Notes under the pieces: model-generated
What the model was told of the DNA's origin: nothing
What the model saw: the letters and a program-made list of their open reading frames with translations, nothing else
The model's database searches: none
Position numbers and translations under genes: made by a program
Shown: positions 1 through 64,000 of the stretch, piece by piece
Layout: each line of letters opens with the position of its first letter
Position numbering within the stretch: the first letter of the stretch is position 1
Origin: Escherichia phage Delraymugoa
Sequence record: OR896825.1
Length of the DNA stretch: 64,000 nucleotides
Direction: 5' to 3' (one strand)

Positions 1-1014
1 AATGCGGATTCTACCAAACCAGCAAGGATTAGATTTAATGGAGTGGAGATCGTTGGCACTGGCTATGAAAATGGCCTAAATTTTAAAGTTCTTACTCCAA
101 CTGGACAGCTACACGAAGAAAAGGTATTCTATGGTCGCGGTGCTGTTTTGGCAATGCGTGATTATCTTTCTTTGCTGAAAGGTGACTATATCATTGCGAT
201 GGCAACGCATGGAGAATTGTTTGCAGATCCGATAAGTGATGTTGTATTTTCTAAGATGGGATCTGTATCATTCCCGAATCACATTTTGTTACAGCAAATG
301 CCTCGTGTATCCTATGCAGCAATTTATTCTACTAAAATGGGTAAAATTGTGTGCGAAGGGATGCAAGCGACCAACGGGGAAGGACAAGATTCATCTATAC
401 AAATTGAGAAAGTCTATGATACTATAGATGATCTTGCTATAACAGGAACACCACAACGATTTTTAGATTATCCGGTTGAGTATGTTAGCGAAGATGCCGA
501 ACATTTCGAGCTAATACAATGGCCTCATGATGAGATCAGCGCACCACTTGAAGATTTTAACATAAAAGCAGGTGACAAACTATCAATATCTTTTGAATTG
601 TTCCGTGATAGTGCCGCAGCCGCAGCCAACGTAACAGCGCGTTTCTATCACAACTACTTCACCGATGGACAATATAAAACTGGTGTTCGATACAATGCCA
701 GCAAAAAAGATCAATGGGAAAAGTTTGAAGCCGTCTATACCGTACCGGAAGGAGTTGATAGTGTTACCACTGGTTGCGTTAGATATCCAACCAACTCAAA
801 TGAAGGTATTGTTAAAGTTAGAAACATACTAATAACGCCGATCAGTGGAGTTGTCAAAACGACTGGTCCTACTTCCTTTGGTGTTAACGGTGTTAGAACA
901 ACTCACATTCAGGATAACGGTGATTTTACTAACCCTGTAATGAGTCTTCTTAAACTACCCAGAGACAATAAACATATCACATCCAACAACTTTAAAGAGT
1001 TCGATGTTGATTAA
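1..1014 (+). CDS. long tail fiber protein, gp35-like (5' end lies outside window)
   Basis: Frame 1 is open from nt 1 to TAA at 1012-1014 (338 codons); sits directly upstream of gp36/gp37 homologues; a terminator follows. Confidence 0.5.
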   Translation, partial: NADSTKPARIRFNGVEIVGTGYENGLNFKVLTPTGQLHEEKVFYGRGAVLAMRDYLSLLKGDYIIAMATHGELFADPISDVVFSKMGSVSFPNHILLQQMPRVSYAAIYSTKMGKIVCEGMQATNGEGQDSSIQIEKVYDTIDDLAITGTPQRFLDYPVEYVSEDAEHFELIQWPHDEISAPLEDFNIKAGDKLSISFELFRDSAAAAANVTARFYHNYFTDGQYKTGVRYNASKKDQWEKFEAVYTVPEGVDSVTTGCVRYPTNSNEGIVKVRNILITPISGVVKTTGPTSFGVNGVRTTHIQDNGDFTNPVMSLLKLPRDNKHITSNNFKEFDVD

Positions 1015-1025
1015 CATTTTTAACA

Positions 1026-1056
1026 AGCCGATCCATGTGGTCGGCTTTATTTTTAT
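1026..1056 (+). terminator. rho-independent terminator after gp35-like gene
   Basis: Hairpin AGCCGA-N9-TCGGCT followed by TTTATTTTTAT; nearly identical element occurs inverted at 11381-11412. Confidence 0.6.
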
Positions 1057-1174
1057 ATAGTTGGTTAAAATGTAACCAAAACGAAGAAAGATCTTTAGAA
1101 TATAGAAAATTTGTTTCGGTTAAAAATTAGTCAGTGCCTCCGGCACGTCGCGAAGCGATATTTTGTTAACATTC

Positions 1175-1182
1175 TATAAATA
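1175..1182 (+). promoter_or_regulatory. T4-type late promoter (TATAAATA) upstream of gp36
   Basis: Exact TATAAATA about 34 nt upstream of the gp36 ATG; GAGG Shine-Dalgarno at 1205-1208. Confidence 0.6.
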
Positions 1183-1215
1183 CTCGGAACTATAACTAAT
1201 TTTTGAGGTTACTTT

Positions 1216-2706
1216 ATGGCAGATTTGAAACATGGATCTACTGTAGGCGGATCTCCCATTTGGACGCAAGGAAACTTGACGATCCAGCCAGCGGGGGATC
1301 AGCTTTTCTACAAAGGTCATAAAATCTATACCGCTTTTGATAGACCTTCGGCTACCGATTTTGATGCTGTTAGCGCATCCGAAGGTGGAACATTTCAAAA
1401 GCAAGTTCATTTCGAGGAAGGTTTAAGCGTAGGTAGCGCATCGGCGGGTGAAACCAAAAAGAATGGTATCTTTAAAGGCCAGAGTGATGCTGCTAATTTT
1501 GACGGTGTAAGCTGGGGTTTGCATTCATGGAAGTCAATCGGCTTTGTTAATGCCCGTGATGGCGTTATCATGGCGTATATTGACACCACAACGGGCGAAT
1601 TTAAGTCTAAAGGGACTATCGAAGGGACAACCATTAAAGACACTGGTCAACGCGTCTATAGCCCTGTTAATAAACCAACGAATAATGATTTAGATTTGGT
1701 GTCTCGTCGCGGTGATACTCTCACAGGAACATATAATTTAAACACTGTCACTGTTAAACTATCGGTTGATTCGAAATTAATTGCAAGGGAACGTGATTTA
1801 ATTAATTTTGATGCGACTAAGATCTATTATGGTAACGTTCTTGACACGTTGGTCTTCCGAAGTAAAGATGAGCCTACCATTTTTGTTAATGGCAGAGAAG
1901 GTCGTTTTTATCACACCAACAATAAACCAACTAAAGCCGATGTTGGGCTAGGCAATGTCACCAATGATGCACAGGTTAAACGTGCTGGTGATATTATGGA
2001 AGGTAACTTGCAAGCGCCTAGAATGTTGGCGACAAACGATCCTGCTGGTCCTAATGAATTGGTTCGTTTGAGCTACTTTGAGAGAAAATCAATGGTAGCA
2101 AATCCAACCATCATTGGAAACGTTGATTGGAACACTCTTATTAATCGCGGTATCTATCGTGTGGAAAATGCTGGATCCGGTACTAATAAACCGTCTGATA
2201 GCTATTATAACGGCGTTTTGATGGTATATCGCCCAGAAGATGCGGTCGGTACTCGTCGAATTGTTCAAGTGTATTATCCTGAATCTATTGACCATCCGAT
2301 GTGCTGGCGTTCGTGTTCTAATGAATCATGGACTGCATGGAACTATGTAGATCACCGTAAATTAGCCGATATTCGCTATGTTAACGTCACTGGCGATACA
2401 ATGACAGGACCGTTAACTGTTCCGGCTGCAAACGGTGTTAGAACAGCTAAAACTAACTATAACGGGGATAACTGTTATGCGGCGTTAAGCGGTGCTGATG
2501 GTACTGCTATGATTCACCGCATTAGTGATATTAAAGGGACCGAAAAGCTGGGGATCACCCACGACTCAAAGGTCGTGTTTTTCCGTTCTAGAAACAATAC
2601 TCAAACCGTGGACCGCTATCAGCTTTATCATGAAGGTAATAAACCTACTCCGGCTGATGTTGGCGCGGTTCCACTTAATGCGGTGATTGATTTTGGTACT
2701 TTCTAA
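1216..2706 (+). CDS. 36: long tail fiber subunit gp36-like (496 aa)
   Basis: N-terminus MADLKHGSTVGGSPIWTQGN matches recalled gp36 N-terminal consensus; internal YHxxNKPT repeats shared with gp37; synteny 35-36-37. Confidence 0.75.
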   Translation: MADLKHGSTVGGSPIWTQGNLTIQPAGDQLFYKGHKIYTAFDRPSATDFDAVSASEGGTFQKQVHFEEGLSVGSASAGETKKNGIFKGQSDAANFDGVSWGLHSWKSIGFVNARDGVIMAYIDTTTGEFKSKGTIEGTTIKDTGQRVYSPVNKPTNNDLDLVSRRGDTLTGTYNLNTVTVKLSVDSKLIARERDLINFDATKIYYGNVLDTLVFRSKDEPTIFVNGREGRFYHTNNKPTKADVGLGNVTNDAQVKRAGDIMEGNLQAPRMLATNDPAGPNELVRLSYFERKSMVANPTIIGNVDWNTLINRGIYRVENAGSGTNKPSDSYYNGVLMVYRPEDAVGTRRIVQVYYPESIDHPMCWRSCSNESWTAWNYVDHRKLADIRYVNVTGDTMTGPLTVPAANGVRTAKTNYNGDNCYAALSGADGTAMIHRISDIKGTEKLGITHDSKVVFFRSRNNTQTVDRYQLYHEGNKPTPADVGAVPLNAVIDFGTF

Positions 2707-2710
2707 TTTT

Positions 2711-2738
2711 AGCGGGGATTATCTCCCCGCTTTTCTAA
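2711..2738 (+). terminator. rho-independent terminator or attenuator after gp36
   Basis: Hairpin AGCGGGGA-TTATC-TCCCCGCT followed by TTTCT. Confidence 0.5.
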
Positions 2739-2776
2739 ATAATATTATTCTAATAACCGTTTAAGGATTTTATAAA

Positions 2777-5683
2777 ATGGCAGATTTAAGCAGAATCCAA
2801 TTTAAACGTACTAGCACTAAAGGCCGTCGACCTGATGCTGGTACGATGAATCCGGGGGAATTGGCAATCAACCTTGCGGATCAATATCTTCTTACTAAAA
2901 ATGATTCCGGTGCTATTATCAATTTAAGTTGTCCTCCGGTTTATGACAGCGATGTTACAATGGCGGGTAAGGTTAAAGGAAATAATTATATTTTAAGTAA
3001 AACCGCTAATTATTTTGAAGACCAAACCGCGCGAGATCTTAATTATTTTGGTGCGTTTCGACCGAATAATGCTGATGGTTGGTCTAACTTGATTCTGAAC
3101 ATTCCTCATCCCAGCGGTAAAGCACACGGTCGCGGGTTTGAATTTGAATATGGTTCTAGTTCCTCTCAGGTTAAAACCTATGGCTTTGATAAGGATGGTA
3201 ACAAGAGATTCAGCTTTCGCATGTATCACGAAGGTGATAAACCTACCCCATCGGAATTGAACGTTTATAGCAAACAAGAAGTTGACCGCATGTTTGTTAA
3301 AAACGTTAAAATGTCAACTCCTGCTGATGTAAGTAGAGGATATTTCAAAATTGCTACCGCTATGATCCCACAGCAAGGAAGAATGGCATTTATTCGTATC
3401 TATGGTGGTAATGGATATAACGTAAACTATATGGATCAAGTTGACTTTGTAGAAATCGTGATTCGTGGTGGGAATGGAAATCCTAAAGGTGTTAGTATTG
3501 CCGCATATCGACGAAATGCTTTAAATCAGCTTGAAGTATTTGCTATTAATACATCTGGTGATAACTATGATATCTATGTAAAATATGGTCGATACACCGA
3601 TAACGTTATTGTAGAATTTGGAAAAACGGTCGATGTTAATTTAACGGTTCATGATGTTCCGGCTTTTTCGGAAGCAAAACCTGCTGGTACTACCTTTGAA
3701 GGTCGTATTATTACCATGTTCAACACCGAAAACAAAGCAGGAACGTTGATGTTTGATAATAACTCACAAGCAACCTATGATATTGTGAGTCTTAGCAATG
3801 CACCTGATAATAGCCGAAATTATCTGCGTAAATTCCGTAGCAAAGCGAATGAAACAATATGGCATGAAACTGTTCAAGGTGATGTGTATCGTTTGGCTAC
3901 TGGTTCCACCGACCAAAAAGAAGTATTAAAAATTGTTGGTAGTGATGGTTTATTTGTCAATAGACTTCATCTGCAAGGCAATAACGCGATTCGTATGTGG
4001 CGTCCTACTGGTTGTAGTAACTATTTTGAATATATGGATCAGCGAGACGGGGCTAATAAACGTCAAGGGTGGTTTGGTTTTGGTTCTATAGAAACCAACG
4101 ATTTTCAATGGTATAGTGACGAAGGTAAAAACTTTGTTAAGCTAGAAGCAAGTGGTCAAGTATCTTTAAGCGCAGGTGCAACCAAAATTGTATACACTAA
4201 TGGTCAATATGTAGCTGCCAATTCTGATGCATACCGTATGATCTTTGGTAATTATGGTGCATTCTGGCGTAATGACGGCATTAAAGTTTATCTTCTGTCT
4301 ACTGCCGAAAATGATAGATTTGGTGGCTGGAACGGCAACCGACCATTCATTTACGATTTAACAACTGGTAAAGTTACTTTAGGTGGCGACGGTAACGAAG
4401 GCGCATTAGTTCTCGAAAGAGATAGCCGTGCTGCCCGTTTTGTGGGTGACATTTATGTCGGTAACGGAATGTTAACCTTTGATGCCGGACGATTAAATTC
4501 TCGCGATTACTTCCGGTTTAATCATTGGGGTGATAGCAATAACGCGCGTGATAACATCTTACAGCTTGACGATAGCATGGGTGCACACTTCACCACTGAA
4601 CGTACTTTAGCAACTGGTGCGATTAAAACTAAATTCTTCGGTGATTTGGAATCTGCTGGTCAAATTAAATGGGGTAAAGGGACCGCCGCATCTACGTTTA
4701 CTCTACGTGTATGGGGTAACGATAGTCGTAAACAAATATTTGAATGCGGCGATGAAAGCGGGTGGCATTGGTATACCCAACGCGCGGGCGGTCCGGATAC
4801 TTCTGCAATTGAGTTTGCCATCAACGGTACTGTTAAGCCTCAAGCAATTCACACTGGCGGTAATATCACGCTTAACGGTGCTGATATTGAATTTAAACGA
4901 AGCGGTAACAAGCATTTATGGTTTAGAGATCCGAACGGCTTAGAGTTGGGTCTGTTGTACTGCGATGATGCTGGTGTTATGCGTATTCGTGGGGAGAAAT
5001 CGACCGAAGTATGGAAATTCTCAGCAAAACAGATTCATCTGGAAACTGGTACTGCCGGAAATGGTGTAGGCTTGCTTCGTGGTGCTGTAGGTGGTGGCGC
5101 ATGGACTCAATGGCGAGATCGTGGCACTGGCTTGCAGGTTGATTGTCAGCAATCTGAAAACTCAGCGCATAACGTATGGAGAGCTACGCATCAAGGAAAA
5201 TACCACATCGCGGCAATGGGTGTACACGTTCCTGGTGGTACTATCGGAAATGCTATGGTGCGTATTCATGTACACGATGCAACTTTTGACTTTAGCGCAA
5301 CTGGTGATTTCCAAGCAGGTCGTAACGGTAATTTTAACGATGTGTACATTCGTTCTGATGCTCGCCTGAAAATCAATAAGGAAGAGTATAAAGAGAATGC
5401 CACCGATAAAGTTAATCGCTTGACGGTATACACCTATGACAAGGTTAAATCTTTAACCGACCGTACTGTCATTGCTCATGAAGTTGGTATTATTGCTCAG
5501 GATCTTGAGAAAGAATTGCCAGAAGCAGTAACAACCTCGAAGATCGGCGACGGTGATACACCAGAAGAGATCTTAACAATTTCTAACTCTGCTGTCAACG
5601 CTCTTTTAATTAAGGCGTTTCAGGAAATGAGCGAAGAATTGAAAGCCGTTAAAGCTGAACTAGCGGAACTTAAAAAGAATTAA
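2777..5683 (+). CDS. 37: long tail fiber distal subunit gp37-like with C-terminal intramolecular chaperone (peptidase S74-type) domain
   Basis: N-terminus RIQFKR..RP..GELAINL..DSG.II matches gp37; C-terminus has SDARLKINKEEYKENATDKVNRL autocleavage-type motif plus coiled-coil tail. Confidence 0.85.
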   Translation: MADLSRIQFKRTSTKGRRPDAGTMNPGELAINLADQYLLTKNDSGAIINLSCPPVYDSDVTMAGKVKGNNYILSKTANYFEDQTARDLNYFGAFRPNNADGWSNLILNIPHPSGKAHGRGFEFEYGSSSSQVKTYGFDKDGNKRFSFRMYHEGDKPTPSELNVYSKQEVDRMFVKNVKMSTPADVSRGYFKIATAMIPQQGRMAFIRIYGGNGYNVNYMDQVDFVEIVIRGGNGNPKGVSIAAYRRNALNQLEVFAINTSGDNYDIYVKYGRYTDNVIVEFGKTVDVNLTVHDVPAFSEAKPAGTTFEGRIITMFNTENKAGTLMFDNNSQATYDIVSLSNAPDNSRNYLRKFRSKANETIWHETVQGDVYRLATGSTDQKEVLKIVGSDGLFVNRLHLQGNNAIRMWRPTGCSNYFEYMDQRDGANKRQGWFGFGSIETNDFQWYSDEGKNFVKLEASGQVSLSAGATKIVYTNGQYVAANSDAYRMIFGNYGAFWRNDGIKVYLLSTAENDRFGGWNGNRPFIYDLTTGKVTLGGDGNEGALVLERDSRAARFVGDIYVGNGMLTFDAGRLNSRDYFRFNHWGDSNNARDNILQLDDSMGAHFTTERTLATGAIKTKFFGDLESAGQIKWGKGTAASTFTLRVWGNDSRKQIFECGDESGWHWYTQRAGGPDTSAIEFAINGTVKPQAIHTGGNITLNGADIEFKRSGNKHLWFRDPNGLELGLLYCDDAGVMRIRGEKSTEVWKFSAKQIHLETGTAGNGVGLLRGAVGGGAWTQWRDRGTGLQVDCQQSENSAHNVWRATHQGKYHIAAMGVHVPGGTIGNAMVRIHVHDATFDFSATGDFQAGRNGNFNDVYIRSDARLKINKEEYKENATDKVNRLTVYTYDKVKSLTDRTVIAHEVGIIAQDLEKELPEAVTTSKIGDGDTPEEILTISNSAVNALLIKAFQEMSEELKAVKAELAELKKN

Positions 5684-5725
5684 GGAAAAATCCCAGGGAA
5701 GGGAAACTACTAAGGAGAAACGGCT

Positions 5726-5965
5726 ATGGTCTATAATATCGTCATTGGTGCTTTGTCTAATTTCGGAATGAAATTATTGTCAAAGTTAATTAGTGAAAAG
5801 ATGCTCACTAAAATTTTCTTCTATTGCGCTCGTCGTCTTGCGGCTTATACCAATACGCCAATTGATGATCGTTTTGTGGAAGAACTTTATAAGGAGTTTA
5901 ATAAAGATCAGTCAGAAGATAGTAACGAGCAAGATAAACCTAGTGATAGTCAACTACCTAAATAA
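5726..5965 (+). CDS. hypothetical protein (79 aa) between gp37 and holin
   Basis: ATG with AAGGAG Shine-Dalgarno; hydrophobic N-terminus, acidic C-terminus. Confidence 0.4.
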   Translation: MVYNIVIGALSNFGMKLLSKLISEKMLTKIFFYCARRLAAYTNTPIDDRFVEELYKEFNKDQSEDSNEQDKPSDSQLPK

Positions 5966-5998
5966 GAGTACACTGTCATAGTTATCTTAGGGCATTAT

Positions 5999-6655
5999 AT
6001 GCAAGTTTCTGAAAAAGGGAAAGACTTTGCTATCTCAAATGTCCTGCGCGCTATTTTCACAACTAAAAGCACGGAGTTGCTCGTACTTCGTGTTTTTGCT
6101 GCCGTCGTGTTGTCCATATTAGCATTTGTCGTTTATAGTAAAAACGAGTTATTTGCGCTTTATAAAGAGACTCGTTATGAGACTTATGCTCACATTCTCC
6201 AGGTAGAGAAAGACCGCAATTTTGATAATGCAGCACAGGAGCAGTTACAGATAGTTCATGTGTCGGCTGATGCCGATTTTTCTGCTGTTTTTAGTTTTCG
6301 TCCGAAAAACCTAAACTATTTTGTTGATTTGGTGGCATATGAAGGAAAGCTACCTCACACAATCGATGAAAAAAATTTAGGCGGATTCCCTATCAATAAA
6401 ACGAGTGAAGAATATCGTAGGCATCTTTTAGGTAAATCATATTTTACCGATAAAGATTTCCAGTATATTCCATCAAGAGAAAAGAAATTAGAGAATATCG
6501 ATATAGGTTTCATGTATTCTTGTCCTATATTCAATCTCGATAATGTCTATTCTGGTAGTATCGCCATTTCATGGAAGAATAAACCGGATATTGACATTGA
6601 GAATTTAGATACTCTTTGCAATCAATCTGCCAGAATCCTCGGAAGGATTAGATAA
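5999..6655 (+). CDS. t: holin t (218 aa)
   Basis: Same length as T4 gpt; shares YETY, LQIVH.S.(D/E)ADFSAV(F/Y)SFRPKNLNYFVD and ARILGR motifs; N-terminal transmembrane segment. Confidence 0.9.
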   Translation: MQVSEKGKDFAISNVLRAIFTTKSTELLVLRVFAAVVLSILAFVVYSKNELFALYKETRYETYAHILQVEKDRNFDNAAQEQLQIVHVSADADFSAVFSFRPKNLNYFVDLVAYEGKLPHTIDEKNLGGFPINKTSEEYRRHLLGKSYFTDKDFQYIPSREKKLENIDIGFMYSCPIFNLDNVYSGSIAISWKNKPDIDIENLDTLCNQSARILGRIR

Positions 6656-6660
6656 CTTAA

Positions 6661-6692
6661 AGGGGAAGCCTTTCGGCCTCCCCTTCTTTTTA
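6661..6692. terminator. bidirectional rho-independent terminator at the late/early convergence point
   Basis: AGGGGAAGCC-TTTC-GGCCTCCCCT hairpin flanked by T-runs; lies between convergent genes t(+) and the 6690-6938 ORF(-). Confidence 0.6.
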
Positions 6693-6938
6693 TTGGCGCA
6701 TAGAAGCCCCTGAATCGCATTTTGACGCTGTATGATGAAAACAGGTAGCGTACCAGTCATCGGCTTGTTTGTCTTCGTCAGAAAACTCATAATTTCGTTG
6801 TATGCCGTTTTCTACTTTGACCAGTTCAATAGCTGTTTCTGGAAGATCAATCAGTCGGACAAAATCACCATCTTCCCACTCTACACGAGCAATATCATAT
6901 CCCATCTCAAAGTATACAATCGCTTGTTCTAATTTCAT
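6690..6938 (-). CDS. hypothetical protein (82 aa)
   Basis: ATG-initiated ORF in compact minus-strand array. Confidence 0.45.
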   Translation of the reverse strand: MKLEQAIVYFEMGYDIARVEWEDGDFVRLIDLPETAIELVKVENGIQRNYEFSDEDKQADDWYATCFHHTASKCDSGASMRQ

Positions 6939-7264
6939 TCTGGAAACTTCCCGTAAACATTCTCTGCCAGCTTACGTGCATCTTTTACAATATCTTTCAT
7001 GTAATGACTATAATTTTTAGCTAGATCAATGATGCAATCAACAAAGAAGTAATAGCGTCGCAGTGCTACCAGCTCAACATCTTCAAGATGACCATTTTCT
7101 CCAATCGCTGAAATATGTTTAAATTCCTTTCGGATCGCGTCCATCGCTACATTAACTTCTTTTATAATATCTTTCGTATTATATGCACCTCGACTAATCA
7201 AAATTTTGGTTAGGTCTTCTGCTTTTTCGTGAAAGTTGTCAATTTCAAACTCGATCATAATCAC
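6935..7264 (-). CDS. hypothetical protein (109 aa), paralog of 7373-7705
   Basis: GAGGTGA Shine-Dalgarno; C-terminus ..AENVYGKFPE resembles ..TENIFGKF of the neighbour. Confidence 0.5.
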   Translation of the reverse strand: MIMIEFEIDNFHEKAEDLTKILISRGAYNTKDIIKEVNVAMDAIRKEFKHISAIGENGHLEDVELVALRRYYFFVDCIIDLAKNYSHYMKDIVKDARKLAENVYGKFPE

Positions 7265-7372
7265 CTCTCATAATTTCACTCTGTTGTGTCAACATTTTTT
7301 CGTGGTTTGCTAATTCTATACCTTGTAATAGCATAACCAGTGCAATTTTCAATGATTCATCATCTTTCATAA

Positions 7373-7705
7373 TCAAAATTTACCGAAAATATTCTCTGTC
7401 ATAATTCTTGCTTCGTCGATTATTTTCGTCATGTTCATGGTGTAGTTATGATCATTTAGTGCCTTAATGACAACGAGCAAGGAATCTAAAAACACTCGAT
7501 ACCGGGTATATTCTACGCTATTTGTGAATACCGATGTTTTCTCTACTTTATCGATCAGATAGCCTAAAACCGATAGCGCCTCGTTTACTTCCCTTGTTAC
7601 TTTATCTGCGCTAAACAACACCGGATAAAGACGCGGTGTGATTAACCGCGCTGCCTCTTTCAATTCGGTCGCTTTCCATGATTCATATTTGTCATAGTTA
7701 AACAT
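7373..7705 (-). CDS. hypothetical protein (110 aa), paralog of 6935-7264
   Basis: ORF with C-terminal similarity to adjacent gene. Confidence 0.5.
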   Translation of the reverse strand: MFNYDKYESWKATELKEAARLITPRLYPVLFSADKVTREVNEALSVLGYLIDKVEKTSVFTNSVEYTRYRVFLDSLLVVIKALNDHNYTMNMTKIIDEARIMTENIFGKF

Positions 7706-7717
7706 TGTATAATCTCC

Positions 7718-8050
7718 TTACAGATGAAAACCTGTTACGATCACCGCATCGATCTTACCGCTAGGAATAAACGGTTCGCCCTCTTTTATTTCAACTTTGA
7801 ATTGATGCCATTTCGCTAATACTTCTTCCGGTACACCCAGCGATTCGGCGTCTGCTTTAGTTTCATCCATAATCCAACTAGGCTGCATGAGAGCATAGTT
7901 TACATAGTCCATTTCTGGGGTCATGTCATCAATGTTAATATATTTGCAGTTGACGCGTTTCAGAATTTCAAATTCTTTATTGTCAACCTGTACCATGTAT
8001 AATTCAGTAGTTTCTGGAATCAGTTCCCACACAATCAGTACATTTTTCAT
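7718..8050 (-). CDS. hypothetical protein (110 aa)
   Basis: ORF in array. Confidence 0.45.
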   Translation of the reverse strand: MKNVLIVWELIPETTELYMVQVDNKEFEILKRVNCKYINIDDMTPEMDYVNYALMQPSWIMDETKADAESLGVPEEVLAKWHQFKVEIKEGEPFIPSGKIDAVIVTGFHL

Positions 8051-8058
8051 AGTTCACC

Positions 8059-8427
8059 TCACTTAACAAAGATTTTCTTTAATGCTTTCAGGATCGTTGC
8101 TTCCGGCGCTTCTTCCGGTGGAGGAAGCAATTCTACCACTTCCTCTTCCAACTCGATATAGTCTACCAGATATTCTACATAGAATGCAAGTGCTTCCATG
8201 AAATTAGATGCTACATCCGATTCACCACAAGCGCCTACATGCATTGTATAAACATCACTGCGATCAAGTTTGTGGATGCTTCCCAGATAGTTTCGGTTAT
8301 ACCAGACTTCCCACACTTTCAGCTTTCCGGTTTTGGTTGCTGTTTTATAATCGGTTTCGTAATGATGCAATTGACGTTGCAGATCATTGATAATAACACA
8401 TTTTTCGTAATTATTTTGAATTTCCAT
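8059..8427 (-). CDS. hypothetical protein (122 aa)
   Basis: ORF in array. Confidence 0.45.
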   Translation of the reverse strand: MEIQNNYEKCVIINDLQRQLHHYETDYKTATKTGKLKVWEVWYNRNYLGSIHKLDRSDVYTMHVGACGESDVASNFMEALAFYVEYLVDYIELEEEVVELLPPPEEAPEATILKALKKIFVK

Positions 8428-8437
8428 GATGTAATCC

Positions 8438-8629
8438 TCACTTATCGTTAAGAAGTTCTAAAACTTTCTGTCGTACTTTGTCAATATTAGTTGATTCAAA
8501 AACTGTACGGTATCCCCAGCTTTGACCGTATGAGCGGTTGCAATCTCCATATCCCCATTGTTCAACCTGATAGTATTCAAGGAATGGGTGCTGCCGAACT
8601 ATGATACCATCGCGATTAAAAATTACCAT
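8438..8629 (-). CDS. hypothetical protein (63 aa)
   Basis: ORF preceded by GAGGATTATATTATG-type initiation context. Confidence 0.4.
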   Translation of the reverse strand: MVIFNRDGIIVRQHPFLEYYQVEQWGYGDCNRSYGQSWGYRTVFESTNIDKVRQKVLELLNDK

Positions 8630-8652
8630 AATATAATCCTCACGTCAACAAC

Positions 8653-8940
8653 TTATTTTCTGTTGTGGTCACGATATGTTTTAAAATATCCCTCGTACCA
8701 CGGTAAAATATCTGGATTTTTACCACTATACAGACCTTTAACCATCATGTCAATAAGGCCATCTGGTGTTTGATAGTTTCCAGCTTTTATAAGCTCTCTG
8801 ATTAAAATCTCTCTGTATATGTCTTTCGGATCTTCGTAATCAACTTGTATTGTGGTTGTGGTCTCATTCAATTTGGTTTCTGGATTATCTCGCATCGCAT
8901 CCCACCAATCTTTTGTGCTCTTCATGTTATTGAATTGCAT
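8653..8940 (-). CDS. hypothetical protein (95 aa)
   Basis: ORF in array. Confidence 0.45.
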   Translation of the reverse strand: MQFNNMKSTKDWWDAMRDNPETKLNETTTTIQVDYEDPKDIYREILIRELIKAGNYQTPDGLIDMMVKGLYSGKNPDILPWYEGYFKTYRDHNRK

Positions 8941-8951
8941 AATTTAACCTC

Positions 8952-9710
8952 TTACTTGCAAACGTATTGATCTACATCAATTGCGCCACCGAATGTAGGA
9001 TGACGTTTTTCAAATCTAATAGTTCCGTCGTTTGGTTCGAAAACGGAGTATTCATATAGATCTTTCTTGCCAACATTCTTATAAAACCCGCCTTTAGTCA
9101 TAACGGTTTCTTGTACGTTTGCTTTGTGTACGTTGTATTCGTCAATGTATACAAAATCAACCATCTTCCCATTTTTAATGGTTACTTTAAGATCTCCTGG
9201 TTGATTTCCATATTTGGCATACAGTGGCGCTTCTTTAATTTTTGTGGAAATTCCATCTTTCATACTCCACTCATAACGAACGGTGCATTGATAGGTAAAA
9301 GTTTCGACCTTCGGTTCTTCGACCACTTTTGCTTCCTGTTTCGGTTGTTCTTCTTCAACCTTCGCAGAAGTCTCTGAATCGCTTTCTGACGCGGTTTCTT
9401 CTTTAGGTAATACATTCATCAAGTTTTGGATTTGAGCGTTATATACAGCCTCCAGTGGCTGAATCTGCCCGATATTGATCATTGTATCACGAACAGTTTT
9501 ATTCCAGTTTCGTTGCTCTTGTTTCAGAGACGGATCAATCTTAACAGCCTTAACATACACCTCATGAAGTTTAGAGTCCAGTGCGGAGATAGACTCATTA
9601 GCACAAATAAACTTCTCTGATTTGGTAGTAGCTTTAGCGCAATCAAAGGACGCAGCGTTAGCACCGAAAGCAGTAGCAGAAAGAACGATAGCAGCGATAA
9701 TGTTTTTCAT
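8952..9710 (-). CDS. secreted protein with DUF1311/LprI-like (lysozyme-inhibitor-type) N-terminal domain (252 aa)
   Basis: Signal peptide MKNIIAAIVLSATAFGANA; then FDCAKA..E.FIC....L..LD..L..VY....QRNWNK..RD pattern; GAGGAA Shine-Dalgarno; own early promoter. Confidence 0.6.
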   Translation of the reverse strand: MKNIIAAIVLSATAFGANAASFDCAKATTKSEKFICANESISALDSKLHEVYVKAVKIDPSLKQEQRNWNKTVRDTMINIGQIQPLEAVYNAQIQNLMNVLPKEETASESDSETSAKVEEEQPKQEAKVVEEPKVETFTYQCTVRYEWSMKDGISTKIKEAPLYAKYGNQPGDLKVTIKNGKMVDFVYIDEYNVHKANVQETVMTKGGFYKNVGKKDLYEYSVFEPNDGTIRFEKRHPTFGGAIDVDQYVCK

Positions 9711-9744
9711 AATATATTCCTCACTGTTTTGTCTTGATGGGAGT

Positions 9745-9773
9745 ATCTTACTACTCCCTTAATCCGGTGTCAA
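9745..9773 (-). promoter_or_regulatory. sigma70-type early promoter with stem-loop (PeSL-like)
   Basis: Minus strand TTGACA-N17-TAAGAT; -10 lies in GGGAGTA..TACTCCC hairpin (9738-9757). Confidence 0.6.
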
Positions 9774-9784
9774 CTACTTTTAAA

Positions 9785-10084
9785 TTATTTTCGCCATTCA
9801 CCGGAAACAATAAAGTTTGTAAAGTGATCGTGGTCCATGATAACGTCATTAAGTACCATATGTGGATACACTTTAGTGATAATTTTACTAAGTACCATAT
9901 GCGGATATGCTTTAGTGTAATCACGTTTACGATCAGTCATCCAGCCAACGAAAGTTGGTGCAAAGTACGGTACACCGTCAGACGATGCCATATTAAACCC
10001 TTTATCAACCATAAATGCAGCCGCCCTAAGATTTTTAATTGAAGTAGTGCGACTAATTTCAAAAACTTTATCGGTAAAATTCAT
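9785..10084 (-). CDS. hypothetical protein (99 aa)
   Basis: Start moved to internal ATG (MNFTDKV) with GGGGG Shine-Dalgarno, which removes overlap with upstream gene. Confidence 0.45.
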   Translation of the reverse strand: MNFTDKVFEISRTTSIKNLRAAAFMVDKGFNMASSDGVPYFAPTFVGWMTDRKRDYTKAYPHMVLSKIITKVYPHMVLNDVIMDHDHFTNFIVSGEWRK

Positions 10085-10085
10085 T

Positions 10086-10295
10086 TTAAGCCCCCGCTCG
10101 TGCATTAATACGCATTTTCTGTATAGCCATGATCTGGTTTACTGCTTCTTCTTTACGTTCTTGCGTGATAATGTGACCAGATTCCGCAAACTCTCCAGCA
10201 ACTTCTTCTACGATCTCGCGAACTTGAGAACGTCCAAAGATGCGGTTTCCTTCGTAGCTCATAAACTCTGTTACTACTTGCTCGATAGATTTCAT
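10086..10295 (-). CDS. hypothetical protein (69 aa)
   Basis: ATG with GGAGAATCA leader directly downstream of promoter. Confidence 0.45.
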   Translation of the reverse strand: MKSIEQVVTEFMSYEGNRIFGRSQVREIVEEVAGEFAESGHIITQERKEEAVNQIMAIQKMRINARAGA

Positions 10296-10324
10296 GTGAT
10301 TCTCCTTTCGTTTGGTATGGGAGT

Positions 10325-10353
10325 ATGTTACTACTCCCTTATCTTTACGTCAA
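10325..10353 (-). promoter_or_regulatory. sigma70-type early promoter with stem-loop (PeSL-like)
   Basis: TTGACG-N17-TAACAT; GGGAGTA-GTAACA-TACTCCC hairpin over the -10. Confidence 0.6.
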
Positions 10354-10360
10354 CTAGTTT

Positions 10361-10603
10361 TTAGAAATTTTTCGCTTCTTCTTCGGTCATCATCACCGCG
10401 CATTCGTGCATAACTTTGAAAACCGGGTCAATCATATCGAATGCTTCGCTGGACAGTTTACGAGAAGCGATTTTGATTGCTTCAACGTCTTCTACTACAG
10501 GAACAAAAACAGTTTTCAGTTCGTCGAGCACGGCAGCTTCTTTTTCATTCAGGAAGATCCCAGCGTCGTACAGTGCAACTTCGATAACATTAACTTTAAC
10601 CAT
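10361..10603 (-). CDS. hypothetical protein (80 aa)
   Basis: Start set at internal ATG (MVKVNVIEV) with GGAGG Shine-Dalgarno downstream of promoter; track ORF began inside the upstream gene. Confidence 0.45.
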   Translation of the reverse strand: MVKVNVIEVALYDAGIFLNEKEAAVLDELKTVFVPVVEDVEAIKIASRKLSSEAFDMIDPVFKVMHECAVMMTEEEAKNF

Positions 10604-10637
10604 TTTTATTTCCTCCAGTTCGTTTCGGTATGGGAGT

Positions 10638-10666
10638 ATAATACTACCGATGACCTTTGGCGTCAA
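10638..10666 (-). promoter_or_regulatory. sigma70-type early promoter
   Basis: TTGACG-N17-TATTAT with A-rich upstream region. Confidence 0.55.
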
Positions 10667-10868
10667 CTGCTTTTTTATTATTTTCGTGAAAATTTTTCGT
10701 CGCCTCATGTGCTTTTCGCTGGGCTTCTTGTTGTGCTTGCTGGCGTGCTGCCTCTTGTGAAGCCATAACGGAAGCATTTGCAGCAGTTACAGCCGCTACC
10801 ATCGCTGCGGTATTAGCATTTACAGTACATGCACTAGCCAGCAAAGCAATTGCAATCATTTTCTTCAT
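10644..10868 (-). CDS. small secreted or lipoprotein-like protein (74 aa)
   Basis: Signal peptide MKKMIAIALLASAC; Ala/Gln-rich mature part; GGGGA Shine-Dalgarno; ATGA overlap with upstream gene. Confidence 0.5.
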   Translation of the reverse strand: MKKMIAIALLASACTVNANTAAMVAAVTAANASVMASQEAARQQAQQEAQRKAHEATKNFHENNKKAVDAKGHR

Positions 10869-11035
10869 AGTTTCCCCTTTAGGTTATCTTCGACCTTCAC
10901 CCATTCCGCGTATTCTTGCGCGGCTACTTTCGGATTTAGTCCGTCTTCGTACATTGCTTCAAGTAATTCTTCGTCGGTGGGCTTATACCCTAGATAAGCC
11001 TCCACCTGATTTTTCCAAATTTTATACCAGTTCAT
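10865..11035 (-). CDS. hypothetical protein (56 aa)
   Basis: Start moved to internal ATG (MNWYKIW) with GGTGA Shine-Dalgarno. Confidence 0.4.
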   Translation of the reverse strand: MNWYKIWKNQVEAYLGYKPTDEELLEAMYEDGLNPKVAAQEYAEWVKVEDNLKGKL

Positions 11036-11039
11036 ATTA

Positions 11040-11312
11040 TCACCAGTCAAGAGCGCGTGTCTCTGCGTCTTCCCATGCTTGATCCATAACAGCCTTGAAA
11101 ACATATTCTAAAGTATCATCTTTAGAGAATCCGAAGACCTTAGACGGAATATCTTCAATTGCTACTCCCGCGACTTCTGCATTACGCGCTTGGCAATAAT
11201 GCAACTCTAAGTTATCGAGATAGCGACCGCCTAATTTCTCCATATCATCCCAGCATTTCCAGTAACCTACTTTATTTGCAATCGCTAACACCTTGCTGTT
11301 TTCGTTGTTCAT
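11040..11312 (-). CDS. hypothetical protein (90 aa)
   Basis: Start at ATG (MNNENSK) with GGAGAATCAAAG leader downstream of promoter. Confidence 0.45.
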   Translation of the reverse strand: MNNENSKVLAIANKVGYWKCWDDMEKLGGRYLDNLELHYCQARNAEVAGVAIEDIPSKVFGFSKDDTLEYVFKAVMDQAWEDAETRALDW

Positions 11313-11343
11313 CTTTGATTCTCCTTTTGTTTGGTATGTGTGT

Positions 11344-11372
11344 ATTATGCAATGATGGATTTGTGAAGTCAA
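11344..11372 (-). promoter_or_regulatory. sigma70-type early promoter
   Basis: TTGACT-N17-CATAAT followed by conserved leader ACACACATACCAAACAAAAGGAGAATCAAAG-ATG. Confidence 0.55.
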
Positions 11373-11380
11373 CAACTTTT

Positions 11381-11412
11381 TAAAATAAAAAAGCCGACCA
11401 CACGGATCGGCT
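11381..11412 (-). terminator. rho-independent terminator
   Basis: AGCCGA-TCCGTGTGG-TCGGCT then TTTTTTATTTT on minus strand; inverted copy of the 1026-1056 element. Confidence 0.65.
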
Positions 11413-11422
11413 TAATAATCAG

Positions 11423-11818
11423 TTACTTACTAAATTTCTTTTTGGCTTCGTCTACCGCATGAGATGCCAGTACCGCAGCCGCATGTGCACTTTTATCTGT
11501 GTTGCAGAGAACGCCCAGATAAACATCACGCCAAAGTTTAATCATCTCGTAGATCATATCAATATCATTTTCTTGTTTGTTGGCGATGCTATTCGTCGTT
11601 ATCTGGTAAGGTAACGGCTTGATCTGTACTGGTTCCGCCATCGGGCTAATCGGTTTCGGATCAGTCATAATAGGTGCTGTTGTGGGTGGTGTTTTCCATA
11701 CGTCATTATTCCACGGTTTAATCGTTGTATCGTAAAGTTTATAAGGATTTTTGTCTGGATTAACCATCCAGGCATGATGAGTACCCAAACCATTTGAAGT
11801 GATGCGTCGTTCAGTCAT
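11423..11818 (-). CDS. hypothetical protein (131 aa)
   Basis: ORF downstream of gp52. Confidence 0.45.
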   Translation of the reverse strand: MTERRITSNGLGTHHAWMVNPDKNPYKLYDTTIKPWNNDVWKTPPTTAPIMTDPKPISPMAEPVQIKPLPYQITTNSIANKQENDIDMIYEMIKLWRDVYLGVLCNTDKSAHAAAVLASHAVDEAKKKFSK

Positions 11819-12020
11819 ACTTTCCCTCCAAAAATTCTTTCATCAAATAGTCTATCGTTGCTCTGTGTTCTGGTGTGTTTGTTATCTCTGCTAACTTAGT
11901 CAGAGATTCAATAGTGATCCGGTTGGCTTCTTCCATAGTCTCAACGACCATTGGCACAATCTTTTTATTGTTGTACACAAATGCAATATAACCGCCTTCT
12001 GGATATTCTTTCATAATCAA
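11811..12020 (-). CDS. hypothetical protein (69 aa)
   Basis: ORF with 4-nt overlap with gp52 stop. Confidence 0.4.
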   Translation of the reverse strand: MIMKEYPEGGYIAFVYNNKKIVPMVVETMEEANRITIESLTKLAEITNTPEHRATIDYLMKEFLEGKYD

Positions 12021-13363
12021 CCCTTCTTAAGTTCTTTAAGATCTTTCTTATATTCCTTCATTGCGGTCGTCTTTGTCCAATACTCATATTCACTATGATG
12101 TTTATCGGCATCTTTGACCAGTCGATCATACTCTTCTTGAGTAACGCTATACAATGGCATAGAAACTAGCTTATCGGCGTATGGACGCAGTTTTTCATGT
12201 CCATTGATGGATTGCATTACCTCGGCCTTTTTCTTGCCCTGTAGCTCGATTTCGCCCTTAATTACGCGGTCGATAAATTCAGCTTTAGCCATTGCATAAT
12301 TGTATGCTTCCAGTGTTTCCGCTTGCATCAATTCAATGCGTTTATCGACATACCCTAATCGGATTTCGACGAATCGACGGATCAGATCGCTCGCTTTCTC
12401 GAATACTTCAACTAAACCACGTTCATTAACCACTACGATATTCTGGGCTACTAACTGCGTTAGTTTAAAATCCTTCATGATTTGCTCATGTCGAGCGGAT
12501 TCATCTTCGCTTTTGAAATAATCGCGTTTCAGTGTTACTTCAAATCTGAATCCGTCCTTAGAGCAACGGTCATTATACGATACAATCAGATCTTTTTCTT
12601 CCAGTGCATCAAGTACCGCTACATATTCTTCACGGTCGAACTTATAAGGAACTTCTGATATTGTCAGCTTAGTCTTGCCGTTTAGTTCATATGTACCCTC
12701 AAGAATCACACCATCGCGATCATCTCGCGGGATAACTTTACCCGTGAATTTCGGGAATTGAACACTAGGTTCTTTATCCAGTTTTCCGGCAAGTGCTAGC
12801 TCTGTGCATTCAATGAGGCTTTCCAGTGAATGCGGTAAAATGTCAGTTTTATACCCTGTAGCAATACCACTAATACCATTAGCCAATACCATTGGCACAA
12901 CTGGCAAGTAGAACGCTGGCGGGATGTGTTCCAGATCTTCGTGCTTGGGTGCGCAATTCATATCTTTATAGATTTTAAAGAAGTTTTCATGCACGCGAGC
13001 AAAGATATAACGTGCCGCACCTGCTTTCTGGACTAAACGCGATCCGAAGTTACCTTGACCGTCAAGCAGTGGAGTATTATTGCTCCATGTATTCGCCATA
13101 AGTGATCCGGCTTCTACGGCATTAGTTTCCCCGTGGTGATAACCCAACTCGGCAACACCAGATCCAATATCTGCCATCTTACGGAATTTCTTACGGTCGC
13201 CTTTACTCTTTTGCAAAGCACATTCCATAACAAAGCGTTGCACTGGTTTAAGCCCATCTACTAATTGAGGAATCCCGCGTTCCTCGGCAGAATAGATCGC
13301 ATATTCCTTAGCTTCATTATGTACAATGCTTTCAAGGCTGCGGTAAGTAACTGATTTATTCAT
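12017..13363 (-). CDS. 52: DNA topoisomerase II medium subunit gp52 (GyrA-like)
   Basis: DGLKPVQR motif, GVAELGYHHGE, QGNFGSR; start moved to ATG (MNKSV) overlapping GAGGTGA Shine-Dalgarno; T4 synteny. Confidence 0.9.
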   Translation of the reverse strand: MNKSVTYRSLESIVHNEAKEYAIYSAEERGIPQLVDGLKPVQRFVMECALQKSKGDRKKFRKMADIGSGVAELGYHHGETNAVEAGSLMANTWSNNTPLLDGQGNFGSRLVQKAGAARYIFARVHENFFKIYKDMNCAPKHEDLEHIPPAFYLPVVPMVLANGISGIATGYKTDILPHSLESLIECTELALAGKLDKEPSVQFPKFTGKVIPRDDRDGVILEGTYELNGKTKLTISEVPYKFDREEYVAVLDALEEKDLIVSYNDRCSKDGFRFEVTLKRDYFKSEDESARHEQIMKDFKLTQLVAQNIVVVNERGLVEVFEKASDLIRRFVEIRLGYVDKRIELMQAETLEAYNYAMAKAEFIDRVIKGEIELQGKKKAEVMQSINGHEKLRPYADKLVSMPLYSVTQEEYDRLVKDADKHHSEYEYWTKTTAMKEYKKDLKELKKG

Positions 13364-13370
13364 CTTCACC

Positions 13371-13733
13371 TCATACACGCTTACAAATCACATTCTTTAC
13401 TTTATCAGATTTATCAGCCCAATCCAATAGCCATTTTAACGGAAGGATTGACACAATAAACGGGGCAGCAATCAAAGCAAACATGATACACCTGATAATC
13501 AGGAAAACGCAAGTGACAAAACTAGCGATAGTGATCCCGACAAAACAAAATACCATAGAAAACAGAGTAATGATATAGAAAGGCCAGAATACCCACTCCC
13601 GCATCTTAACGCCTTTGTATTCTCTGAATTGCTTAAAATCTACAAACAACTCTCGGATAGACGCGTACAGGACAGAAAAATCATCTTTCATTGCTCTGAA
13701 TGAGCAATCTTCTATTTTAGAATGACCTAGCAT
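13371..13733 (-). CDS. membrane protein (120 aa)
   Basis: Two to three hydrophobic helices (FYIITLFSMVFCFVGITIASFV, IMFALIAAPFIVSIL). Confidence 0.45.
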   Translation of the reverse strand: MLGHSKIEDCSFRAMKDDFSVLYASIRELFVDFKQFREYKGVKMREWVFWPFYIITLFSMVFCFVGITIASFVTCVFLIIRCIMFALIAAPFIVSILPLKWLLDWADKSDKVKNVICKRV

Positions 13734-13735
13734 TA

Positions 13736-14029
13736 TTAACCGCCTTTAACCATTGATACAGGAATTGTTTTCTGATTTGTGTATAAGTGGCCTACTTCAA
13801 TTTTTTCTTGAATCACCACGACGTTACAATATCCACTGTCTTTAAGTTTTCTGATAATGACTCGCTTTTGTTCGTCGGTGATAGGATTGACTGTTCTCAC
13901 CAATTCACCGCAAATAATAGCACCATCTTTACAATTACCAGTAACTTTCATGCTACGACCGTGAACAACAACCACGTCACCGTAAATCACATTTTCGTCG
14001 TCGTATTTGGTAATAACCGTGACCGTCAT
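13736..14029 (-). CDS. hypothetical protein (97 aa)
   Basis: ATG preceded by GAGGGAA Shine-Dalgarno. Confidence 0.45.
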   Translation of the reverse strand: MTVTVITKYDDENVIYGDVVVVHGRSMKVTGNCKDGAIICGELVRTVNPITDEQKRVIIRKLKDSGYCNVVVIQEKIEVGHLYTNQKTIPVSMVKGG

Positions 14030-14043
14030 AATGTATTCCCTCT

Positions 14044-14066
14044 AAGAAAGGCCGCGCAAAGCGGCC
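14044..14066 (-). promoter_or_regulatory. intergenic RNA hairpin (possible weak terminator or processing signal)
   Basis: GGCCGC-GCAAA-GCGGCC perfect stem between two minus-strand genes, followed by TTTCTT. Confidence 0.4.
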
Positions 14067-14074
14067 TATGTTGA

Positions 14075-14407
14075 TTATTGTTCTACAGTATAACCGTTGT
14101 TTTCAAGCCATGCAATAACAATCTTTTCGCCAATTTCATCGAGCATTTCATCAGCGCCATATTCTTTAATGAAAGTCGATGGATCATTATTGCTTACTAC
14201 GTGCTGGATCACAACATGTTCAGGAATTGCGTCTAGTAGTTCGCTATGATCATACTCATTAACGATATCTTCAACACTAACATTATTAACCAAATCAACA
14301 TCATCCATAGTCACAGTAACGCGACCGGACGGACGCAATGAATATTGGCTACTTTCAACTTCAACATGTGCACTTTCGCAAGTAACTTTCATATCAACCA
14401 TAATCAA
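14075..14407 (-). CDS. hypothetical acidic protein (110 aa)
   Basis: ORF downstream of rIIB. Confidence 0.45.
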   Translation of the reverse strand: MIMVDMKVTCESAHVEVESSQYSLRPSGRVTVTMDDVDLVNNVSVEDIVNEYDHSELLDAIPEHVVIQHVVSNNDPSTFIKEYGADEMLDEIGEKIVIAWLENNGYTVEQ

Positions 14408-14415
14408 TTCCTCTG

Positions 14416-15417
14416 TTAGTAATGGCTAAAACCTTCGGTCACATCTTCAACCACATAGTAACGATGACAGCGCATTTTGGCATTTGCATAATCTTTCGGG
14501 ATACTTACAACGTGACGCGGATCAACTTTGCATTTAATGATTCGGCCTCGTCCACCGCCATAGTGCGGAATATAGTGTTTCGCTGCAACGTGGAGGCCAT
14601 TAGAGCAAGTGCGATCATCATCTGGGTCCACGTCTTTACGCTTCATTTTAACCGTGCGACCTGGGCTATTATCAAACGTATGCGTAAAGAAATCTTTATA
14701 ATCAACATCAACACGTTTCCATGCATAGAAACAACCATCTTCCACGATCTCAATGTCGTTGTGCTCTAAGAAGTCAAATAGACGATCTACGGCCTTACGG
14801 CTAGGGTTTTTCTTGCACTTCTCAAAGAAGTTCAGATAGTGCGTATATGGCTTATTCTCTTTAATCGACTCCACAACTCGACGAGTCAGATTATTATCAA
14901 GAACAATATTATGATAATACACAATACCATTTTCGATACGGAAAGCACCGTGATAATATACTTCAACCGCTTTCTTAATGTCAATCAGCGTAATAGCTTT
15001 GATGAAATCATTATGTTTAATCGCTTCCAGTGCTTCATTAAAGTTAACATGTGATGGATCAGCAGTATAAACAATGTCACCACATGTAATAGTAATAAAC
15101 TTAGTTGAGGCTATGGCTACGATTTTTGAGGAAGTAGTCACGGGCTTTTTTGCGCGTTCACCGCCTTTTCCTTTACTGGTTTTACGGCGTGCTTTACGTT
15201 TTTCTAGTGCCTTACGACCTTCCGCTACTGCGTCTTTCTGAATCAGTAATACGCGGGAAGCAGTACGACGAGATACACCAAATGCTGCCGCAAGTGCTTC
15301 GCGGGTAGTAAACTTACCTTCACCCCACTGTTTAGCCAGTTTGATTTGTTTCGCAGAATCCAGGCATTGAACGTTACGGTCAGAGACGGTGATTTTTGCT
15401 TTAGTCATAGTATTCAT
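14416..15417 (-). CDS. rIIB: rIIB-like protein (333 aa)
   Basis: Directly downstream of rIIA; size close to T4 rIIB; N-terminal HTH-like segment; conserved SRLFDFL..NDIEI.EDG.FYAWK block recalled from rIIB. Confidence 0.7.
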   Translation of the reverse strand: MNTMTKAKITVSDRNVQCLDSAKQIKLAKQWGEGKFTTREALAAAFGVSRRTASRVLLIQKDAVAEGRKALEKRKARRKTSKGKGGERAKKPVTTSSKIVAIASTKFITITCGDIVYTADPSHVNFNEALEAIKHNDFIKAITLIDIKKAVEVYYHGAFRIENGIVYYHNIVLDNNLTRRVVESIKENKPYTHYLNFFEKCKKNPSRKAVDRLFDFLEHNDIEIVEDGCFYAWKRVDVDYKDFFTHTFDNSPGRTVKMKRKDVDPDDDRTCSNGLHVAAKHYIPHYGGGRGRIIKCKVDPRHVVSIPKDYANAKMRCHRYYVVEDVTEGFSHY

Positions 15418-15470
15418 TCCTCTATTAGTTGGGCGACTATCGCCGCCCGATTCACATCATTATACCAGAA

Positions 15471-15602
15471 TTACTTTGCTTCGACAACCTTGCGGATTGT
15501 GCGGTCTGATACATTATAGATTCGTGCCAGTTCGCCTTTAGTCAAGCCGCGAGCGTATTGTTTACGGATGGTTTCTTTCTGGATAGCGGTCAGTTTAGTC
15601 AT
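15471..15602 (-). CDS. small HTH protein (43 aa) between rIIA and rIIB
   Basis: ATG with GAGGTGA Shine-Dalgarno 11 nt after rIIA stop; product MTKLTAIQKETIRKQYARGLTKGELARIYNVSDRTIRKVVEAK has a helix-turn-helix signature. Confidence 0.45.
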   Translation of the reverse strand: MTKLTAIQKETIRKQYARGLTKGELARIYNVSDRTIRKVVEAK

Positions 15603-15613
15603 AATATCACCTC

Positions 15614-17722
15614 TTAAAATTTAACATTCTTAACCAGTTTCATAAAGTCTTGTGCGCGTTTGTCGTTATGCAGAATACGATACCAGTTATCTACAATATC
15701 ATACAGTAACGGGCTATTCTCTTTAAACTTCTCACAAACTGCTTTAATTCGTTCGTTTGCTGCCGTGAATTTTTCATCACAGATCTTTTTAGTTTCTTCG
15801 TCCATAATCCAACGAGTATGAAGGAGTAACTTGGAAACCTCTTTATTATAATGACGACCGTACAGTCTGTCAATAAATTCTGGAATACAGCGTTCTAGTT
15901 CATCGTCATGAAACAACATAGTGATCACACCCAGATATTCGCCATACCCCAGATGATTGGTCTTAACCTTCTTAGCCAGACCAGCCAGCTTACCGCGAAC
16001 AAATTCTAGCGCACATTCCAATTGTTCGTCAACGAGATATTTTTGTGTCTCGTTTCGAGTAATAATATACTTTGTTACCCCGAAGTAGTCAAGCGCCGTG
16101 TGTAATGTATTTTCACTATGGATCGATTTACGACTACGGCTTTCGAATGCATCACCTACGCGGAACATGTGCAAGCCTGATAACTCGCGAATCTCTGCCG
16201 CTTTCATGTGATGGCTGGTTTTATGCCAACTGTCACCAATCTTTTCCATGATATACACGTTAGGCAGCTTAGGAGTCGCTTCACGTTGTGTACGCTCGGT
16301 CTTTTCCGGCTTAACTGCTTTAGCACGCAGATCATCGGCCTCGGACACTTTAATCACGGTCATTTCAGAATCATCATAATACTGTTTGATGTACTCGAAA
16401 GTCTCCATATGTTTTTCGTTGCGCTGACGGAACACAAGTACCTTTTTATTGATGCCGTATTCCTGGACCATACCGTTAAGAGTCAGTGCACGCAGTTTCG
16501 GTTTATCGGTATCATCAATAAGACACGTAATATCTTCTTTATGCATCCATACAAAATGCGTAATGTTGTATTGACTGCTAACGAAAGCAGGGCGCAATTT
16601 ACTGATTGTGTGACGAGTACGATACAGAGTATACACCTGACCTTCTACGTCATTAGGCGAATCTTTACCCGCATTCACAAACTTATTATAGATTGCTACC
16701 GGATCATCCCACTGCCCGATCTTACCCATCTTGCTAATAATATTGCGTTGAGTCGATGAATACTCGCTCATAAATTGCGCAAGTTTACGCTCTGTTTTAA
16801 TGTTGGCGATCTTCTCTTTAACCTTTTCCAACATCATTTCATTGATTTCTGCAATGCGTTTTTCGATGTTCGCTTTAGTCTCAATTGACAAGTGAACTTC
16901 TTCACGCGATGGCATCAGGTCCAGATCACCCAACTCAAAATTAATGTAAATGGTCTGGTGCTGGCGGTTTACAGCTTCTAACCATGTTCCGCGAACATAT
17001 TCATACGGGATCGGGTACTGGATCTTACCCATGATTGCATATACCACATAGGAATCGTTATCACGCCCATTACAAACATAATAATTATCAAAGCTAGGGA
17101 AATAATTAATTTCGATTGCATTGATATTAGGTTTGTGTTCCCCAAAATGACGCAGTACAAACTGTGCTTCTCGATGCCATGTCTGAATATCTTTCTCTTT
17201 CACCGGAATAGTGATTTTCAGACCATTGTCTTCATATGTCGGTTCGTCGAAAATCTGCACCATTTTCGGCATCGAGTTTTGCACAAATGCCGTAAAGCCA
17301 TAAGCGCGACCATTGTAATAGTTTACGATTGTAAAGGTGTCGGTATAGCTATAAGCAGACTTCGCACCCAAACCAAAAGACCCGATATAGTCATTAGTCT
17401 GGTCTTTTGTTGATTCAAAGTAAACCGTAAACAGTTGTTCTAATTCTTTCTTAGACGGAATACCAGTACCATAATCACGCACAGAAAAATACGGTTCGAT
17501 TGCAGTCGGTAAATGAATATCAAACGGACGATCTAAGGTTCCGGCTTCTTTGTGAGTGTCGGTAGCATTGCACGAATACTCACGGACGCAAGCACGCTCA
17601 CAATATTGATAAGTGTTCTTAGAAAGCACCATAAAAGCCTTGCTACTTGCTTTCAGTGAAAAATCAACCGCACCGCTCAAGTCACTGCCAAATACTTCTT
17701 CATTATCAATATGCATTTTCAT
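15614..17722 (-). CDS. rIIA: rIIA protein (702 aa) with GHKL-type ATPase-like N-terminal region
   Basis: GSFGLGAKSAYSYTDTFTI motif as in T4 rIIA; length and position upstream of rIIB. Confidence 0.85.
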   Translation of the reverse strand: MKMHIDNEEVFGSDLSGAVDFSLKASSKAFMVLSKNTYQYCERACVREYSCNATDTHKEAGTLDRPFDIHLPTAIEPYFSVRDYGTGIPSKKELEQLFTVYFESTKDQTNDYIGSFGLGAKSAYSYTDTFTIVNYYNGRAYGFTAFVQNSMPKMVQIFDEPTYEDNGLKITIPVKEKDIQTWHREAQFVLRHFGEHKPNINAIEINYFPSFDNYYVCNGRDNDSYVVYAIMGKIQYPIPYEYVRGTWLEAVNRQHQTIYINFELGDLDLMPSREEVHLSIETKANIEKRIAEINEMMLEKVKEKIANIKTERKLAQFMSEYSSTQRNIISKMGKIGQWDDPVAIYNKFVNAGKDSPNDVEGQVYTLYRTRHTISKLRPAFVSSQYNITHFVWMHKEDITCLIDDTDKPKLRALTLNGMVQEYGINKKVLVFRQRNEKHMETFEYIKQYYDDSEMTVIKVSEADDLRAKAVKPEKTERTQREATPKLPNVYIMEKIGDSWHKTSHHMKAAEIRELSGLHMFRVGDAFESRSRKSIHSENTLHTALDYFGVTKYIITRNETQKYLVDEQLECALEFVRGKLAGLAKKVKTNHLGYGEYLGVITMLFHDDELERCIPEFIDRLYGRHYNKEVSKLLLHTRWIMDEETKKICDEKFTAANERIKAVCEKFKENSPLLYDIVDNWYRILHNDKRAQDFMKLVKNVKF

Positions 17723-17736
17723 AATATAATCCTCAC

Positions 17737-17994
17737 TTAATTAAAATCTTCTTTGTCCATCTCTGCGTAGATTACATCCCACGCCCATAAATCAATAAAC
17801 GCATTATATGTCACGGTGCAATCGTTGTCAATCACTTCTTTCGCATATTTCTTGATGTTTTCGTAGGAAACTTGCGGGTCAATTTTGTGTTTACGAAGGT
17901 GCGCATATTCATATCTCAGACATTTCATAAACAGGTCCATCGATTTCTTTTCTCGATGACACTTGGCGATCATAAAATCAAAACTTCGACTCAT
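17737..17994 (-). CDS. hypothetical protein (85 aa)
   Basis: ORF immediately upstream of rIIA. Confidence 0.45.
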   Translation of the reverse strand: MSRSFDFMIAKCHREKKSMDLFMKCLRYEYAHLRKHKIDPQVSYENIKKYAKEVIDNDCTVTYNAFIDLWAWDVIYAEMDKEDFN

Positions 17995-18005
17995 TTTTCT
18001 ACTCC

Positions 18006-18200
18006 TTATACATTTTCAATTACCCATTGCAGATGGGCTTCTGCGTCAACCAGTTCAGCGCGGCTTTTCTCTAAGCACTTGCTGTATTCTTTACGTTCCC
18101 ACTCGGTAATTTCGTTTTTCAGGACTTCTTCATAGTAAGCAATTACGCCTTTCAGGTCTGAAACTTTACGGCTTGCCAATTCGATGTAATGGTTACGCAT
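18006..18200 (-). CDS. hypothetical protein (64 aa)
   Basis: ATG with GGAGAATCAAA leader. Confidence 0.4.
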   Translation of the reverse strand: MRNHYIELASRKVSDLKGVIAYYEEVLKNEITEWERKEYSKCLEKSRAELVDAEAHLQWVIENV

Positions 18201-18387
18201 TTTGATTCTCCTTTGTTACTAGATAACGAATTTGGTCTTGCATTGCGATCAGTTCCCAGCGTGCTACTTTCATCATGGAAACTGACTCTTTGAACATAAT
18301 ATTAGCTTTTTCCTTCTCCCCTGTCAAGTAGATTTCTGCAATTTTTTCACAAAATTTTTGAGTTTCTTCATTCTTAAACGGTTTCAT
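18193..18387 (-). CDS. hypothetical protein (64 aa)
   Basis: Start moved to ATG (MKPFKNE) downstream of promoter. Confidence 0.4.
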   Translation of the reverse strand: MKPFKNEETQKFCEKIAEIYLTGEKEKANIMFKESVSMMKVARWELIAMQDQIRYLVTKENQNA

Positions 18388-18417
18388 ATAAGTCAACCTT
18401 TTGTTTTCGATGGGGAC

Positions 18418-18446
18418 ATTATGATATATCCCCGATCCAGTGTCAA
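18418..18446 (-). promoter_or_regulatory. sigma70-type early promoter
   Basis: TTGACA-N17-CATAAT; GGGGA..TCCCC inverted repeat across the -10. Confidence 0.55.
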
Positions 18447-18453
18447 CAGATTT

Positions 18454-18753
18454 TTAATCTTTTTTCAGTGCATCCATTACTCGCTCTGCGATCAGTTCTC
18501 GTAAGCACTGATAACCATGATATTTGATGGCAATGTCACGCAGATCATTAACCAGTTCCCGTACTTCATGGTCTTTCAGATCGTCTCTGTATTTCGATTT
18601 AACCGTGTCTTTAGGTGGATTGCGGATAACCTGAAAACCTTGTTCTGCAATCACTGCGGCTTCGCGCTGGCGTTCATGTTGTACTGTATTTTTGATCAGG
18701 TCTGCTTCCATGAACTTTGCCATACTCATCATCATGTTATTCTTTTTGCTCAT
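18454..18753 (-). CDS. hypothetical protein (99 aa)
   Basis: Start moved to ATG (MSKKNNM) with GAGGA Shine-Dalgarno downstream of promoter. Confidence 0.45.
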   Translation of the reverse strand: MSKKNNMMMSMAKFMEADLIKNTVQHERQREAAVIAEQGFQVIRNPPKDTVKSKYRDDLKDHEVRELVNDLRDIAIKYHGYQCLRELIAERVMDALKKD

Positions 18754-18787
18754 TATTAAATCCTCATAAAAGAAAAGGGAGACTCCC

Positions 18788-18815
18788 ATTATAGAGAATC
18801 TCCCTTGTATGTCAA
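18788..18815 (-). promoter_or_regulatory. sigma70-type early promoter inside terminator-like stem-loop (PeSL-like)
   Basis: TTGACA-N16-TATAAT; -10 in loop of GGGAGA..TCTCCC stem followed by TTTTCTTTT; -35 abuts gp39 stop. Confidence 0.6.
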
Positions 18816-18818
18816 GTG

Positions 18819-20642
18819 TTATGATTGCATCCAAATTTTGCGCTGATCTGCATCTTCACTATAGAGCAAATCGAATAGCTCTTTATAGTTTTCCGGTAAC
18901 GTGATGATCTCCATGACAGGATCGTTGATCACGCGATGATAGTCTGATTCTGTGAGCGATGCTAAACCTTTGATATATCGAATGCTATAACCTTTGATAT
19001 TATCTCGGTCGTTCTCGAAATCTTCTAGGTCATAATACCATCGAACATCATCACCTTTCTTTGGTTCCGCAATGATAATAGGTGTTTTGATAAACCGGAT
19101 TCGTCCATCTTCGAACAATTCAGGCCAACGTGCAAAGAAAGAGATCAGACTAGGTTTAATAGACCCGATCCCGTCAGTATCAGCGTCGGTCATAATCGCA
19201 ATATTTTTGTATTGCATAACTTCCAATGCATCAACACCAAATTGCAAGCCAGTGATCGCCATGATGTTAAAAATTTCGGCGTTCTTAACGATCTTTGCCT
19301 CCGGTTGTTCCCACGTTGTAAGAGTTTTGCCTCGCAACGGGAAACCTCCATGTAAATCTTGATCGCGTACAGAGATCAGATAGTTGATCGCGGAATCACC
19401 TTCCGTCAAAAACAGGGTAGTTTCTGCGTCAGTTCCAATAAGGTTAGCTTTAACGTGTTTTGCCACCTTAGCCCGTTTCGCTGCCTTTGCTGCCTTAGTC
19501 GCTGCCGCTTTATCTGCTGCCTCTTTGCGTGCCAGGACTACAGCAATAATAGGCATGATAATGTTTTCTTTCTTAGCAATGGCTTTAGCCAGCTTTTTAA
19601 AATCAAGATCAATATGACGCTTGATATCACCAGTTGGATTAGTCAATCGTTCTTTTGTCTGTGAATCAAAACGAAGGTTAGGCAATTCACGAACAATAAG
19701 AATACAGGTCAATCCAGACTTAACCGCAGCTTTAGTAACATCAACCTTATATTCTTTCTTGATTCGTTTTACAATCTCTTCACAAAGATCATCTGTCACA
19801 TAATCAACGTGTGTTCCCCCGTTTTTGGTAAACAGACCATTAGCAAAGGATACTGATTTAAAACCTTCTCCCTCGACCGCAGGAACTAGGGCAAGTGAAA
19901 AGTTTTTATCTTCAATGACAAACGGATCATCATTGTATAGTTTAGCATAATCCTTGAACTTACTAACAATACGTTTACCATTAAACTTAAACGTGATCTT
20001 AGGAAAGATTACGCTCAATGATTGCAGACGATCATGAACAATATCTAAAACAGAGTTGTCCATCATATAACCTTCGAAGTGGTCGAAGTCTGGACAAAAT
20101 GTAACCTTCGTTCCCTTCAATTTTGATGGTTTTGATGACCATGTGATATTTTCAGCACCGTTTGTGCACTGTACGGTCATTTCTGTTTCGCCGTCACAGG
20201 TCACACCAGTAAACCAATCGCTAAAGAAATTTGACAACGACGACCCCACACCGTTCATCCCTTGCGTTAATCGATTGGTATCATCAAAGTTAGACCCTGC
20301 TTTTGTTCGTGTCCATGCGGCTACAGGTTGCGGAATCTGCGTGCCCTCTGGGGTAGTAACCATATGTTGAGGAATACCGCGACCATTGTCTGTTACCGTA
20401 ACAATATTGTTTTGGATATCGACGCTAATCACATTGGCAAATTCAAAATTAGTGCGGATCGCCTCGTCTACAGAGTTGTCGATAATCTCATCAATGATTT
20501 TAACCAGCCCAGGAACATATGAAATTTTTGTCCATTTACCGAACAGGAAACGTTGATGTTCTTCGTAAGTTGTTGATCCTATATACATTCCTGCACGCTT
20601 AAGGACATGTTCACGATCAGATAAAATGCGGAACTCACTCAT
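18819..20642 (-). CDS. 39: DNA topoisomerase II large subunit gp39 (GyrB-like ATPase, fused gp39+gp60 form)
   Basis: GHKL/GyrB N-terminal motifs; 607 aa is about T4 gp39+gp60 combined; T4 synteny. Confidence 0.9.
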   Translation of the reverse strand: MSEFRILSDREHVLKRAGMYIGSTTYEEHQRFLFGKWTKISYVPGLVKIIDEIIDNSVDEAIRTNFEFANVISVDIQNNIVTVTDNGRGIPQHMVTTPEGTQIPQPVAAWTRTKAGSNFDDTNRLTQGMNGVGSSLSNFFSDWFTGVTCDGETEMTVQCTNGAENITWSSKPSKLKGTKVTFCPDFDHFEGYMMDNSVLDIVHDRLQSLSVIFPKITFKFNGKRIVSKFKDYAKLYNDDPFVIEDKNFSLALVPAVEGEGFKSVSFANGLFTKNGGTHVDYVTDDLCEEIVKRIKKEYKVDVTKAAVKSGLTCILIVRELPNLRFDSQTKERLTNPTGDIKRHIDLDFKKLAKAIAKKENIIMPIIAVVLARKEAADKAAATKAAKAAKRAKVAKHVKANLIGTDAETTLFLTEGDSAINYLISVRDQDLHGGFPLRGKTLTTWEQPEAKIVKNAEIFNIMAITGLQFGVDALEVMQYKNIAIMTDADTDGIGSIKPSLISFFARWPELFEDGRIRFIKTPIIIAEPKKGDDVRWYYDLEDFENDRDNIKGYSIRYIKGLASLTESDYHRVINDPVMEIITLPENYKELFDLLYSEDADQRKIWMQS

Positions 20643-20704
20643 TATTAAACCTCTTCATAACATAACCATAACTTACTGCAACCGCCACAAAGACGGCTGC
20701 AACA

Positions 20705-20732
20705 ATCATATTAAAAATTGAGTGATTGTCAA
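20705..20732 (-). promoter_or_regulatory. candidate early promoter upstream of gp39
   Basis: TTGACA-N16-TATGAT on minus strand. Confidence 0.35.
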
Positions 20733-20741
20733 GTATATGAC

Positions 20742-20915
20742 TCATGACACGCGCACATTTTTATCATAGTACCCGCCATTAATCCCGCGCGGGGCAGTTA
20801 ATCCCTGTTTGCATTCTTTACCACATTCAGGGCATTCTGCCTTTTCACGTTCGGAAATTTTGCGGATTTTCTGAAATTGACCGTGTTCTTCACAAGAATA
20901 ATCATATAATGGCAT
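20742..20915 (-). CDS. small zinc-ribbon protein (57 aa)
   Basis: Start at ATG (MPLYDYSCEEHG) with GGGGA Shine-Dalgarno; CxxH..CxxC pattern; begins 1 nt after dexA stop. Confidence 0.45.
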   Translation of the reverse strand: MPLYDYSCEEHGQFQKIRKISEREKAECPECGKECKQGLTAPRGINGGYYDKNVRVS

Positions 20916-20916
20916 A

Positions 20917-21585
20917 TTATCCCCTTTGTTTCTTAACTGAATTTGGATCTGGATTTTCTGGTAGGTCTTCCAGACCCATAGCATAACGTTGTGCATAGAT
21001 TAGCATAAGAATATCGCGAGCGCAATCATGAATTGCATCATGTGCGATAAAACCATCTAGCGTACCCATTGGTAACGGACACTCACACATCCCGCGATGC
21101 ATCAATGTACGCTCAATGGCGGTGCGAACATCTCGGATATTCCAGAATCGCACAGGTTCAAGGCTGAACGTCTCTCGTGTATTGTGTGCACGTCGAATCA
21201 TATCAACTAGTAATGGAATATCAAACGCATTACCGCGTGACCACATTACGGATTTAACCGGATCTACCCCTACGGATTCACAGAATGCGTTAAAACGCGC
21301 TAAACCTTCTTTAGTTGATACTTCCGTACCATTTGTGATTAATTGCTTTCTCATGCCTTCTGAGGCGGTATTCTTCCACCATTCAACCACACCATGATCA
21401 AACACCCTTACACCTTTCTGGGAAGGAATATCAAATTTTACCAGAAAGGAATTGTCAACCAGTTCTTTAAATGTAGGTGGATTGTGCGGATCTTCTTTAA
21501 ATCCGATTGCCGCCATATTGATAACCGCCCCATCAGGCGGATAACCTAAACTTTCAAAGTCAATCATTAAATCCACTGGAAGCAT
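20917..21585 (-). CDS. dexA: exonuclease DexA-like (DEDD/DnaQ-type 3'-5' exonuclease)
   Basis: N-terminal MIDFESLG (Exo I D-x-E) motif; about 222 aa as T4 dexA; position between 39 and dda; GGAGGA Shine-Dalgarno. Confidence 0.7.
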   Translation of the reverse strand: MLPVDLMIDFESLGYPPDGAVINMAAIGFKEDPHNPPTFKELVDNSFLVKFDIPSQKGVRVFDHGVVEWWKNTASEGMRKQLITNGTEVSTKEGLARFNAFCESVGVDPVKSVMWSRGNAFDIPLLVDMIRRAHNTRETFSLEPVRFWNIRDVRTAIERTLMHRGMCECPLPMGTLDGFIAHDAIHDCARDILMLIYAQRYAMGLEDLPENPDPNSVKKQRG

Positions 21586-21586
21586 G

Positions 21587-21829
21587 TTAAATATCCTCCG
21601 CGATATGCCGGAACAACTCCAGATCGTTTTTATCCAGAATGAAACCGCTACAATCAATAATCCCGTTACCGTAATTATCGGTTAACAGTCGTTCCGTTGC
21701 CATGTATGCGCGTACTTTGTTGTTAAAATTCATTACATGTTGTGCATAGTCACAATGAATCTTTTGACGGTTCCACGCGACAATTGATTGTAGATGTATT
21801 ACATTAGCCACATTATTAATAACAACCAT
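21587..21829 (-). CDS. hypothetical protein (80 aa)
   Basis: Start at ATG (MVVINNV) with GAGGG Shine-Dalgarno inside a duplicated initiation cassette. Confidence 0.45.
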   Translation of the reverse strand: MVVINNVANVIHLQSIVAWNRQKIHCDYAQHVMNFNNKVRAYMATERLLTDNYGNGIIDCSGFILDKNDLELFRHIAEDI

Positions 21830-21830
21830 A

Positions 21831-22007
21831 TCAAAACCCTCGCTTAGTGGAATGTTCTGGCATTTTATTGATACATTCAGCTTGGTAGTCACGAGATTTT
21901 TTTGACGAATTAAGAGCTACAGCCAAAAAATCCTGTAACTGTTCGTTTGTCATTTTTGGCTTACACCGCGTATCTAAACCCTTCGTTCTTCTAGCTTCAT
22001 TAGCCAT
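21831..22007 (-). CDS. small hypothetical protein (58 aa), paralog of 22009-22176
   Basis: Below the track threshold; ATG with GAGG Shine-Dalgarno; C-terminus ..CINKMPEHSTKRGF matches the neighbour. Confidence 0.4.
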   Translation of the reverse strand: MANEARRTKGLDTRCKPKMTNEQLQDFLAVALNSSKKSRDYQAECINKMPEHSTKRGF

Positions 22008-22008
22008 A

Positions 22009-22176
22009 TCAAAAACCTCGCTTAGTGAAATGCTCGATCATTTTATTGATACATGCAGCTTCACTATCGCCGGACACGTTCCAGCCGTATAGACCCCATC
22101 TAAAGCACATGGTAACAGTTCCATTGTGACGGCTTACCGTCACATCATTAAATTCTGGGATACTTCGCATAATCAT
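22009..22176 (-). CDS. small hypothetical protein (55 aa), paralog of 21831-22007
   Basis: ATG with GAGGAA Shine-Dalgarno just after dda stop; C-terminus ..CINKMIEHFTKRGF. Confidence 0.4.
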   Translation of the reverse strand: MIMRSIPEFNDVTVSRHNGTVTMCFRWGLYGWNVSGDSEAACINKMIEHFTKRGF

Positions 22177-22186
22177 AATAATTTCC

Positions 22187-23578
22187 TCAAATATAGTCTA
22201 CTCGATACCTCGCACGGGTAACACCCACATATAATAACTGCATTGCCAATTCAAAGTCAACATTGTCTGTACACATGCAAGGAGTATACAGGAACACGCG
22301 GTCTACGCTGATCCCTTGTGACTTATGAATGGTGCAAGCTGGTAATGCTTTTACATTCAAGAACATACGCTTCATCGTCCAGAAGGAATCCCAATCTGGT
22401 TTAAATTTTGGATTCTCTTTCTTCATTTCGCGATATTGTCCGGCGACCGTATTCAGATAGATAGAGAAAATGTTCTTCTGACGTTGTTCTGTCAGAATGT
22501 TGATTTCTACTAAATCTGGTTTATCTGTAGTGATTCCGACTGCATCTAAACCGACTTTCTGATTTAGGATTTCTTTGTCTTCGTCATCATCGACGCTTTC
22601 CACTTTCAGAGTATATCCTAAAACTGGTTGCGGATCTACCCCCGTGCAACGTAATGTAAATTCACGCGGGATGACCTCTTTAACTCGGATCATCTCACCA
22701 TTGTTAAAAATAACATTGGGAATCTTCTTCCCGCGTTCATCTCGCAGATATTCGATCAATGGTTCCTGAGTAACCAGAATTTCATCTACAATCACTGGTT
22801 CATCGGTGTTATAAACGCGCTTACGTACAATTTCATTGAGTTTTTCGACGCTCTTGTTAGTGTAGGCCAGAATACGGTTTTCTAGAAGGTCTTCCGGCGT
22901 TTTAACGGTTTCGAAATAATGCTTCATAAACTCCGGCAGAGTTGAGCTATGGAATACACCCTCGTTACCGCACTGCTTTTCGAATACCCATTTACCATTA
23001 CGGACAGCGGTCGCCACATCAATTATTGGAGCATTAGATCGTTTAATCTCTGTAAGTTCTACATTCTGAAACCTTTCATCGGTGAAGAAAGGAGAGATCG
23101 ACGTTGCACCGCTCGGATCAACTGGTCGTAACTGGTTCAGATCACCCACGGCAATAATAACAATTCGACCGTTGATACTCTTCATGAGAATATCAAATAG
23201 TTTCTTATCGACCATACTCGCTTCATCAACAATGATGATCTGAACATCATCTAGCTTAGGAGTATCTTTTTGCTCAAATACTTGAGTATCTTCATAGTTG
23301 GTCGGGTTTAGTCGCAGTAGTGCATGTAAAGTAAATGCTTGACGACCTACCGCTTTACTCAAAACTTTTTTAGCCTGGTGGGTAGGCGTTGCCAAAACCA
23401 CACCAGTTACCCCACGACGGACCATTTCCTGAACAATGAATTTCATCATTGCGGTTTTACCAGTACCCGCCGCACCACGGACAGTTGTATGCTTCTTTTG
23501 TTCAATACGTTTCATTAGAACATCAAAAGCATGTTTTTGCCCGTCTGTTAACATATCGAAAGTTAATACTCTGCTCAT
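22187..23578 (-). CDS. dda: Dda DNA helicase (SF1)
   Basis: GAAGTGKT Walker A, IIVDEASM Walker B, VGVTRAR motif VI; T4 synteny. Confidence 0.9.
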   Translation of the reverse strand: MSRVLTFDMLTDGQKHAFDVLMKRIEQKKHTTVRGAAGTGKTAMMKFIVQEMVRRGVTGVVLATPTHQAKKVLSKAVGRQAFTLHALLRLNPTNYEDTQVFEQKDTPKLDDVQIIIVDEASMVDKKLFDILMKSINGRIVIIAVGDLNQLRPVDPSGATSISPFFTDERFQNVELTEIKRSNAPIIDVATAVRNGKWVFEKQCGNEGVFHSSTLPEFMKHYFETVKTPEDLLENRILAYTNKSVEKLNEIVRKRVYNTDEPVIVDEILVTQEPLIEYLRDERGKKIPNVIFNNGEMIRVKEVIPREFTLRCTGVDPQPVLGYTLKVESVDDDEDKEILNQKVGLDAVGITTDKPDLVEINILTEQRQKNIFSIYLNTVAGQYREMKKENPKFKPDWDSFWTMKRMFLNVKALPACTIHKSQGISVDRVFLYTPCMCTDNVDFELAMQLLYVGVTRARYRVDYI

Positions 23579-23892
23579 TATCCTAAAATCCTCACCTTGC
23601 GAACACAGATAGTATTGAGTTCTCGCCGTACCCGTTCTTTTTCATATTCAGGAATTTTATATTCGATACCATCCCGAACAATTTCAGAAGACCGGATTAT
23701 GCCAAATTTTCGTTTAGGTACAACCTTGTATTTCGGTTCACCCGCCAATAGACTCTCACAATAATCTATCTGATCACACATTGACGCTAACGCAGCATCA
23801 TGTGTTTCGCAAGTTAGGACGCGACCCTTCGCGTCCACTGAGTATTGAAAGAATCCGTCTTTATCACGATAACATACAGCAAATACATGCAT
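23578..23892 (-). CDS. hypothetical protein (104 aa)
   Basis: ORF overlapping dda start by 1 nt. Confidence 0.45.
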   Translation of the reverse strand: MHVFAVCYRDKDGFFQYSVDAKGRVLTCETHDAALASMCDQIDYCESLLAGEPKYKVVPKRKFGIIRSSEIVRDGIEYKIPEYEKERVRRELNTICVRKVRILG

Positions 23893-24647
23893 TATAAACC
23901 TACCTTCGCTTTCATCAATTCAATCCACGACGCATCAATCGGAAGCCCGTATTTCACGCGTTCTTTTTGTGCTGGCGTTAAGTTCTCGTACTTAGAAAGA
24001 GATTCAATCAAAACGCTGGTATATTTTAGCACGATTTCGGTATTGTTTGCAATAGCCTTAAGTTTTTCTTCTTTCTTGTTGATTTCGCTAAGTGCTTGCT
24101 TGAGATCTGCAATTTTCTGATAACGTTCTTCCATACGGAAGAGAGTATTTTTAATCGCTCGCTCGGCTGCCTCTGCTTTCTCCGGTTCGTTGTGCTTTTT
24201 ATGGCGCTCGATTGCTAATTTCTTTTCTTCGATTGCCATTTCCTGATTTTTGATGCGATTCTCGTTAAGTTCGATCCACTCGATGTACTTCGCACGTAGG
24301 GCAATTTCATCATCAGAAAGTTTACCGTTAGTTCCTAGTTCCTGGATCTCTTTAAGAGATTCGATAGTGTGATTGCCACGGAAAGAATTGTATTTCAGTT
24401 TAACCGGAATTACATTGCCATCAACATATCCCAGATTGCAATCAATGCGCTCTAAGGAGAGTCCGTCATCACCTTCACCGAAAGCCTCACCTGAATAGGC
24501 ACAATGAGTCTGACGGTAAATGTTACGAACAGTGACTAAGCTCATAGAGAAGTCTTTGTTGCGACGTGAAGCACCAGCCATGATAGAGTTCAGCCGGAAA
24601 ACAACCAGCGCCAATTCTTCGTTAGATTTAAAAGCAAACAGTTTCAT
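23892..24647 (-). CDS. hypothetical protein with coiled-coil C-terminal half (251 aa)
   Basis: AAGGAG Shine-Dalgarno, own promoter; Cys/His-containing N-domain (HCAYSGE..LSLERID..GYVDGNV) and Lys/Glu-rich helical C-terminus. Confidence 0.5.
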   Translation of the reverse strand: MKLFAFKSNEELALVVFRLNSIMAGASRRNKDFSMSLVTVRNIYRQTHCAYSGEAFGEGDDGLSLERIDCNLGYVDGNVIPVKLKYNSFRGNHTIESLKEIQELGTNGKLSDDEIALRAKYIEWIELNENRIKNQEMAIEEKKLAIERHKKHNEPEKAEAAERAIKNTLFRMEERYQKIADLKQALSEINKKEEKLKAIANNTEIVLKYTSVLIESLSKYENLTPAQKERVKYGLPIDASWIELMKAKVGL

Positions 24648-24676
24648 AATTGATTCTCCTTAGTTGGTATGTGTGT

Positions 24677-24705
24677 ATTATTGTCTATCTGGTTTGTGCT
24701 GTCAA
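24677..24705 (-). promoter_or_regulatory. sigma70-type early promoter
   Basis: TTGACA-N17-AATAAT followed by leader ACACACATACCAACTAAGGAGAATCAATT-ATG. Confidence 0.55.
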
Positions 24706-24708
24706 CAC

Positions 24709-25212
24709 TTAAATTAAAGAAAATTTGTAAATCTCTATCAGATCGCCATTACACGCGTAAACTTCCTCGATCTCATCAAGGATCATGGTCGTCCCTGTCT
24801 TGTATATGCACTCGCGCTCATCTGCCAACATAGCATACAAAGACAGTCGAGTAGTCGGATTGTCATACTCTTTAGACACCACTCGGTCAATAGCATGTTC
24901 GTAATAATTCATGCAAGGCTTGGTAGGTTTTATTGCAATAATCTTTCCTGTTGCATAAACATCGGTCGCAAAGTCCTCTGCTGTTGATTGCAGTGGCGTA
25001 AAGCTCATAGGACGCTCTACAACGAAAGAATCGCCTACAATTAAGGTATCCAGCTTACGACCTTCTCTTTTGCTCACACCGCGATACAAGGCTTCATGAT
25101 GCACTAACCGCTCAGTCTTTTCGATCAATCCATTAAGGATCGACATATCGATATTTTCTTTAGAGTTCATCACTTCATCAATGATGTTAAGTTCTTCTGG
25201 TGTAAATTGCAT
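24709..25212 (-). CDS. putative ADP-ribosyltransferase (Mod-like)
   Basis: R-S-E-like motif set (LYRG, SFT, ERE); size and position after dda as T4 modA/modB. Confidence 0.45.
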   Translation of the reverse strand: MQFTPEELNIIDEVMNSKENIDMSILNGLIEKTERLVHHEALYRGVSKREGRKLDTLIVGDSFVVERPMSFTPLQSTAEDFATDVYATGKIIAIKPTKPCMNYYEHAIDRVVSKEYDNPTTRLSLYAMLADERECIYKTGTTMILDEIEEVYACNGDLIEIYKFSLI

Positions 25213-25245
25213 AATAAAAAAGCCTCCAATCTTTCGACGGGAGGC
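25211..25245 (-). promoter_or_regulatory. hairpin plus U-run that sequesters the Shine-Dalgarno of the Mod-like gene (terminator or translational control)
   Basis: GCCUCC-N12-GGAGGC stem; the 3' arm is the Shine-Dalgarno sequence; followed by UUUUUUAUU-AUG. Confidence 0.5.
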
Positions 25246-25274
25246 ATAATAAAACCATTATAGAGTAGTGTCAA
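25246..25274 (-). promoter_or_regulatory. sigma70-type early promoter
   Basis: TTGACA-N17-TATTAT immediately upstream of the hairpin; predicted start site falls in the hairpin loop. Confidence 0.5.
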
Positions 25275-25282
25275 CTAATTTT

Positions 25283-25801
25283 TTAGTAGCCGCGTTCTTG
25301 ACGGGCGAAGTTTTCAGCATTTTTCAGATAGTACAGAATAAAGAGTTCTTGAGCGTCAATACCCAGCGGGATCATCTTTGACAGAATGAAGTGGATCGCG
25401 TCCACAAATTCAAATTTCACTTCAAGCTGATCTTCCGGTGACAGTTCAGAGAATTTACGCGCTCGCGCTTCTCCGTGGTTCTTTTTCCACATTTTCCAGA
25501 TTGCACTTGCATCTTTACCATTGGACATTCCACCCAGCGATGTGTAAAGCTCTCGTGTTTCGTCTGCGATAGCGTCATCCATCCGTTGCATCCAATCCAG
25601 CATTTCACCGCAAGTCTCTAGCTTAGTTGGATTTGGGACCCAATCAAATTTTTCGGATAATGCAACCTGCAAACCAGTTTGCATTTCGAGCATCACCTGA
25701 AACGGATCTTTACCTTCTGCAATAGCGTGATGATATGCGGCGATAGCCGCGTTAATATCTTTTTCGTTAACCAGACCAGCACAAGAATTAAATTCTGACA
25801 T
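25283..25801 (-). CDS. 56: dCTP pyrophosphatase gp56 (MazG-like)
   Basis: Shared T4 gp56 blocks DPFQVML(E/D)MQ, KLET.G(E/D), SPEDQLE.KFE, YYLKN.ENFARQ.RGY; start moved to ATG (MSEFNSC) with GAGGTGA Shine-Dalgarno. Confidence 0.85.
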   Translation of the reverse strand: MSEFNSCAGLVNEKDINAAIAAYHHAIAEGKDPFQVMLEMQTGLQVALSEKFDWVPNPTKLETCGEMLDWMQRMDDAIADETRELYTSLGGMSNGKDASAIWKMWKKNHGEARARKFSELSPEDQLEVKFEFVDAIHFILSKMIPLGIDAQELFILYYLKNAENFARQERGY

Positions 25802-25815
25802 ATTCACCTCATTAA

Positions 25816-26844
25816 TTAAAATTTACAATATTTCATAAACCGCATTTTAGCCATCAGACCTTGTACGGTGTTCTCTTTGATGTATTCCATGATCTGGTCG
25901 CGTGTAGCGCCCTCGTCCTGAATCATGGCGTTAACGTCTTTAGAATGCCACGGGCAACGATCCCACAATACAATCTTTTCCCCTGCATTGATAAACTTTT
26001 CCAGTCGGTGCATTGTATCGGCAGACCGTGGTTCCGCATCAAGTACAAACACTCGCTGGTCTGGGAAAGGGATTTCATCTAATCCCAAAGTACCGCCAGT
26101 AATTGCACACCCGTTATCAATAAACAATGAATCGATCGGACCTTCTAAGAAATACACTGGTTTACTCGGATCGGCGCGTTCAAGACCATAGACCTTACTC
26201 GCTAACTCGTGAGTTTTAATCGTCATATATTTGGTCTTTCCGTAATCCTTTCTCAATGCTCGCCCCTGAATGGATTCTATCTTGTTCTCGCGGTTAAAGA
26301 TAGGAATCACTAAACGCGGTTCAGGTTGTGGATTCTTGAAAGTATCAGCCTTAATGTGATTTGCTACCTTTTGCCATTCTCTCGTGAAATACAGAAGATC
26401 CCATTTATCGTGAGGAATACAGCGATCACTGACATACTTTATTATAGGATGATTAGCCGGAAGAGTATCTAATCTCTCGCAGAAAGGCAATGTTTGCACT
26501 TTCTTAATCTCCGGCTTTTCTACCTTTTTCAGTGGCTTGAACGTGGTGTTCTTGTGGTCGCCTTGTTCCTTCCGTCGTTCCATAAGCCATTCCCTGAATA
26601 GGTCCGGCTTATACTGTTTGAGAAATTCACCTAACGGCTGATTGTAGTTACAGTTGAAACAGCCGCAACGCAAACTATCCTTATAGGTATAGATACGGAA
26701 TCGCGCTTGAGTATGATTTTTCTTTGAGTCACCGCAGATCGGACAACTACAGACCAGCGTAAATGAGCTAGTATGCAACCGTTTAAAATTTCGTTCGCCG
26801 TATATGGCTTTTTCCGCTATTTCATAATCTGCGTAGTAAATCAT
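25816..26844 (-). CDS. 61: DNA primase gp61
   Basis: Zinc finger CPICGDSK, PRLVIPIFN, LEGPIDSLFIDNGCAITGG, GLMAKMRFMKYCKF blocks shared with T4 gp61; 342 aa. Confidence 0.9.
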   Translation of the reverse strand: MIYYADYEIAEKAIYGERNFKRLHTSSFTLVCSCPICGDSKKNHTQARFRIYTYKDSLRCGCFNCNYNQPLGEFLKQYKPDLFREWLMERRKEQGDHKNTTFKPLKKVEKPEIKKVQTLPFCERLDTLPANHPIIKYVSDRCIPHDKWDLLYFTREWQKVANHIKADTFKNPQPEPRLVIPIFNRENKIESIQGRALRKDYGKTKYMTIKTHELASKVYGLERADPSKPVYFLEGPIDSLFIDNGCAITGGTLGLDEIPFPDQRVFVLDAEPRSADTMHRLEKFINAGEKIVLWDRCPWHSKDVNAMIQDEGATRDQIMEYIKENTVQGLMAKMRFMKYCKF

Positions 26845-26853
26845 ATTAACCTC

Positions 26854-27057
26854 TTATAGCTCAAATTTCATGAAAGTTCCCACACTTTCATTTTCATTCT
26901 CTCCGTTCTCATCTAAGCCAAATTTGTAGACACTACCATCTGGCGATGTGTAAGAGAATACACGAAAACGGCCTACCGAATCAAGTTCTGTAAATTCATA
27001 TTCTTTTCCGGCTTCAAAAAGTGCATATGTGCTTTTAAGACATTTCATCGTAATCAT
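26854..27057 (-). CDS. hypothetical protein (67 aa)
   Basis: ORF in array. Confidence 0.4.
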   Translation of the reverse strand: MITMKCLKSTYALFEAGKEYEFTELDSVGRFRVFSYTSPDGSVYKFGLDENGENENESVGTFMKFEL

Positions 27058-27212
27058 TTAAGCGCCACCGACAACAGAATGAGAACTACACCAACATACA
27101 TTGTGATCTCGGATAACTTTTCTGTTTTTGTTTTGTGTCCAGATAATCCGAAAACAACAACACCGACAATAGCGGACAGCAAGCCAACGATAAACATGAT
27201 GATACTAAGCAC
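27054..27212 (-). CDS. small membrane protein (52 aa)
   Basis: Start moved to GTG preceded by AAGGAG; two hydrophobic helices. Confidence 0.4.
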   Translation of the reverse strand: MLSIIMFIVGLLSAIVGVVVFGLSGHKTKTEKLSEITMYVGVVLILLSVALK

Positions 27213-27381
27213 CGTCTTTCTCCTTTTTGCGTTTTTCTTTACCAACTACACTAGGTCCACGATTGGTAATAGATCCGCTCGTTTCCCCTGCTGCGATCTT
27301 CTCAGGATTGCCGCCAGCATCGCCAGCGGTCATATCTTCTTTGAGTTTATTTTCTTCAACAAACTGTTTAAATCCAATCAT
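27205..27381 (-). CDS. small hypothetical protein (58 aa)
   Basis: Below the track threshold; ATGA overlap with upstream stop; open frame across an otherwise unannotated 130-nt gap. Confidence 0.3.
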   Translation of the reverse strand: MIGFKQFVEENKLKEDMTAGDAGGNPEKIAAGETSGSITNRGPSVVGKEKRKKEKDGA

Positions 27382-27755
27382 AGAATAATCTCTTTCAGTA
27401 AGTCAACAATCTGGTCTTTCGTCAGTTTATCCTGATTCTCTACAATCTTGATAACACAAGCATTAACATCTTTTCGAGTCACGCGGGAGATCGTTTTAAT
27501 ACGATGAAACGGTTCGTAGAAATATACTGCTTCATTATAGAGCGCAGCAATTTTTCGACGCATTTGATCTTTATCTGACAAGAAAACAAGTGCTGTTTTA
27601 TGACCTTCTACACCCGCCACGTTATATAGTTCAGCAACACCCCAGCGACCTTCCGGTTCAATCATTCCGGCGTGTTTACCGTCGATAAAAATAAGAATAT
27701 CTCCGTTGAATGCGGTTTTGAATGCTACATCTTCCGGCGTAATCATATTTTTCAT
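27378..27755 (-). CDS. hypothetical protein (125 aa)
   Basis: ORF in array. Confidence 0.45.
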   Translation of the reverse strand: MKNMITPEDVAFKTAFNGDILIFIDGKHAGMIEPEGRWGVAELYNVAGVEGHKTALVFLSDKDQMRRKIAALYNEAVYFYEPFHRIKTISRVTRKDVNACVIKIVENQDKLTKDQIVDLLKEIIL

Positions 27756-27785
27756 AATATAGTCTCCTTAGAGTTTCATTATAGA

Positions 27786-28421
27786 TCAATCGAATGTAGA
27801 AAGCAAATGTTTTGTTTCTTTCAGTTGTCGTTCAAGATTTTTGCGTTTCTCTTTAAGTTGCATTTTAGCATTATTTCGCTCTCTTGTAACCTCTTTATCA
27901 ATACTCTTATTCCAGTTATCAATATCAGAATAAGTTGGCATACCCAATTCTAGACCTAATGCGGTTGGATACAAGGTAACAGTCCATAAACCGCTAATCT
28001 TCTTAAATAGGTCGGGGTGTAGTGTACTACCTACATCTTCCGGTGTCAACTCTTTTTCTTCTTTCAGTGGTGGGATCTCGTCATATGGTTCCAGTGCATT
28101 TACTTTAATATCAGATACCTCATCAAAGAATCCGCGTACATCCGCAGGAAATACACAAGCAATTTCCCAACCGTGATCACGCAGAGAAGTAATATTTTTC
28201 ACTCCCCCACCATGTGTGATGATTGATGTGACATTGCCATCAAGGTCCACCGAATTTACGAGAAATGGCTTATCGTCTGTCAGATCATTATAAAACTGTG
28301 CTTCGGCTGTAGTCATCTCCAGAAACAGATCTCGGATCGGACGACCATCAGGTGCGTTACCTTCCTTGAGAGTATAAAAGCGACTTACGATCCATTTTGG
28401 CGGTAAAGCATTAGCGATCAT
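27786..28421 (-). CDS. hypothetical protein (211 aa)
   Basis: ORF between gp41 and gp61. Confidence 0.5.
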   Translation of the reverse strand: MIANALPPKWIVSRFYTLKEGNAPDGRPIRDLFLEMTTAEAQFYNDLTDDKPFLVNSVDLDGNVTSIITHGGGVKNITSLRDHGWEIACVFPADVRGFFDEVSDIKVNALEPYDEIPPLKEEKELTPEDVGSTLHPDLFKKISGLWTVTLYPTALGLELGMPTYSDIDNWNKSIDKEVTRERNNAKMQLKEKRKNLERQLKETKHLLSTFD

Positions 28422-28471
28422 GTTATATCTCCTATCAAATCATTCACCAGCGCCCCGTAGGGCGCATTTTA

Positions 28472-29884
28472 TTAGAAAGTCATGTTATTTGCTAGCTCGT
28501 CGAGTTTTTCTCGTTTCTCGGCTTGCTGTGCGCTTTGTGGTTTAACTTGTGCATTCTCCTGATCTGCGATCTGGTTTGGGACTTCATACCAACGCTGATT
28601 GCCTTTTTTCACACCAACGTTAAACCGTGAATAATAGTTCTTATCACCGTAACGAGACTTGATCTGCTTCATGAGTTGGACGCCCATTTTAGCCAGGTCT
28701 TCGGTTTCGATAACACCCAACATAAAGTCGGCAGTAGCCGGAAGACCTGCTGATTCAGCGGTATCACTCATGTTAAGGTCGGAAGCATCCCAACCAGCAC
28801 GGGTAGTTTGTGCCGCAGTCCAACCAACAACATCCCACTTAACAAAAAATCCGCGAAGTTCTTCCGCAATCGCTTTAACGAGAGTGTAGCTATTCTCAGA
28901 GTATACACGCAAGCGAGACGATGCGCAAATCCCCAGATAGTCAACAATCACAACATCAGGTTTAAACTGTTTCTTGAGTCGCAATTCATTCATTAACGCC
29001 TCAAAGTGATTGGAGTTCGCGCCACCAGTCGGATACTGCTTGATCATCAATTTTCCAACCGGACGATCTCCGATCTTCTTATTCTTAACACGCTTCATAC
29101 GTGCGGAATATTCCGCAAAAGAAACATTACCATTATCCAATTCATCTAATGTAATGTCAAGCAAGTTTGCGTCGATACGTTTGGCTACGACATGCTCTGC
29201 CATCTCCATTGAGATATACAATACATCATAACCACATTCCATATAATCCGCAGCAAGAGAACATAATCCAAGCGATTTACCAACATTTACACCAGCAAGC
29301 AACACATTTAGCGTTTTTCTTTCCGCGCCTCCTTTCGTGATTTTATTCAACATCGGCAGCTTAAACGGGATCTTATTCGCCTTAGTCTGATATAGCAAGA
29401 ATCGTTTTTCAAAGTCATTAAACCAGTCATGACCTACATCAGAATCAAACGTAATGGATAGTGCTTCCTGCATAATCTCAGGAATAGCGCCCTCACTCGG
29501 CAATTTCTTATTCTGTTTCTCTTTTGGTAGTTGTGCGTTCGCCTGAATCTCTAGCGCCCGTGACATTGCATTATACATGGCACGGTCACGAATAAATTTT
29601 TCTGTTTCCTTCATTAACCAATCAAGGTCTTCCGGTGTATTCTCCAGCGAATCGAGAAGAGTTTTAGCCCCTTCATATGTTGTCTGATTGCCTCTCTCCT
29701 TGTCTAAAGCAATCTGTAATGCAGTTGGCGTAGGAATGTTGGAATATTCGTCTACGTGCTTTTTAATCAGTTTATAAATCAGTTTTTCTTCGTCTTCGGT
29801 GAAGTAGTCCGCTTTAAGGTGAGGCCATACATTCGTAAAGAATGCGCCATTGTAAATCAACTGTGAAAAGATAGTTTTAATCAT
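28472..29884 (-). CDS. 41: replicative DNA helicase gp41 (DnaB-like)
   Basis: Walker A GVNVGKS, RecA-fold motifs, about 470 aa; T4 synteny 61-41-uvsX. Confidence 0.9.
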   Translation of the reverse strand: MIKTIFSQLIYNGAFFTNVWPHLKADYFTEDEEKLIYKLIKKHVDEYSNIPTPTALQIALDKERGNQTTYEGAKTLLDSLENTPEDLDWLMKETEKFIRDRAMYNAMSRALEIQANAQLPKEKQNKKLPSEGAIPEIMQEALSITFDSDVGHDWFNDFEKRFLLYQTKANKIPFKLPMLNKITKGGAERKTLNVLLAGVNVGKSLGLCSLAADYMECGYDVLYISMEMAEHVVAKRIDANLLDITLDELDNGNVSFAEYSARMKRVKNKKIGDRPVGKLMIKQYPTGGANSNHFEALMNELRLKKQFKPDVVIVDYLGICASSRLRVYSENSYTLVKAIAEELRGFFVKWDVVGWTAAQTTRAGWDASDLNMSDTAESAGLPATADFMLGVIETEDLAKMGVQLMKQIKSRYGDKNYYSRFNVGVKKGNQRWYEVPNQIADQENAQVKPQSAQQAEKREKLDELANNMTF

Positions 29885-30198
29885 ACATAGCCCCCAACTA
29901 CACGCATAACAAAGGTCTTGAGTTTATACCAGAAAGTTTCTTTTTTCAACTTTTCTTCTGCTTCTTTGATCTGCGCGGTTAACGCCTTAATGACGTGTGG
30001 ATATACCACATCACGATCTGACGGCGTGGAGTAGTCGACCACAATACCTTTAGTGTCTGGATCGTATTCAACATTATGAATATAGACAATATGATGTTCT
30101 CCCTCTTCATCAACAATTATCAGTTCCTGAATAACTGTCTTCATTGCTTCTTGAATCAAGCCGTGTGCTTCTTCTAAACTTGTTGGTTTCTTATCCAT
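29881..30198 (-). CDS. hypothetical protein (105 aa), gp40 position
   Basis: Occupies the T4 gene 40 slot between 41 and uvsX; assignment by synteny only. Confidence 0.4.
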   Translation of the reverse strand: MDKKPTSLEEAHGLIQEAMKTVIQELIIVDEEGEHHIVYIHNVEYDPDTKGIVVDYSTPSDRDVVYPHVIKALTAQIKEAEEKLKKETFWYKLKTFVMRVVGGYV

Positions 30199-30215
30199 AA
30201 TATAATCCTCTCTAG

Positions 30216-30240
30216 ATATGAAAAAGGGGCACGTAGCCCC
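30216..30240 (-). terminator. rho-independent terminator after uvsX
   Basis: GGGGC-UACGU-GCCCC followed by UUUUUCAU on minus strand. Confidence 0.55.
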
Positions 30241-30253
30241 TTTACTACCATTG

Positions 30254-31324
30254 TTATGCTAACATATCTTCGATTTCTTTGTCAACTGCTTCGTCGCTGA
30301 TCACTTGCCCCAGCTTATAATGATCGTTGATTGCTTCGTTAAACTTATCGTTTGTCAGAAGTGGTTTCCAGAACTCAATGCTATTGGTTTCTTTAGCACG
30401 GAACTTGCGTTCTTCGGTTTCCATCTCTCCGGTCTCGGTATTTAGGATTGAACGAGAATACCAGCCGTTTGACGGTTTCACTACCCAGCCTAACTCTACA
30501 GCCAATTCCAGCAACCCGGAATAAGGATCGATACCACCGCTAAATGTTACGCTAATCGGGAACTTAGATTTTTCTTTAACGGTTCGTGATTTTTCCGCAT
30601 TCAGGATAAAATCATAACCAGTAATTTCGGTTCCTTCTTTCTGCTGACGACGACCAATAATGAAAACTTCATTGGCTGAATACATCGCGCCCGTACCGCC
30701 GGACATAACGGTCTTACTAAACATTTCTTGCGTTTCGTAAGTGTGGTTAATAGCGATGCACGGGATATCATTCATAGTCAGATACGGCGTAACCATACGG
30801 AACAAGCCTTTAAGTGCTTTAGCTCGCGTCATATCCTGCGCTGATTTCTCATTAATCGCGTCTTCAACTTCTTTTTTGCTTGCTAAGTTACCGATTGAGT
30901 CAATAAAGATGATCACTTTATCTTCACGGGTAATTTGCTCAAGCTGGTTCATGATTTCAAATTTCAGTTCTTCGATGTTCTTGATTGGAACATGCACCAC
31001 GCGATCAGGATCTACACCCATAGATTCAAGATAAGCGGACGTAATACCAAACTCAGAATCAAAGAACAAGCACGCCGCATCAGGATTCTGTTTCATGTAT
31101 GCACTAACGCAAGTTAATCCCATGTTTGATTTAAAGTGCTTAGACGGACCAGCAAAGAAAATCAGACCAGATTGAAAGCCTTTTTTAAGATCACCTGAAA
31201 ACGCAATATTCAGCATCGGGATCTTAGTGCGAGTATTTGTTTTTTCGTTAAAGAAGCTGGATTTAGACAGTACCGCAGTAGTTTTCAGGGTAGAGTTCTT
31301 TTTCAGTTTTTCCAGTACAGACAT
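30254..31324 (-). CDS. uvsX: recombinase UvsX (RecA-like)
   Basis: Long identity blocks with T4 UvsX (KIPMLNIAFSG, CIAINHTYETQEMFSKTVM.GGTG, RTVKEKSKF). Confidence 0.95.
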   Translation of the reverse strand: MSVLEKLKKNSTLKTTAVLSKSSFFNEKTNTRTKIPMLNIAFSGDLKKGFQSGLIFFAGPSKHFKSNMGLTCVSAYMKQNPDAACLFFDSEFGITSAYLESMGVDPDRVVHVPIKNIEELKFEIMNQLEQITREDKVIIFIDSIGNLASKKEVEDAINEKSAQDMTRAKALKGLFRMVTPYLTMNDIPCIAINHTYETQEMFSKTVMSGGTGAMYSANEVFIIGRRQQKEGTEITGYDFILNAEKSRTVKEKSKFPISVTFSGGIDPYSGLLELAVELGWVVKPSNGWYSRSILNTETGEMETEERKFRAKETNSIEFWKPLLTNDKFNEAINDHYKLGQVISDEAVDKEIEDMLA

Positions 31325-31335
31325 TATTAATACCT

Positions 31336-31563
31336 CTATTCAGTTAATCCGTAATACTTTAATTGCTTCATTGTTATTCGATCTTTGTAGTGCTCTTGAA
31401 TTAACTTTTTCATCGCATCAACATCGATCGTCACAAATACTTCGTTGCTGTGATTTCCGTGAACTTTCTTGAAATGCTCTATGCCTTCCTCACGTTCACG
31501 TTTAATCTTTTCAATGTCTCTCATCGTATATTTCTCACGTTGGCGGGTATCGTCACCCAACAC
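31336..31563 (-). CDS. hypothetical protein (75 aa)
   Basis: Only ORF between uvsX and gene 43. Confidence 0.4.
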   Translation of the reverse strand: MLGDDTRQREKYTMRDIEKIKREREEGIEHFKKVHGNHSNEVFVTIDVDAMKKLIQEHYKDRITMKQLKYYGLTE

Positions 31564-31585
31564 CCGCCATTATACACACTTTATC

Positions 31586-34264
31586 TTAAATGTCAAACAG
31601 GTCAGTCAGAGAAGCAACTTTCTCATATTGCAGCTTTGCAGCCGTGGTAATGTTCTCCAGTGGTTTGACGAAAGTCTTATTAAACAACAAAGGCCAGTCT
31701 AACCACTTTAACACCTCTGATTCAATTTCTGGAGGAATACGAGTACCGGACAACCAACCAAAACAGATTTCTCCAAACGGATTTCGATCTTTCAGCGGTA
31801 CAATCATAACCTTCTCGCCCTCACGAATTGGATCTAGTCCGAATTTTCGAGCATTACGATTATAACACAATACACTCTTAACCGCATACGGACAACCCTT
31901 AATCGGATACCCGTTTGAATCGCTGTATTTCTGTAGGTTGTTTGCAGATGATACCGCAGCAACCTCAAGATAATCAAGTTTTCTAAATTCTTGCTCAAAA
32001 ATACCGTAGTATTCCTGCAATGACTCTTCACCTTCCTGCAACATACGGCGAATACATTCTTTCAGTGATTTCTGACATGCTTTAGGGGTGGAGCTACGTT
32101 GCGTTTCCAAGCCCATGATTTTTAGCTTAGGTTCAGCAAAGCGCGTTCCTTCCATATCCCAAACATTAAGAGCATAACGCTTTTTGCCAGTCCAGAATCC
32201 ACCGATACCCGCAGATTTCAACGGAGGACCAGCAATTGCCTCACGGTCCATAAACATCAAGTGCTCATAGTTGTTCATGTACTCGCATAACTCGCGATAT
32301 CCCTTGTCGATAATAGGTTCCATTCGATGTTTACCGAAATTATCAAGGAAGTCAACAAGTTTTTCGGTATCGTCGAAACGGTCTTCCCCGCCAACCTTAT
32401 CAACAACATTGTTAACCAGCACATAAACGGAGTCAGTATCACAATAACGAACATATGCAAAATCGGTTGTTCCGCAAAGCTCGTTTAAGTATTCGTTAAT
32501 CTTACGCTCAATCCACTGAATTGCAAGCTGACCAAACAAGGTGATCGCACTAGCGTTACGGAGATCATAAAAACGGAATTTAGGATTCCCCAACGCACCA
32601 TAAAGGGAGTTGATCAAAACTTTTCGAGAAAGCTGGTTTGTATTGCACAAGATCGACTCGTCTTTACATTCTTCCAGCAATTTCTCTAAGGCATCTTTAC
32701 TTAATTCAGAAAGCATCGATTTAAACGCTTCATCAAAGTCGTGACGTACTTCAACGCTATAGCTAATGGTTCCCCCATAAACATGATTTTCATCGTGTAG
32801 AATCGCTTTACAGAGTTCAGCATTGCGATCACATGCCAACATCATGTTTTTGTACTGCTTACGCTGATCGAATACCTTTTTAATCTCAATCGGTACGATA
32901 CCGTGAATATCTTTTCTATACATCCATCCGTTAGGAGAGCAAGAATACTCATCACTCGGACGTGGTGCAGTTTTATTGATATACTCGTGCATCGGTGCAG
33001 CATCAAAAGATCCGGCGATTGTTTCCGGCGAAATGTTAACCTGTCGAATAATAGATGGGTACAGACTTGTTAAGTCAAAGCTCATCATCCAACGGTAAGC
33101 ATTCGGCACAGGTTCTTTTACGAATGCGCCTGGATACGTCTGCTTAGGCTGTATCTTATTTTCCGGTACTACTTTACCCTCAGCTTTCAGAGATCCGAAG
33201 ATAATAGCATCCCATACTTTCATCGGGTTATAAACATGGTTAAATTTAATCTTTGCATAGAAACATAGACTATACACCAGATCGATAAATCCACGCTTTT
33301 TATCAATCGCCAGCACACGATCAACGTCGCCGATGTTATAATCGATGTAAAGTTGATGGTTGTCATCACGCAATTTCTTTAACGGACCATCATAATCAAC
33401 CTTACCGATTCCTGTCTCATATTCAGCAACATAATCTAACGCATATGTTGGTTGAGTCGTAAAGCTAAATTTCTTGTATAGGTCAATATAATCAAGGCTT
33501 TCGATCCCCATGATCGTAAATGCTTCACGCTCGTTGCCAAAATCATCCTGTGAGATTCGGGATTTAATCTTACCGCACGGGCTTAGACGGTTAGCGGTTC
33601 TACTTCCGAACTTATTACTGATACGTTTAATGATATATGGAATATCGAATGTTTCTGTGTTCCAGCCAGTGAAACCAACGGGTCGGTTTTCCTCAAAGAA
33701 TCGGATGTATTCTAACAGCAATTCATCTTCTGTGTCATAGACGTTATAAACAACGCGATCTACAATATCAGGTCGAAGAATAGACTTGCTTGCTTCCCAG
33801 ATTTCACCGTTTTTTCCTTTCAAATCAAATACAAAGAAACGATCATGTACGGAATCATAATGCGTAATTGCATCGATAGGATATTTCGCTTCTTCTGGTT
33901 TAGGAAATTCCGGTGCAGTGACCTCGATATCAACCCATGCTACACGGATTTTATTTCGGTCATATCGAATCTCGCCTTTATACGTATCAGACAGATAGGA
34001 GATGATAAAATCATCCATCCCTAGCGCCTCTTGCCCCATTTCTCCCATCTTTTTACGCCATTTGTTGGCCTCGTTCATAGAGGGGAATTTTTTAGCAATG
34101 CAAGGCTTGCCATAGATATCTTTATAATTCGTAACCATACCAGGCGCGGCATGATGAAATAAAGTTGGCGTATATTCAACGTAACGCTCTTGTTCTTGTC
34201 CAGCATCATCAATATAACGCTCGTAGATCTTATCACCCACTCGCTCACATGACAGAAAATACAT
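31586..34264 (-). CDS. 43: DNA polymerase gp43 (family B)
   Basis: Exo and Pol motifs shared with T4 gp43 (YPSIIRQVNISPETI, NSLYGALGN, YCDTDS); start moved to ATG (MYFLSCERVG) with AAGGAG Shine-Dalgarno. Confidence 0.95.
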   Translation of the reverse strand: MYFLSCERVGDKIYERYIDDAGQEQERYVEYTPTLFHHAAPGMVTNYKDIYGKPCIAKKFPSMNEANKWRKKMGEMGQEALGMDDFIISYLSDTYKGEIRYDRNKIRVAWVDIEVTAPEFPKPEEAKYPIDAITHYDSVHDRFFVFDLKGKNGEIWEASKSILRPDIVDRVVYNVYDTEDELLLEYIRFFEENRPVGFTGWNTETFDIPYIIKRISNKFGSRTANRLSPCGKIKSRISQDDFGNEREAFTIMGIESLDYIDLYKKFSFTTQPTYALDYVAEYETGIGKVDYDGPLKKLRDDNHQLYIDYNIGDVDRVLAIDKKRGFIDLVYSLCFYAKIKFNHVYNPMKVWDAIIFGSLKAEGKVVPENKIQPKQTYPGAFVKEPVPNAYRWMMSFDLTSLYPSIIRQVNISPETIAGSFDAAPMHEYINKTAPRPSDEYSCSPNGWMYRKDIHGIVPIEIKKVFDQRKQYKNMMLACDRNAELCKAILHDENHVYGGTISYSVEVRHDFDEAFKSMLSELSKDALEKLLEECKDESILCNTNQLSRKVLINSLYGALGNPKFRFYDLRNASAITLFGQLAIQWIERKINEYLNELCGTTDFAYVRYCDTDSVYVLVNNVVDKVGGEDRFDDTEKLVDFLDNFGKHRMEPIIDKGYRELCEYMNNYEHLMFMDREAIAGPPLKSAGIGGFWTGKKRYALNVWDMEGTRFAEPKLKIMGLETQRSSTPKACQKSLKECIRRMLQEGEESLQEYYGIFEQEFRKLDYLEVAAVSSANNLQKYSDSNGYPIKGCPYAVKSVLCYNRNARKFGLDPIREGEKVMIVPLKDRNPFGEICFGWLSGTRIPPEIESEVLKWLDWPLLFNKTFVKPLENITTAAKLQYEKVASLTDLFDI

Positions 34265-34296
34265 AATATAAACTCCTTCACTTACGAAAGACACTC

Positions 34297-34325
34297 ATTA
34301 TAGGGGAATCGACTTAGTTTGTCAA
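34297..34325 (-). promoter_or_regulatory. sigma70-type promoter for gene 43
   Basis: TTGACA-N17-TATAAT between regA stop and gene 43; flanked by ATAGGGG..CCCCTAT inverted repeat. Confidence 0.55.
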
Positions 34326-34346
34326 TACCCCTATCCCATCAGTATC

Positions 34347-34709
34347 TTATCGCCCGATCTGATATTTCTCGATCAGCGTCCACTCTTCTTTCTGTTTGAA
34401 AGACAGTACACGGAAATTATTAACTTCGGTAGTTTCAAAATCACTATCAATCAGGGTACACAGATTCCACTGCGCAAGAAGTTTTGCAATGTTATTACGG
34501 CGTAATTCATCTTCCCACGTCATTTTAACACTACGACCATCTAATTTCAACAACTCCTTGAAATGAACGATGTAATAGCGCCCTTTCTTCTGGAGAATAT
34601 GACAAGACTGATACAGTGTCTTGTCACGATTGTTGGCAATGCCGCAGCGGGTTAAAGTTTCCTTAATTTTAAGGAAGTTTTCAGGACTAATCAAATTAAT
34701 TTCAATCAT
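34347..34709 (-). CDS. regA: translational repressor RegA
   Basis: About 60 percent identity to recalled T4 RegA (KETLTRxGIANN.DK.LYQSCHILQKKG.YYIVHFKE). Confidence 0.9.
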   Translation of the reverse strand: MIEINLISPENFLKIKETLTRCGIANNRDKTLYQSCHILQKKGRYYIVHFKELLKLDGRSVKMTWEDELRRNNIAKLLAQWNLCTLIDSDFETTEVNNFRVLSFKQKEEWTLIEKYQIGR

Positions 34710-34710
34710 T

Positions 34711-35289
34711 TTACCACCTTTCTATAATCTTTTTAAGTCGTTTCCTTTCTGTCTGATTCTTAGTAACACCCGCCAAAAGTTCATCGGTCGCATACGGTTT
34801 AATGTGCTTCAATAACTTGTCCATATATCCCTTTTCATTAGCCAAATCGAGATAAAACCGGGCGTCATCCATATTTACACAATATGCTTTCGCCACTGCC
34901 ATTAAAACCAATTTTTGGTCCAATTCTTCTGTTAGTTTAGCCCATTTACCGTATCGTTTCCCCTTAGAAATACTCTGTAAGAGATAATCAAAATGCATTT
35001 GATCTGGGAGGCCATGACCGATTAAATTCATCACATACGCGCTATATAGACAATCTGCGTGCTGCGAAAGAGCGGTATTAATCCATCTCTGATTGTATGC
35101 AGAATTGTTTCCCACATTAACGCGCTGTTTATCTAAGGTGATATGATCCATCAGAGCAAATAATGCATTGTCGGTTTTCTCGGTGAATGTATCCGCTAAT
35201 TCAGACACTTTTTCCCAATCACGAGAGCGCCATGCAATTTCATGCTCGTTTAATTGTGTATCATCTTCACCGAAAAATTGACCTAACAT
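34711..35289 (-). CDS. 62: clamp loader small subunit gp62
   Basis: QLNEH..AW.S.DW, RYGKWAKL blocks as T4 gp62; synteny. Confidence 0.85.
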   Translation of the reverse strand: MLGQFFGEDDTQLNEHEIAWRSRDWEKVSELADTFTEKTDNALFALMDHITLDKQRVNVGNNSAYNQRWINTALSQHADCLYSAYVMNLIGHGLPDQMHFDYLLQSISKGKRYGKWAKLTEELDQKLVLMAVAKAYCVNMDDARFYLDLANEKGYMDKLLKHIKPYATDELLAGVTKNQTERKRLKKIIERW

Positions 35290-36263
35290 TATACGAACTC
35301 CAATTCAACCATTAATTGCATTAACAAAAAGACAATGTGAATCTCTTTATCAGCCGCGTGCGCAAACATCTGATTATTTTCACCGATAATCTCAGTGAGA
35401 CGAATAATAGAAGCTGGCTTAACTTGAGTATACAACTCATTATAAAGTTTCTTGACAAATTGAGCGTATGTATTGGTATATCGCGGTGCAAGTTTACGCA
35501 CATTAGCAAACTGTTTAGTTTTCAGTGCTTCCACCACATCGGTTACTTCGGTATTGCTACTTTCGATAACCATGCTTAATACGCCAGCATCAATTTTACC
35601 ATGTTTAGCGTAGCGGTCCAAAAGTTTCATTACGCGTCGGAAGTCTGGGAAGTTCTGTTTAACCAGTTCCGCTAATACGCGCATTTCTTCTACTGGAACA
35701 CCTTCTTTATCAAGAATTGCTTTACACCGGACGATCATTTCTTTCATCATGCGAAGCTGATCATCTTTAGTCGGAGATCCAAACGTGATGGGATCAAATC
35801 GAGATCGCAATGCCGGGATAATACCTTCTAGATCGTTTGCTGTGATAATGAATGTCACGTTGTTTGAGTATGCCTCAGAGAAACTACGCAAGTGTCTTTG
35901 AGCGTCAGCCAACCCCACTCGGTCATACTCATCGATAATAACAACTTTGCCTTTTTCTCGTTTTTCTTCATCGAGTGATACACTCTGCGCAAAGCGTGTA
36001 ATCTCATCGCGGATAAAATCAATCTTACAATCTGCGCCGTTAACAAACAGATAATCAACACCCACATCTTCGCAAAGCGCCTTAGCAACGGTTGTTTTAC
36101 CAGTACCCGGCGATGGGCTATGCAGGATCATAGAAGGGATTCGGCCTTGCTTAACAATCTGCGCGAAGATCTTTTTATCTGCTTCCGGCAGAATACATTC
36201 AGAAATTGATTTCGGACGGTATTTCTGTTCCCACTGAAACTCATTTTCATTAACACTCAGCAT
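35289..36263 (-). CDS. 44: clamp loader large subunit gp44 (AAA+)
   Basis: HSPSPGTGKTTVAKAL Walker A, VIIDEYDR, SRxxxI; start moved to ATG (MLSVNENEF) with GAGGTGA Shine-Dalgarno. Confidence 0.9.
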   Translation of the reverse strand: MLSVNENEFQWEQKYRPKSISECILPEADKKIFAQIVKQGRIPSMILHSPSPGTGKTTVAKALCEDVGVDYLFVNGADCKIDFIRDEITRFAQSVSLDEEKREKGKVVIIDEYDRVGLADAQRHLRSFSEAYSNNVTFIITANDLEGIIPALRSRFDPITFGSPTKDDQLRMMKEMIVRCKAILDKEGVPVEEMRVLAELVKQNFPDFRRVMKLLDRYAKHGKIDAGVLSMVIESSNTEVTDVVEALKTKQFANVRKLAPRYTNTYAQFVKKLYNELYTQVKPASIIRLTEIIGENNQMFAHAADKEIHIVFLLMQLMVELEFV

Positions 36264-36296
36264 ATAATCACCTCTCACAAATTACATCATTAAAAC

Positions 36297-36316
36297 GGGG
36301 AGTATTTACACTCCCC
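36297..36316 (-). promoter_or_regulatory. intergenic stem-loop between gp45 and gp44
   Basis: GGGGAGU-N6-ACUCCCC; same stem family as the promoter-associated hairpins but with no -35 element. Confidence 0.4.
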
Positions 36317-36328
36317 ACAAACATTATA

Positions 36329-37015
36329 TTAGTCGGTGTAGCTGGAGTCAAGGTCACACGCGATCATATAAGATACGGTTTCACTTGCCAGCCATACAGC
36401 CTTACGGCGAGTGAAGCTCAGTTTGTAATCGCCGAAGTCAGTAGCAACCAGTTTCATGTTATCTTTACGAATAAAGAAATGGAAGTCTGCGGTTCCGGTA
36501 TATTCGCCCATATCAAGACAAAACATCTCATTAGGATTATTTTTGTCAATCTCTTCCCAACCTTTGATCATCAGACGACCATCAATCGGGAGAAATTCAA
36601 GGCGGTCCACTTTAAGCTGATTGCTCATTTTCATAAGCTGTTTCAGATCGTCGTTGCTCAGTTCGTAATCTACATCGCTTGCGGGTGGAGTAACTCGGCC
36701 TTTCGGTGATACGATGGCGGCAGCACTAGCACCAGGATAATTAATTTTCAGACGATCGTTAGACACACGAATGTTACCAGTGCGGTCATCAACCGTAATA
36801 TCTGCTTCATCGCCTACCAGATTCAGAATACCCAAGAAAGAGTTAAGATCATAGATCCCAATTTCGTGTTCCAGTTCTTGATTCAGAGTCGCTTCACCAT
36901 ATACAACGTTTGTCATGTTTTTGGTGATCAGGACGTTTCCTTTTTTCAGGATGATACCTGGGTTAATAGCGGAAAAGTTTTTCAGGGTAGCAATGGTTTC
37001 TTTAGTCAGTTTCAT
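36329..37015 (-). CDS. 45: sliding clamp gp45
   Basis: MKLTKETIATLKNFSAINPGI matches T4 gp45 N-terminus; 228 aa from the ATG. Confidence 0.9.
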   Translation of the reverse strand: MKLTKETIATLKNFSAINPGIILKKGNVLITKNMTNVVYGEATLNQELEHEIGIYDLNSFLGILNLVGDEADITVDDRTGNIRVSNDRLKINYPGASAAAIVSPKGRVTPPASDVDYELSNDDLKQLMKMSNQLKVDRLEFLPIDGRLMIKGWEEIDKNNPNEMFCLDMGEYTGTADFHFFIRKDNMKLVATDFGDYKLSFTRRKAVWLASETVSYMIACDLDSSYTD

Positions 37016-37045
37016 CAAATCACCTTTATCATGTTAATCAATTAA

Positions 37046-37444
37046 TTACGGGTTTACTTCGTGCTCATTTTGAATCTTTAGCATTCTTTCGATAAATTTT
37101 TTCTCGGCTTCCTTGTCGGATGAGTGAGTATACTTCAATCCAATGTAAGCTGTCAAGTATTGTTGCAGAGCATAGACAGTAACAGGATTCTTTGCGGTCT
37201 TTTTGCCGTCGAGATATACCAGATCACCACGAACATCAAACGCAAGTTTACGACGAATCACATCATCAACAAATTTATCTAGGACAAAATACCACTCAAT
37301 ACATTCTATCCCGTGACGGTAGTTCATTACATCGTTATCTTTGATATAGTCAAACGGAATATGACATAATTTACGATTTTGTAGGATGAATAGCATTTGT
37401 TCTTTTAAGCTCATACGTTTCATTCCATCACTTCCCATCAGCAA
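37046..37444 (-). CDS. hypothetical protein (132 aa), rpbA position
   Basis: Occupies the T4 rpbA slot next to gene 45; assignment by synteny only. Confidence 0.4.
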   Translation of the reverse strand: MLMGSDGMKRMSLKEQMLFILQNRKLCHIPFDYIKDNDVMNYRHGIECIEWYFVLDKFVDDVIRRKLAFDVRGDLVYLDGKKTAKNPVTVYALQQYLTAYIGLKYTHSSDKEAEKKFIERMLKIQNEHEVNP

Positions 37445-37820
37445 TTGCGATCAGACGAGTTACTACTACGCTAGCGGCTTCAATCAGCAGTTCATCAGTG
37501 TCAATCTGATAACCCTTTTCGAGAATATCTTTACCTCGAATAGTTTTAGCACCTTTAGCAATTGAATCATCGTAATACTTGCGCATTGCCGCGATCCATT
37601 CTTTTTGCACCATATCATCAATATGCGCGTACAGTTCAAAGCGTGCTTGCTGCGGGATAACCTTCATTTTAGCTTTCTCGCTTTCTGGCATTTGTAGTAC
37701 CCACGCTTTACGGATCTTGTTCATTGCTCGGTCAAATTCGAGACTGGTTTTCTTGTTCTGAATGTCTGCTACAGTAATTTTAGCCAGGTTTGCGGAAGTA
37801 GTCATAATATTAATCTCCAA
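37428..37820 (-). CDS. hypothetical protein (130 aa)
   Basis: ORF in array. Confidence 0.45.
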   Translation of the reverse strand: MEINIMTTSANLAKITVADIQNKKTSLEFDRAMNKIRKAWVLQMPESEKAKMKVIPQQARFELYAHIDDMVQKEWIAAMRKYYDDSIAKGAKTIRGKDILEKGYQIDTDELLIEAASVVVTRLIAIADGK

Positions 37821-37835
37821 AATAAAATCAGTATA

Positions 37836-38066
37836 TCACGTTCTAAAGTTTGTTGCAACCCCAGCATCAGGGTAATCAAGTTTATCAAAGTTGGGGACCA
37901 GCATAAACTCATGATGACGGCAAGACAACATTTTTGTTATGTCTTCATCGCTGTATATGCTGTTTTTCATATCCCACATACTAACTACATATTCTTCACC
38001 GGAATATAGATTGATTAAGGTATACAATTCTAACTCCGGCTGCGTTACTCTGTCAAATGTTAACAT
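37836..38066 (-). CDS. hypothetical protein (76 aa)
   Basis: ORF in array. Confidence 0.4.
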   Translation of the reverse strand: MLTFDRVTQPELELYTLINLYSGEEYVVSMWDMKNSIYSDEDITKMLSCRHHEFMLVPNFDKLDYPDAGVATNFRT

Positions 38067-39735
38067 TCATTTCAGTGAATCGCCCACGTTTAACCATCTT
38101 GAGATGACGGCTAAAATCATCAGGGTTATGGTCACGATGGCTGATAATATACACGTTATCATCTAACTCGTCAATGATGGAATCAAGTGCTTTTACGCCT
38201 TGAACGTCCGTAGCCCCATCATAAATTTCGTCGAGTACCAACAAAGAAATATTAGTACCAGATACTTTACCAGCAACATCACGCCATGTAAAGAGCATCG
38301 CAAGGTCAATACGTGCTTTTTCGCCTTGACTGAATGATGTATACGAAAACGATTCACGCCCCCGTGATTTGATTGTTTCGTTAAACTCTTCATCTAGCGT
38401 AAAGATATAATCCGCTTCCATGATATCTAGATAATACGCAATCCGATCATTGAAATATGGAATATATTTCTTGACGATAGACGCCTTAACACCGGAATCC
38501 TTCAACATTTCTGTTACAAATCCACGATGATATTTTTCAAGAACTAGCTTTGATTTTTCATTAGTAATCTCTACCAGTTCGTGTTCCAGTTTAGCAAGTT
38601 CTTCGGAATTGTCAACCCTTTCTTTTTGTAATTCCTGAATTGCTTTCTGGATCTGTTTAGCCCGACCTACAGATGCCGTTAAATTCGCTCTCTGTGACTC
38701 TATAGCGCGTTTAATTTCCAAGACCTTAGTTTGTGCTGTCTGGAAAGAATTGGCTTTCTCTGCGTATTCTACGCGTTTCTCGTCAATAAGAGACAGTTTA
38801 TGTTCGGCTTGTGCTTTTTGTTCGCGTACAGCCTGATCATTACCCTGAATGATCGGTTGTGTGCACGTAGGACAGATCCCGCCTTTCTCGTGCATATGGA
38901 TAACACGGTCAAAGTTCTGGATCTGCTCACCAATCTGTGCGATAGCAGTATTAATTTTAGCCAATGCTGCGCTAGGATCTTCCGGCATAACAACAGCCAA
39001 TAGCTCATCGGTCAAGCGCGTTTCTTCGGCTTTAAACGCTTTAGCTGATTCTACTTCTTTCTCGTACATATTCTGCAAACGCTGTAGATTCTCGGCACTC
39101 GCCTTGCTAGCGTCTTCTATGTACTTTTTATGAGTGTTGATTTGTTGCTGAACGTGATTAGCTTTCATTTCCTGCATTTGGATATTCTGGGTAATCTCTC
39201 GCACATACGCTTTATTCAGTTTATCCATTTCGCCTAGCGTAGCAATATCAAGCAAATCCTCGACCAGTTTACGGCGACCCGCTGCCGGAAGACTCATAAA
39301 CGGAACATAACCAGCAGTGCCTAAAACAACGATCTGTTTAAAGCTGGCTAGGTTCATGCCTATGATACCTTCAAAATATTCCTGAAAGTCTTTGGTGCTT
39401 GCGCTCTCGTCGATCTTTTGACCGTCGCGATGCACTTCGAATACTTCCGGTTTTTGACCACGTTTGATATAAAACTCTTTCCCGTCCAGTTCAAACCAGA
39501 CTTCGACTAACAGTTTCTTTTTGTTGACGCTGTTAATCAATTGGCCTTTCTTGATACTACGAAACGGTTTACCGAACAACACAAAGCAAAGCGCCTCGAT
39601 CATTGTTGATTTACCAGCACCGTTAACACCAGTGATTAGTGTCTTTTTGAATCCGTCTAGCTGAATCTCTACAGGTTCAGCACCCACGCTCATTATATTT
39701 TGATAGCGCAAGGTTTTAAAATTTAACTTTGCCAT
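38053..39735 (-). CDS. 46: recombination endonuclease subunit gp46 (Rad50/SbcC-like)
   Basis: N-terminal Walker A GVNGAGKST, coiled-coil middle with CPTC zinc hook, C-terminal signature; start moved to ATG (MAKLNFK) giving 560 aa as in T4. Confidence 0.9.
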   Translation of the reverse strand: MAKLNFKTLRYQNIMSVGAEPVEIQLDGFKKTLITGVNGAGKSTMIEALCFVLFGKPFRSIKKGQLINSVNKKKLLVEVWFELDGKEFYIKRGQKPEVFEVHRDGQKIDESASTKDFQEYFEGIIGMNLASFKQIVVLGTAGYVPFMSLPAAGRRKLVEDLLDIATLGEMDKLNKAYVREITQNIQMQEMKANHVQQQINTHKKYIEDASKASAENLQRLQNMYEKEVESAKAFKAEETRLTDELLAVVMPEDPSAALAKINTAIAQIGEQIQNFDRVIHMHEKGGICPTCTQPIIQGNDQAVREQKAQAEHKLSLIDEKRVEYAEKANSFQTAQTKVLEIKRAIESQRANLTASVGRAKQIQKAIQELQKERVDNSEELAKLEHELVEITNEKSKLVLEKYHRGFVTEMLKDSGVKASIVKKYIPYFNDRIAYYLDIMEADYIFTLDEEFNETIKSRGRESFSYTSFSQGEKARIDLAMLFTWRDVAGKVSGTNISLLVLDEIYDGATDVQGVKALDSIIDELDDNVYIISHRDHNPDDFSRHLKMVKRGRFTEMNVNI

Positions 39736-39979
39736 TAATCCACTCCGCAATCACACATTCCATAATATTAAATGCTAACACATCTTCATCAATGTTGTAA
39801 ACACTTGCCGCCTTCACTTTAACTAATGTGTCTCTGCGATCTGGCAGCATGACCACATAATCCAGTGTCACAGGATCATATGTCATAAAGGGATCAACAT
39901 AAATCCCTTTATTCAATGCCAGATATTCGCGAAGACCTTCTATAACCCTGTGTCGAAGGTAGGTCATCGATAGAATCAT
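39716..39979 (-). CDS. hypothetical protein (87 aa)
   Basis: ORF between 46 and 47. Confidence 0.4.
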   Translation of the reverse strand: MILSMTYLRHRVIEGLREYLALNKGIYVDPFMTYDPVTLDYVVMLPDRRDTLVKVKAASVYNIDEDVLAFNIMECVIAEWINGKVKF

Positions 39980-40548
39980 TTTAGTTTATGTTCCTCTAAA
40001 AATTCTTCAATTTCACCTTGCAGATCTTCCGCTTGTTGTTCCAGAATGTCACGAAATTCACCTACAGTCAAGCGGTAATCACATTTCACCAGTCGATGCG
40101 GGAGAATATACCCTTTATACATTGTCTCTGACGCTTCCAGGAATACCCCACTATGCATGACAGAGATCCAACCTGTTAGCGTCAATGGAGTATTCGGAAA
40201 ATAATACTTGCTGGATTGTTTCCACTGGACGAAAGCACCATATACAATCGGATTATATTCACCAACCACACTCTTAATAATGGATTCTACTTTGTCTTTT
40301 ACAAATACGCCCATATCCATAGTGGTCATCAATTCTTGTGGATGAATCACTTTAAGGTAACGACGATAGTCATCATCATAATACAGCTTAACTACTGGTT
40401 CACCCCACATTTGAGCAATATTCGCTTTCAGATATCCATAGATCGGATTCTTATCATATGATTGTTTTAGCGTGTAGGTATGCAACAGCGTAATAAAATG
40501 TCGCATTACCAGTTTATCTGGATCAACCGCGCCCATAGTCGTATTCAT
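39976..40548 (-). CDS. hypothetical protein (190 aa)
   Basis: Start moved to ATG with GAGGAA Shine-Dalgarno. Confidence 0.45.
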   Translation of the reverse strand: MNTTMGAVDPDKLVMRHFITLLHTYTLKQSYDKNPIYGYLKANIAQMWGEPVVKLYYDDDYRRYLKVIHPQELMTTMDMGVFVKDKVESIIKSVVGEYNPIVYGAFVQWKQSSKYYFPNTPLTLTGWISVMHSGVFLEASETMYKGYILPHRLVKCDYRLTVGEFRDILEQQAEDLQGEIEEFLEEHKLK

Positions 40549-40840
40549 AATATGTTCCTCGTTCAATTTCATATTGTTTCAGGTCTTCTAAGAGTTCATC
40601 CACTGCTTGTTTCAGCACATGACGCAGCGTAAAGTAATAGCTTTCATCAAATTCTATTTCCGCGCGAGGAATAGAGCGAAACTTACACTTAACGGTAGTA
40701 TCAGTTAGTCGCTTTTCGACCATCATCCGAACTTCTTCATGCTCTTTGGAATACCATACATCAACGGAGACCCCCTTACGTCGAGCAAACATAGGCAATG
40801 CCGCATTAAATTCCATTACCTTTTGTGCAAGTGTTTTCAT
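40523..40840 (-). CDS. hypothetical protein (105 aa)
   Basis: ORF in array. Confidence 0.45.
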   Translation of the reverse strand: MKTLAQKVMEFNAALPMFARRKGVSVDVWYSKEHEEVRMMVEKRLTDTTVKCKFRSIPRAEIEFDESYYFTLRHVLKQAVDELLEDLKQYEIERGTYYEYDYGRG

Positions 40841-41088
40841 CGTACAGACTCCATAGATCCACGCGCAATAACATTCTGGGTAATATCAGCAATCTTACGG
40901 GATACGATGTTTGTTAGCCCCTCTTTGGTGATATTTTCACGATCAAATGGGATTTCGTCATGAGTCCACAAACCATAGTTAGATCGAAATGATAGCATAT
41001 ACTGACCATCTCGCACAACCTCAAATACATGGATCTTAGTGAATTTCGATAAACCTTCGTTGATTTCTTTCAGTGCATTAGTAATCAT
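40837..41088 (-). CDS. hypothetical protein (83 aa)
   Basis: Start moved to ATG (MITNALKE) with GGAGG Shine-Dalgarno downstream of promoter. Confidence 0.45.
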   Translation of the reverse strand: MITNALKEINEGLSKFTKIHVFEVVRDGQYMLSFRSNYGLWTHDEIPFDRENITKEGLTNIVSRKIADITQNVIARGSMESVR

Positions 41089-41113
41089 AACAACCTCCAA
41101 TCAATTTTTAGAG

Positions 41114-41142
41114 AGTATAACGGGGATTTCTCCCCGCGTCAA
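41114..41142 (-). promoter_or_regulatory. sigma70-type early promoter with palindromic spacer
   Basis: TTGACG-N17-TATACT; spacer contains CGGGGA-TTTC-TCCCCG. Confidence 0.55.
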
Positions 41143-42168
41143 CTAACTTTTTGCGCTATTTACCTCGGCTAAAAGTTCATCAGAAATACGCTTGACCGCC
41201 GCAAGTTCTTCCGGTTCTAGGTTTTGTTCTTCCAGATATTCATAGACCATCTGAATAGTGCTTTTAACTTCAATAACACCTGTTTCCTGTGATGCGCTAC
41301 TCTCCAGCTTATGGACCACTTTTAGCTTGTGTACAACGGCCTCTAACGCGCTTTCTAACTTAGTTAACCCATTATCAGCGACCGTTGCAATAAGACGCAC
41401 ACTAAGCCCCTTAAAGCGTTCTACATCGATTTTATCATCTGACGGGTAAGTGATACGCACATGATAAGTTTTGTCATTCTGGATAAACTCCTTTTTGTGT
41501 GTATCGGTATCGAATACCCAAAACCCACGCGGATCGTTTTCGTCACCCGCCGTTAGTGTGTATGGTGTACCTATATACGTTACGTTACCGCCATCGCTGA
41601 TAGTATGAAAGTGACCAGAAAACACTTCACGGTATTTCTTGAGGAAGTCCGCGCTATAACCTTCGGATTTTAGTCCTTTATAGAAATAGTAGCCAGACAA
41701 TTCCCAATGGCCTACACAATATTCGCTGAATGAGTTTTGAATAAACTCTAAAATCTCTGATTTATTGTCATCACAAAACCACGGGAACAGATCAAATGAT
41801 ACACCATCAAAGGTAACTGTTTCCGGTTTATCGATAACCTTAATGCAATCATACTGGCTTAACACTTCACGCGGTGCGTTAGGCTGGATCTTGTTTCGTT
41901 TAAACATATCATGATTCCCGACCGTGGTATAACAAGTAATACTAGCCTCTTCCAGTAACGGGATGATCTTAGTACGGTTAAATTTCATGGTTTCATGGGT
42001 AATTGCTTTTCGGCAATCAAACCAATCCCCTGTTTGAATCCATGTCTTAATATTATGCTCTTTGGAGTATTCAACCGCTTTCTTGATGGTGTCAAGAATA
42101 TACTCATGCACCCACGGATCATCGCCACCGATACCAGTATGCAGATCACCTAAAAGCAAAATTTTCAT
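41143..42168 (-). CDS. 47: recombination endonuclease subunit gp47 (Mre11/SbcD-like phosphoesterase)
   Basis: MKILLLGDLHTG, GNHD, GHxH phosphoesterase motifs; 341 aa; synteny. Confidence 0.9.
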   Translation of the reverse strand: MKILLLGDLHTGIGGDDPWVHEYILDTIKKAVEYSKEHNIKTWIQTGDWFDCRKAITHETMKFNRTKIIPLLEEASITCYTTVGNHDMFKRNKIQPNAPREVLSQYDCIKVIDKPETVTFDGVSFDLFPWFCDDNKSEILEFIQNSFSEYCVGHWELSGYYFYKGLKSEGYSADFLKKYREVFSGHFHTISDGGNVTYIGTPYTLTAGDENDPRGFWVFDTDTHKKEFIQNDKTYHVRITYPSDDKIDVERFKGLSVRLIATVADNGLTKLESALEAVVHKLKVVHKLESSASQETGVIEVKSTIQMVYEYLEEQNLEPEELAAVKRISDELLAEVNSAKS

Positions 42169-42206
42169 AGTCTCTTCCTCTCTTCGTTTTCGATGCTCTC
42201 ACTATA

Positions 42207-42236
42207 TCACAGAAAAATAAAAAGGGAAACCCCTTT
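42207..42236 (-). terminator. rho-independent terminator upstream of gene 47
   Basis: AAAGGG-GUUU-CCCUUU hairpin followed by UUAUUUUUCUG. Confidence 0.45.
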
Positions 42237-42259
42237 CAGAGTCTCCCTTATAAAAGCCA

Positions 42260-42547
42260 TTACAGCATACTTAATACCGTTTGCCGTGTACTAATCCACA
42301 TAGCAGAAAGCAGTTCTGGCGTGTGTGGCTGTTTGTAGATATCACGTAACTTTCCGATAGCGTAGATATACGCATCACGGTTATCATCGATGATAGCTTG
42401 TTCAGCCCACAGCTTAAGGCGTGCAATCTCTCGCGAGTTCTTACGCAAGATCTTTTCCGCTTTCTTAGAGGCTTTCGCCTCTAGTTCTGCTTGTACTTTG
42501 TCTACTTCATTCACTACAATCTGGTCATGTTGTTCATCGTAAGTCAT
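42260..42547 (-). CDS. hypothetical protein (95 aa)
   Basis: ORF in the slot where T4 carries alpha-gt. Confidence 0.45.
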   Translation of the reverse strand: MTYDEQHDQIVVNEVDKVQAELEAKASKKAEKILRKNSREIARLKLWAEQAIIDDNRDAYIYAIGKLRDIYKQPHTPELLSAMWISTRQTVLSML

Positions 42548-42548
42548 A

Positions 42549-42782
42549 TTATTTTCCTTCTGGGATATAGTCGATGATTAAAGAAAATTCATCTTCTGAT
42601 ACATTATAGCTATGTGAGATTGTACCCGTAAAGACCTCAAGATCCGGTGATTTGATATTGCACGGATCGATAATCACCGGAACGCCGCAATCTCTCAAAA
42701 ATAATTTGGCGAAATACGGCACGAGGTCAGTTTCAAACTCTGCTTCTTCCAGCAAACGGGAAATGTTAATTTTCAATCTCAT
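42549..42782 (-). CDS. hypothetical protein (77 aa)
   Basis: ORF in array. Confidence 0.4.
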
Positions 42783-43299
42783 AAAATTGGTCCAGGCTAG
42801 GCAATTCCTCGGTCAATACATCTTCAACCTTTGGCGCTTTCGGTTTATTGACCGATTCCTCGTAGTTGTTGATTTTATCGTAAATGTCCTGTATGAATGC
42901 CTCATCAGCAATCTGGCACATATCAGCGTCGCGTTCGTCATATACATGATGCACAAAATATTTGTATTTTGCGGCTGTCGCTGTTCTCTCTTTTTTAATG
43001 CGCTGTACAAAAGCATTAAAGCACGCTTGCGTGATGTAAGCATGAGGATTTTTATACTTTGTCTCGTCAAAATTAATCAAACCCTTGACCGCCGCTTCGA
43101 TTCCGTCGTCGATCATTTCTTCGCGCCATGTTTGACTATAACCAGAAAAGTTAAAACGACGTGATAGATTTTTAGAGATTTGCATAATTGCTAGGCCGAT
43201 TTGATCGCTCATTGGAACTTGCCGACCTTCTGCTGCAATTTGTTGTTTCCAACGGCAAATTTCTTCGTAAAGCTCTTTATTGTTTACATAATCAGACAC
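42766..43299 (-). CDS. 55: late transcription sigma factor gp55
   Basis: [57 protein letters not shown] near-identical to T4 gp55; GTG start with GAGGG Shine-Dalgarno. Confidence 0.95.
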
Positions 43300-43339
43300 T
43301 TCGCACCCTCGCTATTATTTAGGAAATAACCCTTTCGGG

Positions 43340-44809
43340 CTATTCCCCATTGCCATTATACTTTCTTTGCTTAGTTATCCACACTCTAACCATCTCTACA
43401 GATTCGCCGTCAGACGGATCAAGAGTTTTTCCCTTTTTCTTCATGCGGTACTTAAATCCGTTAAATCTTGCATTCTCTTGCTCGTTAAAATCGAACATCT
43501 TTTTAAATGATTTTCGCCCTTTACGCTCACCACATTCTAGCGGAATCATTCGGTCTGTTATTACATTGGCATTAGGTAGAAACGTTTTTAGATAATCTAC
43601 CAACGCCCAATCAGGAACATATAGATTAACATTCTCCTTGCTCTCGTTGTCTCTCAGGTTACAACGCAAACATAATTGAAATGCTGGTTCCAGATAATCA
43701 GACACATGACGCGCTTTCAAAAACTCATTTGTCGGGAGATCACAACTATTAGCAAGACCTTTTAAAATATCAATCTCCCATCGTTGAGGGTTAAAGCTGA
43801 ACATCACAGCAACATTTTTATGATGAATGTAAGAGTTAAGACCATAAGACCCGTAAGGTATCCGCTCACCAATACCATTTGTACACGCTTCACGGTCCCG
43901 ATTCACGGTATAAATGAAGTCATCGCCACATTCATTTTTAACCATATCAACAAGACGTTCAAAGGTATTGTTTGTTTCTGACTGGTGACGCGACCATCGT
44001 TCAGAGTCCGTCATAAGGATGATATTAACTCTATCTGTATTTTTATACTCTTTGAAATATAGTCTGGATTCTAGCGCACTCGGAACAAAATCGCAATTTG
44101 CATAGTATCGTAGATACTTCCCACTATATGTATCAAAGAGATTTGCACATGCTATCGTAACCTTTTTAAAGTCTCCCCACGTACCGTGTTTGTTATCGTT
44201 CAAGAAAACAATTTTCGACCCATTCTTCCGGTGTCCTTCGTTATGTTTTACCATAACGTTGATTTTCTTCTCTAATAACGCCTCATAAAGCCCTCTAAGA
44301 GAAGAATCGATCATATCAGTACCATCCTTCGCACTTTCTATCTTTTCTTTGATAGCGGCCTTCTCAGAGTCTTTTAGAACTAAGTTCTGTAGGCATTCCG
44401 ATTCGTCGGCGATTGGTTCGCAATGCTTCGTGATAAGTTCAAGATTAGACTTAAACGGATACTCATTAAATTCAACCAGTTGAGGAACTTCATCAATGTA
44501 AAGAGCATATTCACCAAACATTTTTGAACGTTCCATATTAGATAACGCTGTATGTGTAATGAATATCACATCAGCACCGTCTTTAACTGATTGCATTATC
44601 GACGCTTGCACTGTCTTAAGGCTTCTTAGTCTTGTGCTATCAATCAAGACAGCACGACCGCCCATTCTTTTAAACTTATTGTAAGATTGTTCACTTAAAA
44701 CACGAGATGGCGAAGCAATAACCGCTTTTTCTTTTGTCTCTAGGACGTGGGAAAGTATAGCATCAGTTTTCCCTGCCGCTGGCAATGCGATTAATGTTTC
44801 AATCTTCAT
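43340..44809 (-). CDS. P-loop NTPase with helicase-like N-terminal domain (489 aa), function unknown
   Basis: Walker A LPAAGKTD, motif Ia-like VIASPSRV, Walker B-like YIDEV in first 110 aa; C-terminal 370 aa without recognisable motifs; no T4 counterpart at this position. Confidence 0.6.
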   Translation of the reverse strand: MKIETLIALPAAGKTDAILSHVLETKEKAVIASPSRVLSEQSYNKFKRMGGRAVLIDSTRLRSLKTVQASIMQSVKDGADVIFITHTALSNMERSKMFGEYALYIDEVPQLVEFNEYPFKSNLELITKHCEPIADESECLQNLVLKDSEKAAIKEKIESAKDGTDMIDSSLRGLYEALLEKKINVMVKHNEGHRKNGSKIVFLNDNKHGTWGDFKKVTIACANLFDTYSGKYLRYYANCDFVPSALESRLYFKEYKNTDRVNIILMTDSERWSRHQSETNNTFERLVDMVKNECGDDFIYTVNRDREACTNGIGERIPYGSYGLNSYIHHKNVAVMFSFNPQRWEIDILKGLANSCDLPTNEFLKARHVSDYLEPAFQLCLRCNLRDNESKENVNLYVPDWALVDYLKTFLPNANVITDRMIPLECGERKGRKSFKKMFDFNEQENARFNGFKYRMKKKGKTLDPSDGESVEMVRVWITKQRKYNGNGE

Positions 44810-45096
44810 TAGAAACCCTTACGTCGTGCTTTCTGGCATTTCTTGATCATTTTATCAGAAATTTCGCGCTTAGGTGCAATCTCTTTCACACCGAAAGCAC
44901 TAATGCCAAATTCAGAGAGAATATATTCAACCAACAATTCACGCACACGCGCTTTACCGATATTCACGCCGTTATTTTTCAGATATGTCTGGCCTTCGAC
45001 TTGCATCAGATCTAAATCTGCGTCGGTAATATTGATTTCTTCCATGCGCCCAAATCGAGAATAAACCATGTGTGCGATTGCATTGTGTACTAACAT
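44809..45096 (-). CDS. hypothetical protein (95 aa)
   Basis: Start moved to ATG (MLVHNAI) with GAGGA Shine-Dalgarno. Confidence 0.45.
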   Translation of the reverse strand: MLVHNAIAHMVYSRFGRMEEINITDADLDLMQVEGQTYLKNNGVNIGKARVRELLVEYILSEFGISAFGVKEIAPKREISDKMIKKCQKARRKGF

Positions 45097-45117
45097 AATA
45101 TATTCCTCACTCAAGAA

Positions 45118-45276
45118 TTACTTAATGATACTTACTTTACCAGATCCGTGACAATGAGCACAACACCCATCACCACGCAATCCTGTTCCGTTACAGTGTT
45201 TACACTTCTTCAACGGTAAAGCCATTATAGCAAATAAAGCAATAATGAATACCGAAACTAAATTCTCAATAATCAT
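45118..45276 (-). CDS. small membrane-anchored zinc-ribbon protein (52 aa)
   Basis: Below the track threshold; hydrophobic N-terminus then CKHC..CCAHC; overlaps upstream stop by 11 nt. Confidence 0.35.
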   Translation of the reverse strand: MIIENLVSVFIIALFAIMALPLKKCKHCNGTGLRGDGCCAHCHGSGKVSIIK

Positions 45277-45535
45277 AAATCGCCCTCAGTTCTTTATAGC
45301 CTCCAATGTGCTCGTTGTCAATGAATATCTGGGGGTATACAAATCGGAGGCTCTTTGAGTTCAGCCTCCCCGCCAGTTCTTCAATCATATCACGGTCGGG
45401 AATAATGTCAACCCCGACCTGCTTGAATACTGGTTTAAGTGTATACGGAATACCCAGATCATCCAGTAGCTTCATTGCACTAATACAACCATAACAATGA
45501 TAAGCCTCTTTCGGTATGCCGTATATCTCGATCAT
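45266..45535 (-). CDS. glutaredoxin/thioredoxin-like protein (NrdC/NrdH family)
   Basis: CYGC active site and C-terminal PQIFIDNEHIGGYKEL as in T4 nrdC-type thioredoxin; sits at the T4 nrdH position. Confidence 0.75.
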   Translation of the reverse strand: MIEIYGIPKEAYHCYGCISAMKLLDDLGIPYTLKPVFKQVGVDIIPDRDMIEELAGRLNSKSLRFVYPQIFIDNEHIGGYKELRAIYDY

Positions 45536-46008
45536 TTTTCAGCCTTTAATCTTTCTAGTTCTTCTTCCAGTTCCTTGATCCGTTGGTCACGTTCAAAGTC
45601 ACGCTGCAACTTAGTGGCGAATACTCGTTTAAACTGATTGTAATCATCGATTTTAAACACTTCTTCTTCGCCATAGCGACGCACAGAAACTTCGTAGTTA
45701 TTGAAGAATTGTTGCATCATTGCTTCGGATGATAGCTCTGCTGATACCACTTTAAAATATTGATCTTCTGTAGGCGAAAACCAATTACAAGCATAAAGAT
45801 AAACCTTTTCATTGTCTGGACACTGGTAAGCCTTACCATCGATTTCAATCACAGAAACATATTCAGGTATACTAGATGAATCAATAGCTAAGACTTTAAA
45901 CGCACGGTCCCCGATAAACTCGGAGATCACACGATTCGCATCACTGGTTGCAAATGCTTTACGCGCTTGTTCGTTTTTCCACTGATAGGTCATGCCAACA
46001 ACAAACAT
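45532..46008 (-). CDS. paralog family A member (158 aa; one WKxE..DRKFF-type domain plus coiled coil)
   Basis: MTYQWKNEQARKAF...VIEIDGKAY pattern shared with next three genes; start moved to ATG with GAGG Shine-Dalgarno. Confidence 0.5.
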   Translation of the reverse strand: MFVVGMTYQWKNEQARKAFATSDANRVISEFIGDRAFKVLAIDSSSIPEYVSVIEIDGKAYQCPDNEKVYLYACNWFSPTEDQYFKVVSAELSSEAMMQQFFNNYEVSVRRYGEEEVFKIDDYNQFKRVFATKLQRDFERDQRIKELEEELERLKAEK

Positions 46009-46009
46009 A

Positions 46010-46834
46010 TTACCAACCTCGCTCTTTACCAATCAAAAATTCAACTTCACGACGTTTAATGTCTTCTTGAAGGTCTTTAATCTTCTGGCGATCTTGCATG
46101 ATTTCATCCATCTTGTCAAGTGCCGCAATGAAATCATCGAAACGTTCAAAGGTTTTACCTTCATTTGCTTCGCCAAATTTAACCATTGTCAGGCCGTAAC
46201 GACTACTAAACAGACGTTTCAACTGTCCAACGATTTTAGAATCAGTGGTTATAACTTCCAATTCTTCTACTTCACGAAAGAATTTTCTATCAGAATCAAT
46301 AAACCAGCTAGTTCCTTTATGGTCTCTATCTTCGGTTGCGCTCATTAGAGTATGGTCTTTACCATCAATTTCAATTACATCAATTTGCCCACATGGACGA
46401 ACATTTTTAACAGTAAAAGGTCTATAATTTATTGCTCGTGCAATAACATAATTAAGGTTAGATACGTTTTCAGCATAATGGCAGAAGTCGGTCATAGCAT
46501 TCACATCTTTCCAAGTATAAGTTTTACCAACTTCCCATTTCTGGGGAACTTCTTCAACTTCACGAAAGAATTTTCGATCGAATGGACTAAAGAAATATGT
46601 TGCAGTCCAAATGTCTTTTCCTGTAGCAGTTTTCGCCGTATGATAAACACCGTCTAGCTCTATTGCATTAATCCAACCGTTACCCTCGATCTCGATGATG
46701 GTAAATGGCTTGTCACCAATAGCTGCACTAATATCGCTGTTAAGCGGAGAAAGAACACCTTCTCCGTTAGTAATAAACTCAGTTTTAGCGTTTTCATCTT
46801 TCCAAGTGTAAGTTTTACCAATTTCCCATTTCAT
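46010..46834 (-). CDS. paralog family A member with internal tandem duplication (274 aa)
   Basis: Two copies of WE.GKTYTWKD...IEIDG...DRKFFREVEE within one ORF. Confidence 0.55.
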   Translation of the reverse strand: MKWEIGKTYTWKDENAKTEFITNGEGVLSPLNSDISAAIGDKPFTIIEIEGNGWINAIELDGVYHTAKTATGKDIWTATYFFSPFDRKFFREVEEVPQKWEVGKTYTWKDVNAMTDFCHYAENVSNLNYVIARAINYRPFTVKNVRPCGQIDVIEIDGKDHTLMSATEDRDHKGTSWFIDSDRKFFREVEELEVITTDSKIVGQLKRLFSSRYGLTMVKFGEANEGKTFERFDDFIAALDKMDEIMQDRQKIKDLQEDIKRREVEFLIGKERGW

Positions 46835-46846
46835 AATATATTCCCC

Positions 46847-47311
46847 TTAACCGATTTTATCAAGTTCGTTTAATGCTTTCTCAGCTTCCTGTATAGCTTG
46901 CACTCTTTCCGGCATTTTGTCAAGAAAATCTTTCAACTCTTCAAAACTGGAGATATGACGCAAGGCGTTAGCACCGATAGCCGCATGTGATTTGCATTCA
47001 AAGCGGATTTTATAATTATCCATCGCCAATTTGAGAAGATCAATTAATTTAGATTCTTCTGGAATAATAATTTCTTCAAATCTGCTACGGTCATGATCCA
47101 GAAACCAACAAGATAGACCTACATCGGTTGAACTCATATAAGTTCCATCATGAAGATAAACAGACCGCACGTATCCTTTTTTCGCATCAACCGACGCAAC
47201 TTTAAACGGTAATCGCAGATATTTCAAATAATCAACATCATACCATTTAAAAAATTGGTTTGCATCTTTTACATCTTTCCACGCATAGGTCTTACCAGCT
47301 TCCCATTTCAT
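46847..47311 (-). CDS. paralog family A member (154 aa)
   Basis: MKWEAGKTYAWKDVKDANQF N-terminus; start moved to that ATG. Confidence 0.5.
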   Translation of the reverse strand: MKWEAGKTYAWKDVKDANQFFKWYDVDYLKYLRLPFKVASVDAKKGYVRSVYLHDGTYMSSTDVGLSCWFLDHDRSRFEEIIIPEESKLIDLLKLAMDNYKIRFECKSHAAIGANALRHISSFEELKDFLDKMPERVQAIQEAEKALNELDKIG

Positions 47312-47315
47312 AATA

Positions 47316-47843
47316 TCATCTCTCATTTTTGATACGTGATTCTAATTGGATCATACGGTCGCGCGTTTGTTTGTATTCTCGGATAGCACCGATCCGGCTA
47401 GGCATACCATCCAGTACGCTCTTAATACCTTCTAGGGTAGTAATTTTGGCAATGCTATTATGTAACCCCATCTTATCGATCAACTGAATGTCGTAGGCTT
47501 CCATAAGCAGACCCAGGCGTTCTAAAGTTAGGTCTTCTTCTTTTTCTTCTGAATCTGGAATCTTAGGTTCAATAGTAACTTCGGTAAAGAAACGACGCTC
47601 ACCCGACCAAAACCACACACCAGAACAACCAATAGGGGATTCTTTTAACGTCATAGAGTCGAAATCACTACCAATAATAGTAATTTCTCTAACATCACCA
47701 TCATCGTCAAGGTCTTCTACCCTAAACGGGCGACCAGCCAACAAGTCAACAATACATCTGTTAATAGACGACGAAAATTTAGTCAGTTCGGCTTTCGACG
47801 CTTCGCATTCAATCTTGTAAGTTTTACCAACTTCCCATTCCAT
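47316..47843 (-). CDS. paralog family A member (175 aa)
   Basis: MEWEVGKTYK N-terminus with GAGGTGA Shine-Dalgarno; ..GERRFFTEV motif. Confidence 0.5.
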   Translation of the reverse strand: MEWEVGKTYKIECEASKAELTKFSSSINRCIVDLLAGRPFRVEDLDDDGDVREITIIGSDFDSMTLKESPIGCSGVWFWSGERRFFTEVTIEPKIPDSEEKEEDLTLERLGLLMEAYDIQLIDKMGLHNSIAKITTLEGIKSVLDGMPSRIGAIREYKQTRDRMIQLESRIKNER

Positions 47844-47853
47844 AATAATCACC

Positions 47854-48357
47854 TCAAATAATTTTCACTGGAATACTATTAACAATCTTGTATTGTACTT
47901 GATTGTCAGATCCCCGCCACGGCTTCTTCGTTGGCATATCTTTAATATAACGCCCATCGATGAACATGTCAACTGATTCTACAATTTTTCTTTGCTCATC
48001 ATTCAATTGGTCAAGGGTATAACCGGACCATAGCCAAATATCTTTATTTGGCATCCATGATTTTACTTCATCGATGATCCGCTGTACACCCTTTAAATTG
48101 CGTTTATACAGTGGATCGCCACCTAAGAATGTTAGCCCCTGAATAAAATCAGGTCTAAGCAGGTCCAGAATCAATCCCATTGTATCATCGGTGAATGGTT
48201 CCCCGTTCTTAGGATTGAGTAGGCTAGCATTAAAGCAACCATCACATGCGTGTGAACATCCGGTAACGTAAAGGGAGACTCTCACTCCCTCACCGTTAAC
48301 CATATCACAATCTTTAATATCGGCATAGCGTAGTTTGCCGTATGTATCAGAACTCAT
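47854..48357 (-). CDS. nrdG: anaerobic ribonucleotide reductase activating protein NrdG (radical SAM)
   Basis: CSHACDGC radical-SAM cluster motif; about 167 aa; adjacent to nrdD. Confidence 0.85.
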   Translation of the reverse strand: MSSDTYGKLRYADIKDCDMVNGEGVRVSLYVTGCSHACDGCFNASLLNPKNGEPFTDDTMGLILDLLRPDFIQGLTFLGGDPLYKRNLKGVQRIIDEVKSWMPNKDIWLWSGYTLDQLNDEQRKIVESVDMFIDGRYIKDMPTKKPWRGSDNQVQYKIVNSIPVKII

Positions 48358-48499
48358 ATTCAATTACCCCGAACTCGTTTACAATCTGCGCTTTATAGTA
48401 ACCACCGCGAGATGCTAATAGATAAGCTGGGCTTAGGTATTCGTATTCACGGATTTCTACTTGTGCGTTTTCAGTTTCCCAAATCAGTAAAGTCCACAT
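48347..48499 (-). CDS. small hypothetical protein (50 aa)
   Basis: Start moved to ATG (MWTLLIW) with GGAGAA leader downstream of promoter. Confidence 0.35.
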   Translation of the reverse strand: MWTLLIWETENAQVEIREYEYLSPAYLLASRGGYYKAQIVNEFGVIEYEF

Positions 48500-48541
48500 A
48501 TTTGATTCTCCTGTAAAGTTGTATCTCGTCTTGATGAATAT

Positions 48542-48570
48542 AGTATAGGGGATCTCGCGATCCCCGTCAA
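48542..48570 (-). promoter_or_regulatory. sigma70-type early promoter with GATC-containing palindromic spacer
   Basis: TTGACG-N17-TATACT; spacer GGGGATC-TCGC-GATCCCC carries two GATC sites. Confidence 0.55.
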
Positions 48571-48574
48571 GCAT

Positions 48575-49102
48575 TTATTTTAAATTTTTTCGAATGTATT
48601 CAGACCATTCCTTCCCTGTCATTTCGGACCCGTTCTGGAAACTGAAATATTCATACGGCATCGAGTCAAGATAAAACAGGATCATACATCGCGCCATATA
48701 ATACCAATCACGATTAAAGTAAACTACGTTATCACCAGTACCATCAACCCCTTTATCATAACCATCGCGGGTACGGGCGACCCATTGAATAGTATCATTT
48801 TTCTCGCGGATCGTAACAGGTTCCCAATATCCAGCACATCCAGCATGACCACACGAACAAGTCAGGAAATATTGACCTTTTGCTTTGTTGTCATCCCATT
48901 CACGATGGATTGGTTCGATCTCGTGAAACAGTGCTAAGCAATCATGATTATGCAACACTGGCTTACCATCAATCAATGCATGGAATGTATACAAACGACC
49001 AGTAGACAAATAGCTATCCTCACGCTCAACCAGTTCAATAGCAATCTTTTTAGCTCGTTCTTTGTGTCGTTGTGCTTTACGCTTACGGTTTAATGATTTC
49101 AT
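48575..49102 (-). CDS. hypothetical Cys/His-rich protein (175 aa)
   Basis: Start moved to ATG (MKSLNRKRK) with GAGGTGA Shine-Dalgarno; CSCGHAGCAGY segment. Confidence 0.45.
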   Translation of the reverse strand: MKSLNRKRKAQRHKERAKKIAIELVEREDSYLSTGRLYTFHALIDGKPVLHNHDCLALFHEIEPIHREWDDNKAKGQYFLTCSCGHAGCAGYWEPVTIREKNDTIQWVARTRDGYDKGVDGTGDNVVYFNRDWYYMARCMILFYLDSMPYEYFSFQNGSEMTGKEWSEYIRKNLK

Positions 49103-49119
49103 ATTCACCTCACACATTA

Positions 49120-49665
49120 TCAAAGGTCGCGATATAGTACATTATGAAAATGAGAACTTGCATTACCAATATTGTAGATAATAAATTCTTCATCCGGCGC
49201 TTGCGCTACAAATTGAGTACGAGCAACCGCCACAACCTTAAAAATACGATCCGTGATCTTGTGTTTAATTTCGGCTCCTACTTCCATAGGAACATATTCA
49301 TGTGTTTCTGTTTCAGTCGCAAAACAGCCATCTTCTTCATAAGCACGAACAAATCGATCGCAATCAGTACGCTTAACAAATTCAAGAGTATACAATTCTC
49401 GTGAATTGTCGGTATAGACTAATACAGAATTATTCTGATAGCGAATCACATACAGGTTATTATCATCGTCAATTACGCAAAAGCTACGGATTTGTGTTCC
49501 TTCGCCTTTACTCCAGCAGATATTAACCACAGTTCCTCTAATAAAAAAACTTTCCTTTAAATTAAAACTAGCCAATGTGCTAGCGTGCATTTTAACAACA
49601 ACACCATCGCCAATTTCCAGTTTACGAAGTTTAACTTCTTTGCTCAGTACACAAAACATCATCAT
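49120..49665 (-). CDS. hypothetical protein (181 aa)
   Basis: ATG triplet start with GAGGA Shine-Dalgarno downstream of promoter. Confidence 0.5.
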   Translation of the reverse strand: MMMFCVLSKEVKLRKLEIGDGVVVKMHASTLASFNLKESFFIRGTVVNICWSKGEGTQIRSFCVIDDDNNLYVIRYQNNSVLVYTDNSRELYTLEFVKRTDCDRFVRAYEEDGCFATETETHEYVPMEVGAEIKHKITDRIFKVVAVARTQFVAQAPDEEFIIYNIGNASSHFHNVLYRDL

Positions 49666-49694
49666 GTTGTCCTCTCGTTGTTTTCGATGTGAGC

Positions 49695-49722
49695 ATTATA
49701 CATTAGCTAATCATGTTGTCAA
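49695..49722 (-). promoter_or_regulatory. sigma70-type early promoter
   Basis: TTGACA-N16-TATAAT immediately downstream of the nrdD terminator. Confidence 0.55.
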
Positions 49723-49726
49723 CACC

Positions 49727-49760
49727 CCAAAACGAAAAAGCCGACCCTTTCGGATCGGCT
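49727..49760 (-). terminator. rho-independent terminator after nrdD
   Basis: AGCCGA-UCCGAAAGGG-UCGGCU followed by UUUUUCGUUUU. Confidence 0.65.
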
Positions 49761-49765
49761 GAAAT

Positions 49766-51628
49766 TTACATGTGCTTAACGCGGTTTACCATCTCGGAGT
49801 GTTTCCCGTGGTTAAATGGACGCAGATCAACAGATCCAAGATATCCACTAACGCGACGGATAACATTCATCTTTTCCAGATTGTCATTGCCGCAATCAGG
49901 ACAAACAAAACCAGACTCGGTTGCTCTCATTTCCTTAGTAGATCCGCATACATGACATACATCAGAAGGAGTATTAACACCGAAGTAGTGCAATTTATCC
50001 ATTGCATAGTCTACTACAGTTTCAAGACCTTTCAGGTTGTTTTTCATGTCTGGGAACTCAACATAAGAGATCATGCCACCGGACGCCAGCCAGTGATAAT
50101 CTTTCTCAAAGTCGATTTTCTCAAATGGAGTGACTTTCCGGTCTACGTCAAGGTGGAATGAGTTGGTGTACCAGTCTTTATCGGTAGCACCCTTAACAAT
50201 ACCAAATTTCTCTCTGTCCAGTCGATTAAATCGATAGCAAAGACTCTCGGCTGGCGTACCGTAAAGACTAAACCCAAGTCCGGTTTCGTCCTTCCATTTT
50301 TCAGTATAATGACGCAAGATCTTAAGAATATGTTTACCGTATCGCTGCGCATCTTCCGAATCAAACGGATGAACACCAAACAGGACGCTCAATACCTCAT
50401 GTAAACCAATATATCCAAGAGAGATACTAGCGCGACCATCTTTCAGCACTTCCAAAATTTCATCGTTTTGATGAATACGGAAAAATGCACCTTCTGTATA
50501 CAGCACCGGAGCAACATTGGCTTTAGCCCCTTTTAAAGCGTCTACGCGACTCATGAGCGCATCAAAGCAAATAGGCATACGATTAGCTAGCTCTTGTTCG
50601 AATAGCTCAATTCTGCGCATTACAGACGCTTTACCAGCACGACGAGCGACAATAAGGGCAATACGCGGAAGATTCAGAGTCACAACACCTAAGTTATTAC
50701 GTCCGTCTAATACTTCTTCGCCTTTCTCATTATGCCACACACCCAGGAAGCTACGACAACCCATCGGGCTAACCGGAACACTAGATCCAGTGATGCTACG
50801 GTTATTCTTCGCAGAGATATAATCAGGGTAAAGACGCTTACTAGAACATTCCAATGCAAGTTGCTTAATGTCGTAGTTCGGATCTTCCGGTTTAAGGTTT
50901 AATCCTTCTTCTAAGAACATCACCAGCTTAGGAAACACCGGAGTGATACCATCTTTACCTAAACCTTTAGTTCGAACGTTCAGGATCGCTTTCTGAATCA
51001 GTTTTTCTTCCCAGCTAGTACCCATACCAAAGGTTAAAGTCACAAAAGGCGTTTGACCGTTGGTGGAGAACAAAGTGTTGATTTCATATTCCAACGCTTG
51101 ATACCCGTCTAAAGTTTCTTTTTCTGTCTTCTCTTGTGCATAGAGAGTATCAGCTTTGATTCCGTAGGTTTCGGCATCAGCAAGGTGTTTATGATATGTT
51201 TTCTCAACATACGGTGCTAACACCTGATCGATGTTTGCGATTGTGGTCCCGCCATATTGATGACTTGCCACCTGTGCGATAATTTGAGCGGTTACAGCAC
51301 AAGCAACGCCGATTGATTTCGGACTTTCGATTTGTGCGCTACCCAATTTAAAACCATTCTCTAACATGTCTTTGAGATTAACAAGACAGCAGTTAGTAAA
51401 CGGCATAGCGGGTGCATAATCCATATCATGATAATGAATGTCACCGTCTACATGCGCTTTATAGATGTGCTCAGGTAACACGGTGTTAGCAATCTGTTTA
51501 GACACAGCACCAGCAATCAGATCTCGACGTGTCGGGAATGTTCGCGCGTCTTTGTTCGCGTTCTCTTTGCTTACTTCGTTTTCTTTACCCGTTGCGATCT
51601 CTGTAATGTCTTTGATTAGTTTTTCCAT
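49766..51628 (-). CDS. nrdD: anaerobic ribonucleoside-triphosphate reductase NrdD
   Basis: C-terminal glycyl-radical motif RVSGYLG and CxxC zinc ribbon; 620 aa; GGTGA Shine-Dalgarno. Confidence 0.9.
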   Translation of the reverse strand: MEKLIKDITEIATGKENEVSKENANKDARTFPTRRDLIAGAVSKQIANTVLPEHIYKAHVDGDIHYHDMDYAPAMPFTNCCLVNLKDMLENGFKLGSAQIESPKSIGVACAVTAQIIAQVASHQYGGTTIANIDQVLAPYVEKTYHKHLADAETYGIKADTLYAQEKTEKETLDGYQALEYEINTLFSTNGQTPFVTLTFGMGTSWEEKLIQKAILNVRTKGLGKDGITPVFPKLVMFLEEGLNLKPEDPNYDIKQLALECSSKRLYPDYISAKNNRSITGSSVPVSPMGCRSFLGVWHNEKGEEVLDGRNNLGVVTLNLPRIALIVARRAGKASVMRRIELFEQELANRMPICFDALMSRVDALKGAKANVAPVLYTEGAFFRIHQNDEILEVLKDGRASISLGYIGLHEVLSVLFGVHPFDSEDAQRYGKHILKILRHYTEKWKDETGLGFSLYGTPAESLCYRFNRLDREKFGIVKGATDKDWYTNSFHLDVDRKVTPFEKIDFEKDYHWLASGGMISYVEFPDMKNNLKGLETVVDYAMDKLHYFGVNTPSDVCHVCGSTKEMRATESGFVCPDCGNDNLEKMNVIRRVSGYLGSVDLRPFNHGKHSEMVNRVKHM

Positions 51629-51640
51629 TGTATCACCTAT

Positions 51641-51662
51641 GAAAAAGCGGGATTTCTCCCGC
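51641..51662 (-). terminator. hairpin plus U-run upstream of nrdD (attenuator or terminator)
   Basis: GCGGGA-GAAA-UCCCGC followed by UUUUUCAU. Confidence 0.45.
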
Positions 51663-51672
51663 TCGTTGATAG

Positions 51673-52167
51673 TTATTTTACCAGTTCTGCTAATTCTTTT
51701 TCTTTAGCTTCTAGTTCAGCTTTAAGCTGTTTAATCTCTTGTCGCTTCTTATTAGCGGCTTCTTGCTTACTATTTCGGATAACCTGATCTAGATACAACT
51801 CCCAATCCTGAATATTTTTGATAATGTAACCGTCAACATTAATTGGTCGGAGATTCAGTACAGCTTCCAGTTTAGTCGCAAAAACTTTAATTGCTGGCGT
51901 GAAGTATTCATATTCGTTATCTTCAAACCAATAACCTAGACTTGCATTATCAATACGAAGACGAAGTTCAAGATCAAGGTCTTTATCTTCGGTGTAAAGA
52001 TCTTTCACCTGACCCAGCGAACTAACAACAACTTTAAAACGAATTTTATCTACACCACCAAACACATCAGTAAGGATACCAGCAATTGAGCTATTAGCGC
52101 AAGATTGGTCGCTGAATGCGTCAAGGTTTTCTTTAGTTACAGTATACCAAACATCTTGTACCCACAT
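51673..52167 (-). CDS. hypothetical protein with C-terminal coiled coil (164 aa), possible family B relative
   Basis: Own promoter; C-terminus QEIKQLKAELEAKEKELAEL. Confidence 0.45.
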   Translation of the reverse strand: MWVQDVWYTVTKENLDAFSDQSCANSSIAGILTDVFGGVDKIRFKVVVSSLGQVKDLYTEDKDLDLELRLRIDNASLGYWFEDNEYEYFTPAIKVFATKLEAVLNLRPINVDGYIIKNIQDWELYLDQVIRNSKQEAANKKRQEIKQLKAELEAKEKELAELVK

Positions 52168-52197
52168 AATATAATCCTCTCGTTGTTAAGTGGGAGT

Positions 52198-52225
52198 ATT
52201 ATAGCATACTCCCTTCGCATGTCAA
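52198..52225 (-). promoter_or_regulatory. sigma70-type early promoter with stem-loop (PeSL-like)
   Basis: TTGACA-N16-TATAAT; -10 inside GGGAGTA..TACTCCC hairpin; -35 overlaps upstream stop codon. Confidence 0.6.
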
Positions 52226-53400
52226 GCACTAACTTTTTTCTTTACTGCTTTCACCTTCTGGCGAATTGCTCGAATCTCTTCGATCTCTTTTTCAGTATCT
52301 TTAACAATTTCTTTGCGATTCTGAATATCTTTATCGAGATTATCATCAAGTTTAGGCAGCATGTCAATCAAGAACTTTTTAAGGTCTTTCAGGTTGCGAA
52401 TAACAGTACCTTCACCCATTACCGCCACGCCTACACCATCCGGCAGATCACCAAACAGTTTAACCAGTTCAGACAGATGATCATGATCTTCTAGTGCTTC
52501 TTCCGGTTCAGATGGCAGTTCAACAAAGTAATAACGTTCATCATTGCTGATCAGGTGATACCAGCAAAGCCCAAAAGATTTAGGAGTATATTCTACACCA
52601 CCAACTTCAACTGCATCAACACTTCCGAAAGAATCTACTTTAGTTACCTTAAATCCATGTTCCAGCGTTTTAATAATTTCAATAACATGACTGGATACGG
52701 TTTCAGTATTAAACCAATGAGGCAAATTATGTGGATTTGGCTTGTATCGTTCGCCTACTTTAAATCTCTGACCACGCTCTTGCATACGGACATATTCAAC
52801 TCGCGTGATTTCCGCGAAGTATTCAAATTCGCTACCGTCAAACAAGCAATTCCATTGATCACAAAAACGGTCCGCCTTGACGGTTTCACCTTTCGCGGTG
52901 ATCATGGTAGCTGATCCGTGCAATTCTTCTTCAACTAAAAAGCCATATTCGACAAAATCAACAAGTTTCATGGCTTCTTTGTGCTCTGGGTCATGCTCTC
53001 CCCAGAATCGCTTAAATTCTTGCAAACCTTCTGGGGTAAACGAATAACATTTACCTTTTTCAAAGTAAGTCGGCATTGCATCCTCTTTCTTGTTCATCGC
53101 TTCGTATGCCTCTTTTGAGATACGTTTAAAGTATTTGCGCTCATTGTGCATAATCATAGTAGACCAATAATAAACGATATCCTCAGCGGAATAAACTACA
53201 TCTCCAGCTTCAATAGTAATAACATGACCGTGGTCATCTTTTTCTAATACTTTAAAGCCCTTTTCTACGATTTCAGCAACCCGAATATGACCACGGCGCG
53301 AAGCATCGGTCAGAATAATTGAATAGCGAGAAAAGTCTAGAAACTCATCTTTACCGCCTTCACGGAATGCATAGTAATGACCTTCAAAGAATTTAGCCAT
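52222..53400 (-). CDS. paralog family B member with three internal repeats (392 aa)
   Basis: Repeats containing GFKV(L/T)..D..G.V and (N/D)ER(K/Y)YF motifs; Lys/Glu-rich coiled-coil tail. Confidence 0.55.
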   Translation of the reverse strand: MAKFFEGHYYAFREGGKDEFLDFSRYSIILTDASRRGHIRVAEIVEKGFKVLEKDDHGHVITIEAGDVVYSAEDIVYYWSTMIMHNERKYFKRISKEAYEAMNKKEDAMPTYFEKGKCYSFTPEGLQEFKRFWGEHDPEHKEAMKLVDFVEYGFLVEEELHGSATMITAKGETVKADRFCDQWNCLFDGSEFEYFAEITRVEYVRMQERGQRFKVGERYKPNPHNLPHWFNTETVSSHVIEIIKTLEHGFKVTKVDSFGSVDAVEVGGVEYTPKSFGLCWYHLISNDERYYFVELPSEPEEALEDHDHLSELVKLFGDLPDGVGVAVMGEGTVIRNLKDLKKFLIDMLPKLDDNLDKDIQNRKEIVKDTEKEIEEIRAIRQKVKAVKKKVSA

Positions 53401-53431
53401 AATATAATCCTCTCGTTGTTTAGACGGGAGT

Positions 53432-53460
53432 ATCTTACTACTCCCGTTTCATCATGTCAA
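53432..53460 (-). promoter_or_regulatory. sigma70-type early promoter with stem-loop (PeSL-like)
   Basis: TTGACA-N17-TAAGAT; CGGGAGTA-N6-TACTCCCG hairpin. Confidence 0.6.
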
Positions 53461-54023
53461 GCGTTAAATGACTTTTGGATCTCTTTCAGTTCAGCTACTT
53501 TATCGGCGCTGAATTTAGCGTAGGCATCATGTCGAATAATTTCACTTTCAAGAAAGGTTTCCAGCCGAGATCTATTTTCAATAAGGAACTCTTTCAGGTC
53601 TTCCGCGTTCTTGATAAAGATTTTATTGTCGGTAATGTCATCTTCAATCGCAAAGGAGATAGAGCGAACTTTACCAAACAAGTTAATCAGATCTTCCAGA
53701 GATTCTTCTTTCTTAACTGGTTTCATTTCTTCAAACTGCTTTTTAGTGATGCGTTTAAAGTATTTGCGCTCGTTTGCAGCAATCAGAACAGATGCACCTT
53801 CATACCCATGAGTTTCTACCAGATACACACGCCCCATCGCATCAACAGTGAGAACTTTAAAGCCGTTACAAAGCACGTCATACAAGAACTTATTATGTTG
53901 CGGACATCGCTTGATAAATTCTGCGGCTGTTTCTGCATTACGGAAAGTGTAATAACGACCTCGTTCAAAAACAGCATCATTTGAAGACTTAGCCGGATAC
54001 AATTTATACGTTTTCTGTACCAT
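53457..54023 (-). CDS. paralog family B member (188 aa)
   Basis: GFKVLTVDAMGRV...NERKYFKRITKKQFEEM; start moved to ATG with GAGGA Shine-Dalgarno. Confidence 0.5.
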   Translation of the reverse strand: MVQKTYKLYPAKSSNDAVFERGRYYTFRNAETAAEFIKRCPQHNKFLYDVLCNGFKVLTVDAMGRVYLVETHGYEGASVLIAANERKYFKRITKKQFEEMKPVKKEESLEDLINLFGKVRSISFAIEDDITDNKIFIKNAEDLKEFLIENRSRLETFLESEIIRHDAYAKFSADKVAELKEIQKSFNA

Positions 54024-54037
54024 AATATAATCCTCTA

Positions 54038-54310
54038 TCATTTCACTAATTGAACAGCACGGAACAGAATGCGCTCACACGGAAGCAGCATAAATTCCCA
54101 ACGCGGATCAAAGTCTTTAGCGGTGTATGTTTTCCCATCAACCGAGATTTCACTTACATAACCAACAGGTGACACTTTAAGAACAGTAAACCCATTCTTG
54201 ATGACTTCGTAGGTATCTTTCACCCCTTCGTATTCATCATCTAAGAAGTCTTTATGTGCTTGCTCAGATTTAAAAACATAGGCCACACCGGATTTAAACA
54301 TCTTACGCAT
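54038..54310 (-). CDS. paralog family B member (90 aa)
   Basis: GFTVLKVSPVGYV motif; start moved to ATG (MRKMFKS) with AAGGAG Shine-Dalgarno downstream of promoter. Confidence 0.45.
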   Translation of the reverse strand: MRKMFKSGVAYVFKSEQAHKDFLDDEYEGVKDTYEVIKNGFTVLKVSPVGYVSEISVDGKTYTAKDFDPRWEFMLLPCERILFRAVQLVK

Positions 54311-54341
54311 TGTTGATTCTCCTTCTTGATTAGATGGGAGT

Positions 54342-54370
54342 ATTTTACTACTCCCATTTCTTATTGTCAA
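54342..54370 (-). promoter_or_regulatory. sigma70-type early promoter with stem-loop (PeSL-like)
   Basis: TTGACA-N17-TAAAAT; GGGAGTA-N6-TACTCCC hairpin. Confidence 0.6.
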
Positions 54371-54373
54371 CTA

Positions 54374-54847
54374 CTATCTTAATCTTTGTATGAATTGTTT
54401 CTTATACTTCTTCGTGATCTCTTCTCTTGTATCCGCGTCACAGTAATCGAAACCTTCTGCGTCCATAATAGCAACCATCTCCGCTCGTGTCAAGCGTGAA
54501 AATCGTTTTACTTTATCAACAGCATATTGAGGATGTAAATGATTGTTGGTGTAGTCTCCTTTGATGTAATTAACATAGTTTGTAGCCCAAACAACGAAAT
54601 CAGCACCTAAAGCACCAACACCAAACCGTTTAAAGTCTCCGGTCAACGATCCTTCTAGGCGGTTGCAACACGAATGAAGCAATCCCCTTACGCGGCCTTG
54701 CCCTTTCCCATCTAGATCATGATCATGGTCAAGATGGTTTTTGCTCATATCCTCAAAAAGTGGCAATTGACAAAGGGGGCAAATGCCCCCCTGTTTTTCG
54801 AATAGTTCTTGTTTGTACTCTTTAGCACTCTTAGCAGTCAGTAACAT
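54374..54847 (-). CDS. 49: endonuclease VII gp49 (Holliday junction resolvase)
   Basis: NHLDHDH...G..RGLL..CN..EG and C-terminal blocks as T4 endo VII; 157 aa from ATG with GGAGGGTGA Shine-Dalgarno. Confidence 0.9.
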   Translation of the reverse strand: MLLTAKSAKEYKQELFEKQGGICPLCQLPLFEDMSKNHLDHDHDLDGKGQGRVRGLLHSCCNRLEGSLTGDFKRFGVGALGADFVVWATNYVNYIKGDYTNNHLHPQYAVDKVKRFSRLTRAEMVAIMDAEGFDYCDADTREEITKKYKKQFIQRLR

Positions 54848-54871
54848 AAATTCACCCTCCAAAGAAGGTAT

Positions 54872-55153
54872 TTAACCATTAATCTTGTTTTTGACTACAA
54901 AGGATCGGAACTCATCAAAGCCACCGATATAATCACCATCATAGAAAATCTGCGGCATGGTGGCAATAACTTCTACCCCTGCGCGATCCTGAATATCGGC
55001 AATGATAGAATCAATCTTTACCGGACGACCGTTTTCGTCCACACCATCATTAACCGGAATGTAGATGTAAGGGATCTTACGCGCTTCACAAAGGCGCTTT
55101 GCATTCTGGCAATACTTACAGTTGTAACCTTCAAAACCAAAAATTTCTACCAT
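54872..55153 (-). CDS. nrdC: thioredoxin/glutaredoxin NrdC-like
   Basis: CKYC active site, MPQIFYDGDYIGGFDEF as T4 NrdC; start moved to ATG (MVEIFGF). Confidence 0.8.
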   Translation of the reverse strand: MVEIFGFEGYNCKYCQNAKRLCEARKIPYIYIPVNDGVDENGRPVKIDSIIADIQDRAGVEVIATMPQIFYDGDYIGGFDEFRSFVVKNKING

Positions 55154-55161
55154 GTTATACC

Positions 55162-55974
55162 TCAATCTACGTTAGTTACATAAACTTCTTGCGTATCAGA
55201 AGACTTACCACCTGAACGATCTAGGCAATAGGTCTTATTCAACAGGACGCAGTTTAAATCATTCCGCTTGATAAAGTCAAGGAGATGATCATTTACCTTT
55301 CCCTTATGATGTGTGACATTACTGATACCAAACTGAAAACCACGCGCCATAATAGATTCTACCCACTGATAGAATTTAATCTCTTCCTCGTCACTCCAGA
55401 ACTTATTGTATTCCGCAGAAGTGATAAGGTACGGCGGGTCCAAATAAACGAAATCACCTGGCAAGATCTCGATCTCGTCATAACGACCAGACGTAAAACT
55501 GATTCGACCGTCTTTGTTTTCTTCCTTAAAATTCAGGACACGCTCTATCGCGTTTTCGTTAAAAGTCCGGCGACCAAAATTAGCATTAAATTCTCCCTTC
55601 CGGTTATGGCGGTTAAGGTTGCTAAAACTGTGCTGAATCAACACAAACAGCGATAGAGGGTCTGGATTCTCGTTATACTTCTTACGGAATGTCATGTAAG
55701 CGTCTTTATCTTCGCGAGACAAACCATTTTCGGCAATAATACGCTTGATCGTAGAAACCGGATCAGGACACTCGTCAATCGCTTTGTACGCGTCTATTAA
55801 GCGGTGATCATAGTCATTAGCCAACACATCCCCTTCGACGTACATAGACACGCTCAAGCCGCCACAAAAGGCATCAACAAAGCGGTTATAGTGCTTAGGG
55901 AAATACTTACTAACACCCGGCAATAACTTTTCCTTATTGCCAGTATAGGGAATTAAACCTAATGCTTTCTTCAT
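55162..55974 (-). CDS. dam: DNA adenine methyltransferase Dam (N6-adenine, GATC-type)
   Basis: FCGG AdoMet motif, DPPY catalytic motif, FVYLDPPYLIT..YNKFWS..EE block shared with T4 Dam. Confidence 0.9.
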   Translation of the reverse strand: MKKALGLIPYTGNKEKLLPGVSKYFPKHYNRFVDAFCGGLSVSMYVEGDVLANDYDHRLIDAYKAIDECPDPVSTIKRIIAENGLSREDKDAYMTFRKKYNENPDPLSLFVLIQHSFSNLNRHNRKGEFNANFGRRTFNENAIERVLNFKEENKDGRISFTSGRYDEIEILPGDFVYLDPPYLITSAEYNKFWSDEEEIKFYQWVESIMARGFQFGISNVTHHKGKVNDHLLDFIKRNDLNCVLLNKTYCLDRSGGKSSDTQEVYVTNVD

Positions 55975-56405
55975 TATCCCTTCCTCACATAAGTTCGCTC
56001 AATCTCTACCAGTTCGAAAAATTCTTGCCAATCACACGGAAAATTGCAGTTTCCGAAATGATCCTCTTTGTAAAGTTCTTTACCGGATAGCAGCTTAATA
56101 TCTGTTACGCTGTAGTATCCGCAACAATCGCAATCACCCTCTGTATATTCTGTTTTAGTAGGAATATCCATCATTGCCAGATACAAAGGTACATCGTCTT
56201 GCTCAAAGTTCATGTAACCTTCATGGTCGAATGAAACAAAGTTATCATCGCCACCGAAAGGGATATAATGGTCATAATCGGTTACAGATTGACCGTGCAA
56301 TTCCCATTCTACAATTTTAACATTACCACTAAAATTGATACCCATAATTTCAACAAGAAAATGAGTATCGTCAATGTAAATCTTACTAGGGGTTGGATAA
56401 ACCAT
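55974..56405 (-). CDS. hypothetical Cys-rich protein (143 aa)
   Basis: GAGGA Shine-Dalgarno; CDCCGY and CNFPC segments. Confidence 0.45.
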   Translation of the reverse strand: MVYPTPSKIYIDDTHFLVEIMGINFSGNVKIVEWELHGQSVTDYDHYIPFGGDDNFVSFDHEGYMNFEQDDVPLYLAMMDIPTKTEYTEGDCDCCGYYSVTDIKLLSGKELYKEDHFGNCNFPCDWQEFFELVEIERTYVRKG

Positions 56406-56415
56406 TATATAATCC

Positions 56416-56712
56416 TCATATCTCAGAGAATAGAATCTCTGTTAGCTTCACTGACTGCTCTCTGAATGTTAGCGTATACTCGAAAGGAAAGTCAACACCC
56501 AACTTCAAAAGAGAATAGCCTACCGCCTCTTTATGCTTATCGGTTAGGGCGATCCTAACCAATTCCCGTTGAATCTCTTTAGGCGGTGAATGGATAGTAA
56601 CACGGGTATCATGTAATGTCCAGTCACCATTTCGAATTAAGATTAACGGTTTATCATCATTGAAGATCACCGACCCCTTTCCGGTCGGTGAATGTTTTAT
56701 ATTAATCATCAA
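56416..56712 (-). CDS. hypothetical protein (98 aa)
   Basis: ORF in array. Confidence 0.45.
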   Translation of the reverse strand: MMINIKHSPTGKGSVIFNDDKPLILIRNGDWTLHDTRVTIHSPPKEIQRELVRIALTDKHKEAVGYSLLKLGVDFPFEYTLTFREQSVKLTEILFSEI

Positions 56713-56923
56713 ATTCTAAGAAATATTCTGGAACGATATAACCGTTAAAGTCATTGCACTTATAAAAATGTGGTGCATTTAATGCTGGATGGGCATTAGT
56801 AAAGAGTTTACCCTCTAGAAACAGAATGTAATTAATCGGTCTAATACCGACAGAATCAGGGTCTAAACCTTTTTCTTTCAGTTCAGCCAGCGTTAAAACT
56901 CGTCCAGATCTTAACTTAGCCAT
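56702..56923 (-). CDS. hypothetical protein (73 aa)
   Basis: ORF in array. Confidence 0.4.
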   Translation of the reverse strand: MAKLRSGRVLTLAELKEKGLDPDSVGIRPINYILFLEGKLFTNAHPALNAPHFYKCNDFNGYIVPEYFLEFDD

Positions 56924-57209
56924 GATTTACCCCCAATTCATCAAGATTATGTCGCAGCATTTCAGAGTATTTTTCTACTTCCTTAATCTTAGTGTGGATC
57001 TCCACGATCTCATCCACACTATCAGAAATTTTAATGGCATTCGCGAGCGTGCTTTTACCCGCTTTCACAGTCTCTTTCATTTCAACCAACATGTCCGCGT
57101 GTTTCAATAGTAATTCTTCACGTCGAACATAAGCGGCGGTCAAAGCCTCATCAGCGATTTCTAAAGCATTTTCAGCGACACCAACAACCATTTTACGAGT
57201 AGACAGCAT
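56916..57209 (-). CDS. hypothetical protein (97 aa)
   Basis: ORF in array. Confidence 0.45.
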   Translation of the reverse strand: MLSTRKMVVGVAENALEIADEALTAAYVRREELLLKHADMLVEMKETVKAGKSTLANAIKISDSVDEIVEIHTKIKEVEKYSEMLRHNLDELGVNHG

Positions 57210-57223
57210 AAATTCACCTCACA

Positions 57224-57532
57224 TTATTTCACGTTAACGCCGTCATCAATCCAGCCGACGCTATTTGGTTTAACAGTTTTACCATAGGATGCATACTTAA
57301 TCAAGCATGGTTTAACATCATTATCAAATCTTCCTAAACGTACTCCCAAATCAGGAATATCCATGTATGCGGCTTTATATCCCCATGTGCCATATTCAGA
57401 ATCAATCTCAACCGGACGGCCTTTAAAAGCATACACTACACCGTGACGGTCAACGATAACATAGCGATAGCCAGCCGGAAGATACACAGTTTCGCCGTAA
57501 ACTTTAACTGGAGTAGCAGAAGAGATAAACAT
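57224..57532 (-). CDS. hypothetical protein (102 aa)
   Basis: Start moved to ATG (MFISSATP) with GAGGA Shine-Dalgarno downstream of promoter. Confidence 0.45.
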   Translation of the reverse strand: MFISSATPVKVYGETVYLPAGYRYVIVDRHGVVYAFKGRPVEIDSEYGTWGYKAAYMDIPDLGVRLGRFDNDVKPCLIKYASYGKTVKPNSVGWIDDGVNVK

Positions 57533-57566
57533 AATATAATCCTCACATCGTTCATTTGATGCGGTC

Positions 57567-57595
57567 ATTATATGATAACCGCATTTTCATGTCAA
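57567..57595 (-). promoter_or_regulatory. sigma70-type early promoter
   Basis: TTGACA-N17-TATAAT; GCGGT..ACCGC inverted repeat across the -10. Confidence 0.55.
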
Positions 57596-57601
57596 CAGTT
57601 T

Positions 57602-57910
57602 TTAAAAATCTTCTTCCGGTTTATATCGACCGTCATCGACTGGTTTTGGACTGAATCCTTTATGCGTGCGCGGCTTCGCTTCCGGTTTACCAGCAATCAT
57701 CAAACCAAAACATTTCAGCCCCTTATAACACATAACAATATCAACCACGGTCCACGTTATAGGCCAGACGATTGCAGCAATACAAAATGCTCCTGTATCG
57801 ACCTCTTTGGTGTCCTTGTCGAATCTGGCATACAAGCAGAATACTAGATACGAGATCATTGCACCAGTAATCCAGATATAAAGCACATTAACAATATCTT
57901 GTGTTGTCAC
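57602..57910 (-). CDS. membrane protein (about 102 aa)
   Basis: GTG start 5 nt after GGAGG; two transmembrane helices. Confidence 0.45.
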   Translation of the reverse strand: MTTQDIVNVLYIWITGAMISYLVFCLYARFDKDTKEVDTGAFCIAAIVWPITWTVVDIVMCYKGLKCFGLMIAGKPEAKPRTHKGFSPKPVDDGRYKPEEDF

Positions 57911-57920
57911 ATTATCCTCC

Positions 57921-58199
57921 TTACATGTCTTGCAGTGCATAAAAGCATTTTTCTTCGTAGTCATAGAAAATGTCAAAGTATGCTTTTTCTACATACTCAC
58001 CATTAATCCAAGCGGCAGTAACAATCAGAGTGGTCCAGTTAGATCCGCTCTCAACGGTAAAGGTTTTAATACCCAGCTTCGCTGCCAAGTCGAACGCAAA
58101 CCGGACGCAACCACGGCAGGAAGTGATATTGGAAGTTTTGATTTTAAAGCCACCGCGAGTTTTAGAAATTTCTACTTTAGCGAAAGACAGGTTGCTCAT
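57921..58199 (-). CDS. hypothetical protein (92 aa)
   Basis: Start at ATG (MSNLSFAK) with AAGGAGAATCAA leader downstream of promoter. Confidence 0.45.
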   Translation of the reverse strand: MSNLSFAKVEISKTRGGFKIKTSNITSCRGCVRFAFDLAAKLGIKTFTVESGSNWTTLIVTAAWINGEYVEKAYFDIFYDYEEKCFYALQDM

Positions 58200-58241
58200 T
58201 TTGATTCTCCTTAAGAAAGTGTGTTTCGTTTTGATGTGTGT

Positions 58242-58270
58242 AGTATAGGGGATCACCGATCCCCTGTCAA
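58242..58270 (-). promoter_or_regulatory. sigma70-type early promoter with GATC-containing palindromic spacer
   Basis: TTGACA-N17-TATACT; spacer GGGGATC-ACC-GATCCCC. Confidence 0.55.
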
Positions 58271-58279
58271 CAACTTTTT

Positions 58280-58543
58280 TTATGATTTTAGTGAATTAAC
58301 TACTACATCAAAATGATGTACAGAGTACACCTTATTAAACACATACTCATCGTGTTTAGGAATAGCCCCTAATCGCTCTATTTCGCTCGCTAACACGATA
58401 AACTGTTTATCCGGTGCATTTACCTTATATGCTTCAACAACGCACGGAAAACGCGTTTTAGCGAGTTCGGGATAGTTTTCTGACTCCATCAGGACAATGA
58501 ATACTCTGTTACATTGATTGTAGAATCCTGTTTTTGATTTCAT
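58280..58543 (-). CDS. hypothetical protein (about 87 aa; start uncertain)
   Basis: ORF overlapping the upstream gene; start placed at internal ATG. Confidence 0.35.
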   Translation of the reverse strand: MKSKTGFYNQCNRVFIVLMESENYPELAKTRFPCVVEAYKVNAPDKQFIVLASEIERLGAIPKHDEYVFNKVYSVHHFDVVVNSLKS

Positions 58544-58850
58544 CAAGTTTTCTTCTATGTTCAAGTCGCGCAATCTTCTTTTCATGATTTCGTTGGTTCT
58601 TGTCTTCACAGTTTACCCACTCAACAAGATCTTTACCTAACTCGAAAGCCCATTCTCGGTCCTGCTTTACGTTTTGTAGGTATGGACTTTCTGACACTCT
58701 ACGAAGTGATGTTGTCGTAACAAGAATGATCTCAGGAATGGTCGGATGTTCTTTTCCATATACAATAGGACGCGAGTCACTATCAATACCTTGTAAGAAG
58801 GTGTATCCTGAATCACTTAGAATCATATACTTTTTCATTTCACACATCAC
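58509..58850 (-). CDS. hypothetical protein (113 aa)
   Basis: ORF in array. Confidence 0.4.
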   Translation of the reverse strand: MMCEMKKYMILSDSGYTFLQGIDSDSRPIVYGKEHPTIPEIILVTTTSLRRVSESPYLQNVKQDREWAFELGKDLVEWVNCEDKNQRNHEKKIARLEHRRKLDEIKNRILQSM

Positions 58851-59104
58851 AGTTTCCTCAACCAGTTATTCAAGCGAGTAAACCATGATGCTTTTCGTGC
58901 TTCTTTTACTTTATGTGCACGTAAACCACTGAAACACCATTCATAATCATCACTGAAACATGATTCAACAGGAACACCCGCATTTCGTAGTTCTCTGGTC
59001 TTTATCATGAATCCTTGACATAAGGGGCGACCTTCAACAATGATAGGAAGTTTAACTTTTTCCATGAAAGTATACCCAGCACGGTCAATAATTTCAATTT
59101 TCAT
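58847..59104 (-). CDS. hypothetical protein (85 aa)
   Basis: ORF in array. Confidence 0.4.
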   Translation of the reverse strand: MKIEIIDRAGYTFMEKVKLPIIVEGRPLCQGFMIKTRELRNAGVPVESCFSDDYEWCFSGLRAHKVKEARKASWFTRLNNWLRKL

Positions 59105-59349
59105 TTTACATTATCTCCATAGATCTTTCCATCAATATCAATTTCACCAGCGCGAACATCTAGGATAAGATGCGGTAGGTGTATGCAGTTTTCCCACCCT
59201 ACTCGCTTCATTTCTGAAACAGTGACGTAAGCCCACCCGTTCGCTGTAATAAAGTCTACTTCAACCTTGAGAGGAAAGCAAGACTTTTCTATGTCTTCGA
59301 ATCCGATAATGTGTTTTGTCGTTGAATATGGAATATATCCGATGATCAT
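59101..59349 (-). CDS. hypothetical protein (82 aa)
   Basis: ORF in array. Confidence 0.4.
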   Translation of the reverse strand: MIIGYIPYSTTKHIIGFEDIEKSCFPLKVEVDFITANGWAYVTVSEMKRVGWENCIHLPHLILDVRAGEIDIDGKIYGDNVK

Positions 59350-59780
59350 TTTGTGATCTCCTTATACTCAACACACCATAAGCGGGTAGCCCATGATAAA
59401 CGCTCATAACGCTGGCAGAAATCGGACCATAGATATTGTGTACCGTCTTGCATGGTTGAAATATGCGTTTTCTCACCTACTTTCACGAAAGAAGTATTCG
59501 ATTTTGTGATCTCGACCGGAGTATATCCGAAAGCGGGTTCCAAGTCAACATCTGAACTAAATGCCAATTTAACAGAATTTGTTTTTCTGACCGCTGTCCG
59601 GTTTCCTTCTGGGTACAGCACAGCAGGTTTAGCGCCTAAGCGGATAAACTCAGTATTTTTAATGAACAGAATATCATGATAACCGTCATATTCCGACACT
59701 TCCATAGTAACAGGAAAATCGACATGTGCTAAACCTGGTAGATCTCGCATATCATGAAAGGTCGCCATCAACTTTTTCAT
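59346..59780 (-). CDS. hypothetical protein (144 aa)
   Basis: Start moved to ATG (MKKLMATF) with GAGGA Shine-Dalgarno. Confidence 0.45.
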   Translation of the reverse strand: MKKLMATFHDMRDLPGLAHVDFPVTMEVSEYDGYHDILFIKNTEFIRLGAKPAVLYPEGNRTAVRKTNSVKLAFSSDVDLEPAFGYTPVEITKSNTSFVKVGEKTHISTMQDGTQYLWSDFCQRYERLSWATRLWCVEYKEITK

Positions 59781-59790
59781 TCTATATTCC

Positions 59791-59988
59791 TCACTCTTCT
59801 GTTTCATTTCTTTTATATGGTACTATAACAGGATTAATACAGCAAGCACCAATTACGTTATGAGCACCACAATTTAAACATTTATAGTCATGGAACTTAT
59901 TAAGGAATCGACCAAACTCATAACCGACTAGCGCCGCATGTACTTGAGTCTCGATCTCATCCATATCAGCCAATGTTTTAACCTTCAT
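59791..59988 (-). CDS. small zinc-ribbon-like protein (65 aa)
   Basis: CLNCGAHNVIGACC segment; GAGGA Shine-Dalgarno. Confidence 0.4.
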   Translation of the reverse strand: MKVKTLADMDEIETQVHAALVGYEFGRFLNKFHDYKCLNCGAHNVIGACCINPVIVPYKRNETEE

Positions 59989-59998
59989 AATATAATCC

Positions 59999-60289
59999 TC
60001 AAATTGTAGTTTTGCGAAGATGGTTATTACATGCTTTTAATGCATCATTCGCGGTGTCATAGCGAGTATTATCATAGCACCAATAACCATCTGTCAACCG
60101 ATAAATTAATCCATCCTTTTTAGCTTCAATGAAAGACAATTCTTTGAAAGTTTCTACTTTCTTTGCTGATACTCCACGGTCACGGCGCTTATAGAGTTTA
60201 GCCAAAATGCGTTCAGCTTGTTCCTCTTTATCACCAGACAGATCCCAGATGATGTTTCGGATATGCTTGATTAATTGTTCAGTGGTCAT
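59999..60289 (-). CDS. hypothetical protein (96 aa)
   Basis: ATG with AAGGAGAATCAAAG leader downstream of promoter. Confidence 0.45.
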   Translation of the reverse strand: MTTEQLIKHIRNIIWDLSGDKEEQAERILAKLYKRRDRGVSAKKVETFKELSFIEAKKDGLIYRLTDGYWCYDNTRYDTANDALKACNNHLRKTTI

Positions 60290-60318
60290 CTTTGATTCTC
60301 CTTAGTTGGTATGCGTGC

Positions 60319-60346
60319 ATTATAGCATTGTGATTATCTTTGTCAA
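60319..60346 (-). promoter_or_regulatory. sigma70-type early promoter
   Basis: TTGACA-N16-TATAAT immediately after terminator. Confidence 0.55.
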
Positions 60347-60350
60347 CACA

Positions 60351-60383
60351 CAAAAACAAAAAAGGCTACCCCGAAGGATAGCC
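60351..60383 (-). terminator. rho-independent terminator after gp38-like gene
   Basis: GGCUAUCC-UUCG-GGGUAGCC with UUCG tetraloop, followed by UUUUUUGUUUUUG. Confidence 0.65.
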
Positions 60384-60390
60384 CATAAAA

Positions 60391-61176
60391 TTACACGCGA
60401 GCACCGTAGATCGTGCCTACTTTATCCCAGCGAGGGGCATTACCAGTAACAGCTTTACCCGCAGCACCACCCGAGTGAACAGTTCCACCAGTACCACCTT
60501 TAATATATGAAGATTTGCCAGCAGCTCCCAAATCTCCACCATCTCCTCCATAATGAACCCCAGAAACAGTGCCTTTACCTGGGGCAGAAATTGTACCAGC
60601 AGATGCTGCCGCTGCGCCGCCTCCTGCCGCACCCGCAGCACCAAATGGACGGCCTCCACCGCCGCCAAATTTCATATCCATTTGAGGGAAAGGATTGTAT
60701 CTAGCACCAGCACCGCCACCACCGCCACCACCAATAATACCATTATTGTTTATTCTTAAACGAGTTCCAATTCCGTTATTTATTGCATTTCCTCCTGCTC
60801 CACCAGCAGAGTTACTTCCGCCATTTCCTCCACGACCTAATACATGAACACCAGAGTTAATAATGAGTGTTACATATTCGTTTGTCAGTGAGCTAGGGAA
60901 ATCAAGACAAGGAACGCCAGTAGATTGGGAAACAATATTACCCGTGATAGTAATTACTACCGGAGTAGATCCTTGTGCTTTCATCCAGTTAATAAGAGTG
61001 TCTTTATTGTAAGAGTTACTAGCACCAATGCTATAATGAATCTCTTTAGAGCGTCCGACCATTGCCGACATATACGCCGGACGACCTAAGCGAACAGCTT
61101 GCATTGCGGCGCTCATCCACCGTTGACCAGTCTCGGACACAGCAGATGATCCTACCCATCCAGAAGATATTGCCAT
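60391..61176 (-). CDS. 38: glycine-rich gp38-like receptor-recognition adhesin (T2/T6 type), 261 aa
   Basis: N-terminus GWVGSSAV.ETGQRWMS and polyglycine motifs (GRGGNGG, GGGGGGG, GGGGRPFG) separating short variable segments, as recalled for T2/T6 gp38; GAGGAAA Shine-Dalgarno. Confidence 0.6.
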   Translation of the reverse strand: MAISSGWVGSSAVSETGQRWMSAAMQAVRLGRPAYMSAMVGRSKEIHYSIGASNSYNKDTLINWMKAQGSTPVVITITGNIVSQSTGVPCLDFPSSLTNEYVTLIINSGVHVLGRGGNGGSNSAGGAGGNAINNGIGTRLRINNNGIIGGGGGGGAGARYNPFPQMDMKFGGGGGRPFGAAGAAGGGAAAASAGTISAPGKGTVSGVHYGGDGGDLGAAGKSSYIKGGTGGTVHSGGAAGKAVTGNAPRWDKVGTIYGARV

Positions 61177-61190
61177 AAAATTTCCTCACA

Positions 61191-61212
61191 AGAAAAGCCC
61201 CAATTAAGGGGC
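61191..61212 (-). promoter_or_regulatory. hairpin (weak terminator or attenuator) upstream of gp38-like gene
   Basis: GCCCC-UUAAUU-GGGGC followed by UUUUCUUG. Confidence 0.35.
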
Positions 61213-61230
61213 ATTGATTGATAATATTAC

Positions 61231-61452
61231 TTAGATGACCTCTGCTTCACCATTCAGGAAGAAAGACCATGTTTTGTTAGGATAGCGAAGCGCCCATGAT
61301 TCAGCGGTTTTAACACCAGCTTCGAACAATTGACGGCTGGTTACTTTAGCCATACCATCTTCGATGGCAACGTTTTCAATAATCATCGGGTACTTAGCGC
61401 CACGCATGAAACCGAAGCCAGCGGAAGATTTGATAATTTTAACCGTTGCCAT
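61231..61452 (-). CDS. hypothetical protein (73 aa) co-transcribed with gp38-like gene
   Basis: ATG with GGAGAATCAAAA leader downstream of promoter. Confidence 0.45.
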   Translation of the reverse strand: MATVKIIKSSAGFGFMRGAKYPMIIENVAIEDGMAKVTSRQLFEAGVKTAESWALRYPNKTWSFFLNGEAEVI

Positions 61453-61493
61453 TTTTGATTCTCCTAGAAAGTGTATCTCGTTTCGATGTGTGT

Positions 61494-61522
61494 ATTATGC
61501 AATAACACCGGATCGCTGTCAA
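61494..61522 (-). promoter_or_regulatory. sigma70-type early promoter
   Basis: TTGACA-N17-CATAAT with conserved leader. Confidence 0.55.
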
Positions 61523-61541
61523 CACTTTCTAAGAAAAATTT

Positions 61542-61826
61542 TTAAACTAATCGAATATAGCCCAGAATTTCAGCACCTTTAGCCAGTCCTAAAACTTCCC
61601 ATTCAAGGTCTCCATAGTCATAATTTGCAACCATCAACTGACCATTTTTCATGCAGCAATCATGAGAGAAAATTTGCCCCGCATAAACTACGATAGTGAT
61701 AAACTTTCCTGATTCTGGCGGTGTGGAAGACAAAGCGACCATATGACCATTCAGCTTAGTCACCAGTGATGGAACAATAAAATTCGGGCTTACCTTAATA
61801 CCGTTAAATTCGTTTGTGTCTTTCAT
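61542..61826 (-). CDS. hypothetical protein (94 aa)
   Basis: ORF in array. Confidence 0.45.
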   Translation of the reverse strand: MKDTNEFNGIKVSPNFIVPSLVTKLNGHMVALSSTPPESGKFITIVVYAGQIFSHDCCMKNGQLMVANYDYGDLEWEVLGLAKGAEILGYIRLV

Positions 61827-62173
61827 GCCAGACCTCGCAAAACACTAATAGCATAATCATGCTGGTTATTCATAATATCAATTGCATTGTGATAACGAGC
61901 TAAACCATCAAGGATAAATTCTTGTTTATCTTGTTTCAGTTTGGTATCACGCGCAGCCATAAGAGCATCAAGAACAGGTCCAAAGTGATTATCTAATTCA
62001 TCTTCGGTTGCAATGTTTCCTATTGCCTCGTCGATCCGTGATTCTAATGCTTGCTTTTCGTTGATCACTTGCTGGGTATATTCCAACACATCAAGAATAT
62101 CGCGGGTAACATCGCCATGATAAGGTATTCCCGCATGAAGATGATCAATTAGTCGTTGAATGTCAATGTTCAT
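61823..62173 (-). CDS. hypothetical protein (116 aa)
   Basis: ORF in array. Confidence 0.45.
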   Translation of the reverse strand: MNIDIQRLIDHLHAGIPYHGDVTRDILDVLEYTQQVINEKQALESRIDEAIGNIATEDELDNHFGPVLDALMAARDTKLKQDKQEFILDGLARYHNAIDIMNNQHDYAISVLRGLA

Positions 62174-62508
62174 TTGTAACCCTCCTCTGAAAGCACATCC
62201 CAGATCGTTGAGTCAAGGTGCATTAAATTCCACATAATAGAGTCATAACTACCGAAGCCAGAAGTAAAAATTACATCACACTGGCGATAGGTCTTATGAA
62301 AATCGGTGGCTGTCTCTGCATCAATAGGCATATCGTCACCGGAAAGCACCAGACATTTAAGAATCATAACTCTGTTAGCCGTTGGCGCTTGCTTAGTCTT
62401 TTCAGCATATTTTTCGATGATCCGTTTTGCCTTTTCTTCTTTGATACGTCCAGACCAAATCCGGTTTCGGTATTGATTCATAATAATTTCAATCACATCA
62501 TTTTGCAT
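62170..62508 (-). CDS. hypothetical protein (112 aa)
   Basis: ORF in array. Confidence 0.45.
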   Translation of the reverse strand: MQNDVIEIIMNQYRNRIWSGRIKEEKAKRIIEKYAEKTKQAPTANRVMILKCLVLSGDDMPIDAETATDFHKTYRQCDVIFTSGFGSYDSIMWNLMHLDSTIWDVLSEEGYK

Positions 62509-62707
62509 TCTTCACGGTCTCCATAATTGTTTTGTAAGCCAGTTTAAGATGATCACCGAAAAACTTTGCGGTGTTACCCTTCGGATCGCGGAGCATGGTT
62601 TCTACGATCTCATCGGCAGTAACAATTTCTCCTTTCTTTGCTGCATGTTCTACCATATACTTCAAAGTTTCTTCGGAAGCAAGTGCTGCCGCTACTGGAT
62701 TAATCAT
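62498..62707 (-). CDS. hypothetical protein (69 aa)
   Basis: ATG with GGAGAATCAAAA leader downstream of promoter. Confidence 0.4.
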   Translation of the reverse strand: MINPVAAALASEETLKYMVEHAAKKGEIVTADEIVETMLRDPKGNTAKFFGDHLKLAYKTIMETVKNAK

Positions 62708-62737
62708 TTTTGATTCTCCTTTGTTGTCGATGTGTGC

Positions 62738-62766
62738 ATTATGCTATACCCTATTCCGGTTGTCAA
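62738..62766 (-). promoter_or_regulatory. sigma70-type early promoter
   Basis: TTGACA-N17-CATAAT. Confidence 0.55.
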
Positions 62767-62771
62767 CACCT

Positions 62772-62810
62772 AAAAACGAAAAAGCCACCCTTTCGGATGG
62801 CTTTTGATTA
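62772..62810. terminator. bidirectional rho-independent terminator
   Basis: GCCACCC-TTTC-GGATGGC hairpin with T-runs on both sides; same family as the 49727-49760 element. Confidence 0.55.
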
Positions 62811-63035
62811 TATTTTATTCACGTCCATTTGTATAGTAGTGTTTGAATCGACCTTTGCTAAACTAGTTAAACATAGTAACCAATTCACCATCCCTTTCCA
62901 ATGATAACCCTTCCTCGTCTTAGACGGGTCTTCCGATTCGGCAGTAATTGAACACGCGAAAGTATGAGGAAGCCAAATAGTTGTGTTAATGCTAGTATTC
63001 TTTTACTTCTGGTATGCATCCCACGGTGACTAACA

Positions 63036-63434
63036 TTAAGACAGTCGAGTGAGTTTATAAATTGTTTTAAAACATAGAGCTTTGATATCGTCTAAAACGC
63101 TCTGTAACGAGCTATCAACATCATTATAAATCTCACTAGCCATTTGCGTTAACTCTTGCAAATAGGCAATTTCGCTAATCTCCTTGCGGACGACCAACGT
63201 TGGCTGATAACGACCAGTGATCCCAATATTGGTTTCAGTGAAATCATCAACCAATTCTTGCATTTCAAGATAGAACTCTTCTAGAGCCTTATGTTTTGCA
63301 TAAGATCCAGGACCAGTTACCCCAAAATGCGCAGAATGCATATAAGTAACACTCATCAGACATTCACCGATAAAGCGGTCAACTTTATTAGCTTTCCCCT
63401 CTTCGGACGTCTTTCGAAAATCACTGAATTTCAT
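63036..63434 (-). CDS. hypothetical protein (132 aa)
   Basis: Start moved to ATG (MKFSDFRK) with GGAGAA Shine-Dalgarno; lies downstream of rI. Confidence 0.45.
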   Translation of the reverse strand: MKFSDFRKTSEEGKANKVDRFIGECLMSVTYMHSAHFGVTGPGSYAKHKALEEFYLEMQELVDDFTETNIGITGRYQPTLVVRKEISEIAYLQELTQMASEIYNDVDSSLQSVLDDIKALCFKTIYKLTRLS

Positions 63435-63723
63435 GTTCTCGATTCTCCATATTATGCAACATAACAAACTGTTGTGCGGCATATTCCCCCATAATAAAAC
63501 ACTGCTTAGAATCCATACATTTACTACGAGCATACATCTTCATAATATGGGCATGAAATTTCTGGCTGGTTTCAATGGAAGGAGATATTTTGTTTACATA
63601 TACTATCATTGCACCGTCGAAATAATCAGTAAAGTCACCAGTTGGATCATATTGATCAGCACTGACACTTCCGACCGCAGTCAAGCATATTGCCGCTGTT
63701 AGAGTTTTACGAATAAATGACAT
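63421..63723 (-). CDS. rI: lysis inhibition regulator rI-like secreted protein (100 aa)
   Basis: Signal peptide or anchor MSFIRKTLTAAICLTAVGSVSA; about 100 aa; adjacent to tk as in T4; late promoter upstream. Confidence 0.6.
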   Translation of the reverse strand: MSFIRKTLTAAICLTAVGSVSADQYDPTGDFTDYFDGAMIVYVNKISPSIETSQKFHAHIMKMYARSKCMDSKQCFIMGEYAAQQFVMLHNMENREHEIQ

Positions 63724-63732
63724 AAGTCATTC

Positions 63733-63772
63733 CCCCAGATTAAAAATATTCAGTTATATTTATAATCTGGGG
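63733..63772 (-). promoter_or_regulatory. 10-bp perfect inverted repeat that sequesters the rI Shine-Dalgarno in read-through transcripts
   Basis: CCCCAGATTA (63733-63742) pairs with TAATCTGGGG (63763-63772); the Shine-Dalgarno GGGGGA lies in the 3' arm. Confidence 0.55.
63757..63764 (-). promoter_or_regulatory. T4-type late promoter TATAAATA for rI
   Basis: Exact TATAAATA on minus strand about 35 nt upstream of rI ATG, inside the inverted repeat. Confidence 0.6.
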
Positions 63773-63791
63773 CTTTATTTATGATTAACTC

Positions 63792-64000
63792 TTATTTGGT
63801 AGTACCGTCAATAAAATGTTTACGGCACACAGAGACATATTTATCCTCTGCACCAACTTCTATTTGAGCACCATCGCGAATAACATTACCCTCTTTATCT
63901 ACACGAAGGACCATTGTTGCTTTCTTGCCACAATGACAAATACCCTTCATTTCGACCAGTTTATCAGCAAATGCCATTAATGCCGCAGATCCTTCAAATA
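63792..64000 (-). CDS. tk: thymidine kinase, C-terminal part (5' end outside window)
   Basis: ORF open to window end; C-terminal zinc motif CHCGKKA...CRKH typical of thymidine kinases; adjacent to rI as in T4. Confidence 0.6.
   Translation of the reverse strand, partial: FEGSAALMAFADKLVEMKGICHCGKKATMVLRVDKEGNVIRDGAQIEVGAEDKYVSVCRKHFIDGTTK

Follow-up and report, generated by a model that had tools for sequence, protein, structure and literature searches.

A conserved free paralogue of the RIIB N-terminal helix-turn-helix module between rIIA and rIIB of Krischvirus-like phages

To our knowledge, how the rIIA and rIIB genes work is still unexplained, more than 60 years after they defined the cistron. 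The 64,000-nucleotide stretch of Escherichia phage Delraymugoa DNA analyzed here (the window; record OR896825.1) is from a Krischvirus (RB49-like, Straboviridae), and its rII locus, which is 97.5–98.8% identical to that of 57 Krischvirus genomes, has a short open reading frame between these two genes. The locus raises the questions of whether the frame is a gene, what its product is related to, and what that product might do beside RIIA and RIIB.

The frame (hereafter, the mini-gene) occupies 15471..15602 on the minus strand, with its ATG at 15602-15600 and its TAA at 15473-15471. Its 43 codons specify a mini-protein, MTKLTAIQKETIRKQYARGLTKGELARIYNVSDRTIRKVVEAK, of 5.0 kDa and pI 10.4 that has 11 K+R versus 4 D+E and hence a net charge of +7. 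The original prediction of a 43-codon ATG frame had these coordinates exactly right and left the strand unstated. The upstream cistron is the rIIA homologue (702 aa; 15614..17722, minus strand; stop TAA at 15616-15614), which is annotated as RIIA in relatives and weakly resembles GHKL ATPases (HATPase_c_3, E 0.003). The 11-nt spacer between the two genes (15603..15613, minus strand) reads GAGGTGATATT, which bears out both the predicted distance from the rIIA stop and the predicted GAGGTGA Shine-Dalgarno sequence; the latter lies at 15607-15613 on the minus strand, its last base separated from the ATG by 4 nt (TATT) and its GAGG core by 7 nt. The spacer contains neither a promoter nor a hairpin, which makes the mini-gene part of the unit in which rIIA is transcribed and translated.

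The gene had been taken to be unannotated, which proved incorrect: public Krischvirus records carry it as a 132-nt CDS, as in RB49 (RB49p274, NP_891845.1), KFS-EC (YP_010097294.1), GoldenSnicker (WWD12813.1) and GEC-3S (YP_009118959.1). The usual label, in RB49 and about 50 other records, is ‘hypothetical protein’; that in phage W115 (USL84180.1) is ‘DNA binding HTH domain protein’. The mini-protein is 98–100% identical to the annotated CDS products and belongs, with no difference, to the same family as RB49p274 and PHROG 15481 (category ‘unknown function’), to which it matches over residues 1-43 on profile positions 1-43 of 43 (3e-34, 117.7 bits). Two plus-strand open reading frames, 15346..15519 and 15389..15541, overlap the region and are antisense by-products, because the conservation pattern fits the minus-strand frame. 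A 32-aa protein, P0108 (MTKLTAIQKETIRFHFSRGLTKCDVSRMYNFS), shares its first 13 residues with the mini-protein and is diverged in the rest; it appears to be a fragment with a frameshift or other error, derived from a short assembly, and not a true variant.

The mini-gene is a genuine gene under strong purifying selection. Conservation of the frame in relatives, which the original prediction had named as a check, extends to all 57 close relatives and to four diverged lineages, in none of which is the frame interrupted. In the 57 Krischvirus records the gene is intact, with residues 1-43 aligned and at least 95% protein identity, and a protein search returned 43-aa homologues only (69–98% identity). 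The four further lineages in which it lies between rIIA and rIIB are metagenomic (L006, L010/L011, L013 and L007), and the identity of their rIIB to that of the window is 54% for L006, 63% for L010/L011 and ~60% for L013. Across all five lineages a length of 43–45 codons (45 aa in L010/L011) is kept at saturated synonymous sites, which puts the frame beyond chance. Nei-Gojobori counts for the mini-gene between lineages gave a pN of 0.07–0.24 versus a pS of 0.51–0.86, the latter saturated. Identity between the same genomes is 71–88% for the mini-protein, 33–46% for rIIA and 54–67% for rIIB, making the mini-protein the best conserved of the three. Among six database sequences, 28 of its 43 positions are invariant, including all of TKGELAR.YNVSDRTIR.VVE and nearly all of helices 2 and 3.

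The compact helix-turn-helix (HTH) that had been proposed for the product is supported by both profile and model. The Pfam family CENP-B_N (PF04218) matches residues 2-43 at 26.0 bits, above its curated cut-off of 21.2 (E 7e-6), and is the precomputed label on all five database homologues; an AlphaFold2 model (pLDDT 85.8) predicts three helices, at residues 6-18, 22-28 and 33-41. Many other HTH families match weakly, 18 Pfam families being listed at E≤1. The more specific resemblances that had been proposed fared worse. Sigma-70 region 4 (PF04545) scored 21.1 bits, below its cut-off of 24.1, and neither region 2 nor region 3 is present, so that the likeness is that of HTHs in general; and no Fis-type family was among the 18, in a search whose HMMER filters drop most matches above about E = 0.1. 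A search of NCBIfam gave nothing above cut-off, and a sequence search of solved structures returned no RIIB and, for the mini-protein, no match of use (2lvs being the best, at E 0.13).

In Foldseek searches the nearest structures to the predicted mini-protein were DNA-bound domains, namely those of IstA transposase (TMq 0.72–0.80, rmsd 0.7–0.9 Å over 33–37 residues) and CENP-B (1hlv, TMq 0.81), with gamma-delta resolvase and NarL/LuxR-type domains also among the nearest; the E-values were weak (0.1–1) because the query has only 43 residues. The predicted fold superposes on the CENP-B_N, IstA and resolvase HTHs, but these are parts of large DNA-processing proteins, whereas the mini-protein, at 17–28% sequence identity, is the domain alone, without a catalytic or second DNA-binding domain. 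Fold, charge and family together suggest that the mini-protein would bind DNA. HTH folds can also serve protein-protein contacts.

Judged by sequence, the mini-protein is a paralogue of the N-terminal HTH module of RIIB, and a more canonical one than the module in the resident rIIB. Outside Krischvirus, the best tblastn matches among 50,697 phage genomes searched were rIIB N-termini (52% identity over 40 aa) from Jiaodavirus, Slopekvirus, Dhakavirus and others, and the mini-protein aligns column for column with the RIIB N-termini of T4, PKO111 and Bp7, the comparison that the original prediction had proposed. An independent profile was built from 34 rIIB N-termini, leaving out all mini-proteins and all Krischvirus-clade rIIBs. 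It gave 45.6 bits with the mini-protein of the window (E 2e-16 at Z=1) and 44–48 bits with the other mini-proteins, versus 10.5 bits for the best of 2,000 shuffles. These data strongly support the earlier suggestion of a duplicated and separated copy of the rIIB N-terminal module. The resident rIIB modules scored lower on the same profile (37.8 bits for this phage, 33.2 for L010, 31.9 for L013), and their mean identity to the 34 outgroup modules was 0.31–0.32, versus 0.37–0.40 for the mini-proteins. In a six-frame translation of the 64-kb window the profile matched the mini-gene and rIIB, and no further copy of the module was found.

The two members of this pair have evolved at different rates. 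Between the same lineages the mini-protein is 84–87% identical versus 64–71% for the resident module, which thus evolves about twice as fast in amino-acid terms; helix 3 is conserved in it as well. The resident recognition helix reads VSRRTASRV versus the usual VSxRTI(R/G)RV, and there is also a one-residue insertion. The mini-protein shares with the RIIB module of T4 and other Straboviridae the ~40-aa motif (K/C)L(T/D)xxQKxxIxxxYxxGx(T/S)KxELAxxYxVSxRTIRRV, the predicted three-helix fold and the place directly after rIIA. It differs in being a separate cistron that stops after helix 3, with neither linker nor RIIB core, and in coexisting with a complete rIIB that bears its own, more diverged module. 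The mini-protein stops at residue 43 (TAA) and has no RIIB core (Pfam PF26926, Phage_T4_rIIB), so that it counts as a paralogue of a single RIIB domain and not as an RIIB.

The resident rIIB homologue (14416..15417, minus strand; 333 aa from the first ATG) matches PHROG 609, RIIB (3e-106), and is annotated in relatives. Its HTH module covers residues ~14-62 (15232..15378, minus strand), as delimited by the alignment, the 37.8-bit profile match and an AlphaFold2 model of this rIIB (pLDDT 86.7). The model places the HTH helices at residues 21-32, 39-45 and 50-59, arranged as in the mini-protein, and shows the HTH as a unit of its own, tethered to the core by a basic helix of some length (61-81) and then by disordered residues (84-95). 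Two start codons come into question for rIIB: the longest open reading frame begins at the ATG at 15417 (MNTMTKAK...), and relatives annotate an ATG 9 nt downstream, at 15408, which gives 330 aa. The second ATG is more plausible because the Shine-Dalgarno GAGG is 10 nt from it, versus only 1 nt from the first. The Pfam copy used here gave no RIIB family for rIIB and evidently predates that family, since the precomputed label on all homologues is PF26926.

The two sides of the mini-gene are built differently. On the rIIA side, the gap is 11 nt in the window, 4 in L006, 10 in L010, 16 in L013 and 11 in L007; in all five lineages these 4–16 nt hold a Shine-Dalgarno sequence (GAGGT in L010, L013 and L007; a weaker GGTGA in L006) and nothing else, neither promoter nor hairpin. 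Co-expression of the mini-gene with rIIA is likely from this anatomy. On the rIIB side, all five lineages have a gap of 52–78 nt (53 nt in the window) with a GC-rich hairpin and a sigma-70-type promoter. This hairpin-plus-promoter element before rIIB lies at 15431-15487 (minus strand) in the window, 4615-4684 in L006, 3949-4000 in L010, 1712-1789 in L013 and 2705-2769 in L007, and also occurs at 3918-4000 in the outgroup L014. The promoter in the window (15459..15487, minus strand; TTGTCG, 17 nt, TATAAT, with a TG extended −10) has its −35 inside the last codons of the mini-gene (V-V-E); GEC-3S annotates the same rIIB promoter with −35 and −10 signals, and TTCTGGTATAATG is conserved in L006.

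The hairpin in the window, GGGCGGC-GAUA-GUCGCCC (15431..15448, minus strand), lies in a region with a minimum free energy of −17.9 kcal/mol (z = −3.3). Equivalent hairpins of 7–9 bp and different sequence are present in L006, L010, L013, L007 and L014, the stems by lineage being GGGCGGC/GUCGCCC, GCGCCUC/GGGGCGC, GCGCCC/GGGCGC and GCGUCCUG/CAGGACGC. Relative to the −10, the hairpin is placed downstream in the window and L006 and across the hexamer in L013 and L007, whereas in L014 it is upstream of the entire promoter. It probably acts as a 3′-end or processing structure for transcripts of rIIA, with or without the mini-gene. A fusion of the mini-gene with rIIB by read-through or frameshifting was considered and rejected: the start codons are 185 nt apart, so that the frames differ, and the promoter and hairpin stand between.

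Farther upstream, in the 3′ end of rIIA, is a perfect TTGACA-17-TATAAT (15845..15873, minus strand) whose −35 starts 271 nt upstream of the mini-gene ATG, and near-consensus counterparts occur 223–235 nt upstream of the mini-gene in L010 (12/12), L013 (11/12) and L007 (10/12). The site is a candidate for an early promoter within rIIA that would serve the mini-gene and perhaps rIIB, and it recalls the known rIIB promoters of T4, which are likewise situated inside rIIA. A second perfect TTGACA-17-TATAAT is present upstream of rIIA, at 17803-17831 on the minus strand. The rII genes themselves lie between genes for topoisomerase II subunits, gp39-like (607 aa; 18819-20642, minus strand) and gp52-like (453 aa; 12017-13378, minus strand), which flank them in all relatives examined.

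In the usual architecture, found in T4, Jiaodavirus, Dhakavirus and most metagenomic rIIBs, rIIA is followed after a short gap by an rIIB composed of the HTH, a variable basic linker and the conserved core. The gap in T4 is 11 nt, as for the mini-gene; on the circular T4 map the rIIA stop is at 12 and the ATG of rIIB at 168903. By its position, then, the mini-gene occupies the ancestral rIIB start slot and is part of the rIIA unit, because its gap is T4-like and the hairpin and promoter stand only before rIIB. The free copy is absent from L014 (whose rIIB is 43% identical), T4, PKO111 and Bp7, and from the distant L017, L018 and L019. The rIIB of the last three lacks a detectable HTH; neither they nor L014 show the split architecture, there being no free HTH gene and rIIA abutting rIIB. 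On this distribution, the free module is a synapomorphy of a Krischvirus-like clade. A recent tandem duplication of the resident module was rejected as its source, since the nearest relatives of the mini-protein other than mini-proteins are the Tevenvirinae rIIB N-termini (PKO111 53%, Bp7 47%, T4 42%) and not the resident module. Either the module was duplicated long ago and the resident copy then diverged, or the free module is a retained stump of the old gene, the remainder of which gave way to a foreign promoter-plus-rIIB cassette; ~40 residues cannot decide between these two histories.

The reading that we prefer, with a probability of about 0.55, is that the mini-gene functions as an early gene in those T4 relatives that are Krischvirus-like, and that its product, a very basic three-helix HTH, is a paralogue of the RIIB N-terminal module that acts in the RII system. 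According to this proposal, an extra RIIB-type module would have become a cistron of its own in the slot directly after rIIA, and one mRNA would yield both its product and RIIA, perhaps through translational coupling, with the promoter at 15873..15845 inside rIIA perhaps adding mini-gene transcripts. The mini-protein would then act in trans as a DNA-contacting part of the RII system. The two modules may have subfunctionalized, the free one retaining the ancestral recognition helix and the resident one in RIIB drifting toward another specificity. The invariant recognition helix of the mini-protein suggests a conserved target, and the specificity of the resident module has probably shifted; early co-expression with rIIA is what the anatomy points to, and a role in the rII pathway is what we infer from linkage and homology only. 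In T4, B function on K(lambda) can dispense with the beginning of the rIIB cistron (the Crick/Brenner frameshift region; deletion r1589). This would suggest that the classical rII phenotype does not require the module, so that the role of the free module may lie outside Rex evasion. A more specific form of the proposal is a natural split of RII, in which the ancestral DNA-recognition module is supplied in trans with RIIA and the resident RIIB carries a module of new specificity; this we put forward tentatively and regard as doubtful. Were it true, DNA targeting by RIIB would be a separable function, open to study alone, and the mini-protein might also modulate how RIIB-sensing host defenses see RIIB.

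Other roles outside such a complex were weighed. The mini-protein could be a stand-alone transcription factor acting at a specific operator, such as the rIIB promoter that overlaps the 3′ end of the mini-gene or other early promoters. This would accord with its HTH fold and charge and with the lie of the rIIB promoter, which has its −35 in the last mini-gene codons and an inverted repeat beside or over its −10 in every lineage. A comparative-genomics study treats rIIB as a specific transcription factor (PMC7824862), and RB49 has neither MotA nor middle promoters (PMC1524935), so that unknown regulators could have a place there, although this is no pointer to the mini-protein. The inverted repeats, however, vary wholly in sequence and also in position, while the recognition helix SDRTIRKVVE is invariant; L014 has an inverted repeat, upstream of the promoter, yet is without a mini-gene; and no conserved candidate site was found. 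The inverted repeat was accordingly rejected as an operator, an RNA hairpin being likelier because pairing is kept as stems and positions vary, and the transcription factor as a whole seems unlikely to us.

To a similar degree unlikely is a decoy or modulator, i.e., a free module that competes with the RIIB N-domain for DNA or for a protein (RIIA or a host sensor) and so tunes RII or masks RIIB. Such a modulator would be selectable given that RIIB, which counters RexAB, triggers a bacterial gasdermin/CARD defense and is toxic when expressed alone (bioRxiv 10.1101/2023.05.28.542683), and the mini-protein is a paralogue of the RIIB N-module that departs less from the canonical type than the resident copy does. 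There is, however, no indication of which part of RIIB is sensed, and the differing recognition helices (RRTASRV in the resident module, DRTIRKV in the free one) speak against simple competition for the same site. Less likely still is a small adaptor subunit that binds co-translated RIIA and no nucleic acid. The tight spacing to the rIIA stop (4–16 nt, with a Shine-Dalgarno sequence) and the separation from rIIB by hairpin and promoter in five lineages would suit such a subunit, but rIIA is only 33–46% identical where the mini-protein is 71–88% identical, and a net charge of +7 and closest folds that are all DNA-bound domains do not favor it. Very improbable, finally, is a scar without function, in which the mini-gene would be what remains of the 5′ end of an old rIIB whose other parts gave way to a foreign rIIB, and would be an open reading frame only in the calls of gene finders. 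The mini-gene does sit exactly at the T4-type rIIB start position, and its product is more like Tevenvirinae rIIB N-termini than the resident module is; but the frame of 43–45 codons, the strong Shine-Dalgarno sequence and the 71–88% identity have been kept despite saturated synonymous sites and flanking genes at 33–67%. The selection data effectively refute a scar without function; an origin as a stump is compatible with present function.

Nothing turned up in the searchable literature on the mini-gene open reading frame or on a split RIIB, and no report of translation, DNA binding or a phenotype for the mini-gene or the RIIB N-module. The gene itself is already in databases; what appears to be undescribed is the free paralogue of the RIIB N-module, its conservation above that of rIIA and rIIB, and the variation in module copy number. 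The mini-gene shows the RIIB N-terminal HTH to be an independent, duplicable module; in one clade its free, 43-aa form is constrained more strongly than rIIA or rIIB. The 5-kDa peptide would offer a simple handle on what the RIIB HTH binds, and ‘RIIB N-terminal-like HTH protein’ can take the place of the label ‘hypothetical protein’ that about 50 Krischvirus genomes carry.

The number of modules at the rII locus ranges from one, through one plus a free copy, to three plus a free copy. The last case is L006, whose rIIB (P0009, 459 aa; L006 4685-6064) has three tandem HTH modules before the conserved core, at residues ~1-42, 56-99 and 142-185 (modules 2 and 3 being 65% identical), as well as the free mini-gene upstream. 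In an exhaustive profile search with the mini-protein family, the best matches other than mini-proteins were proteins with 2–7 tandem modules, at 40–90 bits summed over copies. These have the same module type as the mini-protein and differ from it in their length of 180–720 aa. The module type is thus widely reused, and the matches are mostly unrelated multi-HTH repeat proteins, not other free rIIB-type modules. The rIIB core was found in 1 of the 149 members of this tandem-module set (P0075-P0223), and the same search returned a few free versions of 49–60 aa (P0146, P0202 and others).

Follow-up and report, generated by a model that had tools for sequence, protein, structure and literature searches.

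In the 64,000-nt stretch of DNA analysed here (the window; Escherichia phage Delraymugoa, sequence record OR896825.1), three small genes between dda and dexA are joined by two almost identical gene junctions. The locus raises the question of how the end of one gene and the start of the next came to be present twice, and what kind of gene stands between the two copies. A sequence-only reading had proposed that the arrangement arose by duplication of a gene-boundary module, giving two small paralogous ORFs in a translationally coupled series.

Gene content of the dda-dexA locus

An 801-nt locus query (21500-22300, minus strand) was compared with phage records and matched 57 of them, all belonging to Krischvirus (RB49-like T4-type coliphages), with vB_EcoM_G37-3 and FL38 as the best matches (99.9%). 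The phage represented by the window is a Krischvirus. The gene order on the minus strand is dda, a 55-aa ORF, a 58-aa ORF, an 80-aa ORF, dexA, a zinc-ribbon gene and the gp39 topoisomerase subunit. The upstream neighbour of the small ORFs is the dda helicase gene (22187-23578, minus strand), and the downstream neighbour is the gene for exonuclease A, dexA (20917-21585, minus strand). The first small ORF is the homologue of RB49 ORF010c and Phi1 ORF010 (22009-22176, minus strand; phrog_16162), the second is the homologue of Phi1 ORFan009.1 (21831-22007, minus strand; phrog_37371), and the third is the homologue of RB49 ORF009c (21587-21829, minus strand; phrog_15021), whose end leads into the TAA-C-ATG of dexA. 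They are called here ORF010, ORF009.1 and ORF009. All three are hypothetical proteins in the GenBank relatives and belong to PHROG families without an assigned function, and a Pfam search returned no match for any of them, nor any within the repeat described below. Farther along the same strand, the gp39 topoisomerase subunit is encoded by a single 607-aa ORF (18819-20642, minus strand) with no split seen; in T4 this subunit is split into gene 39 and gene 60.

A duplicated gene junction

A repeat search identified a direct repeat of 58 nt (21826-21883 and 22004-22061) with 51/58 identical positions (88%) and a start-to-start spacing of 178 nt, which is the most similar among the direct repeats of at least 30 nt in the 64-kb window. 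A degenerate 38-nt core of this repeat has two exact matches in the window and none in 100 dinucleotide-preserving shuffles. The near-identical segments reported earlier are thereby borne out, with coordinates that agree to within 1 nt and a similarity far above that of shuffled sequences. An assembly artefact is excluded, as 16 independent phage records share the duplicated arrangement.

Minus-strand reading also bears out the composition previously ascribed to each copy, namely a C-terminal coding segment followed by a stop codon, with the Shine-Dalgarno sequence (SD) and ATG of the next gene. Copy A (22004-22061, minus strand) contains the last 17 codons of ORF010 (..EAACINKMIEHFTKRGF), the SD GAGG at 22019-22016, the stop TGA at 22011-22009 and the ORF009.1 start ATGG at 22007-22004. 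Copy B (21826-21883, minus strand) contains the last 17 codons of ORF009.1 (..AECINKMPEHSTKRGF), the SD GAGG at 21841-21838, the stop TGA at 21833-21831 and the ATGG at 21829-21826, so that ORF009 takes its SD and ATG from copy B. Both copies encode ..A.CINKM.EH.TKRGF-stop, with GAGG 8 nt before the next ATG. The small genes and dexA form a stop-N-ATG chain (TGA-T-ATG twice, then TAA-C-ATG before dexA) in which GAGG or GGAGG lies 8-9 nt 5' of each ATG, the SD is located inside the upstream ORF, and stop and start are a few nt apart. This geometry is consistent with translational coupling of the chain.

The relationship between ORF010 and ORF009.1 is confined to these ends. Their local alignment has a score of 39, compared with 8.9 +/- 1.4 for shuffled sequences (0/200 reach 39), and spans only the last 53 nt of each gene. 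The N-terminal 115 nt of ORF010 and 124 nt of ORF009.1 have no similarity (147/1000 shuffles score equally), and the PHROG cross-hits between the two proteins cover only residues 35-55 and 38-58. The two ORFs had been described as paralogues, a description that does not hold for them as wholes: the similarity comprises the last 17 codons, and it does not extend along most of both genes as in a whole-gene tandem pair.

The ORF010 family was found only in Krischvirus, as 3 clusters among 5.8 billion proteins. Its AlphaFold model (pLDDT 76.6) has three beta-strands and a C-terminal helix at residues 39-53; this helix falls within the cassette-coded part of the protein, so the cassette encodes the predicted ORF010 helix. 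A Foldseek comparison of the model with the PDB gave no significant match (best E 0.19); the weak matches are to dsRBD/HicB-like beta3-alpha folds, from which we draw no functional claim. The AlphaFold model of ORF009.1 is of low confidence (pLDDT 61.8).

ORF009.1 is a chimeric gene

The body of ORF009.1 has its relatives in another phage family, that of the N4-like podoviruses. A tblastn search with ORF009.1 returned a weak match to a small gene of the N4-like Gamaleyavirus 'nithesis', with a pairwise BLASTP E of 5e-10, and the nucleotide alignment with the Gamaleyavirus gp6-like gene has a score of 28 against 9.5 +/- 1.4 for shuffled sequences. The 'nithesis' gene belongs to the N4 gp6 family, which is represented in 112 phage records, all of Schitoviridae except for the Krischvirus ORF009.1 records. 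Members of this family have invariant ends and a variable middle, which in one subfamily reads ..KRRAKQ..R.KPVMTNEQLQEFIDAGLKQSK... The region homologous to ORF009.1 corresponds to gap-rich columns of the full gp6 alignment, and a gp6 HMM was built from the MTNEQLQ subfamily. ORF009.1 obtains about 30-37 bits with this HMM, against a top score of 9.5 bits among 2000 shuffles and about 1000 window ORFs, and aligns to HMM positions 16-47 of 58; the frameshifted allele of the Makalu phages reaches position 57 weakly. ORF009.1 residues 6-37 align with the central ..RR.K...R.KP.MTNEQLQ.F....SK of the subfamily, whereas the two end blocks of the gp6 family, the invariant N-terminal MRKSLIMGTKEDV and the C-terminal RIVTFNHP, are absent from ORF009.1 in the window's frame. 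The genomic setting also differs, as ORF009.1 is located in a myovirus replication-gene cluster and not in an N4 early region.

A closer relative was found by a whole-library HMM search with the ORF009.1 profile (E 5e-6). This 49-aa protein, P0133, is encoded on 75-kb uncultured contigs, where its gene adjoins the Phage_N4_Gp1 and Gp2 genes. In BLASTP it shares 23/36 identities (64%) with ORF009.1 (residues 1-34 vs 1-36) and is colinear with it from Met1, and the divergent Krischvirus allele P0132 shares 25/44 identities (57%) with P0133 (1-44 vs 1-41). A reverse tblastn search with P0133 in 50,697 phage records matched only the 16 ORF009.1 records. Codons 1-42 of ORF009.1 (21882-22007, minus strand) are the part homologous to P0133 and to the MTNEQLQ centre of the gp6 family, and the own C-terminus of P0133 (..LGDNTISK) is replaced by the ORF010 tail. 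ORF009.1 is thus shown to be a chimeric ORFan that consists of a body related to an N4-like gene (codons 1-42) and the tail of ORF010.

The N4-like relatives of ORF009.1 have only about 63-65% nucleotide identity to it, which means that the actual donor is unsampled and that the transfer direction rests on parsimony. A transfer from N4-like phages to Krischvirus is the more parsimonious direction, with a family that is broad in the former and narrow in the latter. On one uncultured N4-like contig (L034, JGI 3300007106), the P0133 gene (2501-2650) lies directly upstream of the N4 gp1 homologue and in the opposite orientation. This site differs from the gp6 position that holds MTNEQL in other N4-like phages, so the motif is apparently mobile within Schitoviridae.

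Joints and proposed origin of the locus

Comparison of the three genes at the 3' joint (ORF010, ..AGT GAA GCT GCA TGT ATC..; ORF009.1, ..GAC TAC CAA GCT GAA TGT ATC..; P0133, ..CTT TAC CAA CTA GGG GAT..) reveals that ORF009.1 tracks P0133 through TAC CAA and ORF010 from (A)A GCT G. The N4-like part thus ends in TAC CAA, the AA of which overlaps the first bases of copy B. On the 5' side, ORF009.1 tracks the cassette through GATATGG and P0133 from about codon 3. The duplicated interval extends exactly from ORF010 codon 38/39 to the ATGG of ORF009 and brackets the insert (start codon to codon 42). The microhomologies at the two joints, TATG and AA (2-4 nt), are read against a distant relative and are at most indicative.

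The best explanation of these observations, and in our view a likely one, is the insertion of an N4-like gene piece with a staggered junction duplication, followed by repeat-mediated gain, loss and conversion. The ancestral Krischvirus locus would have had the order dda-ORF010-ORF009-dexA, as in the divergent outgroup clade described below. During a mixed infection, an N4-like gene piece (start codon to codon 42) would have entered it through two illegitimate events, either crossovers or template switches, located at the ORF009 start (TATG) and, on a second genome copy, at ORF010 codon 38/39 (AA). A stagger of 58 bp between these joints would leave the intervening interval duplicated on both flanks of the insert. 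The geometry would make such an insertion tolerable: ORF010 would stay intact, the newcomer would gain an SD, an in-frame tail and a stop, and ORF009 would retain its own SD and ATG, leaving the stop-N-ATG chain unbroken to dexA. Since then the 58-bp copies have served as homology arms for the very active recombination system of the phage. The earlier proposal that the locus was built by duplicating a boundary module stands as to the duplication itself and falls as to a simple module duplication, given the foreign N4-like gene piece inserted between the copies.

A whole-gene tandem duplication of ORF010 (a unit of ~178 nt), with the N-terminal two thirds of the second copy diverged or overwritten, would account for the nearly equal lengths and layout of ORF010 and ORF009.1 (55 and 58 aa) and for a 178-nt period close to that of a gene plus a spacer. 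However, tails that are 88% identical beside N-terminal parts that are shuffle-like exclude uniform divergence, and the N-terminal part of ORF009.1 is homologous to P0133 from the first codon. A version in which the second copy was overwritten later still requires both illegitimate joints and adds a duplication step to them. We consider this alternative unlikely and retain the staggered insertion as the preferred reading.

Two other placements of the joints were considered. A 3' joint placed where a 10-nt stretch (CATGTATCAA) matches the 3' end of the Gamaleyavirus gp6-like gene was dropped, since the closer P0133 homology runs to TAC CAA. A duplication that at first included 24 nt of ORF009 and was later shortened by 18 nt through a deletion between GATATGG repeats was downgraded because the M-A-N start of ORF009.1 is colinear with the M-M-N start of P0133. 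A 12-nt match (ATGTGGCTAATG / ATATGGCTAATG; ATGGCTAATG..) between the ORF009.1 start (21998-22009) and ORF009 codons 6-10 (21802-21813), which is 14/14 in Phi1, lies outside the insertion model and may be due to chance, to a conversion tract or to the remnant of a duplication that was once longer. Nothing specific on microhomology as a source of chimeric ORFans in T4-like phages emerged from a literature search.

Distribution and recombination of the 178-bp unit in Krischvirus

The 57 Krischvirus records fall into 16 with three small genes, 34 that are shorter by exactly 178 bp (span of 623 vs 801) and seven divergent records with two genes. In RB49, ORF010c directly precedes ORF009c, whereas in Phi1 ORF009.1 lies between the two genes. 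The alignment of RB49-type and three-gene loci contains a clean 178-nt gap that ends within the repeat. RB49, JSE and a further 32 records lack this unit, which consists of the unique part plus one cassette copy (21826-22003, minus strand, in one of its equivalent placements; cargo ORF009.1). The copy-number variation that had been suggested as a check in related genomes is therefore found, in 34/57 records as the loss or absence of one unit, and makes the label of modular shuffling a fair one. Scans for the cassette motif in IMG/VR and metagenome contigs recovered only Krischvirus dda-dexA loci, with no other cargo and no other locus. The divergent clade (GoldenSnicker, KFS-EC, AV108 and others; n=7) has a two-gene locus in which the cassette differs at 11/50 positions, and this distribution makes two genes the likely ancestral state.

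Haplotype comparison in an alignment of 26 loci distinguished two ORF010 haplotypes, about 10% apart, each of which occurs with and without the ORF009.1 unit. JSE has no differences from the window in the flanks (0/114 and 0/213), yet the unit is missing; the same presence/absence contrast separates kvi and PTE-Eco09 from RB49, with flank differences of 2/114 and 0/213. The single cassette of the two-gene phage PHB13 has the sequence of 011D4 copy B, down to a rare extra A, which identifies PHB13 as a repeat-mediated deletion derivative, with a crossover within the first few bases of the repeat. Two-gene phages can reflect either ancestral absence or secondary deletion, PHB13 being the sole unambiguous deletion. 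In PHB13 (L027, 425-580), the deletion joined ORF010 to the frameshifted copy B, giving a 51-aa product that ends in ..CINKNARTFH before the stop. Provided that the extra A is not a sequencing error, this suggests that the phage can do without the C-terminal helix of ORF010 or without the entire gene. In the Makalu phages, copies A and B differ at only 2/62 positions, and copy B has evidently been converted to the copy-A sequence. Judged from these alignments, the repeats are shown to be substrates for homologous gain, loss and conversion.

Selection and frameshifts

Synonymous diversity of ORF009.1 (pS 0.045) is fourfold below that of the flanking genes (0.18-0.19), which points to a young module that spread over older backgrounds. 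The pN/pS ratio is 0.24 in ORF010, 0.13 in the ORF010 tail and 0.17 in ORF009; in ORF009.1, where substitutions are few and only 5 unique intact alleles are available, the N4-like part has a ratio of 0.36 and the borrowed tail one of 0.87. The tail reads MIEHF in ORF010 and MPEHS, MTEHF or MSEHS in ORF009.1. It seems that selection keeps the SD/stop/ATG half of copy B and that the N4-like body may matter, while the borrowed tail does not.

Similarity of the two copies might also be held by function, as a regulatory RNA, a coupling element or a protein motif that both small proteins require. In all copies and all phages, the 3' half of the cassette (CACTAAGCGAGGKTTTTGATATGG; SD, stop, ATG) is essentially invariant, and the ORF010 tail is under purifying selection and forms the predicted helix of a beta-beta-beta-alpha fold. 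RNA folding, however, placed neither copy above shuffles (58-nt cassettes, -6.0 and -6.3 kcal/mol, z +0.9 each; 91-nt stretches around the copies, z +0.56 and -1.54) and gave no structure common to both, and an Rfam search had no match within the repeat or the small ORFs. The ORF009.1 tail is near neutral (I to P/T/S, F to S) and is frameshifted away in several phages, and constraint alone leaves the exact 178-bp indel bounded by the repeat unexplained. Functional constraint is accordingly quite improbable as the cause of the similarity, and we continue with the staggered insertion.

Frame-disrupted alleles of ORF009.1 are present in pEJ01 (T6 to T5), ECD7 (A7 to A8), the Makalu phages (A7 to A6), 011D4 (A4 to A5) and the metagenomic contig L037 (A4 to A3). 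All except that of pEJ01 (4/5) retain residues 1-36 and lose the tail alone. Some of these homopolymer-sited frameshifts could be sequencing errors. The A7 homopolymer of the window is located at 21897-21903 (minus strand), the same tract that is A6 in the Makalu phages and A8 in ECD7. In the window, a tract of A6 would give an in-frame fusion of ORF009.1 residues 1-36 with the complete ORF009 (139 aa), whereas with A8 the product would be 39 aa long. The corresponding alternative-frame ORF of 101 aa (21587-21892, minus strand) runs in the +1 frame through copy B; this frame is open because copy B reads ATGCCA and not ATGATC, and so is without TGA.

Comparison with known mechanisms of phage mosaicism

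Modular shuffling mediated by promoter-early stem-loop (PeSL) cassettes has been described for T4-type phages (Arbiol et al. 2010, PMC2839356; Comeau et al. 2014, PMC4122927). The first of these studies listed ORFan009.1 as unique to Phi1 and outside the hyperplastic regions; its text gives no flanking repeat and no chimeric origin for it. The ORF009.1 locus resembles PeSL shuffling in several respects. It belongs to the same RB49/Phi1 group, direct repeats bracket one ORFan that is present in one phage only, an SD and a start codon stand at the end of the repeat, and gain and loss proceed by homologous recombination between repeats. The junction repeat itself is of another nature, being without a promoter or stem-loop and mostly coding, with the last 17 codons of the upstream gene. 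PeSLs occur in about 50 dispersed copies, mostly intergenic and in hyperplastic regions, and bring their own near-consensus sigma-70 promoter and a stable G/C-rich stem-loop that acts as terminator or attenuator, whereas the junction repeat has two copies at one locus and ORF009.1, if expressed at all, joins an existing stop-N-ATG chain.

That the junction repeat is itself a mobile PeSL, as described for RB49 and Phi1, might be argued from the ORFan it flanks, which differs between these two phages, and from its SD and start codon (PMC2839356), and is effectively refuted: a scan of 20500-24500 found no sigma-70-like promoter, terminator-like site or hairpin in either copy (minus strand) or in the small ORFs, stable stem-loops are lacking in both, the repeat is coding and limited to two copies at the dda-dexA locus in the window and in public collections instead of many dispersed ones, and the genuine PeSL-like repeats of the window look different (GTTGAC plus a GGGAGTA..TACTCCC hairpin).

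The preferred insertion model also has features in common with the accretion of single genes. Moron accretion and boundary-sequence mosaicism were reportedly described in lambdoid phages by Hendrix et al. and Juhala et al. in 2000, and both are taken up in the discussion of PMC2839356. As with morons, one foreign gene stands precisely between two resident genes with joints at gene boundaries, and the origin by illegitimate recombination is filtered by selection for non-disruptive products. Morons, however, are whole genes with their own promoter and terminator, whereas ORF009.1 is a fragment that borrows its tail, stop and translation signals from a duplicated junction.

The loss of the unit has a parallel in deletions between short direct repeats, which are said to be known from T4 rII deletion studies. 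Deletion and duplication between such repeats were reported by Albertini et al. 1982, as cited in PMC4122927. In both cases one repeat copy and the intervening DNA are lost precisely, and crossover points are scattered in the repeat (PHB13 vs JSE). The difference is one of length: a repeat of 58 bp suffices for genomes to undergo regular homologous exchange, and the outcome is population-level presence/absence and gene conversion instead of rare mutational deletions.

Other repeats in the window

The window also contains dispersed repeat families of 40-70 nt in which a TTGAC(A)-type hexamer (plus strand, GTCAAC) is accompanied by a hairpin of the form GGGAGTA..TACTCCC or GGGGATC..GATCCCC. Six 43-nt repeats are located at 9739-9781, 10319-10361, 10632-10674, 28015-28057, 53426-53468 and 54336-54378, and further dispersed repeats are found at 48520-48589, 58220-58289 and 61472-61541, as well as at 49707-49749, 60331-60373 and 62751-62793. 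By their composition, these families look like the PeSL promoter-stem-loop cassettes of RB49 and Phi1. Beside PeSL-like repeats, 9838-9915 contains two tandem copies of a 39-nt unit (82% identical). A separate cluster of three adjacent genes (274, 159 and 178 aa; 46010-47852, minus strand), which adjoins an nrdG-like gene (47854-48363), contains four copies of a paralogous module with a KWE.GKTYTWKD start and a DRKFFREVEE end, two of them within one gene. As far as can be told from its sequence, this cluster is a local domain or gene amplification.

Conclusions

The ORF009.1 locus is a variant of the modular shuffling known for the RB49/Phi1 group, in which a coding gene junction replaces the promoter-terminator cassette. 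We regard it as a clear and instructive case that is neither a surprise nor a new kind of system, and it accounts for one of the few differences between Phi1 and RB49 outside the PeSL model. The practical effect is small: annotation pipelines should expect the 178-bp polymorphism and homopolymer frameshifts in Krischvirus therapy phages.

A broader reading, in which junction duplication is a general PeSL-independent route of gene capture and the A7 tract a slippage switch, is speculative and in our opinion rather doubtful. If it were true, T4-like phages would capture gene pieces from unrelated co-infecting phages (here from Schitoviridae into Straboviridae), and these pieces would land ready for translation in conserved replication-gene operons. 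Slippage at A7 would then produce the 58-aa protein, a truncated form of 39-48 aa and a 139-aa ORF009.1-ORF009 fusion.

At its own scale, the locus illustrates how a 58-bp boundary duplication can supply a gene fragment with translation signals and a stop and leave the homology arms by which it is later moved or removed. It thereby offers a single-nucleotide view of how a phage ORFan may arise and then circulate.

Follow-up and report, generated by a model that had tools for sequence, protein, structure and literature searches.

In bacteriophage T4, translation of the genes e, soc, 49 and I-TevI depends on the promoter from which their RNA originates, a logic that has been established experimentally (reviewed by Uzan & Miller 2010, PMC3014915). 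Long transcripts initiated upstream hide the Shine-Dalgarno sequence (SD), the AUG or both in a helix, and a promoter located in or beside the 5' strand of that helix gives rise to RNA that lacks the strand and is translated (PMC3014915). The promoters concerned are late promoters (gp55, TATAAATA) and delay expression to late infection. The mobE gene of phage Aeh1 is grouped with these T4 genes that possess a hairpin and an internal promoter.

A second related system is the promoter-early stem-loop (PeSL), a composite class of RB49 and phi1 described in 2010 (Arbiol et al., PMC2839356) and represented by 51-52 members per genome (Arbiol et al. 2010, PMC2839356; Comeau et al. 2014, PMC4122927). 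In the sections of these papers that deal with the class, its authors read the stem-loops as terminators or attenuators only (PMC2839356), propose PeSLs as recombination sites for modular shuffling (PMC2839356; PMC4122927) and report tests of activity for PeSL193/192, 206/205 and 211/210 only (PMC2839356); the roles covered are termination and recombination, not promoter-specific translation (PMC2839356; PMC4122927).

For RB49, an early promoter (Pe:9496) and a terminator ('modB<--56') were both predicted by Nolan et al. 2006 (PMC1524935, additional files 3 and 6), where they stand in separate coordinate tables and where the text, in the parts concerned with these features, does not discuss their overlap, the SD in the stem or the consequence. 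These are the same two elements that we describe here at the homologous position, and they overlap by about 8 nt. No single part of the cassette is new: the promoter, the terminator, the PeSL class and the regulatory logic were already known. In the literature we did not find the modB-wide design of promoter and anti-SD hairpin described, only a passing remark on T4 modB RNA structure; a description of the modB start or hairpin, likewise not found, may be present in Tiemann et al. 1999/2004, Desplats et al. 2002 or Miller et al. 2003.

Results

The modB leader cassette

The window, a stretch of 64,000 nt from the RB49-like (Krischvirus) genome of Escherichia phage Delraymugoa (OR896825.1), is 99% identical to RB49. 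On its minus strand, gene 56 (dCTPase) and a modB-like gene are separated by 70 bases that house an early promoter fused with a predicted terminator hairpin (Table 1). The gap extends from the gene 56 stop codon (TAA, 25285-25283) to the modB-like start codon (ATG, 25212-25210), and transcripts of gene 56, the upstream neighbor whose homolog is annotated gp56 in RB49 and Phi1, run into the cassette.

Table 1. Features of the gene 56-modB region, in window coordinates
Feature	Position	Strand	Basis
Gene 56, dCTPase/dUTPase-type NTP pyrophosphohydrolase	25283..25807	-	ORF list; PHROG 173 E = 5e-37; Pfam dUTPase_2
A-run AAAAAA, then TTAG	25279..25284	-	Sequence; UP-element-like position, about -40 to -45 from predicted start
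-35 hexamer TTGACA	25269..25274	-	Sequence, consensus scan; minus_35_signal in GEC-3S; inside RB49 Pe:9496
Second TATAAT, perfect, within promoter spacer	25257..25262	-	Sequence; conserved in 8/8 genomes
-10 hexamer TATTAT, 17 nt past -35	25246..25251	-	Sequence, consensus scan; minus_10_signal in GEC-3S
Predicted transcription start, C25239 or G25238	25238..25239	-	Promoter geometry; 7-8 nt past -10, directly 3' of 5' arm
Hairpin GCCUCC-C-GUC-GAAA-GAU-U-GGAGGC, 24 nt	25222..25245	-	Folding, centroid structure
Hairpin 5' arm GCCTCC, promoter discriminator and predicted anti-SD	25245-25240	-	Sequence
Hairpin 3' arm GGAGGC, including SD GGAGG	25227-25222	-	Sequence
U6AUU tract abutting stem, doubling as SD-AUG spacer	25213..25221	-	Sequence
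modB-like gene, 167 aa, Mod-family ADP-ribosyltransferase (predicted)	24709..25212	-	PHROG 832, alignment; annotated ModB in RB49 and Phi1

The product of the downstream gene is, judging by its sequence, a Mod-family ADP-ribosyltransferase, as a reading made from the DNA without database searches (hereafter the sequence-only reading) had proposed. It matches PHROG 832 (E = 1e-20), shows 29-34% identity to ModB/ModA of T4-like phages in tblastn, and retains R44, S70, E132 and E134 (R-S-ExE), which are invariant in a seven-sequence alignment that includes T4 and JS98 ModA/ModB. It is about 30 N-terminal residues shorter than T4 ModA/ModB; no Pfam model was matched and no PDB relative was found by sequence search. 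ModB targets ribosomal protein S1, EF-Tu and trigger factor, and its over-expression has been reported to be lethal.

A predicted early promoter upstream of modB

The early promoter with a TATTAT -10 that had been claimed for this position is present: the two hexamers match the consensus at 11 of 12 positions in a scan and were picked independently by the GEC-3S annotation and by the T4-type early-promoter HMM that defined RB49 Pe:9496. The HMM score for Pe:9496 is low, 11.3 versus 30-46 for typical RB49 early promoters. When the start register of Nolan et al. (PMC1524935) is adopted, with T at -7 and G at -36, position 0 falls at 25239; C residues then occupy -3 to -1, in agreement with what the promoter section of that paper describes. 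The same section places an A-rich element between -40 and -44 in T4-type early promoters (Nolan et al. 2006, PMC1524935). Here AAAAAATTAG at 25284-25275, the AT-rich element by which PeSL members are recognized, lies at -40 to -45 from the predicted start, with an A-run whose length differs by one A among relatives. Promoter activity is predicted, as is the start site, the latter from promoter geometry. A late promoter was rejected: the minus strand contains no TATAAATA between 25200 and 33000, and the hexamers are of the sigma-70 early type. The TATAAT in the spacer (25262-25257) has neither a -35 at 16-18 nt nor a TG extension and is absent from the promoter-scan output. In principle it could initiate RNA containing the entire hairpin.

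The cassette resembles the PeSLs in belonging to the same phage group and in combining an AT-rich stretch, near-consensus sigma-70 hexamers in an intergenic early promoter and a stable stem-loop, and the placement of its stem directly after the -10 corresponds to the fifth of the five PeSL stem-position subclasses. It differs in several respects. In most PeSLs the stem lies between or over the hexamers and the SD is free, whereas in the modB cassette the SD is the 3' arm; PeSLs precede ORFans, whereas this cassette precedes a gene of known function; and in a census of the window, inspected by eye, the cassette had neither the shared PeSL leader (acacacat...aggagaatcaa-ATG) nor the conservation with other copies over about 100 bp that is typical of the class. 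The sequence-only reading had not placed the cassette in this known class.

A hairpin that includes the Shine-Dalgarno sequence

Immediately after the -10, the sequence folds into the hairpin described in the sequence-only reading as GCCUCC-N12-GGAGGC, and we confirm both the hairpin and the identity of its 3' arm with the SD (GGAGG, 25227-25223). The twelve intervening nucleotides (25239-25228) hold a 1x1 C/U mismatch, a 3-bp inner helix and a GNRA tetraloop (GAAA). Folded alone, the hairpin has a dG of -15.0 kcal/mol versus -5.3 +/- 2.2 kcal/mol for dinucleotide shuffles (z = -4.5), with none of 200 shuffles equally stable. Its 106-nt context is unremarkable overall (z = -1.07), and the structural signal is therefore that of a single hairpin. 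In read-through RNA, with SD accessibility computed in a -90 to +30 context, the SD has a P(unpaired) of 0.0004, the first rank for burial among 102 crudely called gene starts in the window; the AUG stays unpaired (P(unpaired) 0.72). RNA begun 7-8 nt past the -10 is without the 5' arm; its SD has a P(unpaired) of 0.74-0.86 and its fold amounts to -1.1 kcal/mol.

The hairpin also has the anatomy of a candidate intrinsic terminator: a 6-bp stem with five G-C pairs plus 3 bp, a GAAA loop, and then U6AUU. The terminator 'modB<--56' at RB49 9430-9453 carries a TransTerm confidence of 100, and a terminator feature is annotated at the homologous hairpin in phage Makalu_002. A simple terminator scan of the window did not report the hairpin because the loop limit of that scan is 8 nt. 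A bidirectional terminator was rejected, as no U-tract follows the stem in plus-strand RNA. The folding and TransTerm values support, in silico, the earlier proposal that read-through RNA terminates here or is translationally silent and that RNA from the cassette's own promoter, with its predicted start past the 5' arm, is translatable; the hairpin's termination efficiency and its effect on translation are predicted.

A leader-peptide attenuator or a riboswitch was also considered and rejected, there being no ORF, no alternative pairing and no Rfam match. Rfam covariance models gave only sub-threshold, chance-level hits, the best at 25 bits versus a gathering score of 40, with E = 0.2-1. G-rich SDs are in general convenient stem material, and some cases of an SD within a stem are expected from compaction alone.

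The hairpin would have a different meaning if it were part of the modB mRNA itself, either because the start site lies upstream of 25245, as it would with the spacer TATAAT, or because the hexamers are not a promoter at all; it might then be a 5' stabilizer, a constitutive brake on a toxic enzyme, or a structure that needs a trans-acting opener. The perfection and conservation of the TATAAT, the low HMM score of TTGACA/TATTAT and the toxicity of ModB are in keeping with this idea. The TATAAT, however, lacks the accompanying elements noted above and went unreported by the scan, and the A-run at -40 to -44 and the C-rich -3 to -1 suit the TTGACA/TATTAT register. Moreover, RNA carrying the hairpin and U6 would mostly terminate before modB, leaving a conserved gene (97-100% identical across 57 records) essentially unexpressed. 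In other genera the 5' arm includes the -10 (see below), and RNA from the gene's own promoter consequently cannot contain that arm. We regard inclusion of the hairpin in the modB mRNA as quite improbable.

The same strand of the window has about 25 promoter-like cassettes, whose stem-loops are variously placed, and the modB cassette is the sole one with the SD as 3' arm. This census bears on the view, which we consider unlikely, that promoter and hairpin are simply juxtaposed: the hairpin would be the terminator of the 41-61-56 unit, the promoter would restart transcription, and sequestration of the SD would have no selected role, GGAGG being merely convenient GC-rich stem material for a 3' arm in a 70-nt gap. 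Such a view sits well with the abundance of PeSLs in the window and genome-wide and with the absence of available covariation within the genus, and it matches the interpretation of the stem-loops in those sections of Arbiol et al. (PMC2839356) that discuss them. It does not account for the modB cassette alone having an SD that forms the 3' arm and ranks first of 102 for burial, nor for the modB stems of nine other genera, which sequester the SD/AUG without a U-tract and whose arms covary.

modB leaders in other T4-like genera

A promoter placed inside a hairpin is also found upstream of modB in nine other genera, represented by T4 and eight more (Dhaka-, Gelderland-, Marfa-, Karam-, Caretta-, Kanagawa-, Winkler- and Mosigvirus). 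The phages compared, taken singly from diverse genera, were T4, S16, JS98, MY02, myPSH1140, phiE142, PEi26, X20 and mar005P1. In all nine, the first Mod gene is preceded by GTTTACA-16/17-TATGAT-like hexamers and by a stem of 9-16 bp whose 5' arm is made up of the -10 and discriminator and whose 3' arm is the SD, usually together with the AUG.

With the stems aligned on the SD, 3-4 canonical pair types occur at the stem positions 3' of it, and an insertion of 1 nt has its counterpart on the opposite arm. Native arms average -16.6 kcal/mol versus -9.8 kcal/mol for cross-genus chimeras in an arm-swap control; both the pair table and this control lean towards structure because they are based on per-sequence MFE folds. 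With MAFFT and RNAalifold the stems of the modB leaders fell out of register owing to loop and spacer indels, and the consensus comprised 7 pairs with an energy of about 0. Genes of the modA type (the second Mod gene) that have their own promoters showed no such hairpin. Compensating stems before modB in nine other genera, and not before modA-type genes, lend comparative support, the strongest available, to the promoter-specific control that the sequence-only reading had suggested.

These leaders share with Krischvirus an early promoter directly before the first Mod gene, a pyrimidine-rich discriminator that is complementary to the SD, a 3' arm containing the SD GGAG(G), and a predicted start where the 5' arm ends. 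Outside Krischvirus the leaders have a longer stem, which starts inside the -10 (TATGAT paired with AUCAUG) and takes in the AUG as well, and they have no U-tract; in Krischvirus the stem begins after the -10, comprises 6+3 bp and is separated from the unpaired AUG by U6AUU. Because of this difference in geometry, homology of the Krischvirus design with that of the other genera is something that we infer only. Lacking a U-tract, the stems of the other genera are not terminators, and the finding of such covarying stems in nine genera suggests that what has been conserved is sequestration, with termination a probable addition in Krischvirus.

In T4, where the discriminator and 5' arm of the modB leader are AGCUUCUG, the SD-accessibility metric ranks modB fourth among 76 gene starts, beside gene 49, a documented case, and I-TevII. 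The reported behavior of T4 modB toward the RegB endoribonuclease also agrees with promoter-dependent gating: its GGAG is accessible to RegB in vivo, whereas in vitro the RNA resists cleavage, presumably on account of a stable structure (Durand et al. 2006). The stem might instead serve primarily to protect RNA, by shielding GGAG from RegB or by stabilizing the gene 56 message, with any effect on translation secondary. Terminator hairpins generally protect 3' ends, a point in favor of such a role. RegB cuts within the GGAG of early SDs unless secondary structure prevents it, and the resistance of T4 modB RNA in vitro, noted above, is in line with shielding. Shielding a GGAG that is in any case unusable for translation, however, brings no obvious benefit; the CUUUUUU that follows GGAGG in Krischvirus is unlike the A-rich RegB/S1 context GGAGAAUAAAA (Durand et al. 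2006); and the promoter's constant placement, such that its own RNA lacks the 5' arm, would be left unexplained. A primary role in protection is therefore very unlikely in our estimation.

Conservation around gene 56

Across eight aligned Krischvirus genomes, the intergenic region is invariant save for homopolymer length and one spacer substitution. As modB itself is 97-99% identical across the genus, a level of conservation that the intergenic region does not exceed, neither a covariation test nor a demonstration of excess conservation is available within Krischvirus. In a DNA-level search for distant copies of the cassette, only the coding part of gene 56 aligned outside the genus.

Gene 56 exists as two alleles that are only about 72% identical, beside a cassette and modB that are 98-100% identical, and the divergent gene 56 block stops within about 20-70 nt of the cassette. 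This pattern fits the idea that the cassette is kept mainly as a module for PeSL-mediated shuffling, with its regulatory anatomy a by-product, as does the proposal in the recombination sections of PMC2839356 and PMC4122927 that PeSLs are recombination sites. The swap boundary, however, falls inside the coding end of gene 56 and not in the cassette, the cassette lacks the shared PeSL leader that would supply homology to other copies, and the covarying modB stems of other genera would go unexplained. We give this recombination account very little credence.

Discussion

Given the sequence elements, folding statistics, outlier SD and cross-genus conservation and covariation that we observe at modB, the PeSL-type promoter/terminator cassette probably makes ModB synthesis depend on the promoter of origin of the RNA. 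RNA polymerase coming through from the replication genes upstream (41-61-56) would transcribe the full hairpin and U6 and would mostly terminate there, and in any RNA that reads through, GGAGG would be locked in the -15 kcal/mol stem and no ribosome could load on modB. Sigma-70 polymerase bound at TTGACA-17-TATTAT would instead begin at C25239/G25238, beyond the 5' arm, and the resulting RNA, unable to fold the hairpin, would be neither terminated nor closed and would be translated from an open SD. The 5' arm would play a dual role, as promoter discriminator in DNA and as anti-SD in upstream-initiated RNA. ModB would be made only while its own early promoter fires.

As at T4 e, soc, 49 and I-TevI, the SD is predicted to be paired in upstream-initiated RNA. 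The predicted start, 1-2 nt beyond the 5' arm, would, if used, give RNA without that strand. The T4 promoters are late, whereas that of modB is of the early sigma-70 type, so that the gate would limit expression to the earliest period, and the Krischvirus cassette, unlike the T4 cases, is also a predicted intrinsic terminator. Whether such a gate controls ModB translation in T4-like phages at large, with the -10/discriminator doubling as anti-SD and anti-AUG strand, in at least ten genera and with compensatory evolution of the stems, Krischvirus having fused a terminator to the design, is a broader question that we judge to be evenly balanced.

If this gating is true, it would mirror, with an early promoter, the late-promoter gates known from e, soc and 49, and synthesis of a toxic enzyme that modifies the translation apparatus would be confined to the first minutes of infection. 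Shut-off of the promoter does not by itself explain the timing of ModB because upstream transcription continues through the region; a rule by which only own-promoter RNA is translated would explain it, and a mechanism known in textbooks from the late promoters of T4 would then apply to early promoters as well. Such a rule would further demonstrate that a promoter discriminator can be selected for its role as RNA in the transcript of another promoter. In practical terms, the cassette would be a compact 65-nt insulator comprising a terminator, a promoter and a conditional ribosome-binding site that could be reused in synthetic constructs, and the stem variants of the different genera would provide ready-made compensatory mutants for T4.

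A promoter-embedded hairpin is predicted to bury the modB ribosome-binding site

Between gene 56 and modB we find an early promoter whose -10 hexamer is directly followed by a hairpin with the modB Shine-Dalgarno (SD) sequence as its 3' arm, as the sequence-only reading had described. A consensus scan gives the promoter a score of 11/12, and a promoter is annotated on exactly the same hexamers in the GEC-3S record; the scan found 35 sites versus 30 expected in shuffled sequence and therefore proves little by itself. The Makalu_002 record has a terminator annotated that begins at the first base past the -10, extends as far as the ATG and encloses the ribosome-binding site. The GCCUCC and GGAGGC arms of the earlier description stand, but its 12-nt loop does not: these bases comprise a 1x1 mismatch and a helix of 3 bp capped by a GNRA tetraloop. 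The hairpin folds at -15.0 kcal/mol versus -5.3 ± 2.2 for shuffles, none of 200 being equally stable, and is clearly non-random.

Folding of the -90 to +30 context at 102 gene starts, called crudely across the window, showed the SD of modB to be the most buried of all, with an unpaired probability of 0.0004 in the read-through context. RNA beginning 7 or 8 nt past the -10 is near-unstructured (-1.1 kcal/mol) and its SD is 74-86% open, so that the proposed contrast between read-through and own-promoter RNA is borne out by computation; the original observation is real and its regulatory logic sound. A perfect TATAAT also lies in the promoter's 17-nt spacer and is kept in all eight aligned genomes; it has neither a -35 partner at 16-18 nt nor a TG extension. 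That the hairpin belongs to modB's own RNA, started for example at this hexamer, is quite improbable.

Features of the modB cassette, its neighbourhood and other sites discussed
Feature	Position	Strand	Remark
Primase gp61	25816-26844	minus	first in transcription order
dCTPase gp56	25283-25807	minus	second; directly upstream of cassette
167-aa Mod-like protein (modB)	24709-25212	minus	third
Srd	23892-24647	minus	fourth
Dda.1/Y01A, then Dda		minus	after Srd
Gene 56 stop TAA	25285-25283	minus	
A-run	25284-25279	minus	
-35 TTGACA	25274-25269	minus	followed by 17-nt spacer
Spacer TATAAT	25257-25262	minus	
-10 TATTAT	25251-25246	minus	
5' arm GCCUCC	25245-25240	minus	
C, GUC-GAAA-GAU, U		minus	between arms
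3' arm GGAGGC	25227-25222	minus	contains SD
U6AUU	25221-25213	minus	
modB AUG	starts 25212	minus	
Cassette, perfect or near-perfect promoter	-35 at 31596, ATG 31524	minus	strong stem 1-2 nt past -10
Cassette, perfect or near-perfect promoter	-35 at 20732, ATG 20642	minus	strong stem 1-2 nt past -10
PeSL-like cassette, different geometry	61452-61532 (-35 at 61522, ATG 61452)	minus	
T4 I-TevII, gene 55, gene 49, modB, motB.2	starts 45612, 40157, 46855, 13130, 8161, respectively		most buried SDs in first 50 kb of T4

Every gene of the neighbourhood is carried by the minus strand. The 1.3 kb around the cassette shares 99.8% identity with Escherichia phage FL38 and 99.1% with RB49, a T4-like 'pseudo-T-even' phage of the genus Krischvirus. 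'Mod-like ADP-ribosyltransferase', the name first given to the 167-aa product, is a fair label because the protein matches PHROG 832 ('RNA polymerase ADP-ribosylase', E = 1e-20), is 29-34% identical to ModB/ModA from other T4-like phages and retains the catalytic residues R, S and ExE, none of which varies when it is aligned with ModA/ModB of T4 and JS98 and with the Mod proteins of S16 and MY02. A Pfam search gave no match, and a sequence search for solved-structure relatives found none. The Krischvirus protein has 167 aa versus 189-207 aa in the aligned ModA/ModB homologues, and some 30 N-terminal residues present in all of these are absent from it, R-S-ExE being kept; Krischvirus has one Mod gene versus two in T4. 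Excess ModB expression is lethal to the cell.

Relation to described early cassettes

Composite promoter/stem-loop cassettes of RB49 and phi1 have been defined as PeSLs, present in 51-52 copies per genome, with promoter and terminator activity demonstrated for a few copies (Arbiol et al. 2010, PMC2839356). For RB49 an HMM predicted the early promoter Pe:9496 (9446-9496) with a low score of 11.3 (typical sites, 30-46) and TransTerm the terminator 'modB<--56' (9430-9453) with confidence 100 (Nolan et al. 2006, PMC1524935); the two predictions overlap each other. The modB cassette is therefore a member of the described PeSL class, and predictions of both its parts for RB49 date from 2006. Early promoters have a T at -7 and a G at -36, are rich in A from -40 to -44 and carry C residues at -3 to -1 (Nolan et al. 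2006, PMC1524935), a register that sets position 0 at C25239, puts the A-run exactly at -40 to -44 and makes the anti-SD of the 5' arm the C-rich -3 to -1.

A survey of near-consensus promoters ahead of ORFs in the window identified ~25 minus-strand PeSL-like cassettes; in nearly all, the stem lies between the two hexamers or spans the -10. A common leader (acacacat...aggagaatcaa-ATG) with a free SD occurs in many of them; the modB cassette lacks this leader and alone among the ~25 uses the SD as the terminator's 3' arm. The near-identical leader, ACACACAU[CA]..AA(G)GAGAAUCAA(A)-AUG (minus strand, e.g. ATG 62707, 60289, 58199, 24647, 11312), is consistent with the ~100-bp conservation reported for PeSLs. 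The cassettes at 31596 and 20732 have stems GGCGGGUGUUGGGUGACGAUACCCGCC and UUGUUGCAGCCGUC...GGCGGUUGCAG, respectively; a U-tract is absent from both, and the SD lies outside the stem. In RNA from their own promoters most of the 5' arm would be missing. In the cassette at 61452, 11 nt immediately ahead of the -35 (UUAGAAAGUGU) pair with ACACUUUCUAG, which overlaps an SD whose burial ranks 3 of 102; the whole promoter is the loop, so this SD would close only in upstream-initiated RNA.

Conservation of the modB leader across genera

In eight Krischvirus genomes the 70-nt gap is invariant except for homopolymer length and one spacer substitution, which shows neither excess conservation nor covariation because modB itself is 97-99% identical. 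We therefore compared Mod-gene upstream regions of Tequatrovirus (T4), Dhakavirus (JS98), Gelderlandvirus (S16), Marfavirus (MY02), Karamvirus (myPSH1140), Carettavirus (phiE142), Kanagawavirus (PEi26), Winklervirus (X20) and Mosigvirus (mar005P1). In all nine, the first Mod gene, modB, follows an early promoter of T4 type (GTTTACA-16/17-TATGAT or similar) whose -10 hexamer and discriminator make up the 5' side of a stem of 9-16 bp; the opposite arm consists of the SD and, in most genera, also the AUG (TATGAT pairs with AUCAUG). Stem sequences vary between genera (AGCUUC/GGAGGCU, GACCUC/GGAGGUC, AUCUCU/AGGAGAU, AGUCUUCUC/GGAGACU). In a pair table numbered from the SD, which leans towards structure because it is built on per-sequence folds, each position on the 3' side of the SD takes 3-4 canonical pair types. 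One-base insertions in phiE142 and mar005P1 are matched on both arms, and chimeras joining a 5' half to a foreign 3' half average -9.8 versus -16.6 kcal/mol for native stems. RNAalifold on a MAFFT alignment of these leaders did not recover the stem, owing to register shifts. The controls upstream of the second, modA-type gene (JS98 modA, mar005P1 modA, SSE1, phiE142, phage 212) have promoter-like hexamers and no such stem. A plain juxtaposition of promoter and hairpin, with the SD in the stem incidental, we consider doubtful.

Every genus has a purine where the 5' arm ends, 7-8 nt past the -10. In RNA from that purine the SD is open at 0.73-0.97 in most genera (phiE142, 0.2-0.35), and in the full leader hairpin at ≤0.007 (phiE142, 0.12). 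The first Mod gene of phiE142 is annotated as a 44-aa fragment behind a complete promoter/hairpin leader (phiE142 locus 413-547; phage 212 locus 1-551); there the regulatory cassette seems to have outlived its gene.

A model for promoter-of-origin control

Polymerase arriving from 41-61-56 would transcribe the hairpin and U6 and, from the anatomy and two independent terminator predictions, largely terminate; in read-through RNA the SD is computed to be locked. Sigma-70 holoenzyme at TTGACA/TATTAT would, by its geometry, start at 25239/25238, and its RNA, without the 5' arm, would therefore ignore the terminator and be translated. In the other genera own-promoter RNA could hardly contain the full 5' arm, since that arm includes the -10 hexamer itself; the conserved function at modB would thus be to sequester the initiation region when foreign transcripts carry it. 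Krischvirus would have added the U-tract, by which the same stem also serves as a terminator at the border with the replication genes. We regard this full gating by promoter of origin as reasonably probable.

The regulatory principle itself is textbook for T4 late genes: in e, soc, 49 and I-TevI the SD or AUG lies in a helix in early/middle read-through RNA and translatable RNA comes from late promoters inside the 5' strand, with a 100-fold difference for gene e (Uzan & Miller 2010, PMC3014915). Those internal promoters are late, whereas that of modB is early; the use of this principle with an early promoter, and its preservation at modB, accompanied by compensatory changes, in at least ten genera, appear to be new. 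We found no description of a promoter-embedded hairpin at modB in the literature searched, from which the main papers on T4 modA/modB, the 5'-end mapping of RB49 and the 2003 review of the T4 genome were absent. Among 76 annotated starts in the first 50 kb of T4 (NC_000866), the four most buried SDs are those of I-TevII, 55, 49 and modB, and the rank of gene 49, a documented case, validates the metric. The deeply buried SDs of T4 gene 55 and motB.2 may deserve attention.

The GGAG of T4 modB is among the sites that RegB cuts efficiently in vivo, and modB RNA in vitro resembles a structured, RegB-resistant mutant (Durand et al. 2006), which fits an SD that is accessible in natural early RNA and shut in a longer synthetic one. 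That the stem's role is RNA protection is very improbable.

Gene 56 has two alleles in Krischvirus: that of SSG23, OZ035808 and MIZ6 is only ~72% identical to that of the window, RB49 and Phi1 (window 25300-25781), while the flanks (primase end, cassette and modB) are 98-100% identical between the groups. That the swapped allele ends ~20-70 nt upstream of the cassette speaks for a cassette maintained mainly as a recombination module, the least probable of the readings. The divergent block begins ~25-45 nt inside the gene 56 5' end and stops ~20-70 nt before the stop codon, a clean gene-sized mosaic replacement adjoining the cassette.
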